Shown: positions 1 to 64,000 of the stretch, one piece after another
How the letters are laid out: each line of letters begins with the position of its first letter
Position numbering within the stretch: position 1 is the first letter of the stretch
IMG/VR virus record: IMGVR_UViG_3300045988_110372
Coordinates: 17,924 to 81,923 of that record
Length of the DNA stretch: 64,000 nt
DNA from: a virus
Direction: 5' to 3' (one strand)
Notes under the pieces: generated by a model
Databases searched by the model: none
Told to the model about the DNA's origin: nothing
Seen by the model: the letters and a program-made list of their open reading frames with translations, nothing else
Made by a program: the position numbers and the translations under genes

Positions 1-903
1 TATGACAACGACATTTTCGCCACTTTTCTTTGAGTAGATACATTTGTCAGTCGAACCTACTTTCTCGGCAAATTTGACCGCATCTACAAGCGATAAATCG
101 GATTGTGACAGACCTTGATTGCCTGAATATACATTTATTGAAACTTCACCCTTTGGTGTCTTGTTCGGATAGTAGTAAGGGATATTGTCACTGCTTCCTA
201 CACCAGTAATTCTGTTTACAAGGTTGTAGTTTGCGTTCTCTTTTGATACGGAAAGCAAAGCACCGTCAATGCCGTACTTCATCACCGTAGGTATTGCGTT
301 CTGCTCATATCCTACGTGTATGGTCTTTCCGACAAAATAGTAAGGCAGCTTATATACATTGTATATTTCCTGCAAAGCTTCAAGAATGTATTTGTCCTCG
401 AAAGATACAAGCTGGCTTTCAGAAGTTATGCCCTCGTCAATTACGGCTGTATAGTCTATCTTTGAGTAGGACATGGAAGCATTAAGTCTAGCGACAAATT
501 GTGTTATGTCACCCATGAACTGTACTTTCAGACTGTTGGAAACAACACCGTCAATCGTGCTGTCGCCCTGAACCGCATCTATGAAATAGGTATGATTGAG
601 GACTTCACGTTCGGATTTGAGAGTAACCGAATGTTCGTATCTTTCGTCCTCGTTGCTTTTAGACGATGAGGGTGTATCTTTTACATAGAACTTCTGACCG
701 TCAAATGAAGCATACACCTTGTTCGTCCAAAGCTTGTCGAGGCAAAGTCTGTGCTTTACGGTAGCCTCTATTGTGGGTACGCCGCCCATTCTTCCGTTTG
801 CATCGTATTTGAAATCGCCTATGACAATCTGTTCCGTCTTGTTTGGGAACGGTGTATCCTCGATTCCGTCTACGAATGTGTATAACTTTAAAATCTTCTC
901 CAT
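1..903 (-). CDS. Virion (tail/fibre-associated?) protein, N-terminal part; ORF continues past the left window edge
   Basis: Open minus-strand frame from ATG at 903 (MEKILKLYTFVDGIEDTPFPNK...) to base 1 with no stop. Missing from the ORF track because the window truncates it. Function guessed only from its position next to fibre-like genes. Confidence 0.5.
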   Translation of the reverse strand, partial: MEKILKLYTFVDGIEDTPFPNKTEQIVIGDFKYDANGRMGGVPTIEATVKHRLCLDKLWTNKVYASFDGQKFYVKDTPSSSKSNEDERYEHSVTLKSEREVLNHTYFIDAVQGDSTIDGVVSNSLKVQFMGDITQFVARLNASMSYSKIDYTAVIDEGITSESQLVSFEDKYILEALQEIYNVYKLPYYFVGKTIHVGYEQNAIPTVMKYGIDGALLSVSKENANYNLVNRITGVGSSDNIPYYYPNKTPKGEVSINVYSGNQGLSQSDLSLVDAVKFAEKVGSTDKCIYSKKSGENVVVI

Positions 904-922
904 TGTGCACATATATTTAGCA

Positions 923-930
923 CAAATATA
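923..930 (-). promoter_or_regulatory. Bacteroidota-type -7 promoter box (TATATTTG on minus strand) for the gene starting at 903
   Basis: Plus strand reads caaatata. The reverse complement matches TAnnTTTG about 20 nt upstream of the ATG. Confidence 0.45.
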
Positions 931-1004
931 CTACATTTTTGTACTTATTACAATTATGCAAAGTTAAACTATGTTAATTTGTTTGCAGATTGAAAATTAA
1001 TGAT

Positions 1005-1012
1005 TATATTTG
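1005..1012 (+). promoter_or_regulatory. Bacteroidota-type -7 box TATATTTG heading the plus-strand accessory island
   Basis: Exact TAnnTTTG match (tatatttg). It lies 14 nt upstream of a long hairpin. Confidence 0.4.
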
Positions 1013-1025
1013 CTTCGTATTTGAT

Positions 1026-1129
1026 AAATGTACCGTGCGAAAATTGTAGAAAGTTCTTTTTAATAAGATATACTATAAAGAAGGCATTGGGACTACACAC
1101 GGTACATTTCCAATGCTTTCTTTTTTTTT
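1026..1129 (+). ncRNA. Candidate small RNA or attenuator: 12-bp perfect stem with a 60-nt loop, followed by a T-run
   Basis: aaatgtaccgtg (1026-1037) is the exact reverse complement of cacggtacattt (1098-1109). A ctttc + T9 tract follows at 1116-1129. A promoter box lies just upstream. Confidence 0.3.
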
Positions 1130-1189
1130 ATATACTTTATGTTGTATCGGCTAGAAACCTCGGACATAAAGTTAAACGCTTAGAGTAAA

Positions 1190-1400
1190 GCCCATGCTTA
1201 GGCGAACTGGGGAGTTAATGAACGGTAGCATGGATGCGGCATACACGCATAGGTTCTAAAAGTTGTTTCATGTATGCAGGTAAACAACCACGACTGATGG
1301 GGTGCGATGTGACGACTTGTTACATTAAAAATCCAAAAGAGTGTAACCTAAAAAGAGGATTGTACCTCTAAAGGGGAATTTACACTCTTTCCAAAATGCT
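1190..1400. ncRNA. GC-enriched, hairpin-dense non-coding segment (candidate structured RNA, family unknown)
   Basis: Stems seen: ccatgc/gcatgg, atgcg/cgcat, gttgttt/aaacaac, and aagagtgtaa/ttacactctt enclosing agagg/cctct. Only tiny ORFs are present. The segment is visibly GC-richer than its flanks. Confidence 0.25.
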
Positions 1401-1537
1401 CAGTTCAAACTTATTACCCTGAATAGCTAATGTATATAATAGGAATATTATAGTAAGTATATATTACTAATTAGGTTATTAGTTAATTTATTCCTATATA
1501 AAATATTTATTCATGTCAATTTTTAATTTAGTAAAAA

Positions 1538-2571
1538 ATGTCTAAAAATCAACAACAGAAGAATTTATCGAAAAAGCAAGAGCTGTACACGGTGACTAGT
1601 ACGATTACAGCAAAGTTGAATATAAAGGAAACAAAATTAAGGTATGTATAATTTGTCCTATACATGGAGAATTTTGGCAGAGACCAAATGACCATTTAAG
1701 TGGTTATGGATGTAAACTTTGTGCTAACTTTGAGAATGGGGAAAGGTGTAAGAGTAATATTGATGAATTTATTAAAAAAGCCGAACAAATTCATACGGGT
1801 AAATATGATTATTCCAAAGTTGAGTATATAAATAATCATACGAAAGTATGTATTATATGCCCGATTCACGGAGAGTTCTGGCAAATTCCAAATTCACACT
1901 TATTAGGTCACGGATGCCCATATTGTGCTAACTGTAAAAAGATAGATGAGAATGCGTTTTTAGAAAGGGCTAAAGCTGTTCATGGCGCGAAATACGATTA
2001 TTCTCAGGTTGAATTTGTCGACAGTAAAACGTATGTTAATATAATTTGTTCAAAACATGGTAGTTTTTGGCAAACACCTGAAAGTCATTTAAGAGGAGCA
2101 GGATGTCCTCGTTGTTCTTCTTCTAGGGGAGAGAAGGAGATAGAACGTTTTCTAAATATTTTGGGCGTTAACTTTCAACCTCAATACCAAATAAATCTTG
2201 AACAAAAAATGTTTTCAAGAAACAACATAAGGGTTGATTTTTATCTACCAAAGTATAGCACTATAATAGAGTTTAATGGGAAGCAGCATTATGAGTATAA
2301 TTCATTTTTCTATAAAAATAGAGATGACTTTGATATACAAGTTGAACGAGATAAAAGATTAAAAGAGTATTGCAAGAACAACAAGATAAATCTTATTATA
2401 ATTAAATATAAAGATATAGATAAAATAGAAAAAATACTTGAAAAAAACATAATTAAGTTAATAAAAGCTAAATGTTTGGATGCTTTTGTTGAAGTTGCCA
2501 AAGATTATGTACCTTTACAACACTATGATAGTTTTATAAAAGATATTAATTTAAAGTTTAAAGACCTATGA
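1538..2571 (+). pseudogene. Disrupted homing-endonuclease-like gene: three Zn-ribbon repeats plus a C-terminal Vsr/DUF559-like PD-(D/E)xK nuclease domain
   Basis: The ATG at 1538 is out of frame with the conserved body. The body frame opens at 1546 (TTEEFIEKARAVHGD) and hits an in-frame TAG at 1597-1599. It then stays open to 2571 with no ATG before 2206. The repeats (VHGxxYDYSKVEY..CxICPxHGxFW..GC..C) are paralogous to ORF 11845-12840. The C-terminus reads RVDFYLP..IEFNGKQH. Confidence 0.6.
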
Positions 2572-2819
2572 AAATTCTATTTATCATTGCACTTTGCATT
2601 TTTGTTGCGCTCTCTTTCTACAAGTACAAATGTACTTCAATCAGCAAGTATATCAATTTCGTTGACAAGGAACTGATGAATATCGAAACCATGAAGCGTG
2701 ACCTTGAAGATTTAAGTCCTAAGGCATGTACGTTTACTTATTGTTTTGGTTATATAACCTCTCTTCTTGTGAAGCTTTCAATCGTATATCTTTCATGTTT
2801 AGGAATTTCAACACTATGA
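2568..2819 (+). CDS. Small membrane protein (hypothetical)
   Basis: ORF track. ATGA overlaps with both the upstream and the downstream gene. Hydrophobic N-terminus MKILFIIALCIFVALSF. Confidence 0.45.
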   Translation: MKILFIIALCIFVALSFYKYKCTSISKYINFVDKELMNIETMKRDLEDLSPKACTFTYCFGYITSLLVKLSIVYLSCLGISTL

Positions 2820-3082
2820 CAAACAATGAAAAGATTGATTTTATAGACAGTGTTCTAGTATATAGTTTCCAATGGGAAATAAATTTTAAGAACATACTTT
2901 TGTCTAGGATAAAGAAAGCTATGCCCGAAGCGTTAGATGTAAGTATATGTGACGATTCTTTCGACAATTATTACGTATGCGTAATTTATAAGGATGAAAC
3001 AATTCACAGCCTTTACGAAATACAAGACGGACTAGTTATTGACATGCTTTATGATTTGTGTCTGTTTATTAAGGAGGATTGA
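2816..3082 (+). CDS. Hypothetical protein (start taken at internal Met MTNNEKIDF)
   Basis: Part of ORF 2726-3082. The ATG at 2816 forms an ATGA overlap with the stop of the preceding gene. Confidence 0.45.
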   Translation: MTNNEKIDFIDSVLVYSFQWEINFKNILLSRIKKAMPEALDVSICDDSFDNYYVCVIYKDETIHSLYEIQDGLVIDMLYDLCLFIKED

Positions 3083-3084
3083 CT

Positions 3085-3225
3085 ATGGAAATATATTACA
3101 CTGAAGAAGAAATCAGGAATTTCCCAAGATGTGCCTTATGTGGAAGAATAATATTTCCTGACGAACCTATTTATGGCAATTTTGTATACTATTGTGAATA
3201 TTGTTGGTTTAATCATGTAAATTGA
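3085..3225 (+). CDS. 46-aa Zn-ribbon-like protein (CxxC...CxxC)
   Basis: My translation is MEIYYTEEEIRNFPRCALCGRIIFPDEPIYGNFVYYCEYCWFNHVN. aaggagg lies 7 nt upstream. The ORF is below the track's size cut-off. Confidence 0.4.
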   Translation: MEIYYTEEEIRNFPRCALCGRIIFPDEPIYGNFVYYCEYCWFNHVN

Positions 3226-3301
3226 GCCTATGGATTTCGGACAAGATTACCCAAGTGACGAAGAATACGATGATTTTGACAATTATAATGATGAGTAATT
3301 T

Positions 3302-3520
3302 ATGCAAAGAAACTATGTGATAAACAGAGGCAATTTTGAAATAAGAATTGACTTTGGAAAAGAAAACTCAAAGGACTATACCACAATGGTAAAGTCCGAA
3401 GTAAAAGACGGAAAGGTAAAGGTTGTTGAAGCAACTACTTTAGGGAAAGCCTACAAATGGGATAAGGATAGGATAAACTCGTATCTCATGGAATTATACG
3501 GATTGGAGGATAAAGAATGA
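3302..3520 (+). CDS. Hypothetical protein
   Basis: ORF track. Last sizeable gene of the plus-strand island. Confidence 0.5.
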   Translation: MQRNYVINRGNFEIRIDFGKENSKDYTTMVKSEVKDGKVKVVEATTLGKAYKWDKDRINSYLMELYGLEDKE

Positions 3521-3672
3521 AGGAATTTTAATGTTTTATATTGTATTTAATTATTTGTGGCGTTCCAATAGAACTGATATTAAGATATTTCAATTACACC
3601 CCTAACATAATGGAAAGTCTTATCCTAGGTGCTTGCTTTTGTATCTTATACGAAATTAACAATAAAAAGAAA

Positions 3673-3701
3673 TCCCCACCTGCTGAATGAGTAAGTGGGG
3701 A
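3673..3701. terminator. Bidirectional hairpin terminator between convergent genes
   Basis: tccccac (3673-3679) pairs with gtgggga (3695-3701). A/T runs lie on both sides. Confidence 0.5.
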
Positions 3702-3713
3702 TGTTTATTGTAT

Positions 3714-4276
3714 TTAAACTAATTCTACATATAAACCTACTAGCGCACTTAAATCGTGGCTTAATGGAATGCCGCTGTCACGTGTACATCTGTATAACAC
3801 GCCATCCTGGGTATAGTATTTATTGGCAAATATTTCCATAGGAGGCGTATATGGAATAGCATCATCTATTGTACCCTCATGTTCTTCATCAACTACTTTC
3901 CACAATGATGCAGTTTCAAGACCTGGCTTCCCAAAGCAAATCGTCACACTGATATTTTTCTCCTTTCTTCACCGACAAGTCATCCGCTGACCACATCGGG
4001 AAAAGCGACTTTCTTTCGAGTGCCTGATTATTCGTAATAGGAATAGCGTGATACATTCAGGTATAACATAAGCCTTGTATGAGTATTCGTCTATCTTATC
4101 AAGCGAATCAATATCTTTCACCGCTTCATCGTGCTTCATTATTCCGTTGGCTTCTTCTTCCGTCACTTCAATGTAGTTGTCTTAACTTACATTCTCTCCT
4201 TTCACAGACTTATAAAAAAAACATCTTGTCCTTATCCGACAAGTAATATCCTTCTTTTGCTTTTATCTCTTTCATA
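3714..4276 (-). pseudogene. Fragmented gene (fibre-associated repeat protein?) broken across three frames plus an in-frame TAA
   Basis: Pieces: MKEIKAKEGYYLSDKDKMFFL* (ends in a T8 run, plus-strand A8 at 4215-4222); DNYIEVTEEEANGIMK...; MYHAIPITNNQALERKSLFPMWSADDLSVKKGEKYQCDDLLWEARS*; and track ORF 3714-3947. Together they read as one protein with two tandem P-x-W..Y..G/D..LY/LW repeats. Confidence 0.5.
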
Positions 4277-4289
4277 ATTACTCCTTTCG

Positions 4290-5210
4290 TTATGCGGATG
4301 CAAGTGAAACATTTGGTTGTGCTTCAAGTGCTGCTACTACATCAGGGTCAGCATTATACTTATTATAACAATAAGCCGAAAGTGTAATTGTAATTTTTTT
4401 TGTTGGTGCTGCGTTGTTAATGATGTAAAGTAGGCTGTCTTTGGCAAATAATGATGAGCTGGTTATATTTAACGATGTATTAAGTTTTGATATGTTTGCA
4501 AATTGCATAGACACACAATTAGTAAACATATAATCAATATCCACATCATTACTTGCATCAAACTGTAGTATATAAATTAAAGAAGAACAACCAGTAAACA
4601 TATAACTCATATCTATAGCACTGCTTGTATCAAACTGTGGCACAGAAGTTATAGAATAACAGTTAAAAAACATGTGATTTATAAACACAGCACTGCTTGT
4701 ATCAAATTTTGGAACATAAATTAAAGAAGAACAACCAGCAAACATATAATTCATATCTACAGCACTGCTTGTATCAATCATAGGAATGAATATTAGCGAA
4801 CTACAATCTTTAAACAATTTGCTTAAACTTGCCCTTTTGCTTGTATCAATCTTAGGAAGATAAACAATTCTATCTTTATATTCCTGAATATTATCAATAG
4901 TCAACACACCATACAGGTCAATATTATCCTGCGGTACTTTATGATAAACATCATCTTCTTCATTCCAATTAACACCGTGCGTCTGATAGTATTCTATATC
5001 TTCATCAGTCCAACCAATAGCTTTCAACCCCTCTACGTCTGCATGACCTGTAAAACCACTACTTCCACCACCGCTTTGAATACTTGCAATCTTATCGGGG
5101 TAGTTAGCCAACACATCTCCCACATCACTAACGCCTTTCGCTTCGATAGCAGCCTTAATCTTTGCTTTGCTATCTAATATTTTATTTAATTTCTCTGCCG
5201 TTGTTCCCAT
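4290..5210 (-). CDS. BspA-like leucine-rich-repeat (DUF285-type) fibre / receptor-binding protein
   Basis: Five or more tandem units of FDTSSAxDMxYMFxGCSSLIY(V/I)PxFDTS. The N-terminus LNKILDSKAKIKAAIEAKGV is typical of phage fibre proteins. Confidence 0.75.
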   Translation of the reverse strand: MGTTAEKLNKILDSKAKIKAAIEAKGVSDVGDVLANYPDKIASIQSGGGSSGFTGHADVEGLKAIGWTDEDIEYYQTHGVNWNEEDDVYHKVPQDNIDLYGVLTIDNIQEYKDRIVYLPKIDTSKRASLSKLFKDCSSLIFIPMIDTSSAVDMNYMFAGCSSLIYVPKFDTSSAVFINHMFFNCYSITSVPQFDTSSAIDMSYMFTGCSSLIYILQFDASNDVDIDYMFTNCVSMQFANISKLNTSLNITSSSLFAKDSLLYIINNAAPTKKITITLSAYCYNKYNADPDVVAALEAQPNVSLASA

Positions 5211-5211
5211 A

Positions 5212-5772
5212 TCAAATCACCTCCTTAAACCATTTATAACCATAAGCGGTTTTTAATTTACCGTTCAAAGCTGACGAGATATTGCAACCTTTTACGTTTA
5301 AACTTTTAGCCGCCTCACATACTCCATTATAATGAATAATATTTCCGTTTTTATCTATAGAATATATTCTTTTCCTTTGGGTAATACCTGCAATTATATG
5401 CCTTCCATTATAGGTGTTATTGTATTTTATATCACACCATTCAAGATTTCCTTTTCTATTATCACTTTTATTCTCGTTTTTATGATTAATAAACTTATAA
5501 TTTTCTTTATTATCAATAAATGCTTCTGCTACAAGTCTATGCACTTTACACATCTTTACATGACCTTTTTCGTTTCTAAACATAACGGTAGAATATCCAT
5601 CTTTATCTTTGTACAAACGAAGTTCTTTTTCTTTATATAAAACTGTTCTACCCATTGAATCTACCTGCTCATATCTATTCCTTTTTACTTTCCCATTATC
5701 ACTAATACTATATTTAGGGAAATTATCTATAACTTTCCACATATTTATTACTATATTACACACTTTCACCAT
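5212..5772 (-). CDS. Free-standing HNH homing endonuclease (NUMOD4 / HNH_3 / IENR1-like); likely start at Met11 (5742)
   Basis: Motifs WKVIDNFPKYSISDNGKV, VHRLVAEAF, INHKNENKSDNRKGNLEW, and C-terminal AYGYKW. Confidence 0.85.
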   Translation of the reverse strand: MVKVCNIVINMWKVIDNFPKYSISDNGKVKRNRYEQVDSMGRTVLYKEKELRLYKDKDGYSTVMFRNEKGHVKMCKVHRLVAEAFIDNKENYKFINHKNENKSDNRKGNLEWCDIKYNNTYNGRHIIAGITQRKRIYSIDKNGNIIHYNGVCEAAKSLNVKGCNISSALNGKLKTAYGYKWFKEVI

Positions 5773-6010
5773 TTATTGAATCCAAAATAGCATCAATGTT
5801 TCCGATTTGCTCTAATGTAGCATACTTTCCGTCTGCCTGAGTAGATGTGATAAAACCGCTTACATCAGGTATATCACTTGGTTTAGCCAACTGATTTGTT
5901 TCAATATATTTAGGTACACCACTTCCATCAGAAACATATATTCTTTCTGTACCTTGTATATCACTTACTTTATCCGTAAGTTCACTTAGTTTCTTTCCGT
6001 TTACTGCCAT
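5756..6010 (-). CDS. Small fibre-like / virion protein (hypothetical)
   Basis: ORF track. Lies in the minus-strand string after the portal. Sequence includes KLSELTD..IYVSDGSGVPKYIETNQL. Confidence 0.55.
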   Translation of the reverse strand: MAVNGKKLSELTDKVSDIQGTERIYVSDGSGVPKYIETNQLAKPSDIPDVSGFITSTQADGKYATLEQIGNIDAILDSINGESV

Positions 6011-6012
6011 AA

Positions 6013-6327
6013 TTATTTATTGTTTGTAAAGTGCCAATAATTTTTATCTACCTTCTTGGAGGTAGCCGTATTTTTGCTTGTAGTAGAACGTGGTTTTCTT
6101 GTTTTCGTAGTCGTATTGGTATCATTTACCTGATTAACACTGAAAGTCTGTAAAACCGCACTATCTTCAAGTATAAAATAGCTTCCATCTTCCATAAGAA
6201 ACAAACTTCCGTCCTCCATCAGCAAAGCATCCGTTATATCAGGCTCAGGAGGATTTACGTTTGCATTTCCCAATTTAGGTGCAGGGTATCTTAACCCTAC
6301 ACCAATTCCTATATTGAATCCACCCAT
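6013..6327 (-). CDS. Hypothetical virion-module protein
   Basis: ORF track. 2-nt spacing to neighbours. Contains the internal repeat LMEDGSLFLMEDGSYFILED. Confidence 0.5.
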   Translation of the reverse strand: MGGFNIGIGVGLRYPAPKLGNANVNPPEPDITDALLMEDGSLFLMEDGSYFILEDSAVLQTFSVNQVNDTNTTTKTRKPRSTTSKNTATSKKVDKNYWHFTNNK

Positions 6328-6329
6328 AG

Positions 6330-6596
6330 CTATTCCATACCGTAAAAAATTCTGTAACTTGTCAAATCTTCCGGCTTTACGTTAAGCTTCGTACATACGA
6401 CAGGATTCCACGTACTTGACATGAATGGGAAATCCACAAGCCCAGTATTATCTGCAAGCTGTACGTTTATTACGTATACCGAAGCCGCATCGGTGGATTT
6501 AGGTACAAGCATGATATAGAAAGAATCAACCTTGTTAAATTCTCCCTGACTTGTTATCTCTCCACCGTTTCTTATCTTGTCACTCATAAAAGACAT
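6330..6596 (-). CDS. Hypothetical virion-module protein
   Basis: ORF track. Tightly packed and co-oriented. Confidence 0.5.
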   Translation of the reverse strand: MSFMSDKIRNGGEITSQGEFNKVDSFYIMLVPKSTDAASVYVINVQLADNTGLVDFPFMSSTWNPVVCTKLNVKPEDLTSYRIFYGME

Positions 6597-6616
6597 ATTT
6601 ACCTCCTTTTTAAAAA

Positions 6617-6991
6617 TTAGTTATTGTTTATACCACACTGTTGACATTTCTCTTTGAAAGTCTGCATAACAATACAATCTTCTGCTTTCTTTACGAACTT
6701 GCATCCGCTTGAAGCGTAGATAGCTTCGTGTTTTATATCAACCCTCAAAGACAATTCCCTTACCTCTTTTTTCAAAGCGTTTATTTCTTCGGTAGTAGTC
6801 TTTCGGTATTCTTTGCTGCTTTCCGAGTTTTGCTTGATAACATCTTGCAACTCGTCAATCACAGTACGCATATTCTCAATCTCAATGCTGTTTTTCTTTG
6901 GTTTTGCATTGTAGAAATTGAGAATCCATCCACCGCCAAGAAATGCTCCAACTGGGACTAATACATTCTGTACTATTTCCGACCACTCCAT
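6617..6991 (-). CDS. Membrane-anchored coiled-coil protein with C-terminal Cys pairs
   Basis: N-terminal TM segment VLVPVGAFLGGGWIL, a central coiled coil, and C-terminal C..C...CxxC. Abuts the portal stop. Confidence 0.5.
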   Translation of the reverse strand: MEWSEIVQNVLVPVGAFLGGGWILNFYNAKPKKNSIEIENMRTVIDELQDVIKQNSESSKEYRKTTTEEINALKKEVRELSLRVDIKHEAIYASSGCKFVKKAEDCIVMQTFKEKCQQCGINNN

Positions 6992-8611
6992 TTACTCTTT
7001 ACTTGCGCCTCCTACGCCATTTTGATTTGAATCAACATTACTGTTTCCACCATCTCCGTTATTATTGTTCCCGTATTGCAAGGACATTTCTTTTTCTTTA
7101 AGCTTAAACTCTTCCTCTTTCTGCTTTTTCATTCTAATCTTTTCGTCAGGTGAACTTTCAGTATTCTTGTCAATCAGCGTTTCTTCCGAAATGCCACCTG
7201 CGCCTTTAAGAGAAATAAGCATGTTGTTGTATTCTGTATCGTTCTGCGGTCGCCATACCTTGAACTTCGCATTAATGTCTATGCTTTCAAAATCAGTCAC
7301 AGCCGTAAGATTCTTGCCGTTATTGACAAGTTCCTTTGCAAGTCCTTCCTTAAACAACCGGCACATCTTATCCGCAAAATTCTGCCAGTCAATAACACCC
7401 TGCAAGGCTGTTTCAATATCCAAAGACTGTGTAAGCATGATAGCCTGAGCCGAAATATCACCTGAACTTTTCACATCTTTAGGCAGCAGGAAAGTAGCAC
7501 CGCATCCTTTCTGAATGGTTTCTTCCATAAGACCAAGCGTATCAATCATATTCTGCGGACTAGGCGGTGTCTTGAAATCTGCACTACCGTTGCCTTCCAT
7601 AGAAGTGTCATTCAGAATGACCGCACCTGCGACCTTTTCAGACAAAGCCTTGAAGTTACCTTTTACATACAAGATACCCCAACCGTGCCGCTTCTGAATA
7701 ACCAAGAACACGTTGTATATAACCTCGTAAACTTCGATTATGCTCTGTACGTTATCCCAAGCTACACGACCTCTCTTAGTCACCAAAGGTATCTCACTGA
7801 ATCCGTGCGGCACTGGCTTTTCCATTCTCCAGCTATAAGGATTTACGCTGTCGTCATTCCATTCGCATACATATCTGTACATATACGTATCGTCATAGCT
7901 GTCAATGTACTGCGTATCTCCTACTGAATAATACACCGATTCAAGTATTCTGTCACCGTTCTCGTCATTGTGAGGGCAAAGAATATATCCATCTTCGTAG
8001 CTTAACAGTCTAGCCTTGATTCTGCCTTTATAGTCAAAGTAAAACAAAAGACCTGCATCTCCGTAAGACTTCTGCGCACTTACAGCCTTTGTACGCATAC
8101 CGTCCATATTTCTCAAATTCCAATACTGCTTGAAATCAATGAAAGCCTTGTTCTGTTTTTCGTCAGGCTCTGTATTCATCAGCGTGAACTGCATAGGGTT
8201 TCCGCACAAGTGAAGAACGTGCTTGTCCCTGATTAATCTCTGATAAGGAACAGCCATTTTCTTGTATTCTATCTCATACATCTGCCCTTTCTTGTTCTTC
8301 ATGGTAATGGACGGTATATTCTCGTCAAACAGTACCTTGTGGCTCATAGGGTCTAGTTCTCTGACAAACTCGTCCTGACTTACTACGTTTCTCTTGATAT
8401 TAGACAGCGTAGCCTGAATCTTGCCGTTTATGGAAACTTCCTTATCCAAGAAACCATAGTGGCAGTTATTACCAGCGACAGTGCCCCTCGTGAAAGGCTT
8501 CTTCTCCAAAAGCTTTTCAGGTTCTGCCAACAATTCATCAATAAGTTTTCTAGTCTTGCTATTCATCTCCGTTCTCGTTTTCGTGTTCTTTAATACTATT
8601 CGGGTTCTCAA
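6992..8611 (-). CDS. Portal protein (probable true start Met16 at 8566)
   Basis: About 525 aa, close to the large terminase. The acidic/Gly-Asn-rich C-terminus and the size fit an SPP1-type portal. The ATG at 8566 overlaps the TAG of the upstream gene (ATGAATAG). Confidence 0.7.
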   Translation of the reverse strand: MRTRIVLKNTKTRTEMNSKTRKLIDELLAEPEKLLEKKPFTRGTVAGNNCHYGFLDKEVSINGKIQATLSNIKRNVVSQDEFVRELDPMSHKVLFDENIPSITMKNKKGQMYEIEYKKMAVPYQRLIRDKHVLHLCGNPMQFTLMNTEPDEKQNKAFIDFKQYWNLRNMDGMRTKAVSAQKSYGDAGLLFYFDYKGRIKARLLSYEDGYILCPHNDENGDRILESVYYSVGDTQYIDSYDDTYMYRYVCEWNDDSVNPYSWRMEKPVPHGFSEIPLVTKRGRVAWDNVQSIIEVYEVIYNVFLVIQKRHGWGILYVKGNFKALSEKVAGAVILNDTSMEGNGSADFKTPPSPQNMIDTLGLMEETIQKGCGATFLLPKDVKSSGDISAQAIMLTQSLDIETALQGVIDWQNFADKMCRLFKEGLAKELVNNGKNLTAVTDFESIDINAKFKVWRPQNDTEYNNMLISLKGAGGISEETLIDKNTESSPDEKIRMKKQKEEEFKLKEKEMSLQYGNNNNGDGGNSNVDSNQNGVGGASKE

Positions 8612-9158
8612 TCAAATTCCAATGCTGCATCGCATATTCCTTTGTCTGCACCCAACACTCCCTATGTGTATGAGGACATATCGTGTTGAACTTGGTTTCT
8701 ACGATTATCCTCTGCTCGTCCTGCTTCTCCGATACAGCAAACTTGTCGTTCAGCTTTGTACGGATTTCAATATCAAGCTTGATAAAATCCTTAGCGTCAA
8801 GTTCACCGTTCTCGTTCATCTCCTTAATCTTTGCAAGGTTCTTAATCAACTGTTCCTTGTTTTCTTCAAAGGTAATATCATCGTACTTTACCTTGCAGCT
8901 AGTTGCCGTGTTTACATCTCCCTTATCCGCATAATTGGACTTCATGTATTTTCTCAAATACCGCATCTTCTGACTTTTGTCGTACTTGTCAAGTACATCA
9001 GAAGTAAAGTCCTTACCGAAAAGACCTGCATAGACAATGTTCTTGTCCTTGAAGCTTCTGCAAAGAATAACGTAGAATATATCTCTGACGCTTATCTCAT
9101 GCTTCATCTTCTTGCCATCGTCTATAATCTTCGTAATGTCCTCTATCGCTATCGCCAT
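8559..9158 (-). CDS. Hypothetical protein between terminase and portal
   Basis: ORF track. Charged 199-aa protein. No motif recognised. Confidence 0.55.
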   Translation of the reverse strand: MAIAIEDITKIIDDGKKMKHEISVRDIFYVILCRSFKDKNIVYAGLFGKDFTSDVLDKYDKSQKMRYLRKYMKSNYADKGDVNTATSCKVKYDDITFEENKEQLIKNLAKIKEMNENGELDAKDFIKLDIEIRTKLNDKFAVSEKQDEQRIIVETKFNTICPHTHRECWVQTKEYAMQHWNLIENPNSIKEHENENGDE

Positions 9159-9181
9159 ATATATCTCTTATATTTAAAATA

Positions 9182-11845
9182 CTAACTCCAAAAACTATCG
9201 TCAAATACGTTTGCCTTATCCAATCCTAAATCGTTATCCTCTTCCAACGCCACTTCCGAAGCTATAAGCTCCTGACCGTATTCGTATTTCAACAGAGGAA
9301 GCATCCTCATTGCAATAGGGTCTAGCAAGTCCATAGACCTGTTCTTTCCCAACATCTGATTCATTTCCTTCTTGTTGAAAAGCGTCTTTTTACCACTGGG
9401 CAAACCTTTCCATCTCACGACAGAACACTCTTCTATAAATTCCGTCTTTATCGTAATGGGATTGCTCATTCTCTTGTGAGGATAAATAGCTTCCGCAATA
9501 GAATCCTCAAATGAAAGCAAACCTCTCTTTATAACCTCTACCAATCGTCCGTAGCACTCGTCCTTCATGTTGTAGTGCATACGCCAATACAACCCATTTG
9601 GTCTGTTGTATGATTTAAAACCTATCGCACCGTTGATATAGTCGTTTATATAAGCAGCCCTAATAGCATCGTAGATTATATGATTGTCAGGTATTCCGTG
9701 TCTTTCTGCCATCTGCATCAGCATCTCTGCGTTAAGTCGTGGCGTACTTGTACATAATATCTTATAGTCTATGATATGCAGACCGTTCCAAACAAGTATT
9801 ACCGTGTTATCGTCACCAGTGTCAGCCAAGTCTGCCGTTATCCATTTGTCGTTGTTCTTTCGTGGGTCGTTGTTGAAAACGCTTTCGGCAGTAGCGTATG
9901 GGATAGGTGCTTCTGCATCGTTTTTTAAAGATACATTCCAATTACCTTCAATAAGCTGTTGTGCCTGCCTTCCACCAACTGCTGCAACACTACCAGCGTA
10001 GTCCATATTGTTACCGATAGAAGCCTTGTTCTCTGACATTCTACCTAAATAGAATGTAAAGCTTTTTATAAGGTTCTTATATGTAAACCCACCACCTAAA
10101 GATTTTATCTTTCTATCAATATCGTCCCTGCATTTTCTGTAAACTTCTTCTTTTGAATCACCCCAAACAACATCGTCTACATTCTCTCCTTGAAGATAGA
10201 AGTATCTCACGACACCGTTTCTATCTTCCATTATTTGCCCATCCAATCCAACATACCAATCAATGAATTTTCTAACCCAGCAGTCTTTTTCGGGGTTTGT
10301 AGTTCCTCTGAATTTGCCCGACCATTTGGCTTTACCACGGTTACGTGATAGTAGATATTTGAACGTAGAAAACTCATACGAAGTCAATTCGTCCATATAT
10401 ATTAAGTCGTACTGGCTACCTTTCCAAGTTTCAGTTACCTTTCGTATATTTTCATCGTTAATCTGCCTGAAATCAACAAACGCCCCTGACGGAAACCTTA
10501 CACGTGGAGGGTCTGTTGATTTCACTTCAATGTGATTACCATAGGCAGATTTAAAATCGTCTGTCAAAGAACCACCACCTTTCAATTCCGAGAATGTTCT
10601 TCGTGTGAAACATGCACGGAAATTTGGGTCTAATGATGGCTCGGCAACAGAAAGGATTGCAGCAAAAGACTTTCCGCAGTTCCTTGTTATAACGTATCCA
10701 TCTGTTAAATATATATGCTCGTTACCCGAAACATTTATACATCTAACATTTTTTTTGCCGACAAGTTTATAATCCATAATGCTTAGCATTGTGCTACATT
10801 TTCTGTCTTTTTCAGTTATAGCCTTATTTTTTTTTCTATCTAAGCAAAACAAATCTTTATCATTCTTAGTCCACACTAACAATCCGTAAGATTTAGCACA
10901 GTTTACCTCTTTCCCATTTTGTATTCTTTTTGTTTTATCTGTAATGTGTATTGAACATCTTCCACCTATACTCCATATTAATTCTTGAATATCATTTGCC
11001 AAATTTTCACTTGTTGTCCTGTAAGAAACTCTGCTTTTCCTATTTGTGCTAGATTGGGAGCAGCAGCCATCTGTATCGAACAGCCCTCTTATAAGCTCCA
11101 TTCTGTCTTCTATACTTGAATACTTATATATGTTAGGTATAAATTTATCATAAGACAATTTGCCCCACAATCCAAGTTCCTTCAAATACTCAACAACTTC
11201 TTTATTTCTGATGCAATAATGCAGGCTATTCTTATTTTTACTTTCTTTAACTATATCATATCCTAACCCTTTTATTCTTTCAATAGTTTGATAATCCTTA
11301 GAATGGCAAGCAAGGTCAGCTCTATGTAACTTATTAGATAAACAACCATCGCCTATTAGACAACCTAGTAAATACGGATGTATTTTAAGATTATCTTTTT
11401 TGTAAAAAGATACAGGCTGAGTAAGAGGTATTCTCAATCTATTCACATGTCTTTTATCCCTATTCTTAGATTTATCAATATATTTTATAATATCTTCGGA
11501 AGAAATATCAATAATATTTCCATGCCTTTCTTTTACCATCCAACGGTGAGAAAGAGCACTCTGAACCTTCCTTCCATCTTGTAACGTAAACTCAACAACA
11601 TCTTGTAGTCCTTTGTCTATTACAAAATTAACCACTTGATTTCCACCCATTGGATTATGTATTATATCTCCTACCTTTATATCTCCCATTTTTCTAAATC
11701 CGTCAGGAGTTGATATTAAGGCATCCATTGGTTGAGGGTTGAGTACCCCTCCGCCTATAACCACGTCTATATTGCTGCGGACGAAATTTTCTTGAAATCC
11801 TTCCTGCGGTCTGATAATTCTTATTTCACTTTCTTCATTTGCCAT
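9182..11845 (-). CDS. terL: Terminase large subunit, interrupted by an intein in the Walker A loop
   Basis: The exteins read ...VVIGGGVLN / CGKSFAAILS..., which regenerates GxxxxGKS. Walker B-like LIYMDE is present, and a C-terminal nuclease-type region follows. 887 aa including a 353-aa insert. Confidence 0.9.
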   Translation of the reverse strand: MANEESEIRIIRPQEGFQENFVRSNIDVVIGGGVLNPQPMDALISTPDGFRKMGDIKVGDIIHNPMGGNQVVNFVIDKGLQDVVEFTLQDGRKVQSALSHRWMVKERHGNIIDISSEDIIKYIDKSKNRDKRHVNRLRIPLTQPVSFYKKDNLKIHPYLLGCLIGDGCLSNKLHRADLACHSKDYQTIERIKGLGYDIVKESKNKNSLHYCIRNKEVVEYLKELGLWGKLSYDKFIPNIYKYSSIEDRMELIRGLFDTDGCCSQSSTNRKSRVSYRTTSENLANDIQELIWSIGGRCSIHITDKTKRIQNGKEVNCAKSYGLLVWTKNDKDLFCLDRKKNKAITEKDRKCSTMLSIMDYKLVGKKNVRCINVSGNEHIYLTDGYVITRNCGKSFAAILSVAEPSLDPNFRACFTRRTFSELKGGGSLTDDFKSAYGNHIEVKSTDPPRVRFPSGAFVDFRQINDENIRKVTETWKGSQYDLIYMDELTSYEFSTFKYLLSRNRGKAKWSGKFRGTTNPEKDCWVRKFIDWYVGLDGQIMEDRNGVVRYFYLQGENVDDVVWGDSKEEVYRKCRDDIDRKIKSLGGGFTYKNLIKSFTFYLGRMSENKASIGNNMDYAGSVAAVGGRQAQQLIEGNWNVSLKNDAEAPIPYATAESVFNNDPRKNNDKWITADLADTGDDNTVILVWNGLHIIDYKILCTSTPRLNAEMLMQMAERHGIPDNHIIYDAIRAAYINDYINGAIGFKSYNRPNGLYWRMHYNMKDECYGRLVEVIKRGLLSFEDSIAEAIYPHKRMSNPITIKTEFIEECSVVRWKGLPSGKKTLFNKKEMNQMLGKNRSMDLLDPIAMRMLPLLKYEYGQELIASEVALEEDNDLGLDKANVFDDSFWS
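10679..11737 (-). mobile_element. Intein with LAGLIDADG homing endonuclease domain (about Pro37-Asn389 of TerL)
   Basis: Hint block A-like PQPMDALISTPDG. Block B SHRW. LAGLIDADG motifs YLLGCLIGDGC and LIRGLFDTDGC. Block F VRCINVSGNEHIYLTDG. Block G YVITRN followed by the +1 Cys. Confidence 0.8.
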
Positions 11846-12840
11846 TAATCACTCTCCCACACTTCGTAGGCTAGCAATGATTTGTATGCTTTTTCAGAAA
11901 TCAAGCCTTTACTGAAATAATCTTCGGCAATGTCTTTAATATATGCTTCCTTTTCTTTCTTATAAGCTTGAAATGCTTCTTTTTCAGTATTGAACCGCCC
12001 CAAGTAAACTTGCTCTCCACCTTTTGATAATCTTGAACTAAAAGTTCCTTGTTTCGTTTTACTGACACCAATCATTGTGTCGCCACGATTTTTATCTGAT
12101 TTTGTAAATAACGTATTAATAAATCTAGGTACTATCAGACATGTGTCGGGGCTGTAAGCCTTGTTTCCGTGAACCATAATATCCTTGTCAAGTTCATATC
12201 CGTCTTTGTACCCATTTTCAGGATTTTCAAACCATTCCCTGAAATTTTTATAATGAAGCCATTCTTCGCAAACATAAGCATCTTTATATGTCAGATTCTC
12301 GGCTTTATAATCTTCGCAATAACATCTTCTAAGCATGTGCATCCACGCTGAATATGCTGGATAGTATTTACCGTCTTTATCTACACAGAATCTTTCATCA
12401 TCGTTTATCCCAGCACCGTAAACCAATTCCCCTCTTGAAGATTTAGATATAGCCTCTTTCGCATAACATTCGCAACCGCTTCCTCTTGATATATGACTAT
12501 TAGGAATTATCCAAAATTCCTTGCCACACCTTTTACATATTAAGCAAACTTTAGTATGTGAATCTACATACTCTACCTTTGAATAGTCATATCTACCTCC
12601 GTGTATTTTCTTTGACTTTTCTATAAAGTATTCCTTACCCATTACAACGCCGCTACACTTCGCACATTTGCACCCCTGAAGATGTATTCTTGGTAATACC
12701 CAAAATTCTCCGTGTTCGGGGCAGATAACACATACTTTTGTGTTGTTGTTTACATATTCAACCTTTGAGTAATCATACTCATCTCCGTGAACTTTTCTTG
12801 CTTCTGCAATAAACTGTTCCGTTGTTTTTCTTTTTCCCAT
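11845..12840 (-). CDS. Free-standing homing-endonuclease-like protein: two Zn-ribbon repeats + HNH_3-like core + AP2 DNA-binding domain
   Basis: Repeats VHGDEYDYSKVEY..CVICPEHGEFW..C.KC. AP2-like IGVSKTKQGTFSSRLSKGGEQVYLGRFNTEKEAFQAY. Confidence 0.75.
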   Translation of the reverse strand: MGKRKTTEQFIAEARKVHGDEYDYSKVEYVNNNTKVCVICPEHGEFWVLPRIHLQGCKCAKCSGVVMGKEYFIEKSKKIHGGRYDYSKVEYVDSHTKVCLICKRCGKEFWIIPNSHISRGSGCECYAKEAISKSSRGELVYGAGINDDERFCVDKDGKYYPAYSAWMHMLRRCYCEDYKAENLTYKDAYVCEEWLHYKNFREWFENPENGYKDGYELDKDIMVHGNKAYSPDTCLIVPRFINTLFTKSDKNRGDTMIGVSKTKQGTFSSRLSKGGEQVYLGRFNTEKEAFQAYKKEKEAYIKDIAEDYFSKGLISEKAYKSLLAYEVWESD

Positions 12841-12959
12841 AATTCTAAAATTTTAAAAAATTAACTTAATTCCACAATTCACAAAAATAAAGGGAAGGGC
12901 GAATCATGGAAAGTCCCTTTTCGAAAGGTTAATTACTCCTTTCTATCCCTTTACATACG

Positions 12960-12967
12960 CAAATATA
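12960..12967 (-). promoter_or_regulatory. TATATTTG -7 box (minus strand) for the HE/terminase/portal operon
   Basis: Plus strand reads caaatata. It lies about 120 nt upstream of the ATG at 12840. Confidence 0.45.
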
Positions 12968-13005
12968 CAAATAAATAATATAAATATAAATATGTATCTA
13001 AAAAG

Positions 13006-13024
13006 TTAGTTCATAGTGAACTAA
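13006..13024. promoter_or_regulatory. 19-bp palindrome between the divergent late promoters (candidate operator)
   Basis: ttagttca-tag-tgaactaa, with perfect 8-bp arms. Confidence 0.3.
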
Positions 13025-13063
13025 GTTGATAGCAATTCCTATTGTAATGATTACAAAAGTGTT

Positions 13064-13071
13064 TATATTTG
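13064..13071 (+). promoter_or_regulatory. TATATTTG -7 box for the scaffold-to-tape-measure operon
   Basis: Exact match 32 nt upstream of the ATG at 13103. Confidence 0.5.
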
Positions 13072-13102
13072 CGATAAGTTAAATTTTTATAATTGCAAGT
13101 TT

Positions 13103-13750
13103 ATGAAATTCACTAAGGAAGAAGCCTTTGAAAGCCTCAAAGGTATTTTGACGAATAGCGGCAAGAAACCCTTGCGCATGTCGGAAAGAAGCATACAGAA
13201 GCAGTTAGAATCCCTAATGCCTCTAGTTGCGAATGATGAAATGGAATTGAATGACTTCATTGCAAAGGTGAAAGATACTTTCAGCGTAATGAACTCAAAT
13301 GCCGAAAAGGACAATTCCGATTTTGTCAATCAATGGAAAAAGGAACATCCCGACCAAGAACCTAAACCTGCTGGTAGCAGTGATTCGGACAATCCGCAGA
13401 TTAAAACTCTTATGGATGAAATCAAGGCGATGCGAGAAGAAATGAACGCAGGCAAGCGTGAAAATGCTATCAAGGCAAAACGTAACGAGCTTGCTTCGGC
13501 TTTGAAGAAGAAAGGTGTAAAGGATGAGGAATGGATGAGTGATTTTCTTTCGGAAATCAATATTACGGAAGATATGGATGTTGATGTTAAGGCAGATTCT
13601 TTCCTTAAAATTTACAACCGTTCAAGAGCAGATGTCGGTGACGGGGCTAGTCCTAAAAATGCTTCCAACGGTGATACCAAGAAATATAAAACTATGTTCG
13701 AGGACATCAGAAAAGAAAGAGAGAAGATGCAGGAGAACGAAAAAGTCTAA
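13103..13750 (+). CDS. Scaffolding protein (candidate)
   Basis: A 215-aa, highly charged, helical-looking protein at the head of the capsid operon. Confidence 0.55.
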   Translation: MKFTKEEAFESLKGILTNSGKKPLRMSERSIQKQLESLMPLVANDEMELNDFIAKVKDTFSVMNSNAEKDNSDFVNQWKKEHPDQEPKPAGSSDSDNPQIKTLMDEIKAMREEMNAGKRENAIKAKRNELASALKKKGVKDEEWMSDFLSEINITEDMDVDVKADSFLKIYNRSRADVGDGASPKNASNGDTKKYKTMFEDIRKEREKMQENEKV

Positions 13751-13774
13751 CAAATTAAACAAGGAGAAGAAAGA

Positions 13775-14509
13775 ATGAGTAATTATTATGATGCTTACAG
13801 AGTGCCCGGAGTTGCTTATGCAAGGGTACAATTAAGTGCTGCTGGTGATATTGGAGGTCAACGTTCGGTGTTCGTTGATATTAGCGGACAGAAAAACGAT
13901 TTGGTTGCTCCTACATTCGGTGCTACTTGGATGAATCCTTTCAAAGGATTTGCTAAAATCTATGCAGGTGACTTGTTTGAGTTCAGAACAGACGACAAGG
14001 GTGAACATCCCGAAGCTTATCTGTTGAAAACATTCAAGGTCAAATCACAGTCAACCACTACTATTAAAATCTACCGTGACGGATATTCACATGTTCCGTT
14101 TGTAGGTGACGTATTGATGAAAGCACCTGATACTATCGGTGCTGAAGGCGGTCAGGCTTCTAAGGTTACTTCCGTAACTGAATCTATTGACGGTGGCAAA
14201 GACGTTTGGGAAGTTGTTGTAGATACTGAAATTGCAAGTCTGACTGACGGTGATATTTTGGTTGAAGCACAAGATAAATCACAAACTGCTACTGGTACAA
14301 TGCTTGTGAAGAATATCAGTGCTGTTGCTCCGTGTGACTATGACTTCGTTTACTATCCTATGACTAACAACTACAAGGATGTAAGCAAGGTACGTGTAAA
14401 CATTACACCGATGCTGCACAGCACAATGTACATTCACAAGATGTCGCCTATGCCTAAATGTGTGTTGGATTTGAACAAGAGCCGTATCAACGGTTGGTAT
14501 GAGGTTTAA
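13775..14509 (+). CDS. Capsid-associated protein at the lambda-D position (decoration/auxiliary candidate)
   Basis: Lies between scaffold and major capsid. An aaggag RBS is present. Codon use resembles the capsid gene. No motif recognised. Confidence 0.5.
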   Translation: MSNYYDAYRVPGVAYARVQLSAAGDIGGQRSVFVDISGQKNDLVAPTFGATWMNPFKGFAKIYAGDLFEFRTDDKGEHPEAYLLKTFKVKSQSTTTIKIYRDGYSHVPFVGDVLMKAPDTIGAEGGQASKVTSVTESIDGGKDVWEVVVDTEIASLTDGDILVEAQDKSQTATGTMLVKNISAVAPCDYDFVYYPMTNNYKDVSKVRVNITPMLHSTMYIHKMSPMPKCVLDLNKSRINGWYEV

Positions 14510-14528
14510 TTAAAGAAGGAGGTAAGAA

Positions 14529-15695
14529 ATGGCAAAATTCGATATTAAAAACAGCATGTACGCACAATTCTATTCGGATGCTACAATGCTGCGTACTTAC
14601 GTAAACGAAGATGCTCTTTTGCGCACCAATTTCGGTTTTTGGAGAAGTCAGTTTGAAATCAATCCTGAAACTACTCCTACCGATGAAAAGGGCGTAGCGG
14701 CTTATCATGTTGAGGAAGTTATTGAAACCATAGCTCCGATGGCAGAAGTACGTGCCCCGCTTGGTCGTTCTAAGGCTATTGACCGTGAAGGAACAGCGTG
14801 GAGAACTGGTACTATTCCTGACTTGATTTCTTTCGGTTACTACGAAAACGCTTTTGAAAGAAGCTATGAAAATGACATCTTAGACCAGTACGGTCGTGAC
14901 AAGGCACTTATCATGCAGTGGACTAAACAAGTTCAGAAGCAGGTGGATTCACTGAATCAGGCTTTGTCAAACATGTCTGCACAGTTACTGTCTACTGGTA
15001 AGATTGACTACACAAACGGTCGTGGTCTGAAATACTACCATGACATGCAGTTGCCTAAAGAAAATATTCAGAAGGCAGGTACAGGTGCTTGGGCTACCAA
15101 GTCTACAAAGATTTTAGACCAAATGGCTAAGATTGAGAATGACTTCCGCATGAAAACTGGTTTTGAAGGTGCTATGAAATGGCAGATTCCTTACGATATG
15201 TGGATGAATACATTCCTGACTAACGAGCAGGTAATTGAATGGGTTAAATTCTCTAAGGCACTTGTAGGAATCACTGTTCCCGAAACATCTATCGTAACTC
15301 CTGACGAAGCAAATATTGCTATCGCTAAGTACGGTAAGATTTCACCTATTGAAATTATCGTTGAAAAACAGAACAACTTCTCTACAATGGTTAGCGGATG
15401 GAAGAGCAACATGGCTGTATTGCGTCCTGCGGGATATGCTGGTTACATCATGCACACAGACATTCTTGACAAGAAGATGCACGACAGAGCAGGTGCTAAA
15501 TCTGTATCTAAGGTGTTTGCTCCTGTTGGTGAAGGCGGTCTGTTCACATTGATTAACATCAACCGTGACAACGGTGACTATCAGGAATGGTCTACTGAAA
15601 CAGTTGTTTCTGCTGCTCCTACATTGACAGAATTTACAAAACACATTCTTGTCAAGACAGACGAGGCAGGTGAAGGAACTACAACTTTGGATTAA
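14529..15695 (+). CDS. Major capsid protein (lambda gpE / HK97-fold type)
   Basis: 388 aa. Strong aaggagg RBS at 14516-14522. The position and the highly-expressed codon bias fit. My recollection of E-family capsid proteins is only approximate. Confidence 0.75.
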   Translation: MAKFDIKNSMYAQFYSDATMLRTYVNEDALLRTNFGFWRSQFEINPETTPTDEKGVAAYHVEEVIETIAPMAEVRAPLGRSKAIDREGTAWRTGTIPDLISFGYYENAFERSYENDILDQYGRDKALIMQWTKQVQKQVDSLNQALSNMSAQLLSTGKIDYTNGRGLKYYHDMQLPKENIQKAGTGAWATKSTKILDQMAKIENDFRMKTGFEGAMKWQIPYDMWMNTFLTNEQVIEWVKFSKALVGITVPETSIVTPDEANIAIAKYGKISPIEIIVEKQNNFSTMVSGWKSNMAVLRPAGYAGYIMHTDILDKKMHDRAGAKSVSKVFAPVGEGGLFTLININRDNGDYQEWSTETVVSAAPTLTEFTKHILVKTDEAGEGTTTLD

Positions 15696-15711
15696 TTTAG
15701 GGTAATGTATT

Positions 15712-16068
15712 ATGGTGCAGTTTGATATTATAGAATATATTTCCACATTGGCTGGTAATTTTGTGATGGATGCCTCGCTGTGCAAACGTATTGCAATGGA
15801 AAGGGGCGTACTTGACGTAACGGATTTTTCTCAGCTTGAACAGAAACAGAAAGATTTGCTGTTAGCTGATGTTTTGTTTGCCATGTACCTTTCCCCAAAT
15901 TCTTCTTCTAGTATAACACAGCAGCATGGGGCTTATTCAAAGACAGTAGGTAGTCAGACGATTAATGACAAGAAAGGTATCTATAATACGATGATTGCAT
16001 TATATAGAAAATGGGATGATGAGAAACTGAGCAGTGTCGAAGAGGGCACTGTTCAGTGGCTTGAATAA
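15712..16068 (+). CDS. Head-tail connector/adaptor (candidate)
   Basis: Small ORF directly after the capsid gene. Called from gene order only. Confidence 0.55.
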   Translation: MVQFDIIEYISTLAGNFVMDASLCKRIAMERGVLDVTDFSQLEQKQKDLLLADVLFAMYLSPNSSSSITQQHGAYSKTVGSQTINDKKGIYNTMIALYRKWDDEKLSSVEEGTVQWLE

Positions 16069-16088
16069 TATATATAAAATGTAGCTTT

Positions 16089-16433
16089 ATGATTGCAGAC
16101 AAGAACCTTATACAAGAATATCCGTTTGATGGTGCTTTCTACCGTTTGGAGAAAGATATGAGCAAGCCGCCTTCTCAGCAAAAGTTGGAAGAGGTGCTTG
16201 TCTTTGAAACCAAGTGTGACATTCAGGAGGCACAGAAGAGTGATTCTTCGGGGGTGTTCGCTTCTACATACAATGTATATTTCCCTTTTGACAAGGATAA
16301 GGGTGTTGGCGTAGAGAAAGGAATGGTGTTCAAAGGTTCTTTCTACGGTGTTAAGGTTGAGGGAGAGATATTCGGGCTTTTTCCTACACAGCTTGGCGGT
16401 TGTGCGGTTTACTTAAAAGACAGAAAGGTATGA
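16089..16433 (+). CDS. Head-tail joining protein (candidate)
   Basis: Gene order. ATGA overlap with the next gene. Confidence 0.55.
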   Translation: MIADKNLIQEYPFDGAFYRLEKDMSKPPSQQKLEEVLVFETKCDIQEAQKSDSSGVFASTYNVYFPFDKDKGVGVEKGMVFKGSFYGVKVEGEIFGLFPTQLGGCAVYLKDRKV

Positions 16434-16885
16434 GCAGTTTCAAGGACAAATACATACAGAAATATGCCGAGAAACTGGCAGACGATGGAAGAAAGCTGAT
16501 AAATAAAGCCTTTCTCACCGCAGACTTCAAAAAGGACAAGACACAGAACTTGCACGATTCATACGGATGTGCGGTGTATTACAACAGAAGGCTGGTATTC
16601 GGTACTAAGAGATTGTTGTCACCACGTGCAAACGAGCCTAGATACAACAAGTATTCAGGTCAGAACGAATACGGATATAACGAGATAAACGACTTTCTTG
16701 ATTCGTATAGACCAAGCGGTGATGGACTTGTATTAGTTATTGCAGTAGCAATGTTCTATGGCGAGATACTTGAAAAGAAAAAAGGAAGTCTAAAGAGGAA
16801 ATACAATGTTATTTCGGGTGTAAGTTCTGACATAAAAGCTTTGGCAGACAAATATAAAGGTACGGTAAGAGATGTAAATTTGTGA
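16430..16885 (+). CDS. Head-tail joining / tail completion protein (candidate); start taken at the ATGA overlap
   Basis: Track ORF 16400-16885. Met at 16430 overlaps the preceding stop. Confidence 0.55.
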   Translation: MSSFKDKYIQKYAEKLADDGRKLINKAFLTADFKKDKTQNLHDSYGCAVYYNRRLVFGTKRLLSPRANEPRYNKYSGQNEYGYNEINDFLDSYRPSGDGLVLVIAVAMFYGEILEKKKGSLKRKYNVISGVSSDIKALADKYKGTVRDVNL

Positions 16886-17271
16886 TTATGATAAAGGATA
16901 GTCTTGAAATACAGAATGTGTATGATTTCTTTCACGGTCTTTTCTACGGAGAAGATAAGCTGACGCTGAACTTATATTTTGACCGTTTGCCTGACGGTAT
17001 AGAGAGAGAATTGAACGAAATGGTTCTCGTTGACATATCGGATGCCATTCAGGATTTAGGAGGGTGTGGGAAAGCTACGATAGCGGTATATTGCTATGCA
17101 GTACCCGATGGGGAAGTCAGTCTTGGCGATATAGATAAGAAACTTTTCCAACTTATAAAAAGCTACAAAAGCGAACATTATTTCATTGCAAGGGATAAGA
17201 CGTACCCTGACTATGACTACGAAAGAGGTATGGATTGTCACGTTACCTTGTTGAATTTATTGATTGTTTAA
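16882..17271 (+). CDS. Tail terminator / completion protein (candidate)
   Basis: Gene order. GTGA overlap start; an alternative ATG lies at 16888. Confidence 0.55.
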   Translation: MIMIKDSLEIQNVYDFFHGLFYGEDKLTLNLYFDRLPDGIERELNEMVLVDISDAIQDLGGCGKATIAVYCYAVPDGEVSLGDIDKKLFQLIKSYKSEHYFIARDKTYPDYDYERGMDCHVTLLNLLIV

Positions 17272-17292
17272 ACTTTAAAAACAGATATAATT

Positions 17293-17874
17293 ATGGCAAT
17301 AACAAACAATGCTCTTGATAAAAACAAGATTTTGCTTTACGGATTGACAGAGTTGAAGCTTATTCCGTATGCAGGTGATGCTTTGGGTACAAAGTCTTTC
17401 ACATTTGACACTTTGCTTGCGGATAGTGTTTCCTTGCAGCAGGATGAAAATACAATCAACCAGCGTGACTGTGAAACTAAGTCTGAACCTGCAATTAAGA
17501 ACGTAGTATTGGGTTCTTGGCAGTTTGCAGCTACTTCACTTGACTTGCAGGGTGAAATCCTTGCTAACTTCGGTGGCTGGGTTGCTGGTAGCACTGATAC
17601 CGATGTATATCTTGCACCTTCCGCTTACAAGACACTTTACGCTATGGCTATCATGAAATTCGGTTCTAGCGACATGTGCGTAGTATGTCCGAAGATTCAG
17701 ATTGACGCTCGTGCGGTACTTGCTTCACTGAAAACAAGTTCAAGTGAATGTGCTATTTCAGGTACAGCCGTTGAAGGCGAATTGACTGTTGACAGCGGCA
17801 AGAAGAAAGCTACTGTTGCTTTTGTTCCTGCTGGAAAGCTTGAAACAGTTATCCCTGAATTGGCTGGGGAATAA
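17293..17874 (+). CDS. Major tail (tube) protein (candidate)
   Basis: A 193-aa ORF just upstream of the chaperone pair and tape measure, followed by an attenuator hairpin. Confidence 0.6.
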   Translation: MAITNNALDKNKILLYGLTELKLIPYAGDALGTKSFTFDTLLADSVSLQQDENTINQRDCETKSEPAIKNVVLGSWQFAATSLDLQGEILANFGGWVAGSTDTDVYLAPSAYKTLYAMAIMKFGSSDMCVVCPKIQIDARAVLASLKTSSSECAISGTAVEGELTVDSGKKKATVAFVPAGKLETVIPELAGE

Positions 17875-17902
17875 TTGGAGAGTAACAAAACTCTATAAAA
17901 GG

Positions 17903-17936
17903 AAAGGGTGGTGGTAGTTTTGCCACTGCCCTTTTT
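17903..17936 (+). terminator. Hairpin + T-run after the tail tube gene (partial terminator)
   Basis: aaaggg..gtgg pairs with ccac..cccttt. ttttt follows. Confidence 0.5.
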
Positions 17937-17959
17937 GGTTATAAAACGGTATATGAATT

Positions 17960-18487
17960 ATGGCTACAAGAAGAAAGAAAGAAATAAAGGAAGTATCATT
18001 GGAAGCAATGGAAAGACTTGCTCAGATTATGAACGACAGTCCTACTATTGCTAAAATGGGGAAAACAGAGTTTCCTATTACGGCTTTAAAACCCGGCACT
18101 CAATGGCTGATAGCGGAAGAATCGTGTAAGATACAAAAGGCAGAGAAAGGGAATATGGTCGATATAATCAAGCAGTATTCGGTTAATTTGCCCTCTGTTG
18201 CTCACGTAATAGTATTGGCTATCCTTAACGACAAAGACCGTATTTTCAGTGATTACAAACGTAAAATATACAGTGAGGAATACGAAGCTGTACGTGACAC
18301 GATAATGTGGAATACCAATCAGAAATACTGGATAGGTCTTTTGGTAGAGATTATGAACATGCTTTCGATGGACTATTTTTTCGAGAGTACCAACGCTATA
18401 ACAATGATAAGGGAGATGGCGTTGGGGATAAAGACGAGGATGGACGAACAGAAATCATTGTCAGCAGAACAGAATACGGACAGATGA
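17960..18487 (+). CDS. Tail assembly chaperone (G-like, zero-frame product)
   Basis: Lies immediately upstream of the tape measure. An ORF in the -1 frame overlaps it. Confidence 0.75.
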   Translation: MATRRKKEIKEVSLEAMERLAQIMNDSPTIAKMGKTEFPITALKPGTQWLIAEESCKIQKAEKGNMVDIIKQYSVNLPSVAHVIVLAILNDKDRIFSDYKRKIYSEEYEAVRDTIMWNTNQKYWIGLLVEIMNMLSMDYFFESTNAITMIREMALGIKTRMDEQKSLSAEQNTDR

Positions 18488-18687
18488 TTGACTTCCTCAA
18501 AGCTAACCCTTATGTAACTAGAGAGGAATATCTTTGGGAATGGACTATACCGCAGATAAGGCTTGCTTCTTACGACTTCACACATGTAAGATACCTTTCT
18601 GAAAAAGAATCAGAGAACAAGAACGCACAATCCTTTGACAATCCCGAAGATTTGATGAAGGCTTTAGGTCTTAAACCTACGATTTAA
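17960..18687 (+). CDS. Tail assembly chaperone, -1 frameshift fusion (GT-like product)
   Basis: Frame of 18307-18687 is -1 relative to 17960-18487. Slippery T_TTT_TTC lies at 18376-18382 in the overlap. Expected junction reads ...MDYFF/REYQRYNND... Confidence 0.65.
18376..18382 (+). promoter_or_regulatory. Programmed -1 frameshift slippery heptamer T_TTT_TTC
   Basis: The zero frame reads tat ttt ttc gag, which fits the X_XXY_YYZ pattern. Confidence 0.65.
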
Positions 18688-18698
18688 AACTTATATAT

Positions 18699-21600
18699 AT
18701 GGCAGAAGATTTTGCAATAGGTAAAGAGTTGGAGATACCGAAATCGGTACTTGACAATATAGACAAGATAGACAAGAAGATTAACGACATATCTAAAGAT
18801 TCTGAATTGATGGCACAGAAGTTTGGCTTGGCAATGACTAAAATGGCATCCAATTCCGACAGCTTGCTAAAGAAGTTGACCGAGATGCAGTCTAAGATAA
18901 ATTCTATGGATATATCAAAGTTTGCACAAGGTGTTTCTAATGTAAGCAAAGGAACTGCCCAAATAGAACAATTCTCAAACGCAATATCAAAGGCTGCTGC
19001 TGCTATCAATAAATACAACAACAGTCAGACTAAACAGAAGTCTGTAACAAACGACAAGGAAATAGAACGGCTCAACAAGGAAATAGAGGCGTTAAAAAAG
19101 AAAACGGAGCAATTAGAAAAATATAGAAAAAAACAGAAGCAAGTAACCGAAGAACAAAGTAGTTCACGAGTTAATACAAAAGCTATTGATGCCTACAACC
19201 GTGCTATGGCTAGTTCGGAAGCTTTGGTTACTCAACGTATCAACAAGATAGCGAAGCTTCGTCAGGCAGAAGAGATGCTTTTAAAGACAGGCAAAGATTA
19301 TTCTGCAAACATATCTAAGATTCGTTCAGAGATAGAAAGACTGAATAAACTAAATCAAGGTCAGGTAGATTCTTACGGAAGGATAATAAGGTCACATCAG
19401 AATCTGATGAATACCTCCGACCAGTTAATGAGAAAGCTTGCTTTGATTTTCTCTGTTTCTCAGATACAAGGCTATCTTATGAACTTGGTTAAAGTTCGTG
19501 GAGAATTTGAATTGCAGAATACCGCACTTGCTTCTATCTTACAGAATAAAGATAAAGCCGACAAGTTGTTTGCGCAGATTACAGAATTGGCGGTTAAGTC
19601 ACCTTTTACATTGAAGGAATTGACTACTTATACAAAGTCTTTGTCTGCTTATCAGGTAGAATACGAAAAGTTGTACGATACAACTAAAATGCTTGCTGAT
19701 GTATCGGCAGGTCTTGGTATAGATATGCAACGATTGATTTTGGCTTTCGGACAGGTGAAAGCCGCGAATGTTTTGCGTGGAACTGAAGTAAGGCAATTTA
19801 CAGAAGCAGGTCTTAACATTCTTGGTGAACTTGCTAAATACTATACTGAACTTGAAGGCAAAATGGTTACGATAGGAGAAGTACAAGACCGTGTTACCAA
19901 GAAAATGGTTGCTTTTGGAGATGTGGAAGAAGTGTTTAAGCGTGTAACATCAGCAGGAGGTATATTCTATAACATGCAGGAAAGACAAGCTGAAACTTTG
20001 GCGGGGCAAATGTCAAACTTGCAGGATAGTATAGATATTATGCTGAACGATATAGGTAAGGCAAATGATGGCATAATTAAAAATATCGTAGCTTCTGTAA
20101 GAACTATTGTAGAAAATTGGGAAATATTTGCCAATCTTATAAATGCAGCTTCGGTAGGGTTTGTTTTATACACAGCTAAAGTTTTACTTGCCGCTAAAGC
20201 CAACAATGCCTTTGCTGCAAGCTCTATTGCTGCTACTGCCGCACAAAGTGGTCTTGTTGGTGCTACCGCTAAAACGATTAAAGTATTTAACTCTTTGATT
20301 GCTTTTGCTAAAGCCAATCCGTTTGTAATGATTGCTTCCGCAGTAGCATATTTAGGTTATGAACTATACGACCATGTAAAGAAAGTTGAGGAAAATAAAA
20401 AGGCTTATGATGTCTTAGTAAACAGTGTAAAAGAAACAGGAAAAAGCTTCAACTCTATCACTTCTAAAATAGAAGAACAAAATGAAAAAATAAGAAAATC
20501 CTTAGATTCACTAGAATCCATAAAGAAAGGAACTAAGGAATATTACGAAGTAGAAAGTGAAGCCAACAAAGAAAGAGAGAAGTTAAATACACTTCTTAAT
20601 GATTTAAAAAACAAATTCCCCGAAGTATATAGTGGAATTGTAAAGCAAAAGGACGGAACGGTAGATTTGACTTCTGCCCAAAAAATATTAAATGAGGAAC
20701 TTGAAAAAACAACATATCTGTCATATCTGTCAAGACAAACCGAAACTTTTTGGAATGAAGGTCTTGTAGAAAACATAAAAGATGCCTCAAAGGAGCAGCA
20801 AAACTATAAGTCAAGCATGGATAACGTTTCTAGCGGATTTATTCAAATGAGTGCAAGAATAAAGGAATATTTTGCTACAAATAAATACGCTTCTAAAGAA
20901 TTGCAGAAACAGCTTGACGATATTGCAAAAAGCTCCATGTCTACATACGATAAGATACAGAAGATGTATTTTGTAGTAAGTAATACAACAGGTGTAAATA
21001 TTGGAGATTTGAGAGATATAATATACGATTATCAAGAAGAAGCTAGAAAAGCCGAAAAAGCTAACGATGCTCTCAATGATTCAAATGGTAAACTTTCTGA
21101 AAGTATAAAGCAAATAGCGGAAGGATATAAGTCTGCTTTTGACATTTCAACAGAAGAAGGCAGAAAATCTGCGCAAAAAGCCACAGAAGAGTTTATAAGG
21201 TTGCTTGATATTAAAGACGAAGCTGTTAGAAAGTTTGTTCAAACCCAATTTGAAGTAAATATAGGGGTAAAGCTTAACATTGAAGGAAAGATTGAAAAGC
21301 AATTCTCTGATATGGAGAAAAGAGTAAATGATTACCTTAAATCCAAAGAGTTTTCTTTAATCCCTAAAGTTGAAGCAGGAGAGGGCACTTCTAAATACTT
21401 TAATGACCTTAAAAATGAATATAAGGACTTAGTAGAAGAAGCAGAAAAGATAAAAAGGGCTAATCAGGAATTGTACCCTGACAAGACAAATGCACAAAGA
21501 CTTGATGAGTTGAATAAAAAGATGGTTCAAGTCAAAAACACCCTTAAAGACTGGGGTGAACTTGAAGAAAAGGGAACTAAGACTTCAAAGCAAAATCCTG

Positions 21601-23897
21601 AATTGAAACGTCTTAAAGACCAAATAGCATTAATCAAGAAAGCAGGAGATGAATACAAGAAGCTAAGACAATATTACAGCGAAGAAGATGCTATCAAGCA
21701 GGTACGTGAATCGTTTGCTGATGCTTTCAGTAATTTAGACCTTGACATTGCTATGTCATTTGATACGGAAGGAGTTGTAAAAGGTATAGAAAACCTTACC
21801 TACAAAACAATACAAGGCGGTAAGGAAGCCGTAGATGAAGCTTTAGCACCTCTGAAATCCGAACAGAATATCAAGGTTAAGGCAGAAGGTCTTGAAGAAA
21901 TACAAAGACAGATTGATGATATTTTCTCTAACTATGAGTTTAACCTCGAACTTCAATCAGCAGGAATAGATGCAGGTGCTTTCAAGAATATGCTTCAAGA
22001 TTTAGGAGTAACTGACGAAGAGATATCTATGGTTGGTCTTGACGCTACTACTTTTGAAGAAGTTGCTGAAAAGGTAAGAAAGGTTATATCTGACTTACAG
22101 AAACAAGGCGGTGACGACCAAATAAAGCAAGCTAGAAAATTCCAAGAGCAGCTTACGGCTTTGGAAGTAAAGGAAGCTAGAAAGAGATTCGATGAACTTG
22201 CTAAACTACGTGAGAAGTATCAGACCAATCAAGAAAAGATGCAGACAGTTCAGACCAATCTGTTTGCCGACAAGGACGCTTTAGCTTTATTGGAAGAACA
22301 GAAAGCTATGGGCAAAGCCGTAAACAAGGAGCAGGAAGAACTGTTGAAATTAAGAATACAAGCTGGCGAGGATGCTCTTTTACAGTTAAAGAGTGAAGCG
22401 TTGCAGCTTACGGACTTTTGGCAAAGACTATTCGGTGACTTGAATGATATAAGCGTAAATTCATTGCTTGAACTGTCTAGGATAACCGATGAAATTATTG
22501 CTAACAGAACAGAGATAAAAGGCGACAAAGGTGATATAAAAGGATATTCTTCGTCTTATACGGATAAGGACGGAATAACCAAGCAGGTTACACTTACAAA
22601 ACAGCAATATCAGCAGTTACTGAAACAGAATAATCAGGTTGCCGATGAAATACAGAAGAAGAATCCTTTCCGTGCGTTGTATGAAGCCATACTGAAAGGC
22701 AAGCAGGAAGGAGAAACACAGCTTGACTATTATACTAGACTTGAAAGTATTATAAACAGTGTATCTGATGCAGCGTTTGGAGCAGCCGAAAACCTTATGG
22801 ATATATTCGGTGCAAGTGACGAAGCAAAAGAAATGCTTAACAATATCAAAGGTATAGCTGACGGTGCTGTAAGTTTGGGAATGGGTGTAGGACGTATAGC
22901 GTCAGGAGATATTATAGGCGGTGGCTTGCAAGCTATAAGCGGTGTGGCAAGTGTAGTCAAGTCAATAATAAATATCCACGACAACAAACGAGAAAAAGAG
23001 ATTCAGCGTCAAATAGATTTGATAGAAGAATTGCAGCGTTCTTATGAGAAGTTGCAGGGAGCTATCGAAGGTGCATATTCTATCAACACATACAAGGCTT
23101 CATACGAACAGTCTGTTGCTAATTTGGAAGCACAGAATGAGGCTTTGAGAAATGCAATAGCAGCGGAACAAGACAAGAAGAAACCTGACGATGATAGAAT
23201 AAAGGAATGGCAGAATCAGATACAAGACAATCTTGACGCTATAAAGGAATTGGAAGAACAGTTTATAGCTGACTTAGGAGGATTCGGAAGTGATGCAAAT
23301 GTCAAGTCTGCCGCACAAGAATTTGCTGATGCTTGGCTTGAAGCCTATATGGAAACTGGTGACGGTCTTGATGCTCTTAGCGACAAATGGGATGAGTATA
23401 TTCAGAATGTAGTAGCCAAACAGTTGATGCTGAAAGGCACTGAAAAGTATTTGAAACCTGTCATGGATATGCTTGACGGTATGTTGCAGGATTCAGTATT
23501 TACACCGAAAGAAGCGGAAGAGATACAAAATAAGATAGACCAAGTTATACCTCAGTTAAATGAGTTTTGGAAAGCGATAGCCGGAAGCTTTGATTTAGGT
23601 GCTGCGGACGAGGGTGATACGATGAGTGGATTGTCTAAATCTATAAGCGGTATCACAGAAGAAACCGCTGATGCTTTGGCTGCAATAACTGAAAGTATAA
23701 GATATTTTAGTGCGGACACAAACGTCAAGGTTAGCGGAATATATAACTTCTTGTTAAATCCACCAGTAGAAAGTCCTTTGTTTGCCGAAATGAAAATGCA
23801 GACTGAACATTTGAGATTGATGTATAATCTTTGGAACTCAATGTCTAAATCAAAGGCAGGTGTTCAAGGACGTGTATTGAAAGTGGAAGTAGTGTAA
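18699..23897 (+). CDS. Tape measure protein
   Basis: 1732 aa, mostly coiled coil, with a central hydrophobic Ala/Gly-rich segment. It follows the chaperone pair. Confidence 0.9.
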   Translation: MAEDFAIGKELEIPKSVLDNIDKIDKKINDISKDSELMAQKFGLAMTKMASNSDSLLKKLTEMQSKINSMDISKFAQGVSNVSKGTAQIEQFSNAISKAAAAINKYNNSQTKQKSVTNDKEIERLNKEIEALKKKTEQLEKYRKKQKQVTEEQSSSRVNTKAIDAYNRAMASSEALVTQRINKIAKLRQAEEMLLKTGKDYSANISKIRSEIERLNKLNQGQVDSYGRIIRSHQNLMNTSDQLMRKLALIFSVSQIQGYLMNLVKVRGEFELQNTALASILQNKDKADKLFAQITELAVKSPFTLKELTTYTKSLSAYQVEYEKLYDTTKMLADVSAGLGIDMQRLILAFGQVKAANVLRGTEVRQFTEAGLNILGELAKYYTELEGKMVTIGEVQDRVTKKMVAFGDVEEVFKRVTSAGGIFYNMQERQAETLAGQMSNLQDSIDIMLNDIGKANDGIIKNIVASVRTIVENWEIFANLINAASVGFVLYTAKVLLAAKANNAFAASSIAATAAQSGLVGATAKTIKVFNSLIAFAKANPFVMIASAVAYLGYELYDHVKKVEENKKAYDVLVNSVKETGKSFNSITSKIEEQNEKIRKSLDSLESIKKGTKEYYEVESEANKEREKLNTLLNDLKNKFPEVYSGIVKQKDGTVDLTSAQKILNEELEKTTYLSYLSRQTETFWNEGLVENIKDASKEQQNYKSSMDNVSSGFIQMSARIKEYFATNKYASKELQKQLDDIAKSSMSTYDKIQKMYFVVSNTTGVNIGDLRDIIYDYQEEARKAEKANDALNDSNGKLSESIKQIAEGYKSAFDISTEEGRKSAQKATEEFIRLLDIKDEAVRKFVQTQFEVNIGVKLNIEGKIEKQFSDMEKRVNDYLKSKEFSLIPKVEAGEGTSKYFNDLKNEYKDLVEEAEKIKRANQELYPDKTNAQRLDELNKKMVQVKNTLKDWGELEEKGTKTSKQNPELKRLKDQIALIKKAGDEYKKLRQYYSEEDAIKQVRESFADAFSNLDLDIAMSFDTEGVVKGIENLTYKTIQGGKEAVDEALAPLKSEQNIKVKAEGLEEIQRQIDDIFSNYEFNLELQSAGIDAGAFKNMLQDLGVTDEEISMVGLDATTFEEVAEKVRKVISDLQKQGGDDQIKQARKFQEQLTALEVKEARKRFDELAKLREKYQTNQEKMQTVQTNLFADKDALALLEEQKAMGKAVNKEQEELLKLRIQAGEDALLQLKSEALQLTDFWQRLFGDLNDISVNSLLELSRITDEIIANRTEIKGDKGDIKGYSSSYTDKDGITKQVTLTKQQYQQLLKQNNQVADEIQKKNPFRALYEAILKGKQEGETQLDYYTRLESIINSVSDAAFGAAENLMDIFGASDEAKEMLNNIKGIADGAVSLGMGVGRIASGDIIGGGLQAISGVASVVKSIINIHDNKREKEIQRQIDLIEELQRSYEKLQGAIEGAYSINTYKASYEQSVANLEAQNEALRNAIAAEQDKKKPDDDRIKEWQNQIQDNLDAIKELEEQFIADLGGFGSDANVKSAAQEFADAWLEAYMETGDGLDALSDKWDEYIQNVVAKQLMLKGTEKYLKPVMDMLDGMLQDSVFTPKEAEEIQNKIDQVIPQLNEFWKAIAGSFDLGAADEGDTMSGLSKSISGITEETADALAAITESIRYFSADTNVKVSGIYNFLLNPPVESPLFAEMKMQTEHLRLMYNLWNSMSKSKAGVQGRVLKVEVV

Positions 23898-23929
23898 TTT
23901 CTTTTTCATAATTCATATACAAATAAGTT

Positions 23930-23953
23930 AGCCACCCCGATTATGAGGTGGCT
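23930..23953. terminator. Bidirectional hairpin terminator
   Basis: agccacc pairs with ggtggct, followed by ttctttatt. It sits between convergent genes. Confidence 0.55.
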
Positions 23954-23960
23954 TTCTTTA

Positions 23961-24818
23961 TTATTGTCGTTCTCTTAAAATATCGTCTACTATCTTCTTG
24001 AAGTATTCCCTACCTTTTACCGTAATAAGAGTTTGTGTACCTGCCTTACCATTCTCTTCTCTGTTCCATTCTTTCAGAACGAAATACTTGTCTACATACT
24101 TCGCAATAGGTTTCAGTTTACCTTTAGCGTCACGATATATATACTTGTTATCAATCAGCATGAAGATAAATGCCTTTTCTCCTATTCCTAAAAGTTTGGC
24201 TGTATCACGGAAGTTTAGGTTATTTCCTCGTTCAATAAGACCGTTAAAATATTCCACTTTGGGGGCATCTTTTTTGATTTTGTTTTCTGCTTCAAGTAAT
24301 CTTTGCTCTTTACGCTTTAATGTTTCTTGTGCAATCATTAAGGCACGAGCCATAAGTTCTTCGGGGGTTTCATTTTCTTTGGCTAGCATATAACCACCCT
24401 GTTTGCGTATTGAGGGCAACACTTCACTTGTAACCCATTTTCTAAATGGTCTTACATTAGGACTATCTGAGAATAAAAGCACATCATAAAAGCCACTTTC
24501 ATTAACAAAATTAGCCATCGAATTGCCTGTTATTTCACCCTCACCGTGTTTTAGGGCGTGTAAATCAATGAGTTGCAAATCTTGTGGGTCTAATCTTGAT
24601 TTCACAGATGATGGATTTTTTAGACCAACAGCCTTGCAAATATCACTCAAACAAAACATAGGCTCATCATTCTTGATTATTACCCTTACATTACCAAACT
24701 CTTGATTGTTGAAAATCTGAATGCCTTTTTCGTTGGCAGACGCTGAATTTTGCAAGCTATCGTTTGCGGAATCAGAAAAATTCATTATCTTTGTCATACT
24801 TTGTATGATTTGCAGCAA
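23961..24818 (-). CDS. Antirepressor (Bro-N + KilAC domains)
   Basis: Bro-N-like FGNVRVIIKNDEPMFCLSDICKAVGL. C-terminal KilAC-like NFRDTAKLLGIGEKAFIFMLIDNKYIY. Confidence 0.8.
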   Translation of the reverse strand: MLQIIQSMTKIMNFSDSANDSLQNSASANEKGIQIFNNQEFGNVRVIIKNDEPMFCLSDICKAVGLKNPSSVKSRLDPQDLQLIDLHALKHGEGEITGNSMANFVNESGFYDVLLFSDSPNVRPFRKWVTSEVLPSIRKQGGYMLAKENETPEELMARALMIAQETLKRKEQRLLEAENKIKKDAPKVEYFNGLIERGNNLNFRDTAKLLGIGEKAFIFMLIDNKYIYRDAKGKLKPIAKYVDKYFVLKEWNREENGKAGTQTLITVKGREYFKKIVDDILRERQ

Positions 24819-24878
24819 ATATACTAATTAAAGCGTTAATTACAAAATGTATTTGCTTAAAAGTTAGCCATGCCTTAG

Positions 24879-25184
24879 TCAAGGTGTGGCTTTCTTGTAT
24901 TCTTCCGTAAAGTTGCTATACATATCCTTGTATATTCTCTGATTGTTAATCATCCAGCCGATGTTGCTTATTCCTTTGAATACGGCTCTTTTGCTTCTGA
25001 AAAACTCTTTGGATAATGTACCTATTGATACGTTTAATTCCTTGTGAAGATAATACCATACAAAATGCCTTGCAAGTGGTATCTGACTGCTTCTGCTTGA
25101 ACTGTAAAGTTTTTTTTCTTCAATTCCGAAATGTTTTGATGCAAATCTACTCAATTTCTCAATCTTCGATTCCATATAATACAC
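24879..25184 (-). CDS. DnaA domain IV-like HTH protein
   Basis: The pattern SRSSQIPLARHFVWYYLHKELNVSIGTLSKEF resembles the DnaA C-terminal DNA-binding domain. Confidence 0.5.
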   Translation of the reverse strand: MYYMESKIEKLSRFASKHFGIEEKKLYSSSRSSQIPLARHFVWYYLHKELNVSIGTLSKEFFRSKRAVFKGISNIGWMINNQRIYKDMYSNFTEEYKKATP

Positions 25185-25394
25185 TATGATTCAATTAATT
25201 CACTAATGTAATAATAATATCACTAAAATCCAAATATATTCGGTATTATTTATAACTATTTGATTATTAAGTCAATAAAATATTTTTATACTTATTAGTC
25301 TTGATTTGCTTGTATATATACTTTCGGTCAGCTTTGAGAAATCAAGGTCGTCAAGGCGCAAAGACAAAAGAGCGCAAGATAAATTTTAAAATTT

Positions 25395-25469
25395 ATGCAA
25401 ATCAAAACTATGGACGGTCAGTCTTATAACGTGACTGGCGCAGGTCAAGGTAATTTTAACACAGTGGGT
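25395..25469 (+). CDS. Exon 1 (25 codons) of the intron-split Cys-rich late gene
   Basis: MQIKTMDGQSYNVTGAGQGNFNTVG. A stop lies at 25380-25382 in frame upstream. The exon ends in gtgggt exactly on a codon boundary, and the final T forms the U.G pair of P1. Confidence 0.7.
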
Positions 25470-26579
25470 AAATAAGGCAGTTGCTCACTTAAAACTCCCT
25501 TAATTGCTGGAAACTCCTAACGTAAAGACGAGGACAATCAGCAGCCAAGTTCTTTGAAATGTTGATTAATATTGCTATATTTACAAATAAATGCATAATT
25601 ATATGGAAGGAGTAGTTTATAAATATACGTCTCCAAGTGGAAAGGTATATATAGGACAAACTTCAAATGAGAAAAGAAGACGTTCTGAGTTTTTTAGAAT
25701 TAATCAATCTTATGGTGAAAGTAAAATGGATAACGCAAGAAAAAAATATGGAGTTGAAAATTTCTTATATGAAGTTTTGTTCAGGGAAGAATTTGACGAC
25801 TTGGGTGTTATGGCTAAAACTTTAAATGAAAAGGAAATGTATTATATAAAACTTTTTGATTCATTTAAAAGTGGCTATAATATGAATGAAGGAGGTGCTG
25901 GTAATGTAGGATTTGAAATGCCAAATGATTCAAGATTGAAAATATCAGAAAACACTAAGCATACAATAAAAGAAAAAGGACATCCGATGAAGGGTAGAAA
26001 GCATACAGAAGAGAGCATAAATAAAATGCGTAAAAATACCCAAAAAAAGTTCGGTAAAGAAAACCCAAATTATGGATGGAAACCATCAAAGGAATTGATT
26101 GATAGGCTTTCTGAATTGTCAAAAATGAGAGTTGGAAATAAGAACCCGTTTTTTGGTAAGCACCATACCGAGGAAAATAAACAAAAATATCGAAATTTGT
26201 TTGGAAAGAAAGTTGTTCAAATAGATAAATTCACAGATAAGGTAATATCAATTTATGATTCAGCAAATGAAGCCGCTATTTCTGTATGTGGTAATATAAA
26301 AGCTGCGTCAGACATAGGAAAGTGCTGCAATGGATACATAAATAAAAAAGGCGTAAAAATAAAAACAGCTCATGGGTATAAATGGCAATGGTATCAACAA
26401 TTCGAAGAAAAGGTTCATCGACTATCGAAAGCATAGGTTAATCCGAATAAGCGAGTAGAGTACATTCAAGTGAATGGAAATGGGGAGCACCAAAAAGGTG
26501 AAGATATAGTCAAATCTGTATAGAAATATACAGCTGCTTTTAGGCGGGTTAGAATTAACGAATCTAACTGAATATTATG
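25470..26579 (+). mobile_element. Group I intron (phage T4 td-like, IA2-type) carrying a GIY-YIG homing endonuclease ORF
   Basis: P1 gtgggt/gctcac (IGS 25483-88). P3 ctccc (25495-99)/gggag (26483-87). P4 tgctg/cagca with GAAAC and CAAT internal loops. P7 gactat (26420-25)/atagtc (26506-11). P8 cacc/ggtg. P9 ctgtata-GAAA-tatacag. P9.2 gttaga/tctaac. Terminal G at 26579. Confidence 0.85.
25591..26436 (+). CDS. GIY-YIG homing endonuclease (I-TevI-like, with NUMOD3 repeats)
   Basis: GVVYKYTSPSGKVYIGQT...R..E...YNMNEGG. Three GxxHTEE/NPxxG repeats. C-terminal AHGYKWQW. Its last codons overlap the intron P7 strand. Confidence 0.9.
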   Translation: MHNYMEGVVYKYTSPSGKVYIGQTSNEKRRRSEFFRINQSYGESKMDNARKKYGVENFLYEVLFREEFDDLGVMAKTLNEKEMYYIKLFDSFKSGYNMNEGGAGNVGFEMPNDSRLKISENTKHTIKEKGHPMKGRKHTEESINKMRKNTQKKFGKENPNYGWKPSKELIDRLSELSKMRVGNKNPFFGKHHTEENKQKYRNLFGKKVVQIDKFTDKVISIYDSANEAAISVCGNIKAASDIGKCCNGYINKKGVKIKTAHGYKWQWYQQFEEKVHRLSKA

Positions 26580-27011
26580 GCTGCTGCTGGTATTGCTTCT
26601 TTCTTGGGTATTAACGGTGGTAATATCTTAGGTCGCAGCGGTTGGGGATGTAACGGTGAAGGTTGTTGCTCTGACAACACAATGGTAAACCGTTACGAAC
26701 TGAACATGGCACGTGAAGCAGATTCTCTGAAATCAGAAAATGCTTTGCTGCGTTCTCAGGTTTACGTTGACCAAAAGCTGGTTGATGTTGTGAACGACTA
26801 CACATCTAAGATTAACGCTTTGGGTGTAGAAGTACGTGCCAACAAGGATGCTCAGACTGCCGTTAACTTGCAGCAAACAGCTTTGAACGCTACTCAGACC
26901 GCTACAATTAGCGCAATGAGTGCTCAGATTGCTCAGTTGCAGTCTTTGTCACAGTTTATTGTACCAAGCAATAAGGTTTGCGACACTTGCTGCTGCGGTT
27001 GTGCTCAGTAA
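26580..27011 (+). CDS. Exon 2 of the intron-split gene: coiled-coil protein with Cys clusters (spanin-like or virion protein?)
   Basis: Track ORF 26577-27011 minus its ATG, which is the intron 3' end (..attatG). Contains GWGCNGEGCC and C-terminal CDTCCCGC. In frame with exon 1. Confidence 0.8.
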   Translation, partial: AAAGIASFLGINGGNILGRSGWGCNGEGCCSDNTMVNRYELNMAREADSLKSENALLRSQVYVDQKLVDVVNDYTSKINALGVEVRANKDAQTAVNLQQTALNATQTATISAMSAQIAQLQSLSQFIVPSNKVCDTCCCGCAQ

Positions 27012-27067
27012 GGATTTTTTGGGGCGGTGAAATATCTGCCCCTTAAACTTTTAAAACACTTTTATAT

Positions 27068-27523
27068 ATGCAATATACAAATTCACAGATTTTAGCAGCA
27101 GTATTAAACAAGTGGCTACAGCCAGTGGTGTTACAACTATCTCAGGCTAAGATGGCTTCTTTCCCTTTTGTTCAGGCAATAGAAAACAAGGTTAAATCCA
27201 TAGGTTTCGTAAGTCCGAACTGGTCATTGACTCAGGAATTATCTCCAATGATTGAACCTATTACAAACAGCATCGTACAGCCTATGCTGAACAAGTACCT
27301 GTCAAATGTTCCTGATGAAGCCATTCCTGCTATGGCACACGGAATTATAGACAAGGCTTTGGCTAACGGGAAATTGGAACTTATGGAAGGTAAGTTGATA
27401 TTTGACAAGGATGATTTGACTGAATTAAAGAAGCTGCTTGACTACAACCTTCCTTTGGGACAGACGGAGGGATATAGTGTCCGTACTGCTCCCTCCGAAA
27501 CAAGTACAGAAAAAGTATTATAA
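27068..27523 (+). CDS. Hypothetical late protein
   Basis: ORF track. Co-oriented in the late plus-strand module. Confidence 0.55.
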   Translation: MQYTNSQILAAVLNKWLQPVVLQLSQAKMASFPFVQAIENKVKSIGFVSPNWSLTQELSPMIEPITNSIVQPMLNKYLSNVPDEAIPAMAHGIIDKALANGKLELMEGKLIFDKDDLTELKKLLDYNLPLGQTEGYSVRTAPSETSTEKVL

Positions 27524-27591
27524 GATATAATCGAGCCAACGCCCTCGGCACGATTGTAGAATATTAATAGGGGGCTAAATTTTGTATAACT

Positions 27592-28023
27592 ATGAATTGC
27601 AACATGATTCAACCTGCGGTAATTACCGCTACGCTTGCGGCTGGCTCTACTACATCGCCTTACTATGCACAAGTAAACATCTCACAGCGTTTGTGCTACA
27701 AGACATGTGCTGATGTAACTCCAGTATTCAATCCTCAGTTCTCGGTGGTTTCTTTGGATTCGGTAGGCACTAATCAGTATGTAGCTACTATCCATGTAGA
27801 AGGTATCATTTCTTATGTACCTTGTGGCGGTGGATGCTGCACTAAGCAACAGCCGTTATCGCAGAACTTCACAATTCCTATCTACTCTACAACCGCACTG
27901 ACAGGCGCAACCGTAGCAGCAGGTAGCGTGGTAAATTCTGTAGCTGCTTCTGCTTGTCAGAATTGTAGCCGTGCATTTGTCAGCGAAACACCGCTTACAA
28001 TCACAACAGCCACAGCAGGATAA
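27592..28023 (+). CDS. Cys-cluster late protein (hypothetical)
   Basis: Contains CGGGCC and CQNC motifs. Ala/Thr/Val-rich. Codon use resembles the capsid gene. Confidence 0.55.
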   Translation: MNCNMIQPAVITATLAAGSTTSPYYAQVNISQRLCYKTCADVTPVFNPQFSVVSLDSVGTNQYVATIHVEGIISYVPCGGGCCTKQQPLSQNFTIPIYSTTALTGATVAAGSVVNSVAASACQNCSRAFVSETPLTITTATAG

Positions 28024-28301
28024 TGGGGTGGTTATTGATTGCTCTAATCTGTATGGTGGTGGGTGTGACAGCCCATCACCTCGGATTGACGGAAGAAGCG
28101 GCAAAGATGGCGAGCAAGATAGCGAAGTGTCCTAAATGCTGTTCGTTTTGGCTCTCTCTGCTTGTACTATTATACATTGGCTGCAACCCGTTTGTTTCTG
28201 TTGCACTTTCTTTGTTTGTCGCTTATCTTTCTTATTATTTCGGATTGATATTGATTCTATTACAAAAACTATATAATTGGTTATGGCAAAAAGTAAATTG
28301 A
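28023..28301 (+). CDS. Three-TM membrane protein with a CPKCC motif (holin candidate)
   Basis: Hydrophobic segments LLIALICMVVGV, FWLSLLVLLYIG and VALSLFVAYLSYYFGLILILL. Lies near the endolysin. Confidence 0.5.
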   Translation: MGWLLIALICMVVGVTAHHLGLTEEAAKMASKIAKCPKCCSFWLSLLVLLYIGCNPFVSVALSLFVAYLSYYFGLILILLQKLYNWLWQKVN

Positions 28302-28414
28302 AAACAGAAACAGAAGCAAATGTTTCGACAGAAAACGTAAAGCAGGTGTTTGTACCTATAAACAAGAAATACAAGCCTGTTCCTAAGTTTAACGGGAAAT
28401 GCCCTAATTGTTAA
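28283..28414 (+). CDS. Possible 43-aa protein ending in CPNC
   Basis: My translation is MAKSKLKTETEANVSTENVKQVFVPINKKYKPVPKFNGKCPNC. Below the track's size cut-off. Speculative. Confidence 0.25.
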   Translation: MAKSKLKTETEANVSTENVKQVFVPINKKYKPVPKFNGKCPNC

Positions 28415-28433
28415 AAACTAAAACTTATATATT

Positions 28434-28982
28434 ATGATGACAAAAGAACAAATGATAGACAGATACGAGGAATTGTATCACAAGATGAAAACATCTAAGG
28501 ATGTCAAGAATATGAAGGCTTTCGGAGATGCAATGACGTGGACTTTCGGTGAGTTGGCAAAAGTACATCCCGATATGGCTGAAAAGTTTTTATCGCACAT
28601 AGAATGTATCGAGTGGGAGAATTTTTTATCACAAGATGAAGCAAAGAACATAGGCATGCGTATCGTAAATCAGGACGGTATAAAAGGCTTTCATTGGACT
28701 TATGACGTGTTTACAAAGGCAGTGGAAAGTCTTGGAGGTGTTGTAGAAGAAAAGCCTTACTACAACTCATACGCATTATATGTGACTGCGTGCACAATCT
28801 ATTCAGACCACGCTTTGAGCATTGCTATGGATTTGGGATATAAAGAGCCGAAAGAAGTGCCTAACGAGAAAATGGCTTTGTCATGCTATCGAAAGGCAGT
28901 TGAGAAACTGAAAGACATTGACGGTGGGTTTCAAGTCAGAAAATATTTCAAAGGAAAGATGTACGCAGATTCACCAATGTGA
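28434..28982 (+). CDS. Hypothetical protein
   Basis: ORF track, 182 aa. Confidence 0.6.
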   Translation: MMTKEQMIDRYEELYHKMKTSKDVKNMKAFGDAMTWTFGELAKVHPDMAEKFLSHIECIEWENFLSQDEAKNIGMRIVNQDGIKGFHWTYDVFTKAVESLGGVVEEKPYYNSYALYVTACTIYSDHALSIAMDLGYKEPKEVPNEKMALSCYRKAVEKLKDIDGGFQVRKYFKGKMYADSPM

Positions 28983-28984
28983 TT

Positions 28985-29106
28985 TGAAGCGTATAGAAGA
29001 TAAGTTAGACTTGATACTTGACAAACTTAACAGTATGAATGGAATAAAAGGCTTCGGAGTAAACGTATTGGCTAACATTGTCGGAAATAGAATTGACGGA
29101 CGATAA
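28985..29106 (+). CDS. Possible small XhlA/holin-like protein (TTG start)
   Basis: Frame of track ORF 28918-29106. KRIEDKLDLILDKLN is followed by GFGVNVLANIVG. The start is uncertain. Confidence 0.3.
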
Positions 29107-29284
29107 AAAGGTTATTATTATGTGCAACAATACATCATGCCCTGTATATCGTGAAGAACACGATGAAAGGCTGAATATAGAGGAACGTATTAAGGAACTC
29201 TTAGGTGAACTTACAAGAGATTTACCCATGCAGGAGTTCATAATGATTAAGAAAGAAATTGAATACTACATTGACAAGTTATAA
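29078..29284 (+). CDS. Hypothetical protein
   Basis: ORF track. Last plus-strand gene before the convergent terminator. Confidence 0.45.
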   Translation: MSEIELTDDKKVIIMCNNTSCPVYREEHDERLNIEERIKELLGELTRDLPMQEFIMIKKEIEYYIDKL

Positions 29285-29290
29285 AAAGAA

Positions 29291-29316
29291 AAGGCTACCC
29301 GATTGAGAGTAGCCTT
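29291..29316. terminator. Bidirectional hairpin terminator
   Basis: aaggctac pairs with gtagcctt. It sits between convergent genes. Confidence 0.55.
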
Positions 29317-29327
29317 ACTTGTGTTAG

Positions 29328-29735
29328 TTATGCGTTTAATGCAAATGCTTTCTTTCTATTGTTACCGTCTTTCTTGTAAGAAACATGAATCCAAGCACCG
29401 TTGTTCTCAAACAAGCATTGGTCGAATGTAAGATTTTGCGTAATGTAGTCGTATAGCTTCTGATTTTCTTCCGTATTGTGTACGTCAATATCAGCAGCTT
29501 CACCTTTCACATGCTGGCTATTACTTACACCACCTACGGCTCTATTGAGAATTAGGTTTCTATATCCGCTATTCACGTAAATAGGTTTCCCATACCATTC
29601 TCTCAAAGGATCAAGAACATTTTCAATCAATGCTTCAAGGTTTTCTTTTACATCATCTGTTGGTGTATTGTCTATACCTCTTGCGTTAGCTGTATCGGAA
29701 TGACACAACTCTTTAATGTCGAAATATTTTCCCAT
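29328..29735 (-). CDS. Endolysin, peptidase M15 (VanY / L-Ala-D-Glu peptidase-like)
   Basis: SGYRN..NRAVGGVSNSQHVKGEAADIDV and WIHVSY are Zn-ligand patterns of M15 peptidases. Confidence 0.85.
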   Translation of the reverse strand: MGKYFDIKELCHSDTANARGIDNTPTDDVKENLEALIENVLDPLREWYGKPIYVNSGYRNLILNRAVGGVSNSQHVKGEAADIDVHNTEENQKLYDYITQNLTFDQCLFENNGAWIHVSYKKDGNNRKKAFALNA

Positions 29736-29740
29736 ATTAT

Positions 29741-30172
29741 TTATTGTTTAAATTGTTCTATCTTTATTGAACCATCAAAACGGTATTTACTTTTACATCT
29801 TTCCTTTTTGTATGGAATGAGATATACAATACGTTTAATACCGCTTTGAATAATATTTTTCAAGCATTGGTCGCAAGGCTCATGTGTGCAATACAAAGTA
29901 CATCCATTAACAGATAAACCGTTCTTTGCGGCAAACATTAATGCGTTCATTTCGGCATGTATTTCGTGGCTATCAGACCATTCAGAATGATTGTCACGTA
30001 TAAACTCTTTGTCAATACATTCGTTGCAATTAAGGCTTCCGCTAATAGTGCCGTTATATCCCATTGAAATAATGCGGCTATCTTTTACAATAACCGCACC
30101 AACTTGTAGTGATACACATTTACTTTCCTTTGCAATAACCTTTGCTATCTCTATGAATGTAGATTCTTTCAT
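29741..30172 (-). CDS. dCMP deaminase (cytidine/deoxycytidylate deaminase family)
   Basis: HAEMNAL and the PCDQC Zn-binding motifs. Confidence 0.85.
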   Translation of the reverse strand: MKESTFIEIAKVIAKESKCVSLQVGAVIVKDSRIISMGYNGTISGSLNCNECIDKEFIRDNHSEWSDSHEIHAEMNALMFAAKNGLSVNGCTLYCTHEPCDQCLKNIIQSGIKRIVYLIPYKKERCKSKYRFDGSIKIEQFKQ

Positions 30173-30693
30173 TTTCCGCTACTACCGAAGCCTCCCTCTC
30201 CACGTTCTGTTTCCGATAATTCAGAAACCTCTTCAAAATCAATAGGAAATGTAACACCAATTTTCATTTGTGCTATTTTATCCCCGACCTTATATCTCGG
30301 CATGTTTGGCATAACGTGATAGAATACAAGCATATATTCTCCAGTGTAACCTTCATCTCCAGTGGCTTGTGAATTGGCTAAGACCATACCAGTTTTCCAA
30401 ATAGAGCTACGAGGACGGAAGTCTAATGACAGGGTTATAGGTGAATTATCAAAATCTACATTTTTGCTTGAATAAGTTCCATAGCAATTCCCATGTCTAT
30501 CAACGCTAGCTATCCCTTCTTCGATAATTTCTATATCTCTATCAATCTGCATAGCAATACCAAGTCTGTATCTCCATACATTTGGTGCAATCTCTTCTTC
30601 TGATACAGCTACTACATCGTAACAAAAGTCTTTTTCGTATGCCTTAAACGGAATAACTGCATCTTTATGTAGTTTCTTAATATTTACTTTCAT
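30169..30693 (-). CDS. dut: dUTPase (trimeric type) with an internal insertion
   Basis: Motif 3-like GDEGYTGEY and motif 5-like RGEGGFGSSGK. There is extra sequence of roughly 35 aa after the first beta-strands. Confidence 0.8.
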   Translation of the reverse strand: MKVNIKKLHKDAVIPFKAYEKDFCYDVVAVSEEEIAPNVWRYRLGIAMQIDRDIEIIEEGIASVDRHGNCYGTYSSKNVDFDNSPITLSLDFRPRSSIWKTGMVLANSQATGDEGYTGEYMLVFYHVMPNMPRYKVGDKIAQMKIGVTFPIDFEEVSELSETERGEGGFGSSGK

Positions 30694-30956
30694 TTCAATT
30701 CCTCCTTCAATTCGTTAGATGTTCTTGTTCCTGCAATACGTTTGATTACTCTGTTTTTCTCAATAACAAGGATTGTAGGCACGTTTCTTACCTGATATTT
30801 GCTTGACATATCTACTCCCCAATCGGATTCACAGTCCACATCAGTAAACTTCATGTTTTCAGACTTCATTTCCTTTGCTACTTCACCGAACACCTGTGCC
30901 ATCTTAGGACAGCTTTTACACCAATAAGCGTGGAAGAACATAACTTCTTTTTTCAT
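30690..30956 (-). CDS. Thioredoxin-like protein
   Basis: WCKSC active site and a VPT cis-Pro loop. Confidence 0.8.
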   Translation of the reverse strand: MKKEVMFFHAYWCKSCPKMAQVFGEVAKEMKSENMKFTDVDCESDWGVDMSSKYQVRNVPTILVIEKNRVIKRIAGTRTSNELKEELK

Positions 30957-30967
30957 CTTTTGTAAAT

Positions 30968-31819
30968 TTATTGTTTATAAAAATCCTTTGCCTTAAACAA
31001 GGCATTGTTAATTATATCTCTGTTTGTTAAAGTCTTGTCAAGGTCACGATATGCTTTCATTACATTGTCGCATTTGTTCAGGTCAAGTTTGCCGCATTTT
31101 CTTGAAACCCAATTACTGAAATTCTCTGCCACACGAAGCATATCAAGCATCTTATACTGACGCAAATGTACGGAATCTTTTTTGAATTTCAAACATTCCT
31201 GCACTCTATTTTCTACGTTTTTAACAGAATACCCTACTATCGTCCGTACTATCTCGGCTAAAGCTATGAAGTATGAATTTTCTGCACCTATACTGTCTAA
31301 AGCTGACTTCATTTCGTTTATGAACGTATCAAGTTTAGGCTGCACGCTTTCATCCATGTATGAGTTATATTCTGCCAAAAAATCCATATTTTCAGGAAGA
31401 ATACCTGATATAAGACTTTCGTACAGTTTTTGTCTTTTCTCCAAAGCACCGAATATCTTCTGTGTTTCCTTGTCCTGATTCTTGATAAAGTCTTTCATCT
31501 GTATGATACATGCACAAGCTAGGTCGTTTACATACATGATGTTGTAGATAGAAGTAGTGACTACATAGTTTCCGTCTATCGGGCGTACTTTATAAAACTC
31601 ACACTTGCGGAAAGTGTCTACATAGTGGAATTTTACTTCGGGTGTATCTGCTGACTTCGATTTATAGCTGTTGTATTTAAAGCAATTTTCGCAGTTCTTG
31701 CACTGCTCGTATGTTTTACTTGATTTCTTGTAAAACTGTCCGCTACACACGCTTCTGACATCTAAATTAGCTTCTCTGTAAACGGCTTCTTTTGCTTCTC
31801 TTTGTTTTTCGTTACTCAT
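30968..31819 (-). CDS. Hypothetical protein
   Basis: ORF track, 283 aa, with an N-terminal Cys-rich segment. Confidence 0.6.
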   Translation of the reverse strand: MSNEKQREAKEAVYREANLDVRSVCSGQFYKKSSKTYEQCKNCENCFKYNSYKSKSADTPEVKFHYVDTFRKCEFYKVRPIDGNYVVTTSIYNIMYVNDLACACIIQMKDFIKNQDKETQKIFGALEKRQKLYESLISGILPENMDFLAEYNSYMDESVQPKLDTFINEMKSALDSIGAENSYFIALAEIVRTIVGYSVKNVENRVQECLKFKKDSVHLRQYKMLDMLRVAENFSNWVSRKCGKLDLNKCDNVMKAYRDLDKTLTNRDIINNALFKAKDFYKQ

Positions 31820-32286
31820 AACATCTTATCAAATTCGTCAAACAATTTATCTTCTTGTTCTCTTTCTTTTTTGAGTATTTCGCACTCGTTCGGCATTGCA
31901 CAATCACATCGTTTGATTATTTCTTCTCTCTTTTCTTTGCGCATCATACGTACTTTCTTTTCGTAGTACATTTTCTTGCCTGTCTTTTCGCATATAAAGT
32001 CTGTAATGTATAGGCTACCGTCACAATTACCGTCATCTTTTGTGCATTCCGCATACCCATAATTGTTATAATCTACATCGTAATATTTGCAACGCTTACA
32101 TCTTTTACCTTCTGAATCTTCTATTTTACGGCTTTCGACTTTCAGATATTCACACGAAGCGCAATCAGTCCAATTCTTTGGATTTTTCTTGCAGTTCATT
32201 TCGTGTACTACCATTCCACCTTTGCCTAAAGAAAGTTTTCCGCAAAATTCGCATTGATATACTTTCTTATCTGTTATAGTTTTCAT
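31816..32286 (-). CDS. Cys-rich (multi zinc-finger-like) protein
   Basis: CEFCGK..HEMNC, CASCE, CKRCK and further Cys pairs. ATGA-type overlaps with neighbours. Confidence 0.6.
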   Translation of the reverse strand: MKTITDKKVYQCEFCGKLSLGKGGMVVHEMNCKKNPKNWTDCASCEYLKVESRKIEDSEGKRCKRCKYYDVDYNNYGYAECTKDDGNCDGSLYITDFICEKTGKKMYYEKKVRMMRKEKREEIIKRCDCAMPNECEILKKEREQEDKLFDEFDKML

Positions 32287-32729
32287 AACTCTTTTATTTC
32301 TAAATCACCTCTTGTTATCAATCTTATTCCGTTTTGTAATTCATGCAGATATTGGAAGTCAAATCCTCCGATAGAAGAATGTTTTTCGTTGTCTATCTGA
32401 CAATACCAGTCACGGCATAAATAATTGGATATGTATGATATTCTCAAGAAACATTTGTTTACTACTTTATGATACTCAAAAATATCCATTCCGTAGAACT
32501 TTGAAAGATCCTTGTCGAACTCTTTTTCAAATCCGGATTTTACTAGAATTGAATCTTCTACTTCTATCGGTGTCATATATTCATCTATTCCGTCAATCGG
32601 ATCAGCTTCATTGCCTTCAAAGTTTAGATAGCAATAATCTTCTCCTATTCCTACTACTTGCATTGGGTATTTAGTGTATTTACTATTGTAAACCCAATCT
32701 CCTATCATCAGATCTTTGTAGTTTATCAT
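32283..32729 (-). CDS. Hypothetical protein
   Basis: ORF track. Overlaps the downstream gene by 4 nt. Confidence 0.6.
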   Translation of the reverse strand: MINYKDLMIGDWVYNSKYTKYPMQVVGIGEDYCYLNFEGNEADPIDGIDEYMTPIEVEDSILVKSGFEKEFDKDLSKFYGMDIFEYHKVVNKCFLRISYISNYLCRDWYCQIDNEKHSSIGGFDFQYLHELQNGIRLITRGDLEIKEL

Positions 32730-32757
32730 ATCTCATTGTTTTATTAGTTTCACACCA

Positions 32758-32765
32758 CAAAGATA
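32758..32765 (-). promoter_or_regulatory. TATCTTTG -7 box (minus strand)
   Basis: Plus strand reads caaagata. It lies 30 nt upstream of the ATG at 32729. Confidence 0.4.
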
Positions 32766-32805
32766 CGTTATAAGTTTTAAACTTACAACTTTTAGATAGA
32801 AAATA

Positions 32806-32825
32806 ATCGGGGAATTTTTACCCCG
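32806..32825 (-). terminator. Rho-independent terminator after the RuvC-like gene
   Basis: tcgggg pairs with ccccga. On the minus strand a T-run follows (attatttt). Confidence 0.55.
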
Positions 32826-32831
32826 ACTATC

Positions 32832-33320
32832 TTATAGATTCTTTCTTCGTGCGTATTCAGCTATTAATAAGCCATCTCTATCAGGATGTTTTACTTCTTC
32901 AAATTGAGGAAATAGTCTGTTCCCAATATCCAAAGACGCTTTCTTTAATTCTTCGCCACTGCAACCTTTTGGGAGCATTGCTTTCTGCCATTCCTTAGAA
33001 TCTATGAACATGTGCTTACAACCAAGCAATTCTATCATTATCAATTCTGCTTCATGGCAGCGTAATGCTGATGCGGTAGCAACGAACCTCTGCGGGTTCA
33101 CCATAGCTCGTTCCATTACTACACAAACATCGTTTTTATTCAGCCCGCTAAATAATTCCATAAACTTTGAATAGTCAAGTCTTGTAATTATTTTCTTATC
33201 TTTCGTGTAGTCTTGTTCTTTCTTCACAGGTGTCTTAACGAACACAGGGTCTATACCTTCGCCAACGATACCTATTGTCCCGCTAATGCCGTTATCTATT
33301 CCAACGTAAATCTTACTCAT
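32832..33320 (-). CDS. RuvC-like Holliday junction resolvase (start taken at MSKIYVGIDNG)
   Basis: IYVGIDNGISGTIG (catalytic Asp), VMERA, and the C-terminal DRDGLLIAEYA pattern of RuvC-fold resolvases. Confidence 0.7.
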   Translation of the reverse strand: MSKIYVGIDNGISGTIGIVGEGIDPVFVKTPVKKEQDYTKDKKIITRLDYSKFMELFSGLNKNDVCVVMERAMVNPQRFVATASALRCHEAELIMIELLGCKHMFIDSKEWQKAMLPKGCSGEELKKASLDIGNRLFPQFEEVKHPDRDGLLIAEYARRKNL

Positions 33321-33705
33321 TCTTATATCCCTCCTTCCCAACTTTAATATGCAAGAAATCAAGACTTGTCATTTGAGGATATACTCCGTACCACTTTTTC
33401 AAGAAAGTCCAAGCATCAAGGTTATAAAGACACTTTATATCTTCTTCAAGTGATACGATACTTTTACTATCCCATTCGAATACTTTTGCGGTTATATTGT
33501 CGGCAAATAATAAGTATTTGTCGCCTTTAGACAACACGAATCCGCAGTTGTTCTGTATAGCAAGCAAAGGGACAATTACCTCTTCTTGAAATCTGTGCGC
33601 TATCTTGTATGTATTTTCACTGTTATTATCCATAGACATATCTGTTATATCGAAAACTCCCAATCGGTTTAACAATCGGATTGCTTCACCTAGCGTTTGT
33701 GCCAT
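33313..33705 (-). CDS. Hypothetical protein
   Basis: ORF track. Packed tightly between neighbours. Confidence 0.55.
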   Translation of the reverse strand: MAQTLGEAIRLLNRLGVFDITDMSMDNNSENTYKIAHRFQEEVIVPLLAIQNNCGFVLSKGDKYLLFADNITAKVFEWDSKSIVSLEEDIKCLYNLDAWTFLKKWYGVYPQMTSLDFLHIKVGKEGYKNE

Positions 33706-34424
33706 TAGAAATCCTCTGAATTTAGTTCAACTTTTACGTTTTTATCCGCTATAATCGGTCTTATCCCAACTTCTTCAAATACCATCTTCTGAAATAACTT
33801 CTCGTCACTTTGTCCGTCAGATAAATGTACAAGCATCAAAGTTCTAAGTTCGGGATTTATGTTTCGCTTAATAGCTTCGATTGTTTGATTTATCTCCATG
33901 TGAAACTCGTTGTGAGAACGTATTTCCTGATTCCGGCATAGATTGTCTATCATTAAATCCTCGCTGTAATTCCCTTCGATAAGCAAATGATTCAGACCTT
34001 TTATCTTATAAGGAAAGCTGACCGCATCCGTGCAAAAGACTAAACTTCCGAACTCTTTATGAGTAATCAAAAAGGAATAATTCTCACAATTATGATGAAC
34101 AGGCAAAGCCATAACAACAAAAACACCAATCTTGTACTGAACTTTTGGCTTCAATACTTTTACTCCTTGATATTTGTCGGCTACTTCTTGGTTTGAGTAG
34201 ATAGGTATTTGCTTTTGAAGCATTTGTTTTATGGACTTTGAATGGTCTCCATGAAGATGCGTGACAAGGGCATAACATTGTGATACATTATGGTTTAAGC
34301 CCTCCATAATATCTTTGTATTTGCAGCCTAAATCAAGAAGCAGGCGTTCATTACCTGCTTCAAGAATATAAGTGTTTCCTTGTTGACTACCACTACCAAT
34401 TACCTTTAGTGTTGCCATAATCAA
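33705..34424 (-). CDS. Metallo-beta-lactamase-fold nuclease (candidate recombination exonuclease)
   Basis: HLHGDH motif. Lies adjacent to the RecT-like gene. Confidence 0.75.
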   Translation of the reverse strand: MIMATLKVIGSGSQQGNTYILEAGNERLLLDLGCKYKDIMEGLNHNVSQCYALVTHLHGDHSKSIKQMLQKQIPIYSNQEVADKYQGVKVLKPKVQYKIGVFVVMALPVHHNCENYSFLITHKEFGSLVFCTDAVSFPYKIKGLNHLLIEGNYSEDLMIDNLCRNQEIRSHNEFHMEINQTIEAIKRNINPELRTLMLVHLSDGQSDEKLFQKMVFEEVGIRPIIADKNVKVELNSEDF

Positions 34425-35266
34425 AATTCAGGTTCATTCTTCTTTTCTTCGGCTGGCTGAATTACCTCGCCCGTCTGAACGTCTACAACTTCACCTTCTT
34501 CTGTTTTGATTTCTTCGGCTTCTGCGTCAATTACCTGCTGTGTAAATTCAGGCTGTTTGTCACCTGCAAGCATCGTATCATCATCGTCATTAAAGGTAAT
34601 ACCTACCGCTTTTACATTTGCATTCACAAGTGATTTTGTACTTTTTTTGATGATAGAACGGAATATCATGTCGCGCTCGAACTCTTTTGCAACCGCACAA
34701 CCGTTAGATGATTTTTTCCAACTAGTAAGCCATTCCCTTTTAGTCATAATATAGACTTCTGTATCACCTTTATCGTCTGTAACGTAAGTATATGCAGCAA
34801 TAATAGGCTTATCAAGATTTTCAAGACTTGTTTCGTGCTTCTTGATAACAGTCTGACCGTTTTCTACGTTTACACCGATTTCAAATACATCATCTTCGTG
34901 AACGTACTGAACAATAGGTTTATAGTTTTTACTTGCTCTTTTGGCACGAGCAATACGACCATAAACAGATTCCATCGTAGTCATAGTATTTTGACGAGGG
35001 ATGAAGTAAATTTGGTTCTCTGAAAAGTCTAAGCCTTTGCAACAAGCGTCAATCAAACACTGAATAATACTTGCTTGTGATACTACTTCAAGCACTGGTT
35101 TACCGCCCACTTTCATGTCGTTAAGCATCAAACGGGCTTTCTTTAAGCTGTTAGCCGGGTTGAAGCCATCGGGCAATACCATACCCAAATCCATATACTG
35201 ATTAATCTTTGCTAATGCAACTTCTTCTACCAATGTAGATTTTGCTAATTCATTTTTGTTTGCCAT
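34421..35266 (-). CDS. RecT-like single-strand annealing protein
   Basis: The size, the acidic C-terminal tail, and the context (nuclease, SSB and resolvase nearby) fit. My motif recollection is approximate. Confidence 0.6.
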   Translation of the reverse strand: MANKNELAKSTLVEEVALAKINQYMDLGMVLPDGFNPANSLKKARLMLNDMKVGGKPVLEVVSQASIIQCLIDACCKGLDFSENQIYFIPRQNTMTTMESVYGRIARAKRASKNYKPIVQYVHEDDVFEIGVNVENGQTVIKKHETSLENLDKPIIAAYTYVTDDKGDTEVYIMTKREWLTSWKKSSNGCAVAKEFERDMIFRSIIKKSTKSLVNANVKAVGITFNDDDDTMLAGDKQPEFTQQVIDAEAEEIKTEEGEVVDVQTGEVIQPAEEKKNEPEF

Positions 35267-35278
35267 AATAATTAATGT

Positions 35279-36049
35279 TTATCGTTTGTATCTGAATATA
35301 TAGTCATTCACATTATTTACTTTACCTCTACAATTTAAGCCGATGGAGGTTGCGCATAAGTTTAACTTTCTTCCAGCGTCTGCTATTGATTCATAATCAC
35401 ATACATAATCACCATTTAAAAGAAAGCACGAAACAGGCTGTTTATTAAAATCTTGGTATTCTTCAAATTTGTCATTTTTGTTTGCTTCATTCCTCCAAAT
35501 AAATTTATTCGCTGATTTCGCTAACCCACACAAACAATTACTTATAGAGCTTCTATTTGTGTTAGTTGCTCGATAAGCCTCTAATACCGAGTTAAATCCC
35601 GCAATAAATTCACCGTTTAAAGAATATTGGTAAACTTTTGTTGAATTGCAATACTTCCTGCTTCCATATTTTAAATTATAAGAATACGTGCAATGCTCTA
35701 AATTTTCAGCTCTGTTGTCTGATTTTATTTCATTTTTATGATTTACGCATGGATGATTGTTAGGATTTGGTATAAATACGTCAGCGACACACTGATGTGA
35801 TGAAATTCTTATCTTTTCTCCTTTTAAATTAGAGATACGACAAGATAGATACCCCTGCCAATTCGGGAATTGTTTAATAATTCTTTCTCTGTGCTTTCGC
35901 TTAGTATTACCAAACTTTCTGATAGAAGCAAGAGCTTTTATCCTACCCATATTGCTTACCATATATAGGTTATCGCAATCAGGTATAAACCTCCATTCCT
36001 CATTAGGAAGGTTTTCTAAACTTAGATTTTTGTAAATTTCTGTTTCCAT
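35279..36049 (-). CDS. Free-standing HNH homing endonuclease (NUMOD4 / HNH_3 / IENR1)
   Basis: EEWRFIPDCDNLYMVSNMGRI, HQCVADVF, VNHKNEIKSDNRAENLE. Confidence 0.85.
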   Translation of the reverse strand: METEIYKNLSLENLPNEEWRFIPDCDNLYMVSNMGRIKALASIRKFGNTKRKHRERIIKQFPNWQGYLSCRISNLKGEKIRISSHQCVADVFIPNPNNHPCVNHKNEIKSDNRAENLEHCTYSYNLKYGSRKYCNSTKVYQYSLNGEFIAGFNSVLEAYRATNTNRSSISNCLCGLAKSANKFIWRNEANKNDKFEEYQDFNKQPVSCFLLNGDYVCDYESIADAGRKLNLCATSIGLNCRGKVNNVNDYIFRYKR

Positions 36050-36194
36050 TTTCTGATGGTTTTAAAAGTTATTCTGATGGGAAAGTGAAGTAGGGAAGAA
36101 CCCATCAGATTTATTCTTATTATCGGCTCATGACTTCCGACTATCCCTACCCCACAAAGTTACAAAATATTTAGATAATCTCCAACAGATTTGT

Positions 36195-36572
36195 CTATTT
36201 AATCTCACGGAGAGTTAAGTCCTCCATACCTTGCTTGATGTATTCCTGCATCTTCTTGTTGGCTTCGTTCATGTCGGCAGCAAACAAGGCTACTACCCAT
36301 GACTTTTCTTTTTCCTTACCTTTCTCGTCTACATAAGTAGAGATAAGTTTCGCCTTGAAAATAGGAGTATCTTCCTTCTTTTCGTTTACTACTTCAATAA
36401 CAGAAGAGCGTTTCATTGCTACGATATCCGCTTCACTATTATACAATTCCAGCCCACGTTGTTCGACTTCGCTCCACAATTCAGCATTTTCTACCAAGAA
36501 GCTTTCTTTTACTTCCTTGTCCTTGCCTTTGTTATCTTGTTTTGTTACTTTAAGAGTTACTTCGTAATACAT
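36195..36572 (-). CDS. Hypothetical protein
   Basis: ORF track. Confidence 0.55.
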   Translation of the reverse strand: MYYEVTLKVTKQDNKGKDKEVKESFLVENAELWSEVEQRGLELYNSEADIVAMKRSSVIEVVNEKKEDTPIFKAKLISTYVDEKGKEKEKSWVVALFAADMNEANKKMQEYIKQGMEDLTLREIK

Positions 36573-36574
36573 AA

Positions 36575-36931
36575 CTATTCCTCCTTATTATCTTCTTCGT
36601 TTAACATATATTCGTCTACAAACTTATCCAATGCCTGAATACATTTGTCGGGTAATTGCTTAGCCGTTTCGTTTGACTTGATGTAGTCAATAGTGCCGCC
36701 TACGCCCCAAATCATAAATGCATCCTTTGTGCTTGGGGTTAATACAAGTGCTATCATTAAAAACAGACTTACAAAAATGCTAATTACAAAATGTTTAGCT
36801 TTTCCGTTTTTAATCTCTTTATCAACCCATCTTATAAAGCATACAATAACTGCAATAATAGATAGAGCTGAAAGCACAAAAAGAAGTGCTTGTATTGCAT
36901 CAAGTCTTGTTATCCAATAAATTTCATTCAT
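36575..36931 (-). CDS. Two-TM membrane protein
   Basis: Hydrophobic segments ALLFVLSALSIIAVIVCFI and FVISIFVSLFLMIALVL. Confidence 0.55.
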   Translation of the reverse strand: MNEIYWITRLDAIQALLFVLSALSIIAVIVCFIRWVDKEIKNGKAKHFVISIFVSLFLMIALVLTPSTKDAFMIWGVGGTIDYIKSNETAKQLPDKCIQALDKFVDEYMLNEEDNKEE

Positions 36932-36974
36932 AGTTATTTGGCACTAACGTAGCTTTCCACTATTAAATTATTAC

Positions 36975-37484
36975 TTATTTACTTCTCCCAACTTTCACCG
37001 CTTTAATGCGAGGTCTTTTAGGCTTCTCATATTTTATAAACTTAATTTTGCTGAAACCTTTCATCGGCTTCTGATTCGCTTTAAGCAATACGTTCTGCAA
37101 CTTTGTAATTACAAATTCTTCGCTATCTGTCGAACGGATAAACATCGGATAGAAGTTTGCTTTCATTGACTTAAAGAAAAGATTAGCCTTTGAAACTTCT
37201 ACTTCATCATTCATGTCTACTTGACGGATAACCACGTTTGCATCAGGAATAAAGATGTCGGTTGTGATTCTGTGTCTTTGTTTCTTCCCGTGAATAATTT
37301 CACAAAGAGTAAACGGCAATCCCCATTTCTGCAATGTTTCAATTACCGTGTGTGTCTTTTTGTTGAACTTAGCCATGCGTTGAATACGTTTCATCTTATA
37401 GGCTTCGTTCTTTGTTTCTTCAAAGTTTCCTACGTTCTTGTCTTGTGCGTACACAAGTTCTTTTAATTCATTCGGTTCTAACAC
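36975..37484 (-). CDS. Hypothetical protein
   Basis: ORF track. Confidence 0.55.
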   Translation of the reverse strand: MLEPNELKELVYAQDKNVGNFEETKNEAYKMKRIQRMAKFNKKTHTVIETLQKWGLPFTLCEIIHGKKQRHRITTDIFIPDANVVIRQVDMNDEVEVSKANLFFKSMKANFYPMFIRSTDSEEFVITKLQNVLLKANQKPMKGFSKIKFIKYEKPKRPRIKAVKVGRSK

Positions 37485-37488
37485 AATC

Positions 37489-38058
37489 TTATTTATTTAC
37501 GATGTTATATTTCAGTGACTCTTCAATGTTGTTGGGGTTGAATTTATCCCACGGTATAATACAATTCCAATCAACTTTTCTCATTTCGTTATGCGATTTC
37601 CCTAAATCCCACCAAGTCTGACCTTTACCTGCATAAAACCTAACAAACCAAGCTAATTGCCCTTGCATAGAACAACTACACATACACGGAGTATCAATCG
37701 GCAAATCTTCTTCAACTTTCAATGGTTCGATAATAAGTTTGCCTTCATTTTCGCTTATAGACACGCCCAAATTATGCGTTTTAATCACTTCGGTTATATC
37801 TTTTATCAGTTCGGTAGAAATAAGCGGTTTTTCGTCAGATACTAAAACTTCGATAAAATTTTCAAGAAGCCAATAACCATTTGCAAAATAAGTTCCATCT
37901 GTATCTGTAGCTGTAATCTGATAGACTTTCCCGCACATTTCAGACATTTCAGCAGTAAATGTGCAGCACGGAAAATCTACATCACCATATTTATTTTTAT
38001 TGGAATCATACCACTCTCTCGACTTAATACGAACCTTATCTCCTACTTTGTATTTCAT
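37489..38058 (-). CDS. Hypothetical protein
   Basis: ORF track. Confidence 0.55.
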   Translation of the reverse strand: MKYKVGDKVRIKSREWYDSNKNKYGDVDFPCCTFTAEMSEMCGKVYQITATDTDGTYFANGYWLLENFIEVLVSDEKPLISTELIKDITEVIKTHNLGVSISENEGKLIIEPLKVEEDLPIDTPCMCSCSMQGQLAWFVRFYAGKGQTWWDLGKSHNEMRKVDWNCIIPWDKFNPNNIEESLKYNIVNK

Positions 38059-38082
38059 AAGTTATTGATTTTTAGTTATTTA

Positions 38083-38472
38083 TCAAAAAGGAAGTTCGCT
38101 TGATATTCCATTGTCTTGTGCTACTGCTTCACTCGCTTTAGGCACATCACCACTACTTTGTGTAGCTACTTGCGACTGACCGCCTTCCGAACGCTTGAAT
38201 ACAGACCAAGCACGGATAGTATTGTACCAACGTCCTTTAAATTCACGAGCATCGAAGTTATACATAATATCCACCTCGTCATTCATCTGAATGTTGAATT
38301 GTTGGATTTTCTCTGTACCGAAAACTTCAAAGCATACTTTCTGAGGATATGAATCATGTGTTTCAAGCACATATTCCTGAGAAGCCCATGTACCTTTCTG
38401 TGAAGTTCCCGTTTTCATTTGCATTACTGCGATGATTCTACCGCTAATTTTCTGTTTGTTTTCTTCTGCCAT
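38083..38472 (-). CDS. OB-fold ssDNA-binding protein (DUF3127-like, Bacteroidota type)
   Basis: The GTSQKGTWASQEYVLET..YPQKVCFEVFG..REFKGRWYN pattern, and an SSB-like acidic tail ending in ELPF. Confidence 0.7.
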   Translation of the reverse strand: MAEENKQKISGRIIAVMQMKTGTSQKGTWASQEYVLETHDSYPQKVCFEVFGTEKIQQFNIQMNDEVDIMYNFDAREFKGRWYNTIRAWSVFKRSEGGQSQVATQSSGDVPKASEAVAQDNGISSELPF

Positions 38473-38541
38473 ATCTATATGTTTTTAATGGTTTGTTTTC
38501 TTGTTACAAAGATAGCAAATTGGTTTGAAGTTTCAAAGTAT

Positions 38542-38850
38542 TTACTTCCAAAATTCGTACCATTTTTTGCTTTTATATTTTGATAGTTCAGATTCTATTT
38601 TAGATATTGTATCTTTTAAGTTTTGTATCACTTCTTTTGCTTCGGACAAATTTTCTTCACAATCGTTGTACCTATTAGTCCAATATATCGTATTGTTAAT
38701 AGATGCGTTTCTTGATAATTGTAATTCTTCAATTTCCTCTTTTGTATATCCGTATAGTTCTACAAAACATTTGTTTGAATTTTGTATTAATTGGTTATAC
38801 TCCGAAAGCGGCATCGTGACCGTCTTAGTGTCTTGTTCCATATCTTCCAA
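38542..38850 (-). CDS. Coiled-coil protein (hypothetical)
   Basis: ORF track. Confidence 0.5.
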   Translation of the reverse strand: MEDMEQDTKTVTMPLSEYNQLIQNSNKCFVELYGYTKEEIEELQLSRNASINNTIYWTNRYNDCEENLSEAKEVIQNLKDTISKIESELSKYKSKKWYEFWK

Positions 38851-38915
38851 TTATTTTAACCAATAACTCAACGTTTCTTTCAATTCTCTCGCAAACGATG
38901 TCTATTTCCGTCATA

Positions 38916-39767
38916 TCACCAATCCGTACTTAATGCTAACTTGATTGTTTCTTCGCCTAAGATTTCTATGGCTTGCTGAGCTAAATACAATGTCTTAAAA
39001 TGAACCACTTCGGAGCATTTCTGTAGTGCGAAATCTGTCGTAATAGAACTATCTTCTTTCTTAATTGATAAATAATATTTCTGCGATGTACCATCACTCC
39101 AATCCGGTTGCCAATCACCATTCAAATATCTAGCTACATTCATCAGTCTGTTGATAGCAAGGAGTTTCTGAGCTTGCTTTTCTGACGTGAAGTTGTTAGG
39201 TTGTTTGTATTCGCTTTTACTGCAACTTATTACATTAATAATAGAACCGTCATACGTAGTATAACACATACCTTTTCCAAAAAACAATTCCTCTGCCACA
39301 TCCTCATAAGTCAGCACTTTCTTAATAGGCTTAAACTTGATGAGTTCGAATGTTGAGTTTTCTTTGTCAATTTCATAACCTTCCGGTACTTGAATTTTTA
39401 CTTCTTTTGTTTCCATATTGTTTTCGTTTAAAAGTTGTTTGAATTGTTGGTAGGATGCTTTTATAAATTTTACATAATTTCTATCACTTCTATCCTTTTT
39501 ATCACAAGCACCAATGCCTTTCATATTTTGATGCTTGCATCCTCTTGTTGTATGAAAGTAACATCCGAAACAAGCTGAATCCATAGATTTGACTACTTTA
39601 AGTTTTGTTCCCTCAAACTCAAACACATCTCCAACAGGTCTTTCCTCTATGTTTTCTTTAGGAGAAATTTCTATGCCATACCTTTTCAGTATCTCTTCCA
39701 CCTCTTCCGCAGATTTTCTTTCAAAGTAGGCATCAATCTTCTTTTTCATTTCTTCGGTGAGTTTCAT
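38916..39767 (-). CDS. Hypothetical protein with a CxGCxF Cys-domain paralogous to ORF 60209-60433
   Basis: VGDVFEFEGTKLKVV..CFGCYF..C..GACD..R.D..V.FIK. Confidence 0.55.
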   Translation of the reverse strand: MKLTEEMKKKIDAYFERKSAEEVEEILKRYGIEISPKENIEERPVGDVFEFEGTKLKVVKSMDSACFGCYFHTTRGCKHQNMKGIGACDKKDRSDRNYVKFIKASYQQFKQLLNENNMETKEVKIQVPEGYEIDKENSTFELIKFKPIKKVLTYEDVAEELFFGKGMCYTTYDGSIINVISCSKSEYKQPNNFTSEKQAQKLLAINRLMNVARYLNGDWQPDWSDGTSQKYYLSIKKEDSSITTDFALQKCSEVVHFKTLYLAQQAIEILGEETIKLALSTDW

Positions 39768-39768
39768 G

Positions 39769-40014
39769 CTATTCTTGCTCTTTAATTGTGATATTTATAC
39801 TTTCGGTGTATTGTAGCAATTTCTTAGCGTCTTTCAATGAATCAGCAAATGCTTTAGCATCCTCATAGTTTAAGAAAGCCTTTGAGACACACTCCTTTTC
39901 AGAACAAAATTCTCCGTATCTTGCATCCCATGACACCATCCAAACTTTTGCTCCTTCTGCATCTTTAACTTTGCTTAGTTTAAAGATTGCGTTTAATTTA
40001 CTTACTATTTTCAT
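39769..40014 (-). CDS. Hypothetical protein
   Basis: ORF track. Confidence 0.5.
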   Translation of the reverse strand: MKIVSKLNAIFKLSKVKDAEGAKVWMVSWDARYGEFCSEKECVSKAFLNYEDAKAFADSLKDAKKLLQYTESINITIKEQE

Positions 40015-40131
40015 AATAACTATTTTATCCGTTAAACATAAACTCTAAATATATTCCTAATATATACATATACTTACTCTACAAGTAGTATATACTGTCA
40101 AGTGTTTCATTTCGGGTACACATACCAAAAA

Positions 40132-41004
40132 TCAAGCATAAGCAGCCGTTAAAGGAGTTTCCATGATGTCAACTTCTTTAGTCTTAGCATTGAAAGTTTG
40201 TCTTTTCTTGTGATTGAAAATGATATTCCTGAAAGACTGGGTAATACTTCTGTTAGTTATCTTGTATTGATTCGGAACAACTATATAGCCGAAGCCACGT
40301 TTTCTGTCATATACAATATTAACGTGTTCAAGTCCGCTTTCACGGATAGAACCTTCGCATACAGAAGAAAGGACTAACTGTGTATATCCTTGTTTGATAT
40401 TAATCATGTTGTTTGCTTGAAGTTTCAGAAGTTGTCTGCGTGCAGTAGATTTACATACACCACCGATATTCTTCATTTTGTTTAATGTCAGCGCATCTTT
40501 GGTTGTCAACAAGATATTGTTTTTGATTTCTCTACAAGAGTAAAACTTATCGCTTCTTTCAGTTGCGTTGATTGCATGAAGATAAATCATGTCGTGTACA
40601 TACTTCTCTATATCAAGTAAAGACCAGTCTTTGTCAATCACAAGTCTTACGACATACATAGACCAAATTTTCTTTCCGAACTTGTTATCTGATACGATAG
40701 TTTTGTTCTTGAAAGTTTTGGCTACAAATGCGTCAGTATACTTGTTGTACTTGAAATATGTATTGTTGTTTTTTACAGCGTTTATAATCTTTCTTGCTCT
40801 TACCTGACCTACACCGAATTTATCACGGATATTTCTTACGGAAGTATTTCGGAACATAGAATCACCGCTATGGGCTTTTACAAACAAAGCAATAGCTACC
40901 GAGAACAAGGTATTTTTATCCTTGCACTTGGTAAGAATGGAAGTAGGCAGATTGATAATTCTCATCTGCATATCTTCTTGTCGTATGTTCACTTTGTTTG
41001 CCAT
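40132..41004 (-). CDS. Hypothetical protein (possible DNA-binding protein)
   Basis: ORF track, 290 aa. It lies downstream of the long structured non-coding region. Confidence 0.55.
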   Translation of the reverse strand: MANKVNIRQEDMQMRIINLPTSILTKCKDKNTLFSVAIALFVKAHSGDSMFRNTSVRNIRDKFGVGQVRARKIINAVKNNNTYFKYNKYTDAFVAKTFKNKTIVSDNKFGKKIWSMYVVRLVIDKDWSLLDIEKYVHDMIYLHAINATERSDKFYSCREIKNNILLTTKDALTLNKMKNIGGVCKSTARRQLLKLQANNMINIKQGYTQLVLSSVCEGSIRESGLEHVNIVYDRKRGFGYIVVPNQYKITNRSITQSFRNIIFNHKKRQTFNAKTKEVDIMETPLTAAYA

Positions 41005-41777
41005 AATAAAACTTTTAGTATATAAAACAAGAAAACCTTATCAGAATCGCTATCTGACAAGGCTCTTGTTTATCTATGAAGCCGTATAGATAGCATCAAT
41101 TTTTGATGTAGGCAACCTATCTATACTCAACTTATTTACTATGTTTTTGATATGAAGTTTTCAAAGCTTTGCGTATCACAAGCTGCCTATTCTTCTGATA
41201 ACACTGCGAATATAATACATAAATTTCAAATATCCAAATCTATTAACTTTATTTAACTTTGTGGGAATTAATCACCAAATTGGCGACATTCCCGTAGGCA
41301 ACATTGATTTGCTGTTTAAGCATCTTCTTACTGCCTTTTCAATTAAATAAAGAACTCTTTTCATTGTTATTTGTTTTTGGTTAGTGCATCGGCAGGATTC
41401 GATACCTGCAACCGCTTCCGCACTTCTGCGCTGAAACCTTTTTTGTTTAATGTGTGGTTCGGCTACCACATTACAGTTTTTTTGCGTCTACTTCCGCCAC
41501 AATGCAAGTTCCTCTCATCATCCACCACCGAGAGGGAGTGCCTACTGACGATTAGGATAAGCCAACTTTGTGCTTACGTGTTTCGTTCCGCTTTTATTAC
41601 GTAATTATTGTGCGGCTATTATGTCCCCTTGGATGAACTCGAATCACCTTTTTGCGCTTTTCTTCGTTTTACCATGTTAAACTACAAGGGGATAAAGCAT
41701 CTATTCTCACGAACCAATGCTTTCAATCAAAAAAAATTGATTGTGAACCTATTATTATTCTTTGCAAATATACAAAC
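41005..41777 (-). ncRNA. Candidate large structured RNA or very long structured leader (family unknown)
   Basis: About 770 nt with no credible ORF. Visibly GC-richer than its flanks. A minus-strand TATATTTG box lies at about 41765-41772. Many stems are present, for example cctctc/gagagg, cgca/tgcg, gcagg/cctgc and ccgc/gcgg. Confidence 0.3.
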
Positions 41778-42068
41778 TTATTTCATATCTGCAAAATTTT
41801 CTATCATTTTTTTACAAGTTTCTACTTTATCACGCAAATTCTTGTCGTATTTCAGGCGAAATTCCATATTTATAACATGATGTCTTATGTTGGAATGAAC
41901 AAATCCGTAAATCTCGCCTAGCTTTATGTATTTCAGGTCTGTATATTGTCTTAAAAGATAAAACAGTGTAGCACGTGCTTCTATGTATTCCATCTTTTTA
42001 GTGTTCCTAAATAAGTCCTCTATTCCGAAAACTTTAGAAACTACATTTTCATAACATTTAAGTTTCAT
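41778..42068 (-). CDS. DnaA domain IV-like HTH protein (second copy)
   Basis: The pattern EYIEARATLFYLLRQYTDLKYIKLGEIYGFVHSNIRHHV resembles the DnaA C-terminal domain. Confidence 0.5.
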   Translation of the reverse strand: MKLKCYENVVSKVFGIEDLFRNTKKMEYIEARATLFYLLRQYTDLKYIKLGEIYGFVHSNIRHHVINMEFRLKYDKNLRDKVETCKKMIENFADMK

Positions 42069-42071
42069 ATC

Positions 42072-42455
42072 CTATTCCTCCACACTTAATGCTTCGTCAA
42101 TACTATCTTCTGTCTTAGGCTTGTTGCCCCACCTTCTCTTATAGTTAGACCACGGAAACATGTGACCGATAAACTTTACCTGCTCATAGAATCCTGCTGC
42201 CTTTATTTTCAGATACTCATGCTTCACCAACGGATTGAAGCAAAGCGAAAGGTAATGCGTTATATTCTGCGGATTCGGTCGTCTTGGTGTCACATACATT
42301 TCCATTAGCAATCTTCCCTTGTTTGTAAAGTGCATACCGTTTTCTTTTATCGGTATGCTGATACATTCTACGATTTCTCCGTTGAAAACTCTTTCGTGGA
42401 CTTCTGCACCAATCAGTCTGTCTACTTCCAATACTTGTTTATACTGCTGCGGCAT
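42072..42455 (-). CDS. Hypothetical protein
   Basis: ORF track. Confidence 0.55.
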   Translation of the reverse strand: MPQQYKQVLEVDRLIGAEVHERVFNGEIVECISIPIKENGMHFTNKGRLLMEMYVTPRRPNPQNITHYLSLCFNPLVKHEYLKIKAAGFYEQVKFIGHMFPWSNYKRRWGNKPKTEDSIDEALSVEE

Positions 42456-42457
42456 AA

Positions 42458-42913
42458 TTATTCCTCCTTACTTGTTTTAATATATCCGTTTTCTATGCAC
42501 CAACAAAGCATTTCGTAGGCTGCGTCAATAAGGCTTTCATTTTCCCTAATTACATATATACTATCCTCTATTGACCTATATTGTACAAACCAATACGATT
42601 TATTCCTTTCGCTTACACCAAGTTCAAGCCAGTATTCATTAATCTCATCAGTGGTTTCTATACTTATTGTGCTTGGCAGTAAATCCAAAATATCCTGCAA
42701 GGTAAATGTCGGAAAACATTCATATTCGTCATACCCTACGTGCATGTGTTCTTTTTGTAAGTCTAAAAACCAATCTATTAATACTTCCTTCTCTTTGTTC
42801 TTAACTTTTGGAAGTCTTACCAGCCTTACCCAATACATGCTTGCTTTACTTGTATGAACACCCAAATCTTTCAGGTGCTGCATCTGTGAAATATTTAAAC
42901 ATTGCTTACTCAT
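42458..42913 (-). CDS. Hypothetical protein
   Basis: ORF track. Confidence 0.55.
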   Translation of the reverse strand: MSKQCLNISQMQHLKDLGVHTSKASMYWVRLVRLPKVKNKEKEVLIDWFLDLQKEHMHVGYDEYECFPTFTLQDILDLLPSTISIETTDEINEYWLELGVSERNKSYWFVQYRSIEDSIYVIRENESLIDAAYEMLCWCIENGYIKTSKEE

Positions 42914-42917
42914 AACT

Positions 42918-44864
42918 TCAATCTTTTACTTCTACATTAAATTCACCACCATTGTTCCACATTTTGATAGTCTGATTTTCTATCAATGGGTAATTATCTT
43001 CATCTACCGTATGAGATTCGTCAATGAATATCGGCAGGTTAAGACCATAGAACTTCTGAAAACCTAACGACAAATCAAGTCCGCATCTAACTTTGCTTGC
43101 TGCATTTGTAACTTGTGCCGACACACCTTCTGAATCGAGGATTCTACAATCGGGTACAATATCTCCGCTTTTGTTTACCGAAGTCATTACAACAGAAATA
43201 TAGTCAAACATTCCGTTCACCTTATCAGAAACAAGCTGTGCTTTCTCTTGCTCGTACTTTATAGCCTTGTTTAGCATACCTTCAAGTCTTGCAAGTTCGA
43301 TGCTGCTCTCTCTAAGTTCGTTCTGTTTATGCTTGATAACCTCAATCTGCTTGTCGTATGTATCTTTTACACCGAGTTTCTTAGAAAGTTCCTCAACATC
43401 ATTCATAAGGTCTTTCTTCATGTTGATTAAAGCCGCATTATCCTGCGTTGGTACGACCGTCATATTTGCCTTCTTATTTGAGATTTTAGCCACTTTCTCC
43501 TTGCCTTCGATAGTTTCCTTATACGGAATAAAATTCTTTCTCAAATCGGCTAATCTGCTTTCAAGTTCAGTCTTGTCAAGCAAAGGCTTTTCGGTATATC
43601 CTTTTTCGATAACAGTCATTGCTTCGTCAATCTCTTTCTTAACCTCGGCAATTTTTTCATTGTTTGCTCTACCTTCTGCTACAATAGCATTGTGTTTGGC
43701 TTCTTTTCTTTCAAAGAACTGCTTCTTGGCTTCTTCAAGTTTATCTTCCGGCAAAATCTGTCCGCAATAGGCACATTTATCATCTGTGAATACCATTGCT
43801 TTTACTTTCTCATTCTGTTTTAGCAATGTGTTGCGATACTCGTTCAGCTTTTCAAGTTTAGATGTTGCCGATTTAAGCGTTTTCTCTGCGTTTTCGATAG
43901 ATTGCTTGGATAATTCATTTTCTTTCAAAATCTGCGCATTTCTAATATAAATTTCAGCCATTTCTGCCTTAATCTTGTTAGCTTCTTCAATCGGTTTCAG
44001 GTTGTACTTGCTTTCTGCTTCTGCCAACTCTCTTTCAAGTTCAGCAATCTCTTTCAACTCTGCATTTCTCTTGTCGATATACTGCTGAACGCTTTCGCTG
44101 CTTCCTGTAATCTGTGCGTCAATGTCGGCAATCTGTTTCTTCGTTTCTTCGATTTCTTTCTTAACATCATCTAACCCTTGAATGTCAGGTAAACTTGTCT
44201 GCAATGTCTGAATAGTGATAGGCAGACTTTCTACGCTTGACTTTACGGATTTTATTTTTGACTTGTAAGAGCTTTTGACCTCATCAATAGGATATTTCCG
44301 TAAGTCGTTCAGAATGTCGGTATAGTCGCCTTTCATTTCAGATTCATCAATATTGCCTACAAGTGATTCAAAGTGCTTGCGCATGTCTTTCCAATCAAGT
44401 GATTCGTAATGTCTGATATTCAGCATAAGTTTCAGCTTGTCGAAAGGCGCAAATGTTTCTTCGATAAATGACTTATAATCTCCTGCGCTTCTCTCAATTC
44501 CATCAATGTAAAACTTGTAATCATCAGTAGCTTTCTTTTCGTATTCCTCACGCCCTTTCTTTCTCGTCCAACCTTGCTTTGCAGTCTTTTTCAACGTATA
44601 TTCTACTCCGTCAATATCCAACACGGCTTCGGTAGATGCAAGTTTTGAGTTTTCATAAGTAAGCGGCAAAGTATCATCGAACAGTTTGTAGTTTATTCTG
44701 TCTTGTTCGTCTGAGCCAGTAAGCAACCAAAGCCAAGCGTTGAAGCAACTTGATTTTCCACTCTTGTTTTTCCCTTTGATTTCTGTATTGTGACCGAAGT
44801 TTATAACTTTGTTCTGTCCTCGCCAATCCTGCAAGGTGAGTTTTTTAAGAGTTATTGTTTTCAT
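42918..44864 (-). CDS. Rad50/SbcC-like SMC-family ATPase
   Basis: N-terminal Walker A GKNKSGKSS. Long central coiled coil with a CAYCGQ (CxxC hook-like) motif. C-terminal Walker B-like LPIFIDES. Confidence 0.8.
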   Translation of the reverse strand: MKTITLKKLTLQDWRGQNKVINFGHNTEIKGKNKSGKSSCFNAWLWLLTGSDEQDRINYKLFDDTLPLTYENSKLASTEAVLDIDGVEYTLKKTAKQGWTRKKGREEYEKKATDDYKFYIDGIERSAGDYKSFIEETFAPFDKLKLMLNIRHYESLDWKDMRKHFESLVGNIDESEMKGDYTDILNDLRKYPIDEVKSSYKSKIKSVKSSVESLPITIQTLQTSLPDIQGLDDVKKEIEETKKQIADIDAQITGSSESVQQYIDKRNAELKEIAELERELAEAESKYNLKPIEEANKIKAEMAEIYIRNAQILKENELSKQSIENAEKTLKSATSKLEKLNEYRNTLLKQNEKVKAMVFTDDKCAYCGQILPEDKLEEAKKQFFERKEAKHNAIVAEGRANNEKIAEVKKEIDEAMTVIEKGYTEKPLLDKTELESRLADLRKNFIPYKETIEGKEKVAKISNKKANMTVVPTQDNAALINMKKDLMNDVEELSKKLGVKDTYDKQIEVIKHKQNELRESSIELARLEGMLNKAIKYEQEKAQLVSDKVNGMFDYISVVMTSVNKSGDIVPDCRILDSEGVSAQVTNAASKVRCGLDLSLGFQKFYGLNLPIFIDESHTVDEDNYPLIENQTIKMWNNGGEFNVEVKD

Positions 44865-44866
44865 AA

Positions 44867-45832
44867 TTATTTCATTTCACTGATTAATGCATTTCCACAA
44901 GTAATTCTATCACTATCTTCTTCTTTTGAAGGAACAAATACGATGACATCCCATCCTTCTTCTAGCAGCGGCTGTTCGAATTTGCGGTACACATCATAAT
45001 CAGCATATCCAGTTACTTCAAAACCATTTTCAATAGCTGAATTTGTTTCATGAATTGGGGTAATTTTTACAATAAACTTATTCTTGTCAAATAACTCAGA
45101 GAGTTTCTTTGCATCAAGAATAGTCTGTGCAGTTACAGGAAAATTCAAAGTATATTTTCTACCTTTGGGCATTGGTAAATCTTCAGCTAATTCTGATATT
45201 TCAGTTAAAGATAAACTTTTTCTATCAAATAACTGATTTCTTTGTTCGTCACCAGTTGAATTGATAGAGAACTGAAGTCCTGCTTCACCATTGTAAAAAT
45301 CATTTTTTATTTCGCACCAAGTAAGAATATACTGTTTCAATTTCTTATTTGCTTTTGGTAGCATAGTAGATACTACTGGATGAACAGTCTTTGCTTTTAA
45401 TCCACAAGTCTTTACAAGTTCTTTCAGCATCATAGAAAAAGCCAGCACATTTTCATTCCAAGTTGGTTCTCCCATTCTTGCAAAGTGAACATTAAATCGT
45501 TCAGTTTCTCTTACATCTTCATTTTTGATAATCATTTTAATTTGATAAGCAAGTTCATTTACTGAAACATTACCAAAGAAGCCAAATTTAGGAACATCAC
45601 AGAATTTACATTTCATCGGGCAACCTTTCTGTGTAGAGATAGTAGCAACCCATTTATTACGCAAATCTACTTCTGTGTTAGCTACTCCGTTGATTTCTTT
45701 TGTCAGACCGAGAAAGTCAGCCTTGATGTTATTTTCTTTTCCGTAATCACCTACTGTAAGAAATTCAAGTTTCTTTTCGGTATCTACATAAATCTTTCCT
45801 GTGTGAGTTTTAATTGTTTTCATATTATACAT
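44867..45832 (-). CDS. Radical SAM enzyme, RlmN/Cfr-like core
   Basis: CPMKCKFC (Cys71/75/78). ARMGEP, LQFSINSTGDEQRNQL, KITPIHE and C-terminal DRITCGNAL align by eye with my recollection of RlmN. Confidence 0.8.
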   Translation of the reverse strand: MYNMKTIKTHTGKIYVDTEKKLEFLTVGDYGKENNIKADFLGLTKEINGVANTEVDLRNKWVATISTQKGCPMKCKFCDVPKFGFFGNVSVNELAYQIKMIIKNEDVRETERFNVHFARMGEPTWNENVLAFSMMLKELVKTCGLKAKTVHPVVSTMLPKANKKLKQYILTWCEIKNDFYNGEAGLQFSINSTGDEQRNQLFDRKSLSLTEISELAEDLPMPKGRKYTLNFPVTAQTILDAKKLSELFDKNKFIVKITPIHETNSAIENGFEVTGYADYDVYRKFEQPLLEEGWDVIVFVPSKEEDSDRITCGNALISEMK

Positions 45833-45851
45833 TTATTATTTTACGAATGAT

Positions 45852-46058
45852 TTATTCTTCTGTCTTTATGATTATCTGATTTGCATATCTCGGATTTACG
45901 ATTAAATTTCCAATGCTTGAAGTAATCTCAATTTCTCCAAACGGATTTACGTTAATTACGTATTTGTTGTCTTTCCCATCGTAAATTTCAAGACCGTAGT
46001 CTATTTCTTTTACTTCTGTATCGTCTTTAAAATCTCTTTCCTTGTATTTCATATTCAT
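45852..46058 (-). CDS. Hypothetical protein
   Basis: ORF track. 4-nt overlap with the XRE gene. Confidence 0.5.
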   Translation of the reverse strand: MNMKYKERDFKDDTEVKEIDYGLEIYDGKDNKYVINVNPFGEIEITSSIGNLIVNPRYANQIIIKTEE

Positions 46059-46261
46059 ACCAATTTAATATTTACTCGTTTAACTTCAAGTGCTTTCAAA
46101 ATTCTATCCAAAGAATCAATGGTAGTATTTCTACCTGCTTCGATATTTCGGAACTGATTTAATGTGATACCTGCTCTTTTTGCAAGTTCACTTTTGCTTA
46201 ATTTCTTCTTTGTTCGTTCTTCGTTTATCAGATTTACTAAAAATTCTTTCATATAATTCAC
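46055..46261 (-). CDS. XRE-family HTH transcriptional regulator
   Basis: LSKSELAKRAGITLNQFRNIEAGRNTTIDSL. Confidence 0.75.
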   Translation of the reverse strand: MNYMKEFLVNLINEERTKKKLSKSELAKRAGITLNQFRNIEAGRNTTIDSLDRILKALEVKRVNIKLV

Positions 46262-46316
46262 AATTTTATTTGTTACAAATCTACAAATATATTTATTATG
46301 AATTGCAAATATATTG

Positions 46317-46676
46317 TTATTTATTGTTAATTGGGTTCTTTTTAAGTTCTGCTATTAGTGCATCGGCAATCTCAACAGACCATTCGACCACATCTGGAAC
46401 ATAGCATCCACAATCAATTCTACCTTTCTCTTGTTGCAGGTTTATGAAGACCTTAGAGTATTCTTTCGCCAATTCGTACCTTCTCGTTTCCCAATCAATA
46501 TTTTTTTCATCCCATCCCAATTCTTTCTTGATTTGGTGGATTTCTCTAAACTCTTTCTCGGCACGTCTATTCTCTCTTGTTATTTCAGCCACACATTCCT
46601 TACATCTGTTCTTATAAGACTTGCTAAATTCTGATAACGGTTTTTCTTTTCCGCATATTTCGCATACCTTTTTCAT
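46317..46676 (-). CDS. Zn-ribbon protein (hypothetical)
   Basis: CEICGK...CKEC at the N-terminus. Confidence 0.55.
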   Translation of the reverse strand: MKKVCEICGKEKPLSEFSKSYKNRCKECVAEITRENRRAEKEFREIHQIKKELGWDEKNIDWETRRYELAKEYSKVFINLQQEKGRIDCGCYVPDVVEWSVEIADALIAELKKNPINNK

Positions 46677-46840
46677 TTTATATCCTTCATATAGTATTTT
46701 ATCAGTTCAATTTTATCTTTATCACTCATATCCGATTTACAGATATTGTTTATATAGTTCACAATTTTGTTTACATCAGCAATCGGTACGACTACCGAAC
46801 GTGGGTCTAATTCGCAAGCCTTGTATTTTCGGAGTTTCAT
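46673..46840 (-). CDS. 55-aa hypothetical protein
   Basis: My translation is MKLRKYKACELDPRSVVVPIADVNKIVNYINNICKSDMSDKDKIELIKYYMKDIK. ATGA overlap with the next gene. Below the track cut-off. Confidence 0.4.
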   Translation of the reverse strand: MKLRKYKACELDPRSVVVPIADVNKIVNYINNICKSDMSDKDKIELIKYYMKDIK

Positions 46841-47013
46841 AAATTAACATTCACCTTTCTTCTTGTTTAGCTTTAAAACAACCTTATTTAGTGAAGTCTT
46901 TAAACTTTTAATTTGTTTTCTAAGTTCTTTGTTTTGCCTTTTCATAGAATCTATTCTTATAATATTATCAATATCCTCTTCTGATTTACTACATTCAATA
47001 TTATGTGCTTTTA

Positions 47014-47274
47014 TTATTTTATTAATGATTGTATTTCTTTTTTCTGATTTTCTATTTTACTTTTAAGTTCATTAACCATTAGACCAGATTCGAGTTCTAT
47101 AATATAACTTTCCAATTCTCCAAGTCTTTGCAGTTTATCTTTATAGAAAGATTTTCTTTCTTCATCATACTTTCTGAATCGTTCGATTGCGAATTTTAAT
47201 TTTGCAATTTCATAATCACGAGCGTCTTTAAACAACGATTTGTTCATAATGTAATCAAATTTTTTATCATCCAT
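47014..47274 (-). CDS. Coiled-coil protein (hypothetical)
   Basis: ORF track. Confidence 0.5.
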   Translation of the reverse strand: MDDKKFDYIMNKSLFKDARDYEIAKLKFAIERFRKYDEERKSFYKDKLQRLGELESYIIELESGLMVNELKSKIENQKKEIQSLIK

Positions 47275-47612
47275 ACTGCATTTTCTTCATCTTGATGTTC
47301 GCTACAATATTCAAACCCTAAACATATATACCAATTCAGCACCCAGCTATCTTTGTAGCACCAAAGCATACATTCTCTTGCGCCTGAATCAATACACTTC
47401 TGAACCAGCTTATCAAGAAGTATACTACCTATCCTCTTCTGCCTTTCATCTTCCGATACGTGAAGCCCTTCAATGTAGGCAATGTCAGGTTCATCGCTGT
47501 AATAATATACTCTTCCAACGGCTTTACCGTTTTCCTCCATAAATATATAATCATCACCCCATCTGTTATGCCTTTCATGCTCTATAAAGTTGTAAAATTC
47601 TTTCTTTCTCAT
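47244..47612 (-). CDS. GNAT-family N-acetyltransferase
   Basis: IEGLHVSEDERQKRIGSILLDKLV, the acetyl-CoA binding Q/RxxGxG/A-type motif. Confidence 0.7.
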   Translation of the reverse strand: MRKKEFYNFIEHERHNRWGDDYIFMEENGKAVGRVYYYSDEPDIAYIEGLHVSEDERQKRIGSILLDKLVQKCIDSGARECMLWCYKDSWVLNWYICLGFEYCSEHQDEENAVWMIKNLITL

Positions 47613-47615
47613 AGC

Positions 47616-47807
47616 TTACAATCCTATCCAACATTTAATATTATCATATAACTCTATCAATTCATTTTTTGACAAATAAGGTTCTATCCAAAATAAATAA
47701 CCTAATGCAATAATCAACCTGCCTACAATCATTAATAGTGTACCAATTATTATCATCGGCAAAAATATAGCATATAGTATTAATAAAAATATAAATTTGA
47801 TTTTCAT
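47616..47807 (-). CDS. Small two-TM membrane protein
   Basis: Almost entirely hydrophobic (FIFLLILYAIFLPMIIIGTLLMIVGRLIIALG). Confidence 0.45.
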   Translation of the reverse strand: MKIKFIFLLILYAIFLPMIIIGTLLMIVGRLIIALGYLFWIEPYLSKNELIELYDNIKCWIGL

Positions 47808-47811
47808 AATC

Positions 47812-48252
47812 TTACTCTTTTATACGTTTACCATTTATATATTTTACAATCTCGCCCGATACACAATACCAATTTTCTTCGCTTGTTCCGTATGAAGCAA
47901 AGTGAGGGTATAAATTAGGTGCTTTTGTGAATAATCTGCGCTTGTGGGCATCCAACAATTCTTTGTTATTTAAAAAGTTTGGTCTTACATTGTCAGCTCG
48001 TTGACTATAATATTTAGCGTTTATAAAATCACTTTTTATATAACAACTTAGACAAAACATGTAATTGTAAAGCCAATCGGAATGGTCTTTATACATCAAA
48101 AATACTGGATGATTTTTCCAGCTTTTGCTGTAACCATTGATACTATTTAAAATTTGACCTGCCTCTATCACTTGCTTATTTAGCCTTCGTTTATCGAGTG
48201 ACATTTCTTGTGCAGTAAAATATGGCTCCGCTAATGGACAAAAAACTTGCAT
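47812..48252 (-). CDS. Pyrimidine-dimer DNA glycosylase-like protein (tentative)
   Basis: N-terminal pattern LDKRRLNKQVIEAGQIL...WKNHPVFLMY resembles the Pyr_excise-type family as I recall it. Weak call. Confidence 0.45.
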   Translation of the reverse strand: MQVFCPLAEPYFTAQEMSLDKRRLNKQVIEAGQILNSINGYSKSWKNHPVFLMYKDHSDWLYNYMFCLSCYIKSDFINAKYYSQRADNVRPNFLNNKELLDAHKRRLFTKAPNLYPHFASYGTSEENWYCVSGEIVKYINGKRIKE

Positions 48253-48255
48253 GAG

Positions 48256-48486
48256 TTACTCCTCCTTCTCGCTAAAATATTCCTTAATTTTCAATCCGAT
48301 TGCACGTGCTTCCTTACTAACTGGCAAAGCTCGCTCTTCTTCTATTTCTTCTACAAACTTGTTTTTGTACCAGATTCGGAATACTTTTTCTTTTCTCACA
48401 AAGTAAACCGACATAGTGTCAATTCTCTTAATTTCAATTTCTCTGCCGAATAATTTTACAAGGCAGTTGATAATGGGTTCTTTCAT
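48256..48486 (-). CDS. Hypothetical protein
   Basis: ORF track. Confidence 0.5.
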   Translation of the reverse strand: MKEPIINCLVKLFGREIEIKRIDTMSVYFVRKEKVFRIWYKNKFVEEIEEERALPVSKEARAIGLKIKEYFSEKEE

Positions 48487-48487
48487 A

Positions 48488-48721
48488 TTACTTCAATTTA
48501 AACATTTTCTTAATAGCTTCATTCTCTATTTTAAGCATATTGGTAAGATTTAATGGGATATTCCTATTAACACTTTCTTTTATGCTTTTGTAGAAAATAT
48601 AGGCAAATTCATTATACTTTTTCTCATTCTCTTCTTTCTTCAACCTATCAGCAATCCGACTGATATAGTTGTCTTTGGGAATTAATGGGTTGGTCATATT
48701 AAAACTCCTTTCAAATAACAT
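48488..48721 (-). CDS. Hypothetical protein
   Basis: ORF track. Confidence 0.5.
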   Translation of the reverse strand: MLFERSFNMTNPLIPKDNYISRIADRLKKEENEKKYNEFAYIFYKSIKESVNRNIPLNLTNMLKIENEAIKKMFKLK

Positions 48722-48963
48722 TCTAAAACTTTTTTTCTGTATAAAACTTTAGTTTTAAACTTCTGCTTTCGATGCCCATAGGAATACTCAAAAGCAACGC
48801 CATGAGGTAAATAGTCCGTTCCGTACAAAGCTATGCTATCGTCAGTTATGCCAATGTAATGTGATTTCTTGACAAGTTTCTTTAACTTTCTAGGAACTCT
48901 TTTGTATATCGCATCAGATATATCAATTGTAGCTTTAATATATGTATTTTTTATTATTCCCAT
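48694..48963 (-). CDS. Hypothetical protein
   Basis: ORF track. Confidence 0.5.
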   Translation of the reverse strand: MGIIKNTYIKATIDISDAIYKRVPRKLKKLVKKSHYIGITDDSIALYGTDYLPHGVAFEYSYGHRKQKFKTKVLYRKKVLECYLKGVLI

Positions 48964-49111
48964 AGATTTCTCCAGTGGCTTTATATAAATTGTACTCTTC
49001 CATTTGTTTATCCCTCTTTTCTTTGCTGATATACAATTCTATATCCTCACTAAAATCGCATGAGTATGAATAACCACCCCAATACTCTTTTGCTATCCCG
49101 TATATTTTCAT
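48935..49111 (-). CDS. 58-aa hypothetical protein
   Basis: My translation is MKIYGIAKEYWGGYSYSCDFSEDIELYISKEKRDKQMEEYNLYKATGEIYGNNKKYIY. It starts 2 nt after the Dam stop. Confidence 0.35.
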   Translation of the reverse strand: MKIYGIAKEYWGGYSYSCDFSEDIELYISKEKRDKQMEEYNLYKATGEIYGNNKKYIY

Positions 49112-49112
49112 A

Positions 49113-49883
49113 TCAAAATAGCTTTAATTCGTTAGACATATATTTATCAGCTATACTTTCGTGAACGAATAGTTTCTCGGTTGGCTTGTATGTATTCTTT
49201 AAGCTCATTGAATTAGTAACTTGTTTTTGCCAAACACATACAAAATCTTCGGGTGCTTGATACTCCGATATAATAACATCATTGCCCTCTCTCGTCATTC
49301 GTCTACACCAACTATAAAAGGTGTCGTGATTAAAATCTTTTGAAGTCAAATACTGTTTAGTGCCTTTATATGGGATATCACAATATATAACTGATTTTTT
49401 AGGCATTTCGTAGCTATCATAACTGCCACACCAAAACTCAACACCTTGCAGCTTATCTACTTGTGAAAGGGTGTTTTTTATTTGATTACCTATAAAATCA
49501 ACACCATTTGAATTATGACTTGAATACCCACCGTCATAAAACCTTCCGTTAAAACTACCCATAAATCCAATCCAACCAATCATAGCTTCTTCCAATGTAT
49601 CACCCAATCCGTTAAATCTTTTTTGATTGAATTTGGCACGATATTCAGAATAAAGCTCTTTGCTAATTGTTTTAGGGAAATTATGACCTCCACAAAGAAA
49701 TCTCCACATTGCTATAAGATAGTTATTTTTATCAGAAGCAAGTCGTTTAGAGTGATTTATGTTACACATCATATTCATCCCCCCGCTGAATGGTTCTACA
49801 TAATATCTATTTTTAGTTAAGTGTTTTGTGAGAATAGGTTCAATATCTTTTGCTATTCTTGCTTTACTACCCATATACTTCAT
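49113..49883 (-). CDS. dam: DNA adenine N6-methyltransferase (D12 class, Dam-like)
   Basis: N-terminal MKYMGSKARIAKDI, EPFSGG, and the catalytic DIPY (DPPY variant). Confidence 0.85.
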   Translation of the reverse strand: MKYMGSKARIAKDIEPILTKHLTKNRYYVEPFSGGMNMMCNINHSKRLASDKNNYLIAMWRFLCGGHNFPKTISKELYSEYRAKFNQKRFNGLGDTLEEAMIGWIGFMGSFNGRFYDGGYSSHNSNGVDFIGNQIKNTLSQVDKLQGVEFWCGSYDSYEMPKKSVIYCDIPYKGTKQYLTSKDFNHDTFYSWCRRMTREGNDVIISEYQAPEDFVCVWQKQVTNSMSLKNTYKPTEKLFVHESIADKYMSNELKLF

Positions 49884-49902
49884 TCGTTTATCTCCTATAT
49901 AT

Positions 49903-50460
49903 TTAATTGATTTTTAATTTTCCGTTTTCAAGTCGTTCAGCAAATCCTTTTCTATACAGCCTATTCAGCATATTTGTTACTGCTATTTTAGTTGTATGAA
50001 ATTCTTCTGCTAATTTATATTTAAAGGTATCAATAGTACCACCGAAATATTCACTTTTATGTTTAAGATAGGAATAAAAGATAAGTAACTCACCTTTCAA
50101 TCCACTTTCAAGAAGTAAAGGGAAAAACTTCCCTTTTATGATTTTAGGTTGTATTTTAATAAGACTTTGTTTAAGATTTATGTCGCTATAATAATCTAAA
50201 GTCTTTAACGCATTGAATACAGACTTATTTGCTATACCTAAAGTATTTGCCAACTTTCTTTGACTTATACTATACATGGTAACAACATTGTCCCATTCTA
50301 AGGTATTTACTATTTCATTATAGTCTAATTCTGTGCCATCAGATGTGAAAGCACAATCAATCAAAGTAATTGATTTGTAGATAAGAAAAGAATAAATAAT
50401 CTTTTCGTTAGGAGTATATTCCATCTCGGATAATAGCTCCTGATAAAACATCATTTTCAT
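49903..50460 (-). CDS. Winged-helix DNA-binding protein (candidate iteron-binding initiator/regulator)
   Basis: Two HTH-like segments: SQRKLANTLGIANKSVFNALKTL and TTKIAVTNMLNRLYRKGFAERLENGKL. It lies directly downstream of the iteron array. Confidence 0.6.
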   Translation of the reverse strand: MKMMFYQELLSEMEYTPNEKIIYSFLIYKSITLIDCAFTSDGTELDYNEIVNTLEWDNVVTMYSISQRKLANTLGIANKSVFNALKTLDYYSDINLKQSLIKIQPKIIKGKFFPLLLESGLKGELLIFYSYLKHKSEYFGGTIDTFKYKLAEEFHTTKIAVTNMLNRLYRKGFAERLENGKLKIN

Positions 50461-50575
50461 AATCGCAGTATTTTATTCGCTCGCAGTTAGGTTGAACAAA
50501 AGCGACTTTGGAGGAGAGCAACTGCGAAAACTCTTATCATTGGGTAGCTACTCCCAACTACCTCCTAATCGCTTT

Positions 50576-50583
50576 GCAAATAT
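50576..50583 (-). promoter_or_regulatory. TATATTTG -7 box (minus strand) for gene 49903-50460
   Basis: Plus strand reads caaatata. A GC-rich structured leader of about 110 nt follows. Confidence 0.4.
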
Positions 50584-50626
50584 AATAAAATATTTTAAAT
50601 GTGCAAAATAAAATACCACTTTTTAT

Positions 50627-50759
50627 TGTAGTAAATCTGCTATATATCCATTTAAATTAAGTGTAGTAAATTTGATATACCCCGTAGTAAATTTGATATA
50701 TACCTAAAGCAAAGTGTAGTAAAATAGATATATGCCAAATGTAGTAAATCTACTATATT
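50627..50759. repeat. Five direct iteron-like repeats, consensus YGTAGTAAAWNTRMTATAT
   Basis: Copies start at 50627, 50662, 50683, 50715 and 50740: tgtagtaaatctgctatat, tgtagtaaatttgatatac, cgtagtaaatttgatatat, tgtagtaaaatagatatat, tgtagtaaatctactatat. Confidence 0.7.
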
Positions 50760-50850
50760 GTCATTAAATAAGACATCAGCAAATATAATAACATGAAATA
50801 TTTACACTAAAGCCATTTAAGCCAAATGGCAAGAAAGATAATTTAAGTTT

Positions 50851-51315
50851 TTATTCCATTAGGTCATACATAAACTCGTAGAAATCCTGATATACTTTCG
50901 GAGTTTCATTTATTTGCAGTTCATGGTCTTGAATTGTAATAATAAAACCATCGTCTATGGCATAATAACTAACTACCTTTTTTCTTCCGTTCTTGTCAAG
51001 TCTTACCTTTAACTCGTATGTAACCGTAGAAGTCTTGTCATTTTCAAGTCTAGTCTTTATGTTATTCAGTTTCTCCTTTTGACTATCAAGCATAATATCT
51101 TTCAATGATTCAATTCTGCCTATTATATCCAGTGCATCTTTGTTGCATAACGTATCAATAGGCTCTATGCTTGTTATACTTTCAAATTCAGTAGGATTGT
51201 CAAAGTCCGTTCTCACATAGTTCATAAACTCGTCCTTTACATAATCTTCTGCCGTTTTCTCTGCACATGACATCAAGGCAAATACGGCAAATGCTGATAA
51301 AAATAACTTTTTCAT
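50851..51315 (-). CDS. Lipoprotein (hypothetical)
   Basis: Signal peptide with a lipobox: MKKLFLSAFAVFALMSC. Confidence 0.7.
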   Translation of the reverse strand: MKKLFLSAFAVFALMSCAEKTAEDYVKDEFMNYVRTDFDNPTEFESITSIEPIDTLCNKDALDIIGRIESLKDIMLDSQKEKLNNIKTRLENDKTSTVTYELKVRLDKNGRKKVVSYYAIDDGFIITIQDHELQINETPKVYQDFYEFMYDLME

Positions 51316-51319
51316 AATT

Positions 51320-51763
51320 CTACTTATTAATTAAATCCTTATACTTCTTTTCAATATCCCTATGATAGCTATAATTCGCTCTAGGATTGTGCAGCTTAAT
51401 TGCTAGATGTAAGTCTTTCTCAGGATTGAAATATGACTGATACAAGTTAAACATTTCAATAGACTTACTTCTGCTATATCGGTCGGATAGCTTGTACTTC
51501 TCATGTCCGGCAATCTTATTGCATTGCTTCAAGTAAATAGGGGTTATCTGCAAGCATCCTACTGCATTGCTTTTGTGGTTTACAGAATTATCATTTCCTC
51601 TGCTCTCTCTCCAAATTATAGCTTCTATTAATTTGTTCCAATCCACGGTTTGTTTTTCTATCCTTACAACCTCTATACAATCCTTTTCTTCAGGAATAGT
51701 TTTTGCCCAAATAAACGATGTTATTAGGCATGATATTAATGCGGTTATTATGGTATCTTTCAT
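51320..51763 (-). CDS. Lytic transglycosylase (SLT / GH23-like) with an N-terminal anchor
   Basis: IIWRESRGN (catalytic Glu) ... AVGCLQITPIY. Confidence 0.8.
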   Translation of the reverse strand: MKDTIITALISCLITSFIWAKTIPEEKDCIEVVRIEKQTVDWNKLIEAIIWRESRGNDNSVNHKSNAVGCLQITPIYLKQCNKIAGHEKYKLSDRYSRSKSIEMFNLYQSYFNPEKDLHLAIKLHNPRANYSYHRDIEKKYKDLINK

Positions 51764-51773
51764 AACTTAATCC

Positions 51774-52154
51774 TTAATATTTATTCTCACTCTCTTTATT
51801 TCTCTCATACCAAGACATCTTCTTTCCGAACTCTTCGTCATATTCGTACTTTTCGTTCAAGTTACTCATGTTAAATCGCTTCGACTTATTCAGCAAATAC
51901 AAGCATCTTTGCGTGTGTTTCTTGTCGTATTCTTCCTTATTCCCTTTCTTGTGGTGGAATGATTCAAGCACACAAGTTTCCGCTTCGATAAGCTGGTTTA
52001 ATCTGTCCTCTTTAATGCTATTAAGATATTCGACATAGCAAGCGTTCAAATCAATAAAATCTATCTTGTCTTTCAGCATCAAAGCAAGTAAGCCGTATTT
52101 AATTTCCTGCTTTGGCTTTTTACATAACTCTTCCAATAGTTCAAATGTGCTCAT
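51774..52154 (-). CDS. Hypothetical protein
   Basis: ORF track. Confidence 0.5.
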   Translation of the reverse strand: MSTFELLEELCKKPKQEIKYGLLALMLKDKIDFIDLNACYVEYLNSIKEDRLNQLIEAETCVLESFHHKKGNKEEYDKKHTQRCLYLLNKSKRFNMSNLNEKYEYDEEFGKKMSWYERNKESENKY

Positions 52155-52157
52155 AAT

Positions 52158-52505
52158 TCAATCCTTTATAATTTCTATTATTTTTGAATGCCCTTTGTTA
52201 CAAGTATATCCGAATCCTTGCTTATATCTTAACAATACCTTATCACCTAATTTAGGCATATTCTTCTGATTGAAGCCGATATTACCTAACAATGTGGCTT
52301 TATATCTACCTTCTTTATCCTCAACGATAAAGACAAATCTATTAGAAACTGCTCCCCATGAGTTAGAACTTCTGTGAACAACCACACCGCGCCAAAATAC
52401 ATAAGGCTTTTTCTTTTCCCTATCCAATGATTCGGCAACCTTATTTAATTGCCTTCTCTTTAACTCTTCTATTAATTGGCTATCGGTACATTCTGACAAA
52501 TCCAT
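52158..52505 (-). CDS. Hypothetical protein
   Basis: ORF track. Confidence 0.5.
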   Translation of the reverse strand: MDLSECTDSQLIEELKRRQLNKVAESLDREKKKPYVFWRGVVVHRSSNSWGAVSNRFVFIVEDKEGRYKATLLGNIGFNQKNMPKLGDKVLLRYKQGFGYTCNKGHSKIIEIIKD

Positions 52506-52691
52506 AATACTCTAAATTTACTATCTTATTTGCTCTAATTTCAATTATCTCTACTTATACTATATAATTACACTATTAATAAAAGAAAGTCGCTAAAATA
52601 GGCTTATATAAAATTATCTGTTGGGCTTGCAAGCTGAATTAACACTTTCACCTAAAATTGCCAAAAACATAAGTACGATAAATAACATGGT

Positions 52692-52850
52692 TCAGTCCTC
52701 CCAATTCTTTAAGTTTTCCATTAATTCGATTAATTCATCCTCTCCGACATTCTTATTGTCTATTGCGTCAATTATCTTTTCGGTTTCTTCACCTGTATAA
52801 TTCAAGTAGTTCAGCAATCTTACTATTTTATTTTCTTCATGTATCTTCAT
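52692..52850 (-). CDS. 52-aa acidic hypothetical protein
   Basis: My translation is MKIHEENKIVRLLNYLNYTGEETEKIIDAIDNKNVGEDELIELMENLKNWED. It starts 2 nt after the upstream stop. Confidence 0.35.
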   Translation of the reverse strand: MKIHEENKIVRLLNYLNYTGEETEKIIDAIDNKNVGEDELIELMENLKNWED

Positions 52851-52851
52851 A

Positions 52852-53052
52852 TCATTTCAGTATTTTATCTGTTAAACAGTTCATTTCCTCTTTTAAACTC
52901 TTTGCAAACTTCTTCCCTGATTCGGTCTGCAAATTGTATGCAGTAAGCATTATGTAAAGCAAACCGATAATGTTAGGTATTACTGTTTCTGACTTATTCA
53001 ATACCAACAGACAAGGTAAGAATAATATTGTGGATAAAAAGATGGTTTTCAT
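52852..53052 (-). CDS. Small membrane protein
   Basis: ORF track. Two hydrophobic segments. Confidence 0.45.
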   Translation of the reverse strand: MKTIFLSTILFLPCLLVLNKSETVIPNIIGLLYIMLTAYNLQTESGKKFAKSLKEEMNCLTDKILK

Positions 53053-53064
53053 AGCTCAATCTGT

Positions 53065-53268
53065 TTAAAAATTACATGAATCCAAAAGTTTTCCGCTTTC
53101 GCTTTCACAAAATATTTGTCCGTGTTTATATTTAAGCCTTGCACCCATTGCCATACCAGTCTTATATAGTATCAAATCACGTTCAAATGTTTCAGGATGA
53201 ACACACCAATCAGCAATTAATATTTTATTTTTACCGTTATTTACTATTGCATAAAATTTAACATTCAT
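53065..53268 (-). CDS. Hypothetical protein
   Basis: ORF track. Confidence 0.45.
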   Translation of the reverse strand: MNVKFYAIVNNGKNKILIADWCVHPETFERDLILYKTGMAMGARLKYKHGQIFCESESGKLLDSCNF

Positions 53269-53285
53269 AATTCAATCTCCTATAA

Positions 53286-54035
53286 TTAAAGTTCATAAAT
53301 ATTTCTTAAACTATTATACATAGCACGTGCTCTCTTTTTATCAAAAGGTAGTCCGCTTGAAGTAACTTTGCCACGTTTATTCAGTTCGTCTGCAATAGGT
53401 TGGAAGTTCGTATTTGCGGTTATCTTTCCGTGAATCATTTGATAGTCCGTTATAAACTCCCAAAAAGCCTTATTTGCCGGATTCATACGAGCTTTTTCTC
53501 GTCTAATCTGTGCTGATGCTTGGGAAGCTTCACTAATTGCCTTAGTTCGGTCTGTATTTCCTTTTTTGCTCCCCCAAAGGTTATTTGTACCGCCTATCTC
53601 TTTATGGTTTGCTTTTCTTGCATCCAAACCCGCTTTAGTTCGTTGCCTGATGTTATTCAATTCAATTTCAGCAGCAAGCGACAAGGCAAACAATAACGCT
53701 TTCCCTCCGATAGATTTATTCTCTATAATTGTACCGTCTTTAGCCTGAACGATAGTTATTTCTCTTTCGCTTGCCTCTGTAATAATCTGAAATAGGTCAG
53801 ACATATTTCTCCCCAAACGTGATAATTCACTGATATAAATTGTACTACCTTTGTCACATTGCTTTAGTAGTTCATTCAGCTTTCTTTCTGTATGCTTTAC
53901 AGACCCGCTAACCTTTTCAACAACTTGCAATAGTTCGGCTGTTTCATTTATACGGCTTAAATAGTCCGTGATACATTGCATTTGCTGGGTGAAGTCTTGT
54001 GCTTCTGAACTTACACGAAGATATAGATATTTCAT
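53286..54035 (-). CDS. Small serine recombinase (resolvase/invertase family)
   Basis: YLYLRVSSEAQD (catalytic Ser), ISELSRLGRN, and RTKAGL. At 249 aa it has no large-serine-integrase C-terminal domains. Confidence 0.85.
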   Translation of the reverse strand: MKYLYLRVSSEAQDFTQQMQCITDYLSRINETAELLQVVEKVSGSVKHTERKLNELLKQCDKGSTIYISELSRLGRNMSDLFQIITEASEREITIVQAKDGTIIENKSIGGKALLFALSLAAEIELNNIRQRTKAGLDARKANHKEIGGTNNLWGSKKGNTDRTKAISEASQASAQIRREKARMNPANKAFWEFITDYQMIHGKITANTNFQPIADELNKRGKVTSSGLPFDKKRARAMYNSLRNIYEL

Positions 54036-54042
54036 AATTCAA

Positions 54043-54240
54043 TCAATCTAATTTTGTCAACAACTCATTTATTTGCTTTTGAATGTCGCTTATTGCATCC
54101 CTTATTTCCGCTTTCTTTTTTGAATGAAGCGTACTAAAGTTGTAACCGTTTAGTGCGGTCAATGTATCGTGAAACATTTCCATTTCACACATGTAGCCGA
54201 ACAAAATAGTTCGTTTTATCTGCTTTTCTTTGTCGGACAT
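54043..54240 (-). CDS. Hypothetical protein
   Basis: ORF track. Confidence 0.45.
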   Translation of the reverse strand: MSDKEKQIKRTILFGYMCEMEMFHDTLTALNGYNFSTLHSKKKAEIRDAISDIQKQINELLTKLD

Positions 54241-54252
54241 GGTTCGGTTAAT

Positions 54253-54501
54253 TTAAAATTGTGGTTTATTCATTAAAACTCTTTTTGTATTAATCCACAT
54301 TATTAAATCTTTAAAGGCTGATATTTTTAAACTTGCGTCTAAAGTAGTCATACCCTTACTTCTTTCGTGATTCCAGTTTACACCCTTGTAAAAAAGCGCA
54401 TTCTCTTCACTTATACCACATTCAGGGAAAACTGAATAAATGTAGTTTACCTTTTTGGTTAAACTATTCAAATAGCTAATTTGTTTGTCTGTTGCTAACA
54501 T
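54253..54501 (-). CDS. Hypothetical protein (ATDKQISYLNSL motif)
   Basis: ORF track. Confidence 0.5.
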   Translation of the reverse strand: MLATDKQISYLNSLTKKVNYIYSVFPECGISEENALFYKGVNWNHERSKGMTTLDASLKISAFKDLIMWINTKRVLMNKPQF

Positions 54502-54580
54502 AATTCAATAATAAAAAGTTCGTGCCCGCTTTCAGACCTCACACTGACGGGAAGGTTTCAAACCTTTGCGGGCTATATTG

Positions 54581-54820
54581 TTACACTCTGTTTCCGTATA
54601 AATTCAACTTTGCGTTGTTAATTTCACGTACCGTTATTTCATTGCCTAAAGAATCGTACTTTATGTATTTGTAGTGACAATTTCTAAGGTTGTGAAACAT
54701 CTTTGCTTTATTTGCGGTTGCAAACGTTTCGTTAACCTGATATTTGCGCCAAATTGCAGCCGTGAATCTAGGTGCAACGTTTTTCAATTCGGATATAATT
54801 ATAATTTCCATATACTTCAC
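54581..54820 (-). CDS. Hypothetical protein
   Basis: ORF track. Confidence 0.45.
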   Translation of the reverse strand: MKYMEIIIISELKNVAPRFTAAIWRKYQVNETFATANKAKMFHNLRNCHYKYIKYDSLGNEITVREINNAKLNLYGNRV

Positions 54821-55117
54821 ATTTATAAGTTAGACTTTATTGCTATGCTTTCAAGTTCTTCTAAGACTTTTTCGTTATCTATTTCATCGTATTGGATTGA
54901 ATAAACTTCATTTTCTCAGTCGTAACAATAGATAAATGTATCTTATTTGCCGTGAAAAGATTCATAATTAATTCAATCGGCTTTAGTTCTTTGCTTTCGA
55001 GTTCAAACATGGTTATTTACTTATTAATAGGTTTTATCCATATATATTTAGCGGTTATACTATTACTACCTGCATATATACCAAATTTTCTCACTCCTTT
55101 GATAGTTGTTTGTATTA

Positions 55118-55507
55118 TTAATAAATCTTATAAGGCGTATAATCAATATTATTTGCTTTTGCTATTTCTTCAGCCTTTTTTTCGATAGCTTTATAAGATA
55201 TTGCAATAATAAAGTATATTCTTTCGTTATGTTCTTGCAATCTGTTCACGTTGAAATTAAAGTTTTCAAAATTTAGTTTATCAGCATACAAACCGTATTT
55301 TTGCACATATAACAGTTTATTATTTGCCCAATTTTCCATAACTTTAATATAGTTATTGTTTGCGTTCTTCTTTAAAGCCCAAACGCAAAAACCGTCTTGA
55401 ATACTTTTGTATGCTTCTTTTCTTGTTAGCAAATTATATTTTTTAGATGCTTTTTCATTTAATAATATATTTGTAGCTTCTAGTTTAATCTGATATAAAT
55501 CTTTCAT
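55118..55507 (-). CDS. Hypothetical protein
   Basis: ORF track. Confidence 0.5.
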   Translation of the reverse strand: MKDLYQIKLEATNILLNEKASKKYNLLTRKEAYKSIQDGFCVWALKKNANNNYIKVMENWANNKLLYVQKYGLYADKLNFENFNFNVNRLQEHNERIYFIIAISYKAIEKKAEEIAKANNIDYTPYKIY

Positions 55508-55663
55508 AATAGTATTTTTTTAGGTTATTTATAAATTATTTTAGCCTTGTATTCAGGTTCATATCATCTATTTATCAGAAAAGCATTTAAGCCTGAAATA
55601 TTATATCCTTTGGCTTTTTTCGTGCATTCTCTTAAATAGTTTGCATCCGCTTCAAAGTGCATA

Positions 55664-56002
55664 TTATCTTAAGTAGTACACAATAATATTATGAACACTT
55701 TCTCCGTCTGCATCGGGGGATATTTCATACATATATATCACATTTTCAGTTAATCTATAGTATGACTTTTCCCCTTTTTGGTCAAAGTATAACCATGAAT
55801 CATTAGAGAACCTCAGCGCATTTGTCTGTACTTTTGTGACTTTTCTAAATTCCATTTGCGAAAAATCAGGCTTAAATATTTCGATAGCTTCACTGGCTTT
55901 AGTGTGAAGTTCATGTCCTGAAAAACATGCACCGATTAAAGCTGATTCTTTCGATGTCAACAAAGAAATAAATTCCTTTTTAGTGATTTTTGTAGCTTTC
56001 AT
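55664..56002 (-). CDS. Hypothetical protein
   Basis: ORF track. Confidence 0.5.
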   Translation of the reverse strand: MKATKITKKEFISLLTSKESALIGACFSGHELHTKASEAIEIFKPDFSQMEFRKVTKVQTNALRFSNDSWLYFDQKGEKSYYRLTENVIYMYEISPDADGESVHNIIVYYLR

Positions 56003-56091
56003 AAGTCAATAATTTTGTAAGTTAAAAAATTGTGCGCACCCTGATAAATTGAATCAGGTTAAAAAGCCTATCTTTGTGCGCTAAATGTTTG

Positions 56092-56475
56092 TTAGTCTTC
56101 TTCTTCGTCTTCAGGTAGTTCTTCTTCCAGTTCATCCAATATTTCGGAAATAGATTGATTCAGCAGATAGCATCGTATTGTGACGTCACAACTTTCCGCA
56201 CTTTCAATAATATCTGCTAAATCTGTGTTGAACTCGTTACAAGCTTCTTTTAATAAATCCATGTTGTGACAAATATTTTCTTCCGCTTGCCACGCGTTAA
56301 AAGTATAGCTGCCTGAAGCGTTGCCCGTTACCGAATCATTTACCCAAAGTTCGTCGTATAATCTTTGTTCGAACTCTTCTCTATCATTTTTCAACTCTTC
56401 GATATAGTTATATTCGTTAACAACTACATTTTTAACATCTTCTTTGACTGCTGAATAATAATCGTATCTTTCCAT
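56092..56475 (-). CDS. Highly acidic early protein (candidate DNA mimic / anti-restriction)
   Basis: 127 aa, very rich in Asp/Glu, with the tail ELEEELPEDEEED. One of the first genes of the leftward early operon. Confidence 0.55.
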   Translation of the reverse strand: MERYDYYSAVKEDVKNVVVNEYNYIEELKNDREEFEQRLYDELWVNDSVTGNASGSYTFNAWQAEENICHNMDLLKEACNEFNTDLADIIESAESCDVTIRCYLLNQSISEILDELEEELPEDEEED

Positions 56476-56507
56476 AATATAATATTGTTAATTGTTAGTA
56501 ACTTTCT

Positions 56508-56794
56508 TTATTTGTTGATTCTTTCTTTAGTTGTAAAGAACTTTAAAACCAAAAATGCGCCGTCACTGTATAGTGCAATAGACTTTATTTTTGCGCTTGA
56601 ATACAATAGCTTAAAAGCAGATTCAGGCAAAGCAACAGAGCACACAAGAAAACTTTTTCCGTTCTCTTTAATTTCAGTAAAACCACCTTTTTGGGTAAAA
56701 GTCTTTACAATACATACTCTTTACTTGTGTTCTTTATTCTTTTAATCTGTTTTTCCGAAAGTTCACAAAGAACTGCTTTTACCATATCTTTCAT
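56508..56794 (-). pseudogene. Small early gene split over two frames
   Basis: MKDMVKAVLCELSEKQIKRIKNTSKEYVL* (56705-56794) is followed in another frame, with no start codon, by KTFTQKGGFTEIKENGKSFLVCSVALPESAFKLLYSSAKIKSIALYSDGAFLVLKFF... ending at 56508. Confidence 0.3.
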
Positions 56795-57185
56795 AAGACT
56801 AATATTTAATTGTGAATACTCTTTTGTTTACTCTGCATTTTCACGGGCTTGTAACCGCCTAACAGGCTGCATTAAACAAGCAATAGAAAGCCGTCTAAAC
56901 TGTTTTCTTTCGATTCGTTTCTCTCTCTGTTGCTTTATCGAGTTTATTAGTGCCTACACTAATTTTACAATTTTGTCAATAATTCAAAGAACTATAAAGT
57001 AAGTTCTGTAATATAGGTTGAAAGGTTCACACTTATGAATATAACGCTTTCCTGATATTATAGATATTGAAGAAATACCATATAAAAGAAAGACTTATTT
57101 ATATTTATGAGGTATATAACTAATCAATATTTAAAGAACTATCTGTTTTCTTGTCTGATACAAAGGTAAGACTTTTATTTGAAAC

Positions 57186-57203
57186 TTGCAAATATATTTG
57201 CAA
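57186..57203. promoter_or_regulatory. Perfect 18-bp palindrome TTGCAAATATATTTGCAA (a TAnnTTTG box on both strands)
   Basis: Read directly from the sequence. It is its own reverse complement. Confidence 0.55.
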
Positions 57204-57307
57204 TTATTTTCAAACTTTTTGTCAGTATCAGAAAGAACTACTTGTAATATTAAGGTTTATTATTGCCTTTTTGATTACACTACAAAGATACGAATAATAT
57301 TTTAATC

Positions 57308-57323
57308 TACAAATATATTTGTA
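57308..57323. promoter_or_regulatory. Perfect 16-bp palindrome TACAAATATATTTGTA
   Basis: Read directly. It shares the CAAATAT..ATTTG core with the palindrome at 57186. Confidence 0.55.
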
Positions 57324-57424
57324 TAATATTTCTCAGGAATATGTGTTTTTAACATTTATTTAAAGAGGACTTGTATAATATACTGTGGAATGTAATGTAA
57401 TAGTATATTATATTAGTATAATAA

Positions 57425-57443
57425 GTATGTATGTATGTATGTA
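57425..57443. repeat. (GTAT)4-5 microsatellite
   Basis: gtatgtatgtatgtatgta, read directly. Confidence 0.8.
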
Positions 57444-57495
57444 GGAATATTCTTTATATATATATTGTTTGTATTATTACGAATAAAGGGGTATT

Positions 57496-57511
57496 AGTCA
57501 AATATTTGACT
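57496..57511. promoter_or_regulatory. Perfect 16-bp palindrome AGTCAAATATTTGACT
   Basis: Read directly. It has the same CAAATATTTG core. Confidence 0.55.
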
Positions 57512-58254
57512 ATTGTATAAACAACTAAAATAAATATAAAAACAAAGTTGTAATTATTACAAGTTTACAAAAATAGGAATATATAAAAAGTATACAGTAA
57601 TATATTTATTGCTTGCTTATATAAAACGTTGTTTGTGAAATTAAATAAGAAATGAGTAAAGTATAAAATTGTAATGAATACAAAAAGTAAAATATATCAA
57701 TAATAAATAATTTATAAAAGTATAAAAATAGAATACTTGTATTAATACTTAATACTTAATAAATACAAACGGACGGAGAACGGCAAATGAATAATGATTC
57801 GGAACTTTGCGAATTTTCTTTACACAAGCGTTTTCTATTGGAAAATATTTCTTGCGTAAGCTTTTATCAGGCTTGAATCTTTATGCTGACAAATTACTTT
57901 CCATTGGAAATATCTGCAAGCAAACGATACGTTCGTTTTGTTCATTTGCAGCCAATGTTAGACGTGTTCTTTCTTCGTGCTGATATATTGTATCACTTTG
58001 TTTGCGTTCGTTGAATCTAGCGCAAATAAACATGTTTAGACGGGGTATTCCTTTGTACCCTTGAATCGTACCCGAAAGATACCCCCTAGCGGGGCGGGTG
58101 CTGATTTTTACCCTCAGAGCGGGAGTTAGGGAATCCGAAAATTTTTATTATAAAAAAATATACACTTTTCCTATAAATTCTAAAAATATAGATTCTGAAA
58201 AAATTTTTTTCCCAAAATTTACCCTATAAACATTGATTTTATCAATTTTCTCCC

Positions 58255-58262
58255 TATCTTTG
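58255..58262 (+). promoter_or_regulatory. TATCTTTG -7 box for the rightward operon
   Basis: Exact TAnnTTTG match about 140 nt upstream of the ATG at 58400. Confidence 0.4.
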
Positions 58263-58301
58263 CATCAAGAATAAGGCTATACTTCTAAAATTTGCTTTCT
58301 T

Positions 58302-58391
58302 ATAAGCCGATTTTTCCGATTTTCTTTTGAAATTGGTACAAGTTATAGTCTTAGCCTCTAAAAATTGAAAATTTACGTTTCACTAAAATTA
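58302..58391 (+). repeat. Copy A of a ~90-nt diverged intergenic repeat
   Basis: Shares blocks ataagc, gattttt(c)c-gattttcttt, tatag..ttag, cgttt and ctaaaatta with 59645-59734. My ungapped hand count is 53/90 identical. Confidence 0.45.
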
Positions 58392-58399
58392 ATTAGCCT

Positions 58400-59005
58400 A
58401 TGGAGATAAAAGGAAAGGTACATTGTTTCTTTGAACAGAGCGGTACGTTTAAGAACGAGTTCATAAAATTGGGGTATGAAGCATACGACTACGATATTCA
58501 GAACAACTTCGGGCAGACAGACTATGTTATAGACTTGTTTGCGGAGATTGAGAATGCCTATGATGAAAAGCCGAGTGTTTTTGACAATATTGCAAGTGAC
58601 GATTTGATTTTGGCGTTCTTTCCTTGTATATATTTTGAATCCTTACAAATGCCGTATTATAGTTTTGACTCCACAAATCTTCGTGGAAAAAGTTTAAAGA
58701 AGTCATACGACATTGTACTTGAAAGGATAAAAAACAGAGAGAAATTTTTGGTTTTATTGTATAAATTATGTGGTATAGCGGAGATTAGAGGCTTACGATT
58801 AATTATAGAGAATCCGGCTACAGCACCTCAATATTTGTTGTTTACGCAAAACTTTGTAAAGAAACCTACTTTTATAGATAAAGACAGGATGCAAAGAGGA
58901 GATTACTTTAAAAAACCTACAGCATACTGGTTTTTCAATTGTGTTCCTACTTATGGAAAATCTTATCAGAATGATAAAGAAAAAAAAGACAATAGGGAAA
59001 TGTAA
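58400..59005 (+). CDS. Cytosine-C5 DNA methyltransferase-like protein, N-terminal frame (ends just after an A8 tract)
   Basis: FFPCIYFES (PC-motif-like), IIENP (ENV-like), and an N-terminal FFEQSGTF SAM-loop-like segment. Confidence 0.55.
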   Translation: MEIKGKVHCFFEQSGTFKNEFIKLGYEAYDYDIQNNFGQTDYVIDLFAEIENAYDEKPSVFDNIASDDLILAFFPCIYFESLQMPYYSFDSTNLRGKSLKKSYDIVLERIKNREKFLVLLYKLCGIAEIRGLRLIIENPATAPQYLLFTQNFVKKPTFIDKDRMQRGDYFKKPTAYWFFNCVPTYGKSYQNDKEKKDNREM

Positions 59006-59132
59006 GAGTGGTGTAAAAGCCGGAATATGCAGTGAAGAGCGCAGTATGATTTCTCCCGACTATGCACGTAACTTTATATGTGACTTTATTTTAGGAAAGA
59101 AGCAAGAAATAAGTCAGCTAAGTTTGTTTTAA
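58941..59132 (+). CDS. Out-of-frame continuation of the methyltransferase-like gene
   Basis: After the A8 run (58980-58987) the +1 frame reads KKKKTIGKCKSGVKAGICSEERSMISPDYARNFICDFILG. Removing one A would fuse it to 58400-59005. Confidence 0.4.
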   Translation: MFLLMENLIRMIKKKKTIGKCKSGVKAGICSEERSMISPDYARNFICDFILGKKQEISQLSLF

Positions 59133-59133
59133 T

Positions 59134-59331
59134 ATGGAAGAGTTTTTGAAGTTTTTAATATGTGTATTTAGTGCTATTTTATATGGCACTTCCATTACAA
59201 ACCTTGTTTCGTTTATTTTTGGTATTGATGAAAGATACATTTTACACTGCATTTCATTTTTTATTTTAGCATTGTTGATGGATATTTTGAATGAATTGAA
59301 GAAGTTTAACGATAAAAACAAGTTGTTATGA
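59134..59331 (+). CDS. Small membrane protein
   Basis: ORF track. Two hydrophobic segments. Confidence 0.45.
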   Translation: MEEFLKFLICVFSAILYGTSITNLVSFIFGIDERYILHCISFFILALLMDILNELKKFNDKNKLL

Positions 59332-59624
59332 AAATCCGGGAATTAGAGAAAGAGTTTGTAAAGAAGGGTGTAAAGTACACTCAGATTGAGAAGAACGATG
59401 TTTATATTTTGTACAGATGCGAATGTTTGGAATACCACGATGTCTATTATGAAGTATTCAGACTGAAGTTAGTTCCTCCTCATCCATACGATACAGGTGG
59501 CTATGACATGGTTGAGGCTTATCCGTCAAATGAGAACTTCGGATGCAATTCTTGGTGCTGTTCTGACATAGATTCCTTGAAAAAGGTTATGAAGAAGCAG
59601 TTTGATATAGATTATAAGGCTTAA
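59328..59624 (+). CDS. Hypothetical protein
   Basis: ORF track. ATGA overlap with the upstream gene. Confidence 0.5.
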   Translation: MKIRELEKEFVKKGVKYTQIEKNDVYILYRCECLEYHDVYYEVFRLKLVPPHPYDTGGYDMVEAYPSNENFGCNSWCCSDIDSLKKVMKKQFDIDYKA

Positions 59625-59644
59625 TTTCTTAAATTTACTGTTAG

Positions 59645-59734
59645 ATAAGCGTGATTTTTCGATTTTCTTTGTTTGAATGATAACTTGTATAGATTAGTCG
59701 GAGAAAGTTCATAAATTGCGTTTATCTAAAATTA
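59645..59734 (+). repeat. Copy B of the ~90-nt diverged intergenic repeat
   Basis: See copy A (58302-58391). Confidence 0.45.
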
Positions 59735-59768
59735 TTATAATTTAGTTGTAGATTTGAAACTTTATACT

Positions 59769-59776
59769 TAAATTTG
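59769..59776 (+). promoter_or_regulatory. TAAATTTG -7 box
   Basis: Exact TAnnTTTG match 26 nt upstream of the ATG at 59802. Confidence 0.45.
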
Positions 59777-59801
59777 TGGTGTTAAATTAAAACGAAAGAT
59801 T

Positions 59802-60200
59802 ATGGAAAGAGAAATCAAATTCAGAGCGAAACGAGTAGATTTAAACGATTGGATGTACGGCTATTTGCGTGAAGTTTGGGGCGAAACTAAAAGAATATTT
59901 GTAATAGCTCCTGCAAATAAGTTTGAATATGACGGATATACCGACACAGAAGAAGATTATGTACAACCTGACACTATCGGTCAGTTCACCGGATTGTACG
60001 ACAAGAACGGTAAAGAGATTTATGAAGGTGACATCGTATTACAGAAAGATTATCACGGAAAGAAAACGCCTATGGATGTAAAGTTTGAATGTGGTGCGTT
60101 TATTGTAGGGTATCATAACGGGAGTTCAACTAAGCGCAGACCTATGCTGTTAAATAGTCAGTGTGAAGTTATTGGGAATGTTTTTGATGATTCGTTATAG
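59802..60200 (+). CDS. YopX-family protein
   Basis: IKFRAKRVDLNDWMYGYL ... GQFTGLYDKNGKEIYEGDIV ... VIGNVFD. Confidence 0.8.
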   Translation: MEREIKFRAKRVDLNDWMYGYLREVWGETKRIFVIAPANKFEYDGYTDTEEDYVQPDTIGQFTGLYDKNGKEIYEGDIVLQKDYHGKKTPMDVKFECGAFIVGYHNGSSTKRRPMLLNSQCEVIGNVFDDSL

Positions 60201-60208
60201 GAATAATT

Positions 60209-60433
60209 ATGGCAAAGAAAGAATTTAATGTCGGAGAAACATTTCAGTGCGGGCTTGTGAAGCTGAGAGTTGAACCATCTAAAAAGCCTACATCGTGTGT
60301 AGGATGTTTTTTCTGGAACGAGAATTTCCCGATGTGTGACGATTTTGCTGAAGCATTTGTAGGTAAATGCGATATAAGTCGAAATGATAAAACTGGTGTA
60401 ATCTTTGTAAAAGTGGAGGATACAGAAGAATAA
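60209..60433 (+). CDS. Small CxGCxF Cys-domain protein (paralogous to part of 38916-39767)
   Basis: VGETFQCGLVKLRVE..CVGCFF..C....GKCD..RNDKTGVIFVKV. Confidence 0.5.
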   Translation: MAKKEFNVGETFQCGLVKLRVEPSKKPTSCVGCFFWNENFPMCDDFAEAFVGKCDISRNDKTGVIFVKVEDTEE

Positions 60434-60438
60434 AATAT

Positions 60439-60639
60439 ATGGTAGTAGAAACAGAAAGACTGGTTAGTGTAAGAGAGTATGCCGACTACAAGGGAGTTTC
60501 CTTGACGGCAGTCTACAAATGGATTGACAAAGGCGAAGTAAGAGGTGTCAAGATTGGAATTTTTAACTTTGTAATGCTTGAATTGGATGAGGCAAAGAAG
60601 ATTAAGGAAAGGAAAGTATCAGCCTGTTTCAAAGGTTGA
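60439..60639 (+). CDS. Excisionase/MerR-like HTH DNA-binding protein
   Basis: VSVREYADYKGVSLTAVYKWIDKGEVRGVKIG. Confidence 0.65.
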   Translation: MVVETERLVSVREYADYKGVSLTAVYKWIDKGEVRGVKIGIFNFVMLELDEAKKIKERKVSACFKG

Positions 60640-60708
60640 ATACGTTGTTCAGGATTGTCCTATATTGGGAAAGAAAATTGTTGTACATTATTTAGATAAC
60701 GAAAAGAA

Positions 60709-61812
60709 ATGAATATCAGAGTTAATAAGTCGGAATTTGTAAAAGGTCTTTTAGTAGGAGGCTCTTTTGCTGGCAGAACAAAGTTTTTGCCTATTTTGGA
60801 TTGTGTAAAGATTAAGGTTAAGAACGGAAGCATGGTAATTGTTTCTTCTGACAATGAAAATGCTATCAGCAAGCGTATATTCGGTGTAGAATCGGACGGT
60901 GAGGTTTCATTCTGTGCAGGTTATAAAAGCCTTCTGTCTTACGTGAAGCTTATAAAGAGTGAATTTATAGACTTGGTGGTTGACGATGAGGTCAAGAATT
61001 TGGAGGTCAAGCATGATAAGGGAAGTGTAAGTTTGCCTCTTTCTGATGCTTCTGAATTTCCTTCGATGCAGCCTGATGAAAATGCGGTATATATCAGCAT
61101 GGATAGTGCTTTGCTGAACAACTGGATTGTAGACGGTCAGGTATTTGTTGGCAATGATGAGTTACGTCCAGTAATGGGGGCTATCTATTTCTATTGCGAC
61201 AAGGGAGAATTGGGAGTATGTTCTTCTGACGGTCACTACATGTTTACGGATTTTGTAAGTTCGGAACTTGAAGATTTCAACTTTATGCTTAACAAGGGAG
61301 CATTTAAAGCCGTATGTGACGTATGTAAGGACTCTGATATTGTCAAGGTGAGCATTGGAAGTAACAATATCAAGTTTTCTTCGGACGATTGTTCTGTTTT
61401 GGTGAGAACCATTGAATCAAAATATCCAAATTTCAAGTCCGTTTTCCCGAAAAACAATCCTATAAACGCAAAATTGTTGAAAAAAGACTTTGTTGATGCA
61501 ATTAACAGATGCAAACTTGGTGCAAGTCAGACTACTTGTCTTGTCAAACTGAATATTTCAGGCATGAACTTGGAAGTCAGTGCGCAGGATTTGGATTTCA
61601 ACATCAAATCTGTTGAAAATATGCTTGTTGAGGCTAACGGAAGCATTGTTATCGGCTTCCATGCAGAGAAATTGCTTGCAGTATTGGGTTGTATAGGCAC
61701 GGAATACGTAAATATTGAGCTTTCCGAATCTTCAAGGGCGGGATTGTTCAAGGAAGATGATGAAAACAGTCATAAACTGTTGCTTCTGATGCCTATGCTT
61801 CTGAACGATTAA
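60709..61812 (+). CDS. dnaN: DNA polymerase III beta-type sliding clamp
   Basis: 367 aa. The N-terminus (LPILDCVKIKVKNGSMVIVSSDNENAIS) and the C-terminal LLLMPMLL match the DnaN pattern as I recall it. Confidence 0.8.
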   Translation: MNIRVNKSEFVKGLLVGGSFAGRTKFLPILDCVKIKVKNGSMVIVSSDNENAISKRIFGVESDGEVSFCAGYKSLLSYVKLIKSEFIDLVVDDEVKNLEVKHDKGSVSLPLSDASEFPSMQPDENAVYISMDSALLNNWIVDGQVFVGNDELRPVMGAIYFYCDKGELGVCSSDGHYMFTDFVSSELEDFNFMLNKGAFKAVCDVCKDSDIVKVSIGSNNIKFSSDDCSVLVRTIESKYPNFKSVFPKNNPINAKLLKKDFVDAINRCKLGASQTTCLVKLNISGMNLEVSAQDLDFNIKSVENMLVEANGSIVIGFHAEKLLAVLGCIGTEYVNIELSESSRAGLFKEDDENSHKLLLLMPMLLND

Positions 61813-61853
61813 AAATATTTTGGTATTTTATTTGTTTTTACTTTATAAATACC

Positions 61854-61861
61854 TATATTTG
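61854..61861 (+). promoter_or_regulatory. TATATTTG -7 box
   Basis: Exact match about 95 nt upstream of the ATG at 61957. Confidence 0.45.
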
Positions 61862-61956
61862 CAGTGTAGAATTGCTTTGTTAATAACAAATCCTTGTCGG
61901 TTGGATGGTTAAACCGTCATTTTTATTGAAAATTAATTTAAACATTTAAACTTTGT

Positions 61957-62568
61957 ATGATTATGGAACAGAAATTAGTAAAAGTACCGTTTGAGGTAGA
62001 ATTAGCAAAACGAATTAGTAATGGAAATAAAGAAGGTAGAATTGTCACAAGAGGTGGAGATGAAGCTAGGATAGTTTGCTGGGACTACAAATCAATGTCA
62101 GGTGATTATCCCATATTAGCATTAATTAATAAAGGAAGACAAGAATTGCCTATTCCTTACTCCAAAAAAGGCCGATATAACGTGTATGGATATTTCAGTG
62201 AGGATTGCTTAGACCTCATGCTAGAAATCCCCGAATCCCTGACTTTTAAGGATGGGGATATTGTAGCGTGCGGATGGGAAGAACATAACGAAAGCAGTAG
62301 TTGGATAAGTATTATAAAATCTGTAAATACTTCTGCTTATGGTGTACGTACAAGTGACTATGTAATCTTAATAACAAAAAGCAATAGCAATACAGATGGG
62401 GTTATAAAGTATGACAGTTATACTACTTCGGGAGAATGGATAAGAAAAGCTACCGAAGAAGAAAAACAAACACTCATTGATGCACTTAAAGAAAGTAAAG
62501 AACCTAAAGCCAAAGAATACTTGAAGCGTTTCTTTAATATTGAAGTAAAGCCGGAAAGAAATTTGTAA
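61957..62568 (+). CDS. Hypothetical protein (zero-frame product)
   Basis: ORF track, 203 aa. Confidence 0.55.
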   Translation: MIMEQKLVKVPFEVELAKRISNGNKEGRIVTRGGDEARIVCWDYKSMSGDYPILALINKGRQELPIPYSKKGRYNVYGYFSEDCLDLMLEIPESLTFKDGDIVACGWEEHNESSSWISIIKSVNTSAYGVRTSDYVILITKSNSNTDGVIKYDSYTTSGEWIRKATEEEKQTLIDALKESKEPKAKEYLKRFFNIEVKPERNL

Positions 62569-62768
62569 AGCAATGGAAAGAAAAGTTCAAAGGACTTGAC
62601 GGAAAGGTTTTATCTGATTATGGAATACCTGTTTATCACGAAAATAGCGGAGTTTACTATAATTGGTTGCCGATAAAAGACGGTGAAAGATATGGCATTG
62701 AAGTAGCTTCATCAATCATTGATAAAATGGATAAAAGGGATGAAAAACAATTCGATATAGATGTTTGA
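62565..62768 (+). CDS. Start-less -1 frame extension of the preceding gene (possible frameshift product)
   Basis: The frame is open from 62544 and reads VKQWKEKFKGLDGKVLSDYGIPVYHENSGVYYNWLPIKDGERYGIEV...; there is no ATG until close to its end. A_AAT_TTG lies immediately before the zero-frame stop. Confidence 0.35.
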   Translation, partial: VKQWKEKFKGLDGKVLSDYGIPVYHENSGVYYNWLPIKDGERYGIEVASSIIDKMDKRDEKQFDIDV

Positions 62769-62786
62769 TTTCTCAAAAATATTCAT

Positions 62787-62794
62787 TATATTTG
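62787..62794 (+). promoter_or_regulatory. TATATTTG -7 box, followed by a hairpin leader
   Basis: Exact match. Downstream, tagtgcgg (about 62809) pairs with ccgcacta (about 62870). Confidence 0.45.
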
Positions 62795-62915
62795 CGGTAA
62801 TGTTTAAAGTAGTGCGGTAGTGGGAGTAATTAACCCACGAATGAGGGGTTTATCTTGTTCCTTCCCCTTCCGCACTATTTATTTTAAAGGAACAGGAAAT
62901 AAATAAGGAACAAGT

Positions 62916-63584
62916 ATGAAAAAAGAAAAGTTAACCTACGCAGAAATGCTAAAAGACCCTCGTTGGCAAAAGAGGAAAACAGAAATTCTAACACGTGACA
63001 GATTCACTTGTCAGTTGTGTGGCGACACAGAAAAATCACTTCATGTACATCACAAATATTATCTTAATAATCATCTTCCGTGGGAATATGGCGACAGTGC
63101 TTTAATTACCCTTTGTGAAGATTGCCATTCATGGGTTCACGAAAACGGTAATGAAGTATATAATGCTCCAATTAAGATAGGTGATGTAGTTTATTATGAA
63201 CATAGCGATTATGATAACTACGGAATAGTTTTCTTTATAAATTATAGAGAAAGAAGTTTTTCTACACTTATGGTAGATTCAGGTATTGGATTTTCAGAAT
63301 GTGTTATTTATCACTTTCAATTTGAAGATATAAACCGGAATGTTCAAACGGTAGAAGATTTTTTCAGTGAAGATAATTATGATTCTACTTCGTTATTTTA
63401 TTGTTTGTATGGCTTAATAAATGACAACCCAAATATAAGTTTAGATTATTACCATGAGGAAGGTTCTCTTGATAATCTTAACCTTATGAAAATGAAGTTT
63501 AATGAAATGTTGGCAAATAACGATTCGTTGAATAATATGTATATCACAGCAGTAAACGGTAATTTATCTTTTTTGGAGGACTAA
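62916..63584 (+). CDS. HNH nuclease domain protein
   Basis: W.KRK.EILTRDRFTCQLCG....LHVHHKYY........LITLCEDCHSWVHE. Confidence 0.7.
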   Translation: MKKEKLTYAEMLKDPRWQKRKTEILTRDRFTCQLCGDTEKSLHVHHKYYLNNHLPWEYGDSALITLCEDCHSWVHENGNEVYNAPIKIGDVVYYEHSDYDNYGIVFFINYRERSFSTLMVDSGIGFSECVIYHFQFEDINRNVQTVEDFFSEDNYDSTSLFYCLYGLINDNPNISLDYYHEEGSLDNLNLMKMKFNEMLANNDSLNNMYITAVNGNLSFLED

Positions 63585-63587
63585 GCT

Positions 63588-64000
63588 ATGGAAGTAAAGA
63601 AGTTAAAAAGGGTTGTCATAAAGGAAGAATTATACGCTTTAACAAAAGATACGATAGAAGCAATAATATTAGGGCAATTTATATACTGGGAGGAGAAAGT
63701 TAAAGATTTTGATAAATTTATTGTCGAAGAAAAGCAAAGATGTGAGAATGATGGTGTTTGTATAAATATAGAAATGCAGAACGGATGGATTTACAAAAAA
63801 GCATCAGAAATGGCAGAGGAATGTATGTTGAACATGTCAGAAGTCACAATTAGGAGATATATTCAAAATCTAATAGATAAAGGATTCGTTGAGTGCAGAA
63901 AAAATCCTACTCACAAATGGGATAAAACCCTACAATATAGGGTAAATATTGCATTTGTTGTTTTAGAAATAAAGAAACTTGGATATGATGGGCTTAGTGG
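63588..64000 (+). CDS. Winged-helix replication-initiator/organiser-like protein, N-terminal part (runs off the right edge)
   Basis: ATG at 63588, open to the end of the window. MSEVTIRRYIQNLIDKGFVECRKN is a wHTH-like segment. Confidence 0.55.
   Translation, partial: MEVKKLKRVVIKEELYALTKDTIEAIILGQFIYWEEKVKDFDKFIVEEKQRCENDGVCINIEMQNGWIYKKASEMAEECMLNMSEVTIRRYIQNLIDKGFVECRKNPTHKWDKTLQYRVNIAFVVLEIKKLGYDGLS

Follow-up and report, generated by a model that had tools for sequence, protein, structure and literature searches.

A probable class 3 intein with an atypical Cys at +1 in the Walker A loop of a viral terminase large subunit

Phage terminase large subunits (TerL) and ATPase P-loops have been regarded as places where class 3 inteins typically reside ever since the class was defined (Tori et al. 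2010, PMC2807308). In actinobacteriophages, 287 inteins of class 3 are on record, those with a canonical LAGLIDADG nuclease being located almost all in TerL and Cas4 (bioRxiv 10.1101/2025.01.02.630785), and TerL inteins have also been noted in the crAss-like phages of Bacteroidota (PMC7886860). In mycobacteriophages, TerL, the host protein of the present study, is the main intein host, in which the two P-loop sites TerL1-a and TerL1-b are offset by one residue and class 3 inteins occupy sites c, d, and e, not the P-loop; the penultimate residue of phage inteins is variable (Kelley et al. 2016, PMC5050341). The hosts in that study are actinobacteriophage Terminase_1 proteins, and the insertion site dealt with here, between positions x3 and x4 of the Walker A motif, is absent from its description. 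Class 3 inteins in phage terminases are already well known, and the intein described here, found in a 64,000-nucleotide stretch of viral DNA that was analysed as a whole (the window), is one more member; the surprise expressed in the initial annotation at a class 3 intein in a phage packaging ATPase is unjustified in the light of terminase P-loop precedents dating back to the class definition.

The intein is worth comparing with those characterised previously. The class 3 prototype, MP-Be DnaB of mycobacteriophage Bethlehem (PMC2807308), shares with it Pro1, His B:10, Trp B:12, Cys F:4, Thr G:5, and the terminal Asn, as well as a LAGLIDADG endonuclease and the location in a phage ATPase, but contains Thr at +1 and a penultimate His in a helicase host, whereas the window intein has Cys and Arg at these positions and a terminase host. 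Among solved class 3 structures, Msm DnaB-1 (Mycobacterium smegmatis DnaBi1, 6BS8, PMC6195587) is the nearest in sequence (E = 1.2e-3). It is also a P-loop insertion, and its catalytic residues align one to one with those of the window intein; it differs in being a mini-intein inserted at GK|S, the classic position, with Ala1, Ser at +1, and a penultimate His, and in its redox control via Cys48–Cys118, Cys48 having no counterpart here. A natural Cys at +1 combined with the class 3 Trp/Cys/Thr (WCT) triplet is found in one characterised intein, Bvi IcmO of Burkholderia vietnamiensis, the sole known case in 2016 (PMC5222942), for which experiments have revealed that both branched intermediates are thioesters and that Cys+1 is compatible with the F:4 Cys and does not bypass it. 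Unlike the window intein, however, Bvi IcmO is a 142-aa mini-intein without a homing endonuclease, contained in a plasmid IcmO, whose N-extein ends in ...ARSLGF and whose C-extein begins with CITFA.... In the class 3 intein AceL NrdHF (PMC7891396), splicing takes place although the His at the penultimate position (G:6 / C1:6) is missing; this intein is naturally split, carries MCT instead of WCT, and has no His at F:13, whereas the window intein keeps F:13 (H377).

The TerL precursor is encoded on the minus strand of the window (positions 9182–11845) by a single ORF of 887 aa (101.6 kDa), composed of N-extein, intein, and C-extein. It matches the PHROG terminase large subunit family phrog_979 (4e-46) and Pfam Terminase_6N (27.1 bits; cut-off, 22), and a portal gene (SPP1_portal) is located downstream. 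The N-extein (residues 1–36; 11738–11845, minus strand), delimited by comparison with intein-less homologues, ends with the first half of the Walker A motif, G33-V-L-N36, and the C-extein (Cys390–Ser887 and the stop codon; 9182–10678, minus strand) begins with the second half, C390-G-K-S393. The 353-aa intein (40.6 kDa) lying between them extends from Pro37 (codon at 11735–11737) to Asn389 (codon at 10679–10681) and occupies positions 10679–11737 of the minus strand, as identified from the in-frame insertion, the AlphaFold2 (AF2) model, and the Foldseek search. On the same strand, the Hint N-terminal part (residues ~37–145; 11411–11737) contains block A (P37 QPMDALISTPDGF) and block B (S-H100-R-W102); the LAGLIDADG homing-endonuclease domain (residues ~146–345; 10811–11410), assigned from Pfam LAGLIDADG_3 and the conserved catalytic Asp, contains motif 1 (YLLGCLIGD166GC; 11342–11374) and motif 2 (LIRGLFDTD259GC; 11063–11095); and the Hint C-terminal part (residues 346–389; 10679–10810) contains block F (V-R-C369-I-N-V...H377) and block G (V-I-T387-R388-N389). 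Cys369 (codon at 10739–10741, minus strand), at block F position 4, is the predicted initiating nucleophile and the sole Cys in the Hint parts. No second TerL and no second intein were found in the window, and the identical TerL protein recurs across many samples, on at least 23 contigs; it follows from both observations that the phage is viable with the intein-bearing TerL gene. The locus is best annotated as a single TerL gene with an intein, giving a mature protein of 534 aa with an intact P-loop.

The boundaries Pro37–Asn389 proposed in the initial annotation are upheld by intein-less homologues, which are up to 81% identical, share the exact junction, and read ...GGGVLN|CGKSF..., the very Walker A sequence (GxxxxGKS) that had been predicted to be restored upon removal of the insert. 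The resulting G33VLNCGKS393 is identical to that of the intein-less homologues and conforms to the motif GxxxxGK[ST] of terminase large subunits. One of these homologues (P0004; 531 aa, 81% identical) has the sequence DVVIGGGVLNCGKSFAAIL. At the DNA level, an empty allele (L004) reads GTG TTA AAC|TGT GGA AAG, as against GTA CTC AAC|(1059 bp)|TGC GGA AAG in the window, showing a clean in-frame insert. Comparison with intein-less homologues had been suggested as a means of disproving the junctions; once carried out, it leaves them in place, with no Cys, Ser, or Thr becoming residue 1. The insertion site, between x3 (Asn36) and x4 (Cys390) of G33-V-L-N|C-G-K-S393 and hereafter called site a, is different from the classic GK|S/T site, a point not remarked in the initial annotation.

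The proposed Pfam check for Hint and LAGLIDADG domains succeeded for the latter (LAGLIDADG_3, 1.5e-10, 41.6 bits; cut-off, 22.5) and failed for the former: matches at E ≤ 0.1 comprised only LAGLIDADG_3, Terminase_6N, and LAGLIDADG_1, with no Hint or intein-splicing model among them. The NCBIfam matches, to intein-containing DnaB, RecA, and GyrA, all stayed below threshold. The Hint assignment is therefore based on PDB sequence matches, of which the gp41-1 intein scored 2.9e-7 and 6bs8, the class 3 Msm DnaB intein, 1.2e-3, and on the fold search. In the latter, the AF2 model of the intein (pLDDT 91.2, pTM 0.90) gave PI-SceI (Sce VMA1, 1EF0/1JVA) as the best two-domain structural match in Foldseek (E = 1.9e-17, TMq 0.67–0.69), and also matched the class 3 structures 6bs8, 6rix, and 6riy, together with PI-PfuI, I-DmoI, and mini-intein structures. 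According to this confident model, the insert is a PI-SceI-like Hint domain (horseshoe beta) interrupted by a two-motif LAGLIDADG domain; PI-SceI itself belongs to class 1 (Cys1, Asp-type block F), resides in a eukaryotic host, and is 14–16% identical.

The class 3 signature described in the initial annotation, consisting of a non-nucleophilic first residue and the triplet Trp B:12 (W102), Cys F:4 (C369), and Thr G:5 (T387), with Arg388 instead of His as the penultimate residue, was corroborated in every part. The first residue, Pro37, is Pro in all 11 members of the site-a lineage, and in the phmmer alignment with Msm DnaB-1 (6bs8), H100/W102/C369/T387/N389 correspond to His65/Trp67/Cys118/Thr137/Asn139, a numbering confirmed in PMC5222942. 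The triplet is conserved in relatives: among 56 aligned related inteins, His B:10, the Cys, the Thr, and Asn G:7 are each kept in 56 and the Trp in 55, and in view of this conservation the signature is no chance pattern. The wider family comprises 15,166 related protein clusters, and in the best 150 representatives, in which the residues were parsed, F:4 is Cys in all of the 173 intein copies parsed, B:12 is Trp in 180 of 187, and +1 is Cys in 7 of 173 (~4%). By comparison, Cys occupies +1 throughout the site-a clade (11/11), with G:6 being Arg in nine members and Cys in two, and every full-length site-a relative retains the two catalytic Asp residues. With Pro37 as residue 1, the intein falls outside class 1, and with the WCT triplet present and conserved, outside class 2 (KlbA-type). 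The original 2010 description of class 3 specifies Ser or Thr at +1, where Cys390 is found here; since Bvi IcmO, with Cys+1, splices by the class 3 route (PMC5222942), Ser/Thr+1 is typical of class 3 but not obligatory. Cys+1 is an atypical feature for the class, overlooked in the initial annotation, and stands among the less common traits of this intein beside the Arg replacing His before the terminal Asn and the insertion three residues upstream of GK|S/T.

The classic GK|S/T site (site b), three residues (9 bp) downstream of site a, is used in this TerL family by a second lineage of class 3 inteins, as exemplified by Parabacteroides phage PF672P2 and Acinetobacter phage TaPaz, the latter annotated as 'intein-containing'. 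The site-b inteins resemble the window intein in the location in the Walker A loop, the Hint and LAGLIDADG domains, and the WCT triplet, and are 27–38% identical to it, one subgroup being the sister clade, but they have A, D, E, L, P, F, or C as residue 1, a penultimate His in 39 of 39 cases, and Ser or Thr at +1. The split between the two lineages is old, since the site-a inteins form their own clade with only 35–38% identity to the nearest site-b subgroup; a recent 'sliding' of an intein from site b to site a was considered and rejected on the same grounds. Of 120 TerL clusters, 67 lack an intein, 43 have one at site b, and 10 have one at site a; these states are interleaved in the extein tree. 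The 11 members of the site-a lineage are 58–97% identical, and three 140-aa mini-inteins at site a have lost the nuclease while keeping every splicing residue. The GC content of the intein is 0.321 versus 0.41 in the exteins (GC3, 0.246 versus 0.406), and between the window and P0013, divergence is lower in the intein than in the extein. The dN/dS ratio is 0.05 for the nuclease domain (versus P0013) and 0.07–0.11 for the Hint parts. The intein is under purifying selection, and its distribution is patchy.

Taken with the exact junctions and the conserved triplet, these observations make it highly probable that residues 37–389, inside Walker A, act as a mobile and functional intein of class 3, in which a LAGLIDADG homing endonuclease is nested in a Hint domain; the intein itself is real. 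Three other readings were weighed against it. Cys390 (+1) might attack the Asn36–Pro37 bond directly by the class 2 (KlbA-like) route, with Cys369 having only a structural or assisting role, as the missing N-terminal nucleophile and a Cys+1 unusual for a WCT intein may suggest, class 2 inteins using Cys as the nucleophile. However, the full WCT triplet is invariant in the site-a lineage and its relatives, class 2 is defined by the lack of WCT (PMC2807308), and Cys+1 in Bvi IcmO is unable to replace Cys F:4 (PMC5222942), so that the direct attack is improbable.

Even less likely is a decaying, splicing-dead remnant, in which Pro1, Arg388, and Cys+1 would all be degenerative and TerL either non-functional or bypassed. 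The lost penultimate His and the failure of any Pfam Hint or intein-splicing model to match at E ≤ 0.1 could be understood in this way, but the other catalytic residues are invariant across all 11 lineage members despite their divergence, the dN/dS ratios (0.05–0.11) and the splicing residues retained by the mini-inteins speak against decay, and G:6 is consistently Arg or Cys in the lineage, a fixed trait rather than random decay. Nor does a bypass agree with the window having no second TerL and the identical gene recurring in 23 assemblies or more. That the insert is a standard class 1 intein whose boundaries have been misplaced is scarcely credible: Ser45 or Thr46, both near the N-terminus of the insert, could for example be the true residue 1, but 67 intein-less homologues place the join at N36|C390, the insert meets its flanks exactly in the DNA, alignments to the gp41-1 and Msm DnaB-1 (6bs8) structures each place residue 1 at P37, and extra residues would remain in the P-loop. 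The empty alleles already refute this shifted-boundary reading.

In the predicted class 3 reaction, which follows MP-Be DnaB, Msm DnaB-1, and Bvi IcmO by homology, the thiol of Cys369 (F:4), positioned and activated by His100 (B:10), Trp102 (B:12), and Thr387 (G:5), would attack the Asn36–Pro37 bond to form a branched thioester on Cys369. The N-extein would then be moved by trans-thioesterification to Cys390 (+1), and cyclisation of Asn389 would free the 40.6-kDa intein, Arg388 taking the place of the usual penultimate His. The penultimate His normally assists Asn cyclisation. An S-to-N acyl shift would finally produce the Asn36–Cys390 peptide bond, yielding a TerL of 61.0 kDa in which the GVLNCGKS P-loop is intact. 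Because the precursor cannot form the P-loop, the packaging ATPase activity presumably requires splicing. The freed LAGLIDADG nuclease may cut the intein-less TerL gene (...TTA AAC|TGT GGA AAG...) in co-infecting phages, after which repair would copy the intein into the empty allele; both the nuclease activity and this target are predictions, the activity having indirect support only, from the dN/dS of 0.05 in the nuclease domain, the patchy distribution, and the younger age of the intein relative to its extein.

The host label of a 'Bacteroidota-type phage' is drawn only from the nearest cultured relatives, Parabacteroides phage PF672P2 and Bacteroides LoVEphage, at 26–30% identity, and is accordingly tentative. 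Megablast of window positions 1–25000 against cultured phages returned no match, no tRNAs were found in the window, and a scan of genome contigs with the C-extein, aimed at host assignment through prophages, yielded no relative.

Current understanding of inteins is unchanged by the window intein. Nevertheless, a TerL family with empty, site-a, and site-b alleles in close phages is a handy system for studying homing, turnover, and competition for the P-loop. The site-a lineage combines Pro1, Arg/Cys at G:6, Cys+1, and the x3|x4 insertion in Walker A, and some relatives have an extra active-site Cys, at F:3 (P0014 and P0097) or at G:6 (P0044, P0102, and P0153). It is conceivable, although we consider it unlikely, that this lineage represents a distinct class 3 sub-type, whose all-thiol relay runs from Cys F:4 to Cys+1 and dispenses with the penultimate His, and which has a Cys redox switch and, as a separate matter, competes with the site-b lineage. 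If adjacent cysteines did form such a switch, maturation of the packaging ATPase would be confined to a reducing cytoplasm (that of an anaerobic host), and if the two lineages were rivals for homing sites that overlap at a distance of 9 bp, a TerL carrying either intein would be immune to the other. The natural class 3 lineage with Cys+1 and no penultimate His amounts to 10 protein clusters among the retrieved TerL homologues, including the 140-aa mini-inteins, which accept Cys+1 and Asn-1 and may be useful in protein engineering.

The TerL precursor gene (9182..11845, minus strand; 887 aa, intein included) was assigned to the terminase large subunit by PHROGs (phrog_979, 4e-46), and in Pfam it scores 27.1 bits for Terminase_6N (cut-off 22), a match that begins at residue 387, and also matches LAGLIDADG_3 at residues 249–302 (1.5e-10, above the cut-off). 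Its insert, residues 37–389 (10679..11737, minus strand), is compositionally distinct from the exteins, with a GC of 0.321 versus 0.41 and a GC3 of 0.246 versus 0.406. A homologue search with the predicted spliced TerL as query yielded 120 cluster representatives, 67 of which lack the insert and run continuously across the predicted junction; in the intein-less P0004 (531 aa, 81% identical), the junction reads DVVIGGGVLNCGKSFAAILAVAEPSLDPNFRACF. At the DNA level, the empty allele L004 has GTG TTA AAC|TGT GGA AAG AGC and the window allele GTA CTC AAC|[CCT CAA ... AGG AAC]|TGC GGA AAG TCT, so that the insert is exactly 1059 bp and in frame. Its excision rebuilds G33-V-L-N-C-G-K-S393, and intein residue 1 is P37 in the alignments to both gp41-1 and 6bs8. 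The initial annotation had put the junction at Asn36/Cys390, allowing that intein-less homologues might shift it; the 67 uninterrupted homologues and the L004 DNA keep it in that place.

The same annotation called a class 3-type intein and named P37, H100, W102, C369, T387, R388, N389 and C390, all of which were located at those positions in the TerL translation. Among PDB sequences, phmmer matched the gp41-1 intein (2.9e-7) and 6bs8 (1.2e-3), the latter being the class 3 DnaB intein of M. smegmatis (Foldseek table and PMC6195587). The equivalences to Msm DnaB-1, read off the phmmer alignment by position counting, pair H100 with His65 (block position B:10), W102 with Trp67 (B:12), C369 with Cys118 (F:4), T387 with Thr137 (G:5) and N389 with Asn139 (G:7), the published numbering assigning His65, Trp67, Cys118 and Asn139 to B:10, B:12, F:4 and G:7 (PMC5222942). 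C369 is the only Cys in the Hint parts, the remaining ten lying in the nuclease domain, and an acidic residue is present in each LAGLIDADG motif (LIGD166G and FDTD259G). An AlphaFold2 model of residues 32–394 (input alignment of 47 sequences; mean pLDDT 91.2, pTM 0.90) had PI-SceI structures as its top PDB matches in Foldseek (E 1.9e-17, TMq 0.67–0.69), followed by other intein-endonucleases; I-DmoI-type LAGLIDADG enzymes and the mini-inteins 6riz, 6bs8, 6rix and 6riy were also matched.

We aligned 56 inteins, comprising 11 at the insertion point of the window intein (site a, N|CGKS), 39 at the classic GK|S/T point of the same TerL family (site b) and 6 in PhoH-like ATPases. All 56 share His B:10, Cys F:4, Thr G:5 and Asn G:7, and 55 have Trp B:12. 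A search of a library of 1.84 billion representatives gave 15,166 relatives at E <= 0.001; among intein copies parsed from the best 150 of these, F:4 is Cys in 173/173, G:5 is Thr in all except one doubtful parse, B:12 is Trp in 180/187, and residue 1 is mostly Ala (119/187) or Pro (28/187). The class 3 call, a non-nucleophilic residue 1 with the Trp/Cys/Thr triplet (WCT), is thus upheld by the alignment to Msm DnaB-1, the conservation and the empty alleles. By homology, Cys369 would attack the Asn36-Pro37 bond to form a branched thioester, the acyl group would be transferred from Cys369 to Cys390, Asn389 would cyclise, and an S-to-N shift would re-form the peptide bond and, with it, the P-loop. 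The 101.6-kDa precursor is predicted to yield products of 61.0 kDa (534 aa) and 40.6 kDa (353 aa). The leading alternative, a class 2-type route in which Cys390 attacks directly, is disfavoured by the conservation of WCT and by Bvi IcmO, in which Cys F:4 is not replaceable by Cys+1, the first C-extein residue (PMC5222942).

In a codon comparison of the window with P0013, dN/dS was 0.07 in Hint-N and 0.11 in Hint-C, with 0.05 in the nuclease domain between them. In three site-a inteins of 140 aa, P0003 (L007 3001-5025), P0007 and P0044, the LAGLIDADG domain is gone and P1, H, W, C, T, N and Cys+1 are all retained; judged by sequence, they are naturally occurring class 3 mini-inteins that have Cys+1. 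Together with the residue conservation, the lack of a second TerL within the 64-kb window and the presence in different samples of at least 23 contigs encoding the identical TerL protein, these data point to a functioning splicing element within an essential gene, and the window intein is probably a functional mobile class 3 intein.

The surprise initially expressed at a class 3 intein in a phage TerL is not shared by the literature. Class 3 was defined by the non-nucleophilic residue 1 and WCT, with homes in DnaB, RecG, SNF2 and phage terminase large subunits, mostly ATPase P-loops (Tori et al. 2010, PMC2807308), and its prototype has Pro1, as does the window intein. TerL is the main intein host in mycobacteriophages (Kelley et al. 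2016, PMC5050341), where its P-loop offers two sites a single residue apart and class 3 inteins sit elsewhere in the protein. For actinobacteriophages, a 2025 survey counted 287 class 3 inteins; where these have a canonical LAGLIDADG nuclease, the host protein is nearly always TerL or Cas4 (10.1101/2025.01.02.630785). Inteins have also been described in the TerL of crAss-like Bacteroidota phages (PMC7886860), and the existing annotation of Acinetobacter phage TaPaz TerL reads 'intein-containing'. Because of these precedents, such an intein in the TerL Walker A motif is expected, and that of the window is a new lineage within a well-known group, with a few uncommon residues.

The penultimate residue (G:6) is His in 39/39 site-b and 6/6 PhoH inteins, and in 167/173 copies from the best 150 of the 15,166 relatives; of the 11 site-a inteins, 9 carry Arg there, as the window intein does, 2 carry Cys and none has His. 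The class 3 intein AceL NrdHF likewise lacks this His and still splices (PMC7891396), and mutating it in the prototype had little effect (PMC2807308). Cys+1, which the window intein has as Cys390, is likewise uncommon, occurring in 7/173 copies from the same best 150, with the helicase P0146 as a further case; within that set, a G:6 other than His is combined with Cys+1 only in P0153 (TCN|CGKSF), the representative of the site-a lineage. Extra cysteines appear in this lineage beside the catalytic Cys F:4 of block F (VCCINV in P0014 and P0097) and at the penultimate position (TCN|C in P0044, P0102 and P0153), so that redox sensitivity through an active-site cysteine cluster is conceivable in site-a relatives.

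The insertion point, between x3 and x4 of GxxxxGKS and three residues upstream of GK|S/T, is also unusual. The classic site holds 43 site-b inteins in the TerL family, and it is also the one used in Parabacteroides phage PF672P2 and in TaPaz. Class 3 inteins at x3|C-G-K-[S/T] were found by representative search in two DnaB-like helicases, P0295 (ARPK|AQP...THN|CGKT) and P0196 (ARSK|AQP...THN|CGKS), and the site is thus reused across ATPase families.

Sites a and b, each used by its own class 3 intein lineage, lie 9 bp apart in one Walker A loop (window 10676..11740), at which 10 of the clusters P0001–P0120 carry an intein at site a, 43 at site b and 67 neither. The three alleles are interleaved on the extein tree of these 120 clusters, and one extein lineage holds an empty allele (P0059), differing site-b inteins (P0089 and P0096) and a site-a intein (P0097). 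No allele with both inteins was found among the 120, which fits each insertion destroying the homing site of the other, the intein's nuclease activity and target being putative. Between the window (9185..11845) and P0013 (L012 330-2999), the intein (dN 0.06–0.08, pS about 0.58) is less diverged than the C-extein (dN 0.17, pS 0.81), suggesting that it moved laterally after the phage lineages diverged. Site-a inteins form one clade, 58–97% identical to the window intein and sister to one site-b subgroup; a recent slide between the sites was rejected, since the 35–38% identity of the two clades implies an old split.

The nearest cultured TerL relatives come from Parabacteroides phages (29.8% identity, 94% query coverage), with the Bacteroides LoVEphage TerL at 26.1%; megablast of the first 25 kb of the window against cultured phages gave no match, and no related prophage turned up when bacterial genomes were scanned. 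Overlapping the TerL start by 1 nt, a 331-aa HNH-like ORF (11845..12840, minus strand) matches PHROG HNH endonuclease families (phrog_953, 1.7e-69) and contains repeated Cys-rich modules (YDYSKVEY..TKVC.IC..HGEF), Pfam DUF723 being detected in the ORF as called on the identical-TerL contigs and in counterparts from relatives. Because it is kept directly upstream of TerL even in intein-less relatives, it appears to belong to the packaging module, as an HNH partner or a small-terminase-position gene, and not to be a mobile homing gene. A free-standing HNH homing endonuclease ORF of 186 aa (5212..5772, minus strand), with NUMOD4, HNH_3 and I-HmuI NUMOD-like domains, lies a few genes past the portal and adjoins a DUF285 protein gene (4290..5210). 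GC falls to 0.26 at 12800..13100, between the minus-strand HNH-like and TerL genes and the plus-strand genes starting at 13103, a stretch that probably serves as a divergent promoter region.

Follow-up and report, generated by a model that had tools for sequence, protein, structure and literature searches.

The td intron of phage T4 interrupts the thymidylate synthase gene and is assigned to IA2, the phage td/Twort subgroup in the classification of Michel and Westhof. Its P6a loop houses the gene of I-TevI, a GIY-YIG enzyme, whose 3′ end overlaps the P6a′ and P6′ strands. The intron of Lactococcus phage Tuc2009 is located in a major structural protein gene (orf37/orf39), and the Tuc2009 record states that the flanking ORFs are linked upon excision of a group I intron; this intron contains an HNH-type ORF (RefSeq annotation). 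StB12-type introns, found in the lysin/peptidoglycan hydrolase gene of a Staphylococcus phage, are ca. 270 nt long and contain no endonuclease ORF. Group I introns and homing endonucleases also break up genes of Bacteroides-infecting gut phages, e.g., the Jug jumbo phages, in which metatranscriptome reads confirmed that the introns are spliced (PMC12880540). The Jug-type introns average ca. 206 nt, carry no ORFs and reside in the terL, nrdD and polymerase genes of phages with genomes of 360-402 kb (PMC12880540).

An initial annotation, made from the letters of the 64,000-nucleotide stretch under study (the window) alone, had proposed a complete group I intron between a 25-codon exon and an ORF called as 144 aa long. 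The Rfam matches, blastn comparisons and covariation described below place an intron exactly there. Very probably, this is a mobile group I intron that belongs to the phage IA (td/Twort/Tuc2009) type and splits a conserved gene, 168 codons long, in a tailed gut phage of ca. 80 kb that has not been cultured (Table 1). Samples with this phage include the ones behind IMGVR_UViG_3300029243_000006 and 3300045988_111972. The intron and its endonuclease gene are a real but ordinary sort of phage element.

Table 1. Positions of the predicted intron, its structural elements and the flanking exons in the window. Slashes separate the two strands of a helix.
Feature	Positions	Strand	Description
Exon 1	25395..25469	+	25 codons, MQIKTMDGQSYNVTGAGQGNFNTVG; last six bases GUGGGU (25464-25469) are the P1 5′ strand; U25469 is the predicted 5′ splice-site U
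Group I intron (predicted)	25470..26579	+	1,110 nt; IA (td-like) architecture; terminal G at 26579; Rfam matches, blastn, covariation
Internal guide sequence	25476..25488	+	GGCAGU (25476-81) pairs with exon 2 start (P10); GCUCAC (25483-88) pairs with exon 1 end (P1)
P1	25464..25469/25483..25488		gtgggt/gctcac; G-C, U-A, G-C, G.U, G-C, then U25469.G25483 at the 5′ splice site
P10	26580..26585/25476..25481		GCUGCU/GGCAGU; adjoins P1 on one guide sequence
5′ core half	25495..25546	+	P3 5′ strand, P4, J4/5 GAAAC, P5, J5/4 CAAU, P6 5′ strand GCC (25544-46)
P3	25495..25500/26482..26487		ctccc(t)/(g)gggag
P4	25505..25509/25539..25543		tgctg/cagca
P5	25515..25518/25531..25534		tcct/agga
P6a 5′ strand	25550..25558	+	UUCUUUGAA; partner 26401-26409; closes the loop containing the endonuclease gene
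Homing-endonuclease gene	25603..26436	+	277 aa from the conserved ATG 25603, the probable start (281 aa from 25591); stop TAG 26434-36; in P6a loop
P6a 3′ strand, P6 3′ strand, J6/7, P7 5′ strand	26401..26425	+	all within the endonuclease reading frame; P6a 3′ strand UUCGAAGAA (26401-09); P6 3′ strand GGU (26412-14); J6/7 UCAUC
P7	26420..26425/26506..26511		gactat/atagtc
P7.1 and P7.2, IA-specific extra helices	26431..26476	+	P7.1 GC 26431-32/GC 26451-52, variable insert inside; P7.2 CAUUC-AAGU-GAAUG, 26463-76; comparison of copies, compensatory changes
P3 3′ strand, P8, J8/7, P7 3′ strand	26482..26511	+	GGGGAG 26482-87; P8 CACC-AAAAA-GGUG, 26488-26500; J8/7 AAGAU; AUAGUC 26506-11; RF00028 27.8 bits
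3′ peripheral domain	26516..26579	+	P9 ctgtata-GAAA-tatacag, 26516-26533; P9.1 26536-45; P9.2 gttaga-attaacgaa-tctaac, 26548-26568, conserved loop AUUAACGAA; tail UGAAUAUUAUG to terminal G 26579
Exon 2	26580..27011	+	143 codons and stop, AAAGIASFLG...CCCGCAQ

The covariance-model search that had been proposed along with the intron was run over the whole window with the Rfam model RF00028. At the gathering threshold (50 bits) there was no match; below the threshold, in E-value mode, two collinear partial matches in the right order were retrieved, 25505-25594 (model positions 60-138, 31.8 bits, E = 6.2e-6) and 26499-26531 (model positions 219-251, 27.8 bits, E = 9.9e-5). Nothing scores at gathering because an ORF of ca. 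840 nt in L6a splits the core and the model is unable to bridge it. Relatives that have these core blocks but no ORF are matched by RF00028 over its full length (StB12, 100.1 and 94.8 bits; L089 and L101, 83-89 bits), and blastn ties both halves of the intron to phage introns that are either annotated or scored by Rfam, including that of Tuc2009. Rfam at its gathering threshold overlooks ORF-bearing group I introns; sub-threshold split matches, used together with a homologue lacking the intron, bring them to light.

By identity, introns of Lactococcus and Staphylococcus phages (66-71%) come nearest among those known, and T4 td is ca. 61% identical (60.6% over the aligned core). Among annotated introns, that of Tuc2009 is closest, with 70.6% identity when compared from P3 on: its block UUGCUGGGAAC(Y)CCUAACGUAAAGACGAGG(R)CAAUCAGCAG is nearly identical in the window intron, P6/P6a close in the same way around the ORF, J6/7 is UCACC instead of UCAUC, and the 6-bp P1 likewise ends in U.G but has another sequence. 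Unlike the window intron, it has the HNH-type ORF, a P2 hairpin, a different host gene and a Firmicutes host. The StB12-type introns (65-69% identity) share identical P5/L5 and P7.2 blocks (GAGUAGAGUACAUUCAAGUGAAUGGAAAUGG) and differ in the presence of P2, a large P7.1 and the missing ORF. Since Firmicutes phages harbour the nearest known relatives of the window intron, intron cores may have been exchanged across distant phage groups. The introns of Bacteroides gut phages come from the same habitat and their hosts are probably related to that of the window phage; the window intron differs from them in its length and GIY-YIG gene and in the smaller genome of its phage.

The initial annotation had named several blocks as matching td, and comparison with the real td sequence confirmed them: GACAATC, GACTATC, GAGTAG..TCAAGTGA, GATATAGTC and ATTAACGA are literally common to both, and the tail reads TGAATATTATG in the window intron versus TGAACATAATG in td. 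In the RNA, the literally common blocks read GACAAUC, GACUAUC, GAGUAG, UCAAGUGA, GAUAUAGUC and AUUAACGA, the last one being the L9.2 sequence, which StB12 has as well; P7 is the same in td, StB12 and Tuc2009, and the 3′ tail follows U-G-A-A-N-A-U-N-A-U-G in both the window intron and td. The order of helices is also that of td, with P7.1, P7.2, P9.1 and P9.2 included, and so is the place of the endonuclease ORF. The label “td-like” holds for the architecture (P7.1/P7.2, P9.1/P9.2, an ORF within L6a, and collinearity of its GIY-YIG product with I-TevI) but not for P2, which td has and the window intron lacks, nor for kinship, since the nearest known relatives are introns of Firmicutes phages and not td. 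Further differences from td are the host gene, which here encodes a small coiled-coil protein, and the end of the ORF: I-TevI stops in J6/7, whereas the window ORF crosses the P7 5′ strand and reaches P7.1. The window intron has the IA2 features P7.1, P7.2, P9.1 and P9.2 and no P2, a helix that is not certain to define IA2.

A core consisting of P3, P4, P5, P6, P7 and P8 with the P3/P7 pseudoknot can be formed by the sequence. Each of the pairings listed in the initial annotation (P1, P3, P4, P5, P7, P8, P9 and P9.2) is present where it had been placed; the list was incomplete, as P6/P6a, P7.1, P7.2, P9.1 and P10, all of them present, were missing from it. For P9.1, GCU/GGC was preferred to CUGC/GCGG on comparison with L002, L003, L016 and L017, further copies of the same intron. 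A “P6 hairpin” within 25549-25594, offered by the Rfam local alignment, was rejected; the long-range P6/P6a closure covaries. A single-sequence minimum free energy fold of the intron with the ORF deleted recovered P5, P6a, P7.2, P8 and P9 (z-score -2.8 relative to mononucleotide shuffles) and did not recover the long-range and pseudoknotted helices.

Covariation was assessed with two sets of introns. Across nine introns, 96.6% of cells at 46 core pairs were paired, compared to 35-44% when the partners were slid, and 23 of the 46 pairs showed compensatory changes, among them pairs in P3, P4, P5 and P6. None of 500 shuffles matched the observed percentage paired, the number of compensatory changes or the covariation score. 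The few unpaired cells are mostly due to alignment error, since MAFFT placed td one position out at P5 and at the 5′ strand of P4 in the alignment of this set. P7.2 has three compensatory pairs, and five of the six pairs of P9.2 are compensatory across the family. The second set comprised five variants of the window intron and 72 pairs, including those of P1, P10, P6a, P7.1 and P9.1. Here, 96.4% were paired (33-47% when slid) and compensatory changes were found at 12 pairs, including some in P10, P6a, P7.1 and P9.1. In P6a (88.9% paired), a U-A pair is replaced by C-G in L016 and L017; in P7.1, C-G becomes U-A in L002, and the helix is shrunk to GC-GAAA-GC in L015 and L016. The third pair of P10 is U-A in the window copy and G-C in L017; L003 has one mismatch in this helix and in L016 the register is shifted. 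P1 is 100% paired in the five copies and, because its sequence is invariant, has no covariation support of its own. Since the endonucleases of the five copies have diverged to 65-87% identity, the preservation of pairing by compensatory change indicates ongoing selection on RNA structure.

The joining of position 25469 to 26580 is in frame and yields a 168-aa protein, as the initial annotation had claimed for the 25-codon exon and the AAAGIASFLG... stretch. The ligated junction reads GGU/GCU, the predicted spliced sequence is ...AACACAGTGGGT/GCTGCTGCTGG... and the junction peptide is NFNTVGAAAGIASFLG. Without splicing, the frame of exon 1 meets a TAA one codon into the intron. A search with the spliced product found 818 homologues. 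Among the 120 listed, most have lengths between 156 and 188 aa, typically ca. 160-175 aa, and cover 94-100% of the product, and in 27 of the 120 the junction NFNTVGAAAGIASFLG (NFNTVG/AAAGIASFLG) is unbroken. The comparison with intron-less homologues that had been suggested at the outset gave nearly end-to-end coverage by most of those listed. At the DNA level, intron-less L001 reads ggtcgga/gctgctgctggtattgc at the junction.

Judged by these alignments, the 144-aa ORF is a truncated artefact of the predicted 168-residue protein, which agrees with the initial view of it: most of the listed homologues carry exon 1 and exon 2 fused. Since the 3′ end of the intron is ...attatG with the G at 26579, the ATG at 26577-26579 would be the last three bases of the intron. 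It belongs to the conserved intron 3′ tail (AUAAUG in td) and is not a conserved start, because the same codon is AAG in L015. Public records list the 144-aa form, seen on 73 contigs, as a hypothetical protein from metagenome-assembled genomes of Caudoviricetes. It lacks the most conserved N-terminal motif of this family of more than 800 members, which the correct product of 168 aa has. Neither Pfam nor PHROGs gave anything significant for the 168-aa product, and no match was obtained when the spliced protein was run by tblastn against 50,697 GenBank phage records, which therefore contain no cultured-phage homologue of the host gene. In the AlphaFold2 model (mean pLDDT 60.7), only a long helix, residues 63-152, was modelled with any confidence.

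Gene callers have produced three separate ORFs at the locus, and free-standing GIY-YIG genes are common in phages. One may therefore suppose that a free-standing homing-endonuclease gene lies between two independent small genes, for the 26-aa and the 144-aa ORFs, with no RNA splicing involved. We consider this exceedingly improbable, since the flanks of the endonuclease ORF make a covarying group I core and most listed homologues have the two exons in one frame. In addition, four homologues start with MAAAG (P0005, P0030, P0053 and P0100), and the three that were traced (P0030, P0053 and P0100) all immediately follow the same intron and its endonuclease gene. Homologues with a MAAAG start of their own and no exon 1, which the initial annotation had named as evidence against a spliced gene, were thus not found among those traced.

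It could also be argued that the intron has decayed and no longer splices, the host gene being either a pseudogene or limited to a 144-aa C-terminal product that starts at ATG 26577. The exact spliced 168-aa protein had no match in a collection of ca. 15 billion proteins, which leaves no spliced cDNA contig on record; this, the missing P2 and the Rfam score under the threshold speak for decay. It is nevertheless very unlikely, as all core helices are intact, the five diverged copies keep their pairing by compensatory change, both exons are open and in frame in every intron-bearing copy, and the ATG needed to start the shorter protein is the intron tail discussed above. We infer splicing of the intron from its sequence and from comparison with its relatives.

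The ORF in the P6a loop encodes a protein with an N-terminal GIY-YIG domain, NUMOD3 repeats and an I-TevI-like C-terminal part, a domain order collinear with that of I-TevI. It matched PHROG homing-endonuclease families (E from 1.7e-30 to 3e-9, and 7.6e-12 for one described as “homing endonuclease with GIY-YIG motif”) and, in two stretches, NUMOD3 (37.6 bits, cutoff 20.4); the Pfam GIY-YIG score of 14.2 bits is under the 22.6-bit cutoff. BLASTP against I-TevI gave E = 2e-5 with 27% identity and hhalign E = 0.0015 at a probability of only 17%. The segments VVYKY...KVYIGQT, EKRRR, NEKEMYYI and GYNMN align with GIYQI...KVYVGSA, EKRWK, IERENFWI and GYNI of I-TevI; at the GIY, YIG, Arg, Glu and Asn positions there is no variation among the five copies that cover them. 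There was no match to the endonuclease in PDB by phmmer; a profile of five endonuclease sequences weakly matched the I-TevI DNA-binding domain 1I3J (E = 0.02).

The initial annotation had placed a GIY-YIG ORF, 25591-26436, in the P6 position and let its last codons supply the P7 5′ strand. The latter stands, and P6/P6a do close around the ORF. The start is probably the conserved codon at 25603 (MEGVVYKY), the ATG at 25591 not being conserved in the sister copies, and the tail runs on into P7.1, so that the last 36 nt overlap P6a′, P6′, J6/7, the P7 5′ strand and the start of P7.1. In the sister copies this tail is in different frames, which points to a stretch constrained as RNA and not as protein. 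In L017, the endonuclease ORF already stops upstream of P6a′.

Splicing would take place after transcription as follows. Exogenous guanosine bound in P7 would attack after U25469, and the freed exon 1 would be held on the guide sequence. P10 would then bring in exon 2, and exon 1 would attack after G26579; ligation at GGU/GCU would restore ...NFNTVG/AAAGIASFLG... Between P1 and P3, only UUAAAA (25489-94) is found in all five copies, whereas td, StB12 and Tuc2009 form a P2 hairpin there; in the window copy, P7.1 has just two closing pairs and P9.1 three, which makes both helices weak. A genuine intron that has lost P2 might not splice autonomously and need protein help for folding in vivo, from a phage or host maturase or chaperone of the StpA or CYT-18-like kind or from its own endonuclease. 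This is unlikely, though less so than decay of the intron: the GAAA tetraloop of L9, P7.2 and P9.2 with its conserved loop are retained, and several natural group I introns without P2 still self-splice. How such introns are known to work is left unchanged by these findings.

Ribosomes that finish the endonuclease ORF would unfold the core, the frame covering P6a′, P6′ and the P7 5′ strand, and endonuclease translation and splicing should therefore exclude each other on any one transcript. For I-TevI in td, translation and splicing have likewise been described as mutually exclusive on one transcript. Rather speculatively, the intron and its endonuclease may be a weapon between co-infecting gut phages that cuts a conserved gene in rivals, with ORF read-through into P7 as a switch between splicing (own fitness) and endonuclease output and the P2-less version as a minimal IA variant common in Bacteroidota phages; we regard this as a doubtful, if conceivable, extension of the data.

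Gut phages were already known to contain group I introns; the locus contributes an I-TevI-like mobile one from a hitherto undescribed host gene and phage lineage. Enzymes of the I-TevI kind cleave ca. 20-25 nt upstream of the site of insertion. The endonuclease of the window intron would cut intron-less alleles of co-infecting relatives, and repair would copy the intron in. Such homing would explain the patchy presence of the intron at one site: IMG/VR contains 47 intron-less alleles versus four intron-bearing ones, and about half of the intron-less alleles retain the GUGGGU splice-site context.

The initial annotation had proposed a td-like group I intron at window positions 25470-26579, with a search against RF00028, the Rfam group I intron model, as a check. 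At the gathering threshold, no Rfam match was obtained anywhere in the window. In E-value mode, RF00028 gave two collinear partial matches, one between positions 25505-25594 and model positions 60-138 (P4-P6, 31.8 bits) and one between positions 26499-26531 and model positions 219-251 (J8/7, P7′ and P9, 27.8 bits). There is no single match because an ORF of ~840 nt separates the two halves. Both halves match known introns in blastn comparisons with GenBank phages, among them those of Lactococcus phage Tuc2009, whose record links orf37 and orf39 once a group I intron is excised, and of Staphylococcus phage StB12, whose ORF-less introns match RF00028 in full (100.1 and 94.8 bits). ORF-less relatives with the same P4′-P6 and P6′-P7 sequences, L089 and L101, score 83-89 bits. 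The split RF00028 matches, the likeness to known introns and the covariation described below all support the proposal, and on the sequence evidence we identify 25470-26579 as a group I intron; the original observation and its interpretation were both right, with refinements.

The sequence between 25200 and 27200 was read and exact coordinates of the helices were computed. All pairings drawn in the initial annotation are present at their stated positions; P6/P6a, P7.1, P7.2, P9.1 and P10 exist in addition. U25469 and G25483 form the wobble at the 5′ splice site. The terminal G of the intron is 26579, and thus the ATG at 26577-79, the called start of a 144-aa ORF, is indeed made of the last three intron bases. 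Exon 1 (25395-25469) comprises 25 codons, and its frame meets a TAA one codon inside the intron. No P2 can be formed, as only UUAAAA (25489-94) lies between P1 and P3 in five of five copies. A short "P6 hairpin" suggested by the Rfam local alignment was rejected as P6, since the real P6/P6a closes around the ORF.

Coordinates of intron helices and of phage genes identified in the window
Feature	Position	Strand	Remark
P1	GUGGGU 25464-69 with GCUCAC 25483-88	+	
P3	CUCCCU 25495-500 with GGGGAG 26482-87	+	
P4	25505-09 with 25539-43	+	
P5	25515-18 with 25531-34	+	
P6	GCC 25544-46 with GGU 26412-14	+	encloses ORF
P6a	UUCUUUGAA 25550-58 with UUCGAAGAA 26401-09	+	encloses ORF
P7	GACUAU 26420-25 with AUAGUC 26506-11	+	
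P8	26488-91 with 26497-500	+	
P9	26516-22 with 26527-33	+	GAAA loop
P9.2	26548-53 with 26563-68	+	
P10	exon 2 GCUGCU 26580-85 with GGCAGU 25476-81	+	
Large terminase	9182-11845	minus	
Major head protein	14529-15695		
Tape measure protein	18699-23897		
Ant-like anti-repressor	23961-24818	minus	285 aa; PHROG 130, E 1e-63

The pairings were analyzed in an alignment of nine ORF-removed introns (the window intron, two sister copies, Tuc2009, four Staphylococcus-phage introns and T4 td). Over 46 pairs of P3, P4, P5, P6, P7, P7.2, P8, P9 and P9.2, 96.6% of cells were standard-paired, compared with 35-44% when the 3′ partners were slid, and 23 of the pairs were altered on both sides. None of 500 shuffles matched the observed percentage of pairing, number of compensatory changes or covariation score. 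In five diverged copies of this intron at the same site (the window copy and loci L002, L003, L016 and L017), 72 pairs, including those of P1, P10, P6a, P7.1 and P9.1, were 96.4% paired versus 33-47% when slid, with compensatory changes at 12. The third pair of P10 is U-A in the window and G-C in L017, a U-A pair of P6a is C-G in L016 and L017, and a C-G pair of P7.1 is U-A in L002; P7.1 is reduced to GC-GAAA-GC in L015 and L016. P1 is fully paired in the five copies and, being invariant, gains no covariation support by itself.

Joining 25469 to 26580, as initially proposed, restores a conserved frame that yields a 168-aa product, in agreement with both intron-less DNA and contiguous homologues. 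For the predicted product there are 818 homologues, of which 120 were listed; most of these are 156-188 aa long and cover 94-100% of the product. An unbroken ...NFNTVGAAAGIASFLG... is found in 27 of these 120, and in other alleles a variant of this motif occupies the position. The intron-less sequence of L001 reads ...aacacggtcgga/gctgctgctggtattgc... and fixes the junction (slash) to the base. In IMG/VR, 47 intron-less alleles with the AAAG junction stand against 4 intron-bearing contigs, and GTGGGT before the junction is kept in about half of the intron-less ones. Restoration of the reading frame by intron removal is thereby demonstrated at the sequence level. Homologues that begin with MAAAG and have no intron would have favored the 144-aa ORF as a genuine gene. 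P0005, P0030, P0053 and P0100 begin with MAAAG; of these, P0030, P0053 and P0100 were traced, and in each case the same intron with its endonuclease gene immediately precedes the ORF. The N-termini of P0037 and P0113 are translated intron 3′ ends. The 144-aa ORF, which is deposited in NCBI nr as a hypothetical protein from Caudoviricetes metagenome-assembled genomes and occurs on 73 contigs, is thus an artefact, as had been suspected. The 168-aa protein matches no Pfam or PHROG family, and the exact spliced form was not found in a collection of 15 billion proteins. Its predicted model contains just one long helix (63-152), with low overall confidence.

The td 3′ half used for comparison matched T4 at 100%, so that td is represented by its real sequence. 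The designation "td-like" holds for architecture, ORF position and several sequence blocks, but across the core aligned from P3 on, the intron of Tuc2009 (70.6% identity) and four StB12-type introns (65.5-69.2%) are nearer than td (60.6%). In td and Tuc2009, P6/P6a enclose the ORF, as in the window intron, whereas td, StB12 and Tuc2009 each have the P2 hairpin that the window intron lacks. The 20-nt P6′-J6/7-P7 signature (GGUUCAUCGACUAUCGAAAG / GGTTCATCGACTATCGAAAG) was found in 37 IMG/VR viral-contig stretches, several of them in contigs of 190-255 kb, with up to three copies in one large contig (e.g., three each in UViG_3300045988_171772 and _172302). P7.1, P7.2 and P8 differ widely among signature-bearing stretches (L065-L099), and it follows that the window intron belongs to a large family of phage introns. 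These data point to related IA introns scattered over many gut-phage genes. In gut phages that infect Bacteroides, group I introns are already on record, and metatranscriptomes have confirmed their splicing (PMC12880540). In StB12 (JN700520.2), the gene for peptidoglycan hydrolase is annotated as three CDS with no intron feature; its two full-scoring introns occupy 973-1189 and 1444-1711, which makes it, by sequence, another unannotated split gene in the public record.

The intron ORF matches PHROG homing-endonuclease families (E down to 1.7e-30) and NUMOD3 above its cutoff; the Pfam GIY-YIG match is below its cutoff. BLASTP aligns it with I-TevI (27% identity over 224 residues, E 2e-5), with the GIY, YIG, Arg, Glu and Asn positions aligned and invariant in the copies, and a five-copy profile weakly matches the I-TevI DNA-binding domain, 1I3J (E 0.02). 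We take the endonuclease to be distantly related to I-TevI and collinear with it. The ORF does lie in the P6 position, but its proposed start, ATG 25591, is not conserved; MEGVVYKY at 25603 is, and the gene probably starts there. The last codons supply the P7 5′ strand, as noted initially, but the overlap is wider: the frame spans P6a′, P6′, J6/7 and the P7 5′ strand, ending at TAG 26434-36 inside P7.1. In L002, L003 and L016 the tail (26401-26436, the last ~12 codons) is read differently (EKGSSTIES... versus EEKVHRLSKA), its frame being shifted by a single-base difference in an A-run of the P6a/P6 internal loop; the L017 ORF stops before P6a′. This stretch is therefore conserved as RNA and not constrained as protein, and the protein tail is incidental read-through of the ribozyme core. 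Within L6a (25570-25602), TATATTTAC is located ~20 nt before ATG 25603, with a similar ATATTTGC in L016. It resembles the Bacteroidota -7 promoter element, TAnnTTTG, and may serve as an internal promoter driving the endonuclease, comparable to the one of I-TevI in td.

Structure, homology and frame restoration are established by sequence comparison, and the intron is one more instance of a well-known kind of element. Splicing would proceed in two steps initiated by guanosine, the endonuclease would drive homing, and translation of the ORF tail may interfere with P6/P7 folding; interference between translation and folding is known for I-TevI and td. The finding chiefly matters as a correction to the annotation of many public contigs, and it is also a reminder that ORF-bearing introns escape the Rfam gathering threshold.

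The window is a tailed-phage genome, which also encodes an SbcC-like protein and a sliding clamp; identical copies of the intron occur in IMG/VR, on contigs of 79.7 and 82.7 kb. For the terminase, the closest relatives are those of Parabacteroides phages, at only 30% identity, so a Bacteroidales host can only be inferred. Two genes on the opposite strand (23961-25184, minus) separate the tape-measure gene from the intron-bearing one and resemble a small insertion, moron-like or regulatory, into the structural module: the Ant-like anti-repressor and a 101-aa ORF whose L001 counterpart has a Bac_DnaA_C match. At 56825-56878 on the minus strand, there is a match to the full model (1-68) of the type-P1 twister ribozyme, RF03160 (52.6 bits versus a gathering threshold of 67.2; E 6.8e-9 for the whole window), with one optional hairpin replaced by a short loop. 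No minus-strand ORF of ≥50 aa was called there; on the plus strand, the ORFs at 56485-56745 and 56691-57002 overlap or adjoin the match.

Follow-up and report, generated by a model that had tools for sequence, protein, structure and literature searches.

What use does a phage have for a pared-down relative of an RNA methyltransferase? The question is raised by an RlmN/Cfr-like radical SAM gene in a gut phage, which was analysed within a window of 64,000 nucleotides (positions 17,924 to 81,923 of the virus record IMGVR_UViG_3300045988_110372). To our knowledge, every described class A radical SAM methyl synthase is an RNA methyltransferase, either RlmN or Cfr; the two-cysteine ping-pong mechanism of these enzymes is the textbook case. 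The gene recurs in hundreds of phages and in the NAD-salvage operons of very different microbes, so the phage mini-RlmN probably has a new, non-ribosomal job.

The gene and its protein

The radical SAM ORF starts with ATG and ends 2 nt ahead of the start of the next gene. Its translation contains cysteines at positions 71, 75 and 78 (CPMKCKFC), 143, 173 and 312, and Thr at position 64; this bears out the reading frame, the cluster cysteines, T64 and C312 as given in an earlier note on this DNA (Table 1). The ORF is real and its homology is no chance effect, because the protein matches the PHROG 24834 profile with an E-value of 4.6e-109 (residues 5-318 against profile positions 5-323 of 336), has 7240 database homologues and yields an AlphaFold model with a pLDDT of 90. 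Its pI is 6.5 and it has no RNA-binding domain.

Only about 60 residues, comprising a beta-hairpin and an insertion, precede strand beta-1; the insertion loop (residues 31-60) is of low confidence in the AlphaFold model (pLDDT 69-73) and has no RlmN counterpart according to hhalign. In alignment A1, G121 and P123 of the RMGEP motif are invariant and R119, M120 and E122 are at least 90% conserved, while in the QFSINSTGDEQR motif T193 and R198 are invariant and Q187 and S189 at least 90% conserved. A further invariant residue, E23, was matched to RlmN E105 by eye only and lies outside the hhalign alignment.

Table 1. Coordinates, in the window, of the radical SAM gene, its motifs and the downstream gene.
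Feature	Position	Strand	Basis
RlmN/Cfr-like radical SAM gene, PHROG 24834, 321 aa	44867..45832	-	ORF listing; PHROG match (E 4.6e-109); RlmN profile and fold matches
CX3CX2C motif C71/C75/C78, predicted [4Fe-4S] binding	45599..45622	-	Aligned to RlmN cluster cysteines; kept in 55-58 of 59 representatives
Thr64, at the position of RlmN resolving Cys118, 7 residues before the first cluster Cys	45641..45643	-	HMMER alignment
DRITCGNAL C-terminal loop with Cys312, equivalent of RlmN methyl-carrier Cys355	44885..44911	-	Profile and hhalign alignments
RMGEP, equivalent of the RlmN GMGEP SAM-binding motif	45464..45478	-	HMMER alignment; conservation in alignment A1
QFSINSTGDEQR, equivalent of RlmN AISLHAPNDxIR	45239..45274	-	Profile and hhalign alignments; conservation in A1
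Clade-specific insertion of about 30 residues (DYGKENNIKADFLG...), from N-terminal beta-hairpin to strand beta-1	45659..45748	-	Alignment A1
SbcC/Rad50-like ATPase gene, downstream	42918..44864	-	PHROG 77 (E 1.1e-40); context only, no conserved partner

Relationship to RlmN and Cfr

By sequence, profile and fold, the closest known family is RlmN/Cfr, and the homology spans the whole core. The RlmN profile is matched over residues 42-319 (E 2.6e-18), hhalign gives a probability of 98.3% against RlmN, and the top Foldseek matches of the AlphaFold model are all RlmN (TM 0.64, E 1e-10); Cfr is found by profile through PDB 9p0p (E 1.6e-15) and through the NCBIfam Cfr models (E 1e-7). As the earlier note had expected, no other radical SAM subfamily emerged as the best match in the HMM search, though the scores are low: 43 bits against a cut-off of 290 for TIGR00048 (RlmN), where a single-sequence scan aligns only residues 58-156, and 28-32 bits against cut-offs of 468-550 for the Cfr models. 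Lying below every RlmN/Cfr family cut-off, the phage protein is no ordinary RlmN. The Pfam Radical_SAM model (PF04055) gives 24.4 bits against a gathering cut-off of 29.5 (E 3.7e-5); membership of the radical SAM superfamily is nevertheless hardly in doubt, given the motif, the fold and relatives that score above the PF04055 cut-off.

RlmN is a dual-specificity class A radical SAM methyl synthase that methylates C2 of A2503 in 23S rRNA and of A37 in tRNA. It has the CX3CX2C motif in the same register as the phage protein, and the two have in common the radical SAM core fold, the GMGEP, SLH..D..R and beta-6 motifs, and a C-terminal methyl-carrier Cys, predicted for the phage protein, in an xCG(Q/N) loop; profile and hhalign both align C312 in TCGN with the ACGQ of RlmN. 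All four alignments with RlmN that had been drawn by eye are reproduced by HMMER or hhalign. Unlike RlmN, the phage protein has a Thr in place of Cys118: HMMER aligns STQKGCPMKCKFC with SSQVGCALECKFC and thereby places T64 opposite C118, and no realignment gives a Cys at that position. It also carries about 30 extra residues before beta-1 and, again as first described, lacks the N-terminal accessory domain of about 60 residues, the alignments beginning at about RlmN residue 102-111. The contexts of the phage clade (phage accessory regions, NAD operons and transporter fusions) are likewise unlike those of RlmN. Cfr, the 23S rRNA A2503 C8-methyltransferase of antibiotic resistance, belongs to the same superfamily branch and has its methyl carrier at C338; compared with Cfr, the phage protein has neither an equivalent of the resolving Cys nor the N-terminal domain, and there is no hint of a resistance role.

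Predicted roles of the cysteines

The earlier note had cast Cys118 of RlmN as the methyl carrier and C312 as the resolving Cys, and in this respect the roles were swapped. In RlmN, C355 is the methylated carrier, and C118 deprotonates and resolves the adduct (PMC12871812); the titles of the C118A cross-linked RlmN structures in the Foldseek match list agree with C118 as the resolver. C312, rightly said to be kept, aligns with the carrier C355 rather than with a resolver, so the phage protein is predicted to keep the methyl carrier and to lack the resolver (T64). With the carrier kept, the first half of the ping-pong chemistry could still be possible.

This arrangement is typical of the clade. 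Thr occupies position 64 in 151 of 152 close homologues, the CGN motif with C312 is present in 149 of the 152, and a Cys at the C118 position occurs in none of the 44 full-length representatives at 50% identity. Roughly one in four of the 50%-identity representatives has no C312. More distant phage relatives are organised differently. Salmonella phage Arash gp133 and Stenotrophomonas phage BUCTxx99 WPH68542 (25-27% identity) are also N-terminally truncated and RlmN-like, with the core motifs in common and a C-terminal CGQ, but they differ in having a Cys at the C118 position and look like complete methyltransferases; genes of this two-cysteine type are found within tRNA arrays or close to an RNA ligase gene. 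In a third phage type (Arno18, Kehishuvirus, Vibrio D479), neither cysteine is present.

Distribution among phages and gene neighbourhood

The family is large and mobile and has no described function: PHROG 24834 extends over at least 576 viral contigs and 891 clusters at 50% identity, and a literature search for a phage RlmN-like enzyme, or for a radical SAM gene in NrtR/NAD operons, found no description. A clade that takes in hundreds of phage contigs and nearly 900 clusters has dropped the N-terminal domain and exchanged the resolving Cys for a near-invariant Thr while keeping the methyl-carrier Cys. The nearest isolate is Bacteroides phage Versailles (54.5% protein identity); there are no nucleotide matches to known phages. 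PADLOC defence-system models gave no match to the phage protein at E up to 1, and a role as a component of a defence system was rejected, no PADLOC family having matched.

The placement immediately upstream of a Rad50-like ATPase gene is correct for this phage, where the 2-nt gap makes the two genes apparently translationally coupled, but it does not extend to related viruses: none of 80 related viral loci has the adjacency, nor does phage Versailles. A conserved functional pair with the SbcC/Rad50-like ATPase was rejected, as only this phage has the two genes side by side. The idea of a small partner ORF or a peptide substrate conserved beside the gene was also rejected, since none is common to the phage groups. 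In the window, tblastn with PncB, PncA, NadE, NadD, PncC and NrtR queries found no NAD gene; in 79 of the 80 viral loci, no NAD gene lies near the radical SAM gene.

Insertion into NAD-salvage operons

In cellular genomes the gene occurs in tight, same-strand NAD clusters: PncB-PncA-rSAM-NadE-DUF5662-NrtR in gut Alphaproteobacteria, PncA-PncB-...-rSAM-...-NadD-PncC-NrtR-NadK in Bacilli-like MAGs, NadE-NMNAT-rSAM in a Peregrinibacteria MAG and rSAM-NMNAT-NrtR in a Woesearchaeota MAG. One viral contig has a cluster of the same kind, NAMPT-NadE-98 aa-rSAM. When the two bacterial phyla are compared, identity is 70-76% for the radical SAM protein, 33% for PncB and 26% for NadE, so native NAD operons must have received the mobile gene repeatedly. 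At least four lineages of cellular organisms, and one phage, carry the gene inserted in this way into a native NAD-salvage operon, the cellular cases spanning Alphaproteobacteria, Bacilli-like bacteria, CPR bacteria and DPANN archaea.

Domain fusions

A triple fusion, found in at least 58 clusters, joins a QueT-like multi-pass membrane domain, a radical SAM domain (42-45% identity) and an MTA/SAH nucleosidase. The membrane domain scores 22-40 bits against Pfam QueT and exceeds the cut-off of 33.7 bits in two of the four fusions scanned. The nucleosidase domain (PNP_UDP_1) reaches 223.9 bits with MtnN against a cut-off of 169; a substrate-specific nucleosidase was rejected on account of this score above the equivalog cut-off, so the domain is most simply a by-product-clearing MTA/SAH/5'-dA nucleosidase. 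In another fusion the radical SAM domain is joined to a TrxR/FNR-like flavoprotein. Its Pyr_redox_2 domain has, by eye, no CxxC, so it looks like an FNR-type electron donor, and the idea that it provides the missing resolving thiol was rejected. A neighbouring gene was judged by eye from its sequence to be FMN-reductase-like. Together, modules for electron supply and by-product removal would suit a high-turnover metabolic enzyme. A fused isochorismatase-like domain is not clearly a nicotinamidase, as, by eye, the nicotinamidase metal-binding motif is absent and one copy has no catalytic Cys.

Substrate and reaction

The NAD-salvage operons, the transporter fusion and the fusions to catalytic-support modules point to a small-molecule substrate. 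This comparative evidence does not favour the host rRNA or tRNA first proposed as the target, with RNA staying as a rival. In our best reading, which we hold tentatively and at somewhat less than an even chance, the gene product is a stand-alone RlmN/Cfr-type catalytic core, that is, a class A radical SAM methyl synthase; that it acts in one-carbon transfer on a small N-heterocycle linked to NAD salvage is a proposal of the same tentative standing. C312 would accept or carry the one-carbon unit. SAM would be reductively cleaved to a 5'-deoxyadenosyl radical that activates the S-methyl group on C312, and the methylene radical would then attack an sp2 carbon of an N-heteroaromatic ring; release would depend on a different base or thiol in place of Cys118, for which the candidates are Asp79, which is conserved, and an external thiol. 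The target would not be rRNA A2503 in the manner of RlmN but a small molecule connected with NAD salvage: possibly a vitamer of niacin, or else a metabolite related to NAD that is attacked on its adenine or pyridine ring. Phages might carry the gene as an auxiliary or counter-defence function that works on its own and sustains or changes the pool of pyridine nucleotides.

Some observations sit uneasily with a small molecule of NAD metabolism. An NAD gene lies near the radical SAM gene in just one of the 80 viral loci and none lies in the window, C312 is not universal in the clade, and the isochorismatase-like domain gives no clear nicotinamidase. Neighbours connected with RNA in other phages (Thg1-like, RNA ligase and RlaP genes), as well as the distant two-cysteine relatives in tRNA arrays, fit an RNA target. 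What a phage would gain from an extra precursor-forming step is doubtful, because NADase-based defences already release nicotinamide.

If the small-molecule reading is true, the chemistry of the RlmN/Cfr class reaches beyond RNA, vitamin B3 salvage in gut microbes includes a step that had gone unrecognised, and the NAD-related auxiliary genes of phages are joined by a new kind. A more ambitious form of it, which we consider rather unlikely, would be a new NAD-linked radical SAM activity common to phages and minimal-genome microbes, consisting either of vitamer conversion via Cys312 or of C-methylation of an NAD-related metabolite, and giving phages a fourth, single-gene way to restore or protect the NAD pool against NAD-depleting immunity. 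In the vitamer variant, a possibility, Cys312 would take off or pass on a one-carbon unit at a pyridinium or adenine ring, and a niacin vitamer that could not be used as such would become nicotinate or nicotinamide. The phage NAD+ reconstitution pathways NARP1-3 are a precedent for phages carrying NAD-restoring counter-defence genes; their defining pairs are Adps+Namat, Nampt+Nmnat and PnuC+NadR, and the viral contig with NAMPT-NadE beside the radical SAM gene recalls them. In the summary given by the NARP3 abstract, no pathway described so far contains a radical SAM enzyme, and the word 'radical' does not occur in the NARP3 paper. The window encodes no homologue of the six tblastn queries.

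Alternatively, the protein could be a minimal RNA methyltransferase (a mini-RlmN/Cfr) that C-methylates adenine in host or phage tRNA or rRNA, another residue or thiol replacing Cys118; an example of its role would be protection of the anticodon loop during tRNA-targeting defence. We regard this as unlikely, albeit a serious contender, given that RlmN/Cfr is the closest family by every measure and the predicted methyl-carrier Cys is kept. Thg1-like tRNA-repair genes (Thg1 identities 31-98%) are immediate neighbours in 14 of the 80 viral loci and three genome loci, one viral contig has the order RNA ligase-rSAM-RlaP, and the tRNA-array or RNA-ligase setting of the two-cysteine phage homologues points in the same direction. 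In another methylase class, moreover, a carboxylate can stand in for Cys118 as the base (PMC12871812). However, the resolving Cys is missing throughout the clade, and the same change in RlmN traps a covalent RNA adduct, as the PDB titles indicate. The missing N-terminal domain and a neutral to acidic pI also count against RNA, as does a window without tRNA genes, and both the transporter-like membrane fusion and the placement in CPR/DPANN NAD operons are hard to reconcile with an RNA substrate. If RNA is nevertheless the target, the clade shows RlmN adduct resolution without Cys118.

More doubtful still is a reaction without methyl transfer, in which the 5'-deoxyadenosyl radical would be used directly and C312 would serve as a hydrogen-atom donor or acceptor; such a lyase or demethylase would free nicotinamide or nicotinate from an unusable vitamer, for instance an N-methylpyridinium compound, for the PncA/PncB route. 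A gene within a salvage operon generally provides an intermediate of the pathway, and the radical SAM gene has PncA/PncB on one side and NadE/NadD on the other. The fusion to a transporter-like domain hints that a precursor is imported, many source MAGs of the homologues come from herbivore and human guts, and loss of the resolving Cys would be expected if no adduct needs resolving. Set against this, the idea is pure inference: we know of no such reaction for an RlmN-type fold, SAM motifs and a C-terminal loop like the TCGN loop found here are what a working methyl synthase has, it is doubtful how a phage would benefit, and neither a riboswitch nor any other ligand clue was found upstream of the fusions.

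Phage DNA modification, for example adenine C-methylation within a replication, recombination and modification module that evades restriction, is very unlikely. It would agree with the SbcC-like, RecT, HNH and DNA methyltransferase genes that neighbour the radical SAM gene in the window, with DNA methyltransferases, identified by eye from sequence in 10 genome loci, as the most frequent family of neighbours there, and with a Dam-family gene about 3.6 kb downstream in locus L134. However, the same protein (70-76% identity) sits in chromosomal NAD operons, the domain is also fused to a membrane domain, the protein has no DNA-binding domain and the loci have no universal neighbour.

Finally, a queuine lyase (QueL-like) that salvages preQ1 came into consideration through the QueT matches of the fused membrane domain and because QueL is a radical SAM enzyme and operon-mate of the QrtT transporter gene, and it can be dismissed almost entirely. 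Membership of the QueL family is refuted by the solved queuine lyase 6P78, which comes only 39th in the fold comparison (E 1.2e-2) and was not among the hits by sequence, by the lack of TGT, QueA and QueT genes in 166 loci, and by the lack of a preQ1 riboswitch upstream of the fusion genes. QueL is a different, smaller radical SAM family (230 aa) with no significant relationship to the phage protein in sequence or fold. The resemblance may be one of functional analogy: QueL, encoded in an operon with the ECF S-component gene QrtT, applies radical SAM chemistry to a vitamin-like N-heterocyclic base that is salvaged.

A mobile variant of the RlmN/Cfr fold

The radical SAM gene is genuine and widespread. 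Its product belongs to PHROG 24834 (E 4.6e-109), and homologues (E<=1e-3) number at least 7240 among 8000 candidates scored, form 891 clusters at 50% identity and occur in at least 576 IMG/VR contigs, one with a 100% identical copy that is probably the window's own source. The closest cultured relative is encoded by Bacteroides phage Versailles (54.5% protein identity); no nucleotide match of the window to known phages was found. For many near-identical relatives (86-87% identity; P0044-P0120, L087-L089) the gene call gives 431-437 aa, of which ~115 aa form an added N-terminal segment lacking a known domain, and for others 386 aa with a different extension; these are either real fusions or in-frame upstream ORFs merged by gene callers.

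Single-sequence profile scans place RlmN on top (E 2.8e-11, residues 58-156), though with 43 bits against a 290-bit cut-off, and the Pfam Radical_SAM score is slightly below threshold. A phmmer search of the PDB ranks RlmN chains first and sets T64 opposite RlmN C118, which is Ala in the C118A crystal forms. A family profile built from 16 sequences matches RlmN structures (E 2.6e-18 to 5.6e-16) and Cfr (1.6e-15) over residues ~42-323, ending with TCGN on ACGQ, and hhalign against Klebsiella RlmN gives a probability of 98.3% over RlmN residues 111-369. The eight best PDB fold matches of the AlphaFold model (pLDDT 90) are RlmN (E 1e-10, TM 0.64), with Cfr next. Every RlmN alignment made by eye in the earlier note is borne out by phmmer, profile and hhalign, and the absence of the RlmN N-terminal domain by the latter two and the model; the family alignment and the model show a short beta-hairpin and a clade-specific insertion of ~30 residues in its place. 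Judged by eye, invariant E23 may be the counterpart of RlmN E105.

The ORF encodes Cys at 71, 75, 78, 143, 173 and 312, and Thr at 64. In RlmN, Cys355 is first methylated by SAM, hydrogen abstraction from mCys355 by the 5'-deoxyadenosyl radical then yields a methylene radical that attacks C2, and the adduct is deprotonated and resolved by Cys118 (PMC12871812); the PDB titles of C118A cross-linked RlmN-tRNA structures agree with Cys118 as resolver. The earlier note, which took T64 for the methyl-carrier site and C312 for the resolving Cys, had these roles reversed: the protein keeps the carrier and has lost the resolver. Both residues are near-invariant across the clade. The survey of position 64 proposed in that note finds T, 7 residues before the first cluster Cys, in 151 of 152 close homologues (>=44% identity), 149 of which have CGN; Cys is absent from this position in all 44 full-length 50%-identity representatives, of which 34 keep the C-terminal Cys.

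More distant phage homologues are of two further types, one keeping both cysteines (Salmonella phage Arash, Stenotrophomonas phage BUCTxx99) and one with Gly at the T64 position and without the C-terminal loop (Pectobacterium Arno18, Kehishuvirus tikkala, Vibrio D479). In K. tikkala and BUCTxx99 the homologue has an SPFH/band-7 (prohibitin-family) gene nearby. The name 'prohibitin family protein' that the BUCTxx99 and Xanthomonas phage JGB6 annotations give to the radical SAM homologue itself is apparently a mistake. One source annotates a family member as '23S rRNA (adenine2503-C2)-methyltransferase', an unsuitable name because two defining RlmN/Cfr features are missing. A literature search found no description of this clade, which is best called a variant of class A radical SAM methyl synthases, with a possible new function.

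Association with NAD salvage

When 79 genome loci were fetched and their neighbours clustered, most looked phage-like with variable neighbours, and in 10 the radical SAM gene is embedded in a compact cluster of NAD genes on the same strand (Table). Pfam and NCBIfam confirm the NAD-gene identities, and flanking genes such as AspRS identify the contigs as chromosomes. Radical SAM proteins from the alphaproteobacterial operons share 70-76% identity with those from the Bacilli-like ones, against 33% for PncB and 26% for NadE (26-34% over both), with NrtR in between (50-54%). A mobile gene, perhaps accompanied by NrtR, has thus repeatedly invaded native NAD operons at different positions. Without a functional link, such repeated insertion would be difficult to account for. 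In a viral contig, NAMPT-like and NAD synthase genes overlap or abut a 98-aa ORF and the radical SAM gene, possibly an undescribed phage NAD cluster. The published NrtR regulon tables and NARP1-3 papers do not mention a radical SAM enzyme. NrtR-like Nudix/winged-helix regulators adjoin the gene in loci L019, L024, L026, L039 and L078, and class I SAM-dependent methyltransferase genes lie in or beside two clusters.

Coordinates and gene orders of features discussed (L-prefixed handles, fetched loci of relatives)
Feature	Location	Remarks
Radical SAM gene (rSAM)	window 44867-45832 (-)	ORF of 321 aa
Serine recombinase (Resolvase), DNA polymerase III beta clamp, RecT, HNH/NUMOD homing-type endonuclease, DNA methyltransferase	window 53286-54035 (-), 60709-61812 (+), 34421-35266 (-), 35279-36049 (-), 49113-49883 (-)	given jointly
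PncB-PncA-rSAM-NadE-DUF5662-NrtR		six gut Alphaproteobacteria MAGs
PncA-PncB-(NadE or Nudix)-rSAM-(NadE)-NadD-PncC-NrtR-NadK		two Bacilli-like MAGs
NadE-NMNAT-rSAM		one Peregrinibacteria contig
rSAM-NMNAT-NrtR		one Woesearchaeota contig
NAMPT-NadE-98 aa-rSAM	L134:794-4766	viral contig IMGVR_UViG_3300006145_000007; capsid and Dam genes downstream
DUF5662 protein, ~165 aa (cluster c9)	L023:4864-5361 and homologues	between NadE and NrtR, alphaproteobacterial NAD operons
Class I methyltransferases	L039:10895-12847; L078:6760-7386	Bacilli-like MAG; Woesearchaeota MAG
Loci with SPFH/band-7 genes near distant homologues	L004:4407-5624; L005:5878-6837, 9991-10836	
Apparent RNA-repair cassette	L124:4724-9861	IMGVR_UViG_7000000295_000084
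CCDMGCKFC protein	L067:7051-7944; L072; L059; L134:9244-10167; L143:11939-12832	

Fusions and candidate substrates

Triple fusions of a QueT-like TM domain, a radical SAM domain (42-45% identical to the query) and PNP_UDP_1 make up at least 58 clusters from MAGs of Bacilli and Clostridia; their genes are monocistronic and lie in ordinary chromosomal surroundings. Their C-terminal domain scores above the equivalog cut-off of MtnN, a nucleosidase that clears SAH and 5'-deoxyadenosine. In other relatives the fusion partner is a TrxR/FNR-like flavoprotein or an isochorismatase-like hydrolase, and in one phage group an FMN-reductase-like gene, recognized by eye, lies directly downstream. A transporter-like membrane domain, combined with modules for supplying electrons and removing by-products, speaks for an imported small molecule, not RNA, as substrate and for a high-turnover enzyme. 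We tentatively propose that the substrate is a small N-heteroaromatic metabolite connected with NAD salvage: Cys312 would still be S-methylated, or otherwise C1-loaded, the enzyme would still form a methylene radical, and the product would be released independently of Cys118, via another base or thiol.

The main rival, an RNA-directed mini-RlmN, is less likely, but draws on several neighbourhoods. A Thg1-like gene (Thg1 identities 31 to 98%) immediately precedes the radical SAM gene at 14 of 80 viral loci and at 3 genome loci, and the distant two-cysteine homologues have a tRNA array around them or an RNA ligase gene close by. One viral contig, L124, has the order RNA ligase (PF09414)-rSAM-RlaP nucleotidyltransferase (PF10127) and, with a further Thg1-like gene, the appearance of an RNA-repair cassette. 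A non-methylating lyase or demethylase feeding the PncA/PncB route is improbable, and DNA modification by the enzyme very improbable. The QueT-like domain also suggested the queuine lyase QueL; this identity was rejected, and a QueL-like function is scarcely credible, because the solved QueL (6P78, 230 aa) ranks 39th in the fold search and was not hit by the sequence searches, no TGT, QueA or QueT gene occurs in any fetched locus, and no riboswitch was found upstream of the fusion genes.

Neighbours in the phage genome

Only 2 nt separate the radical SAM stop codon from the following gene's ATG, and a 68-aa ORF upstream ends 19 nt ahead of the radical SAM start, gaps that indicate a tight minus-strand operon. 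The earlier note's placement immediately upstream of a Rad50/SbcC-like ATPase stands for this phage, but the adjacency is peculiar to it: in phage Versailles the gene does not adjoin SbcC, and 80 related viral loci show ~10 different neighbourhoods and no universal partner gene. Nearer neighbours in the window are the SbcC-like ATPase, an HTH protein, an endonuclease VII/HNH-like protein, a GNAT and a DNA methyltransferase; farther away are RecT, an HNH/NUMOD endonuclease, an MBL-fold protein, a beta clamp and a serine recombinase, the last compatible with a temperate or invertible-segment lifestyle. No tRNA genes were found in the window. Several loci also encode, not far from the RlmN-like gene, a second, unrelated radical SAM-like protein (~300 aa, motif CCDMGCKFC; weak match to Pfam Radical_SAM, 20 bits); its gene adjoins the RlmN-like one in L067 and lies ~4.5-5.5 kb away in L134 and L143.
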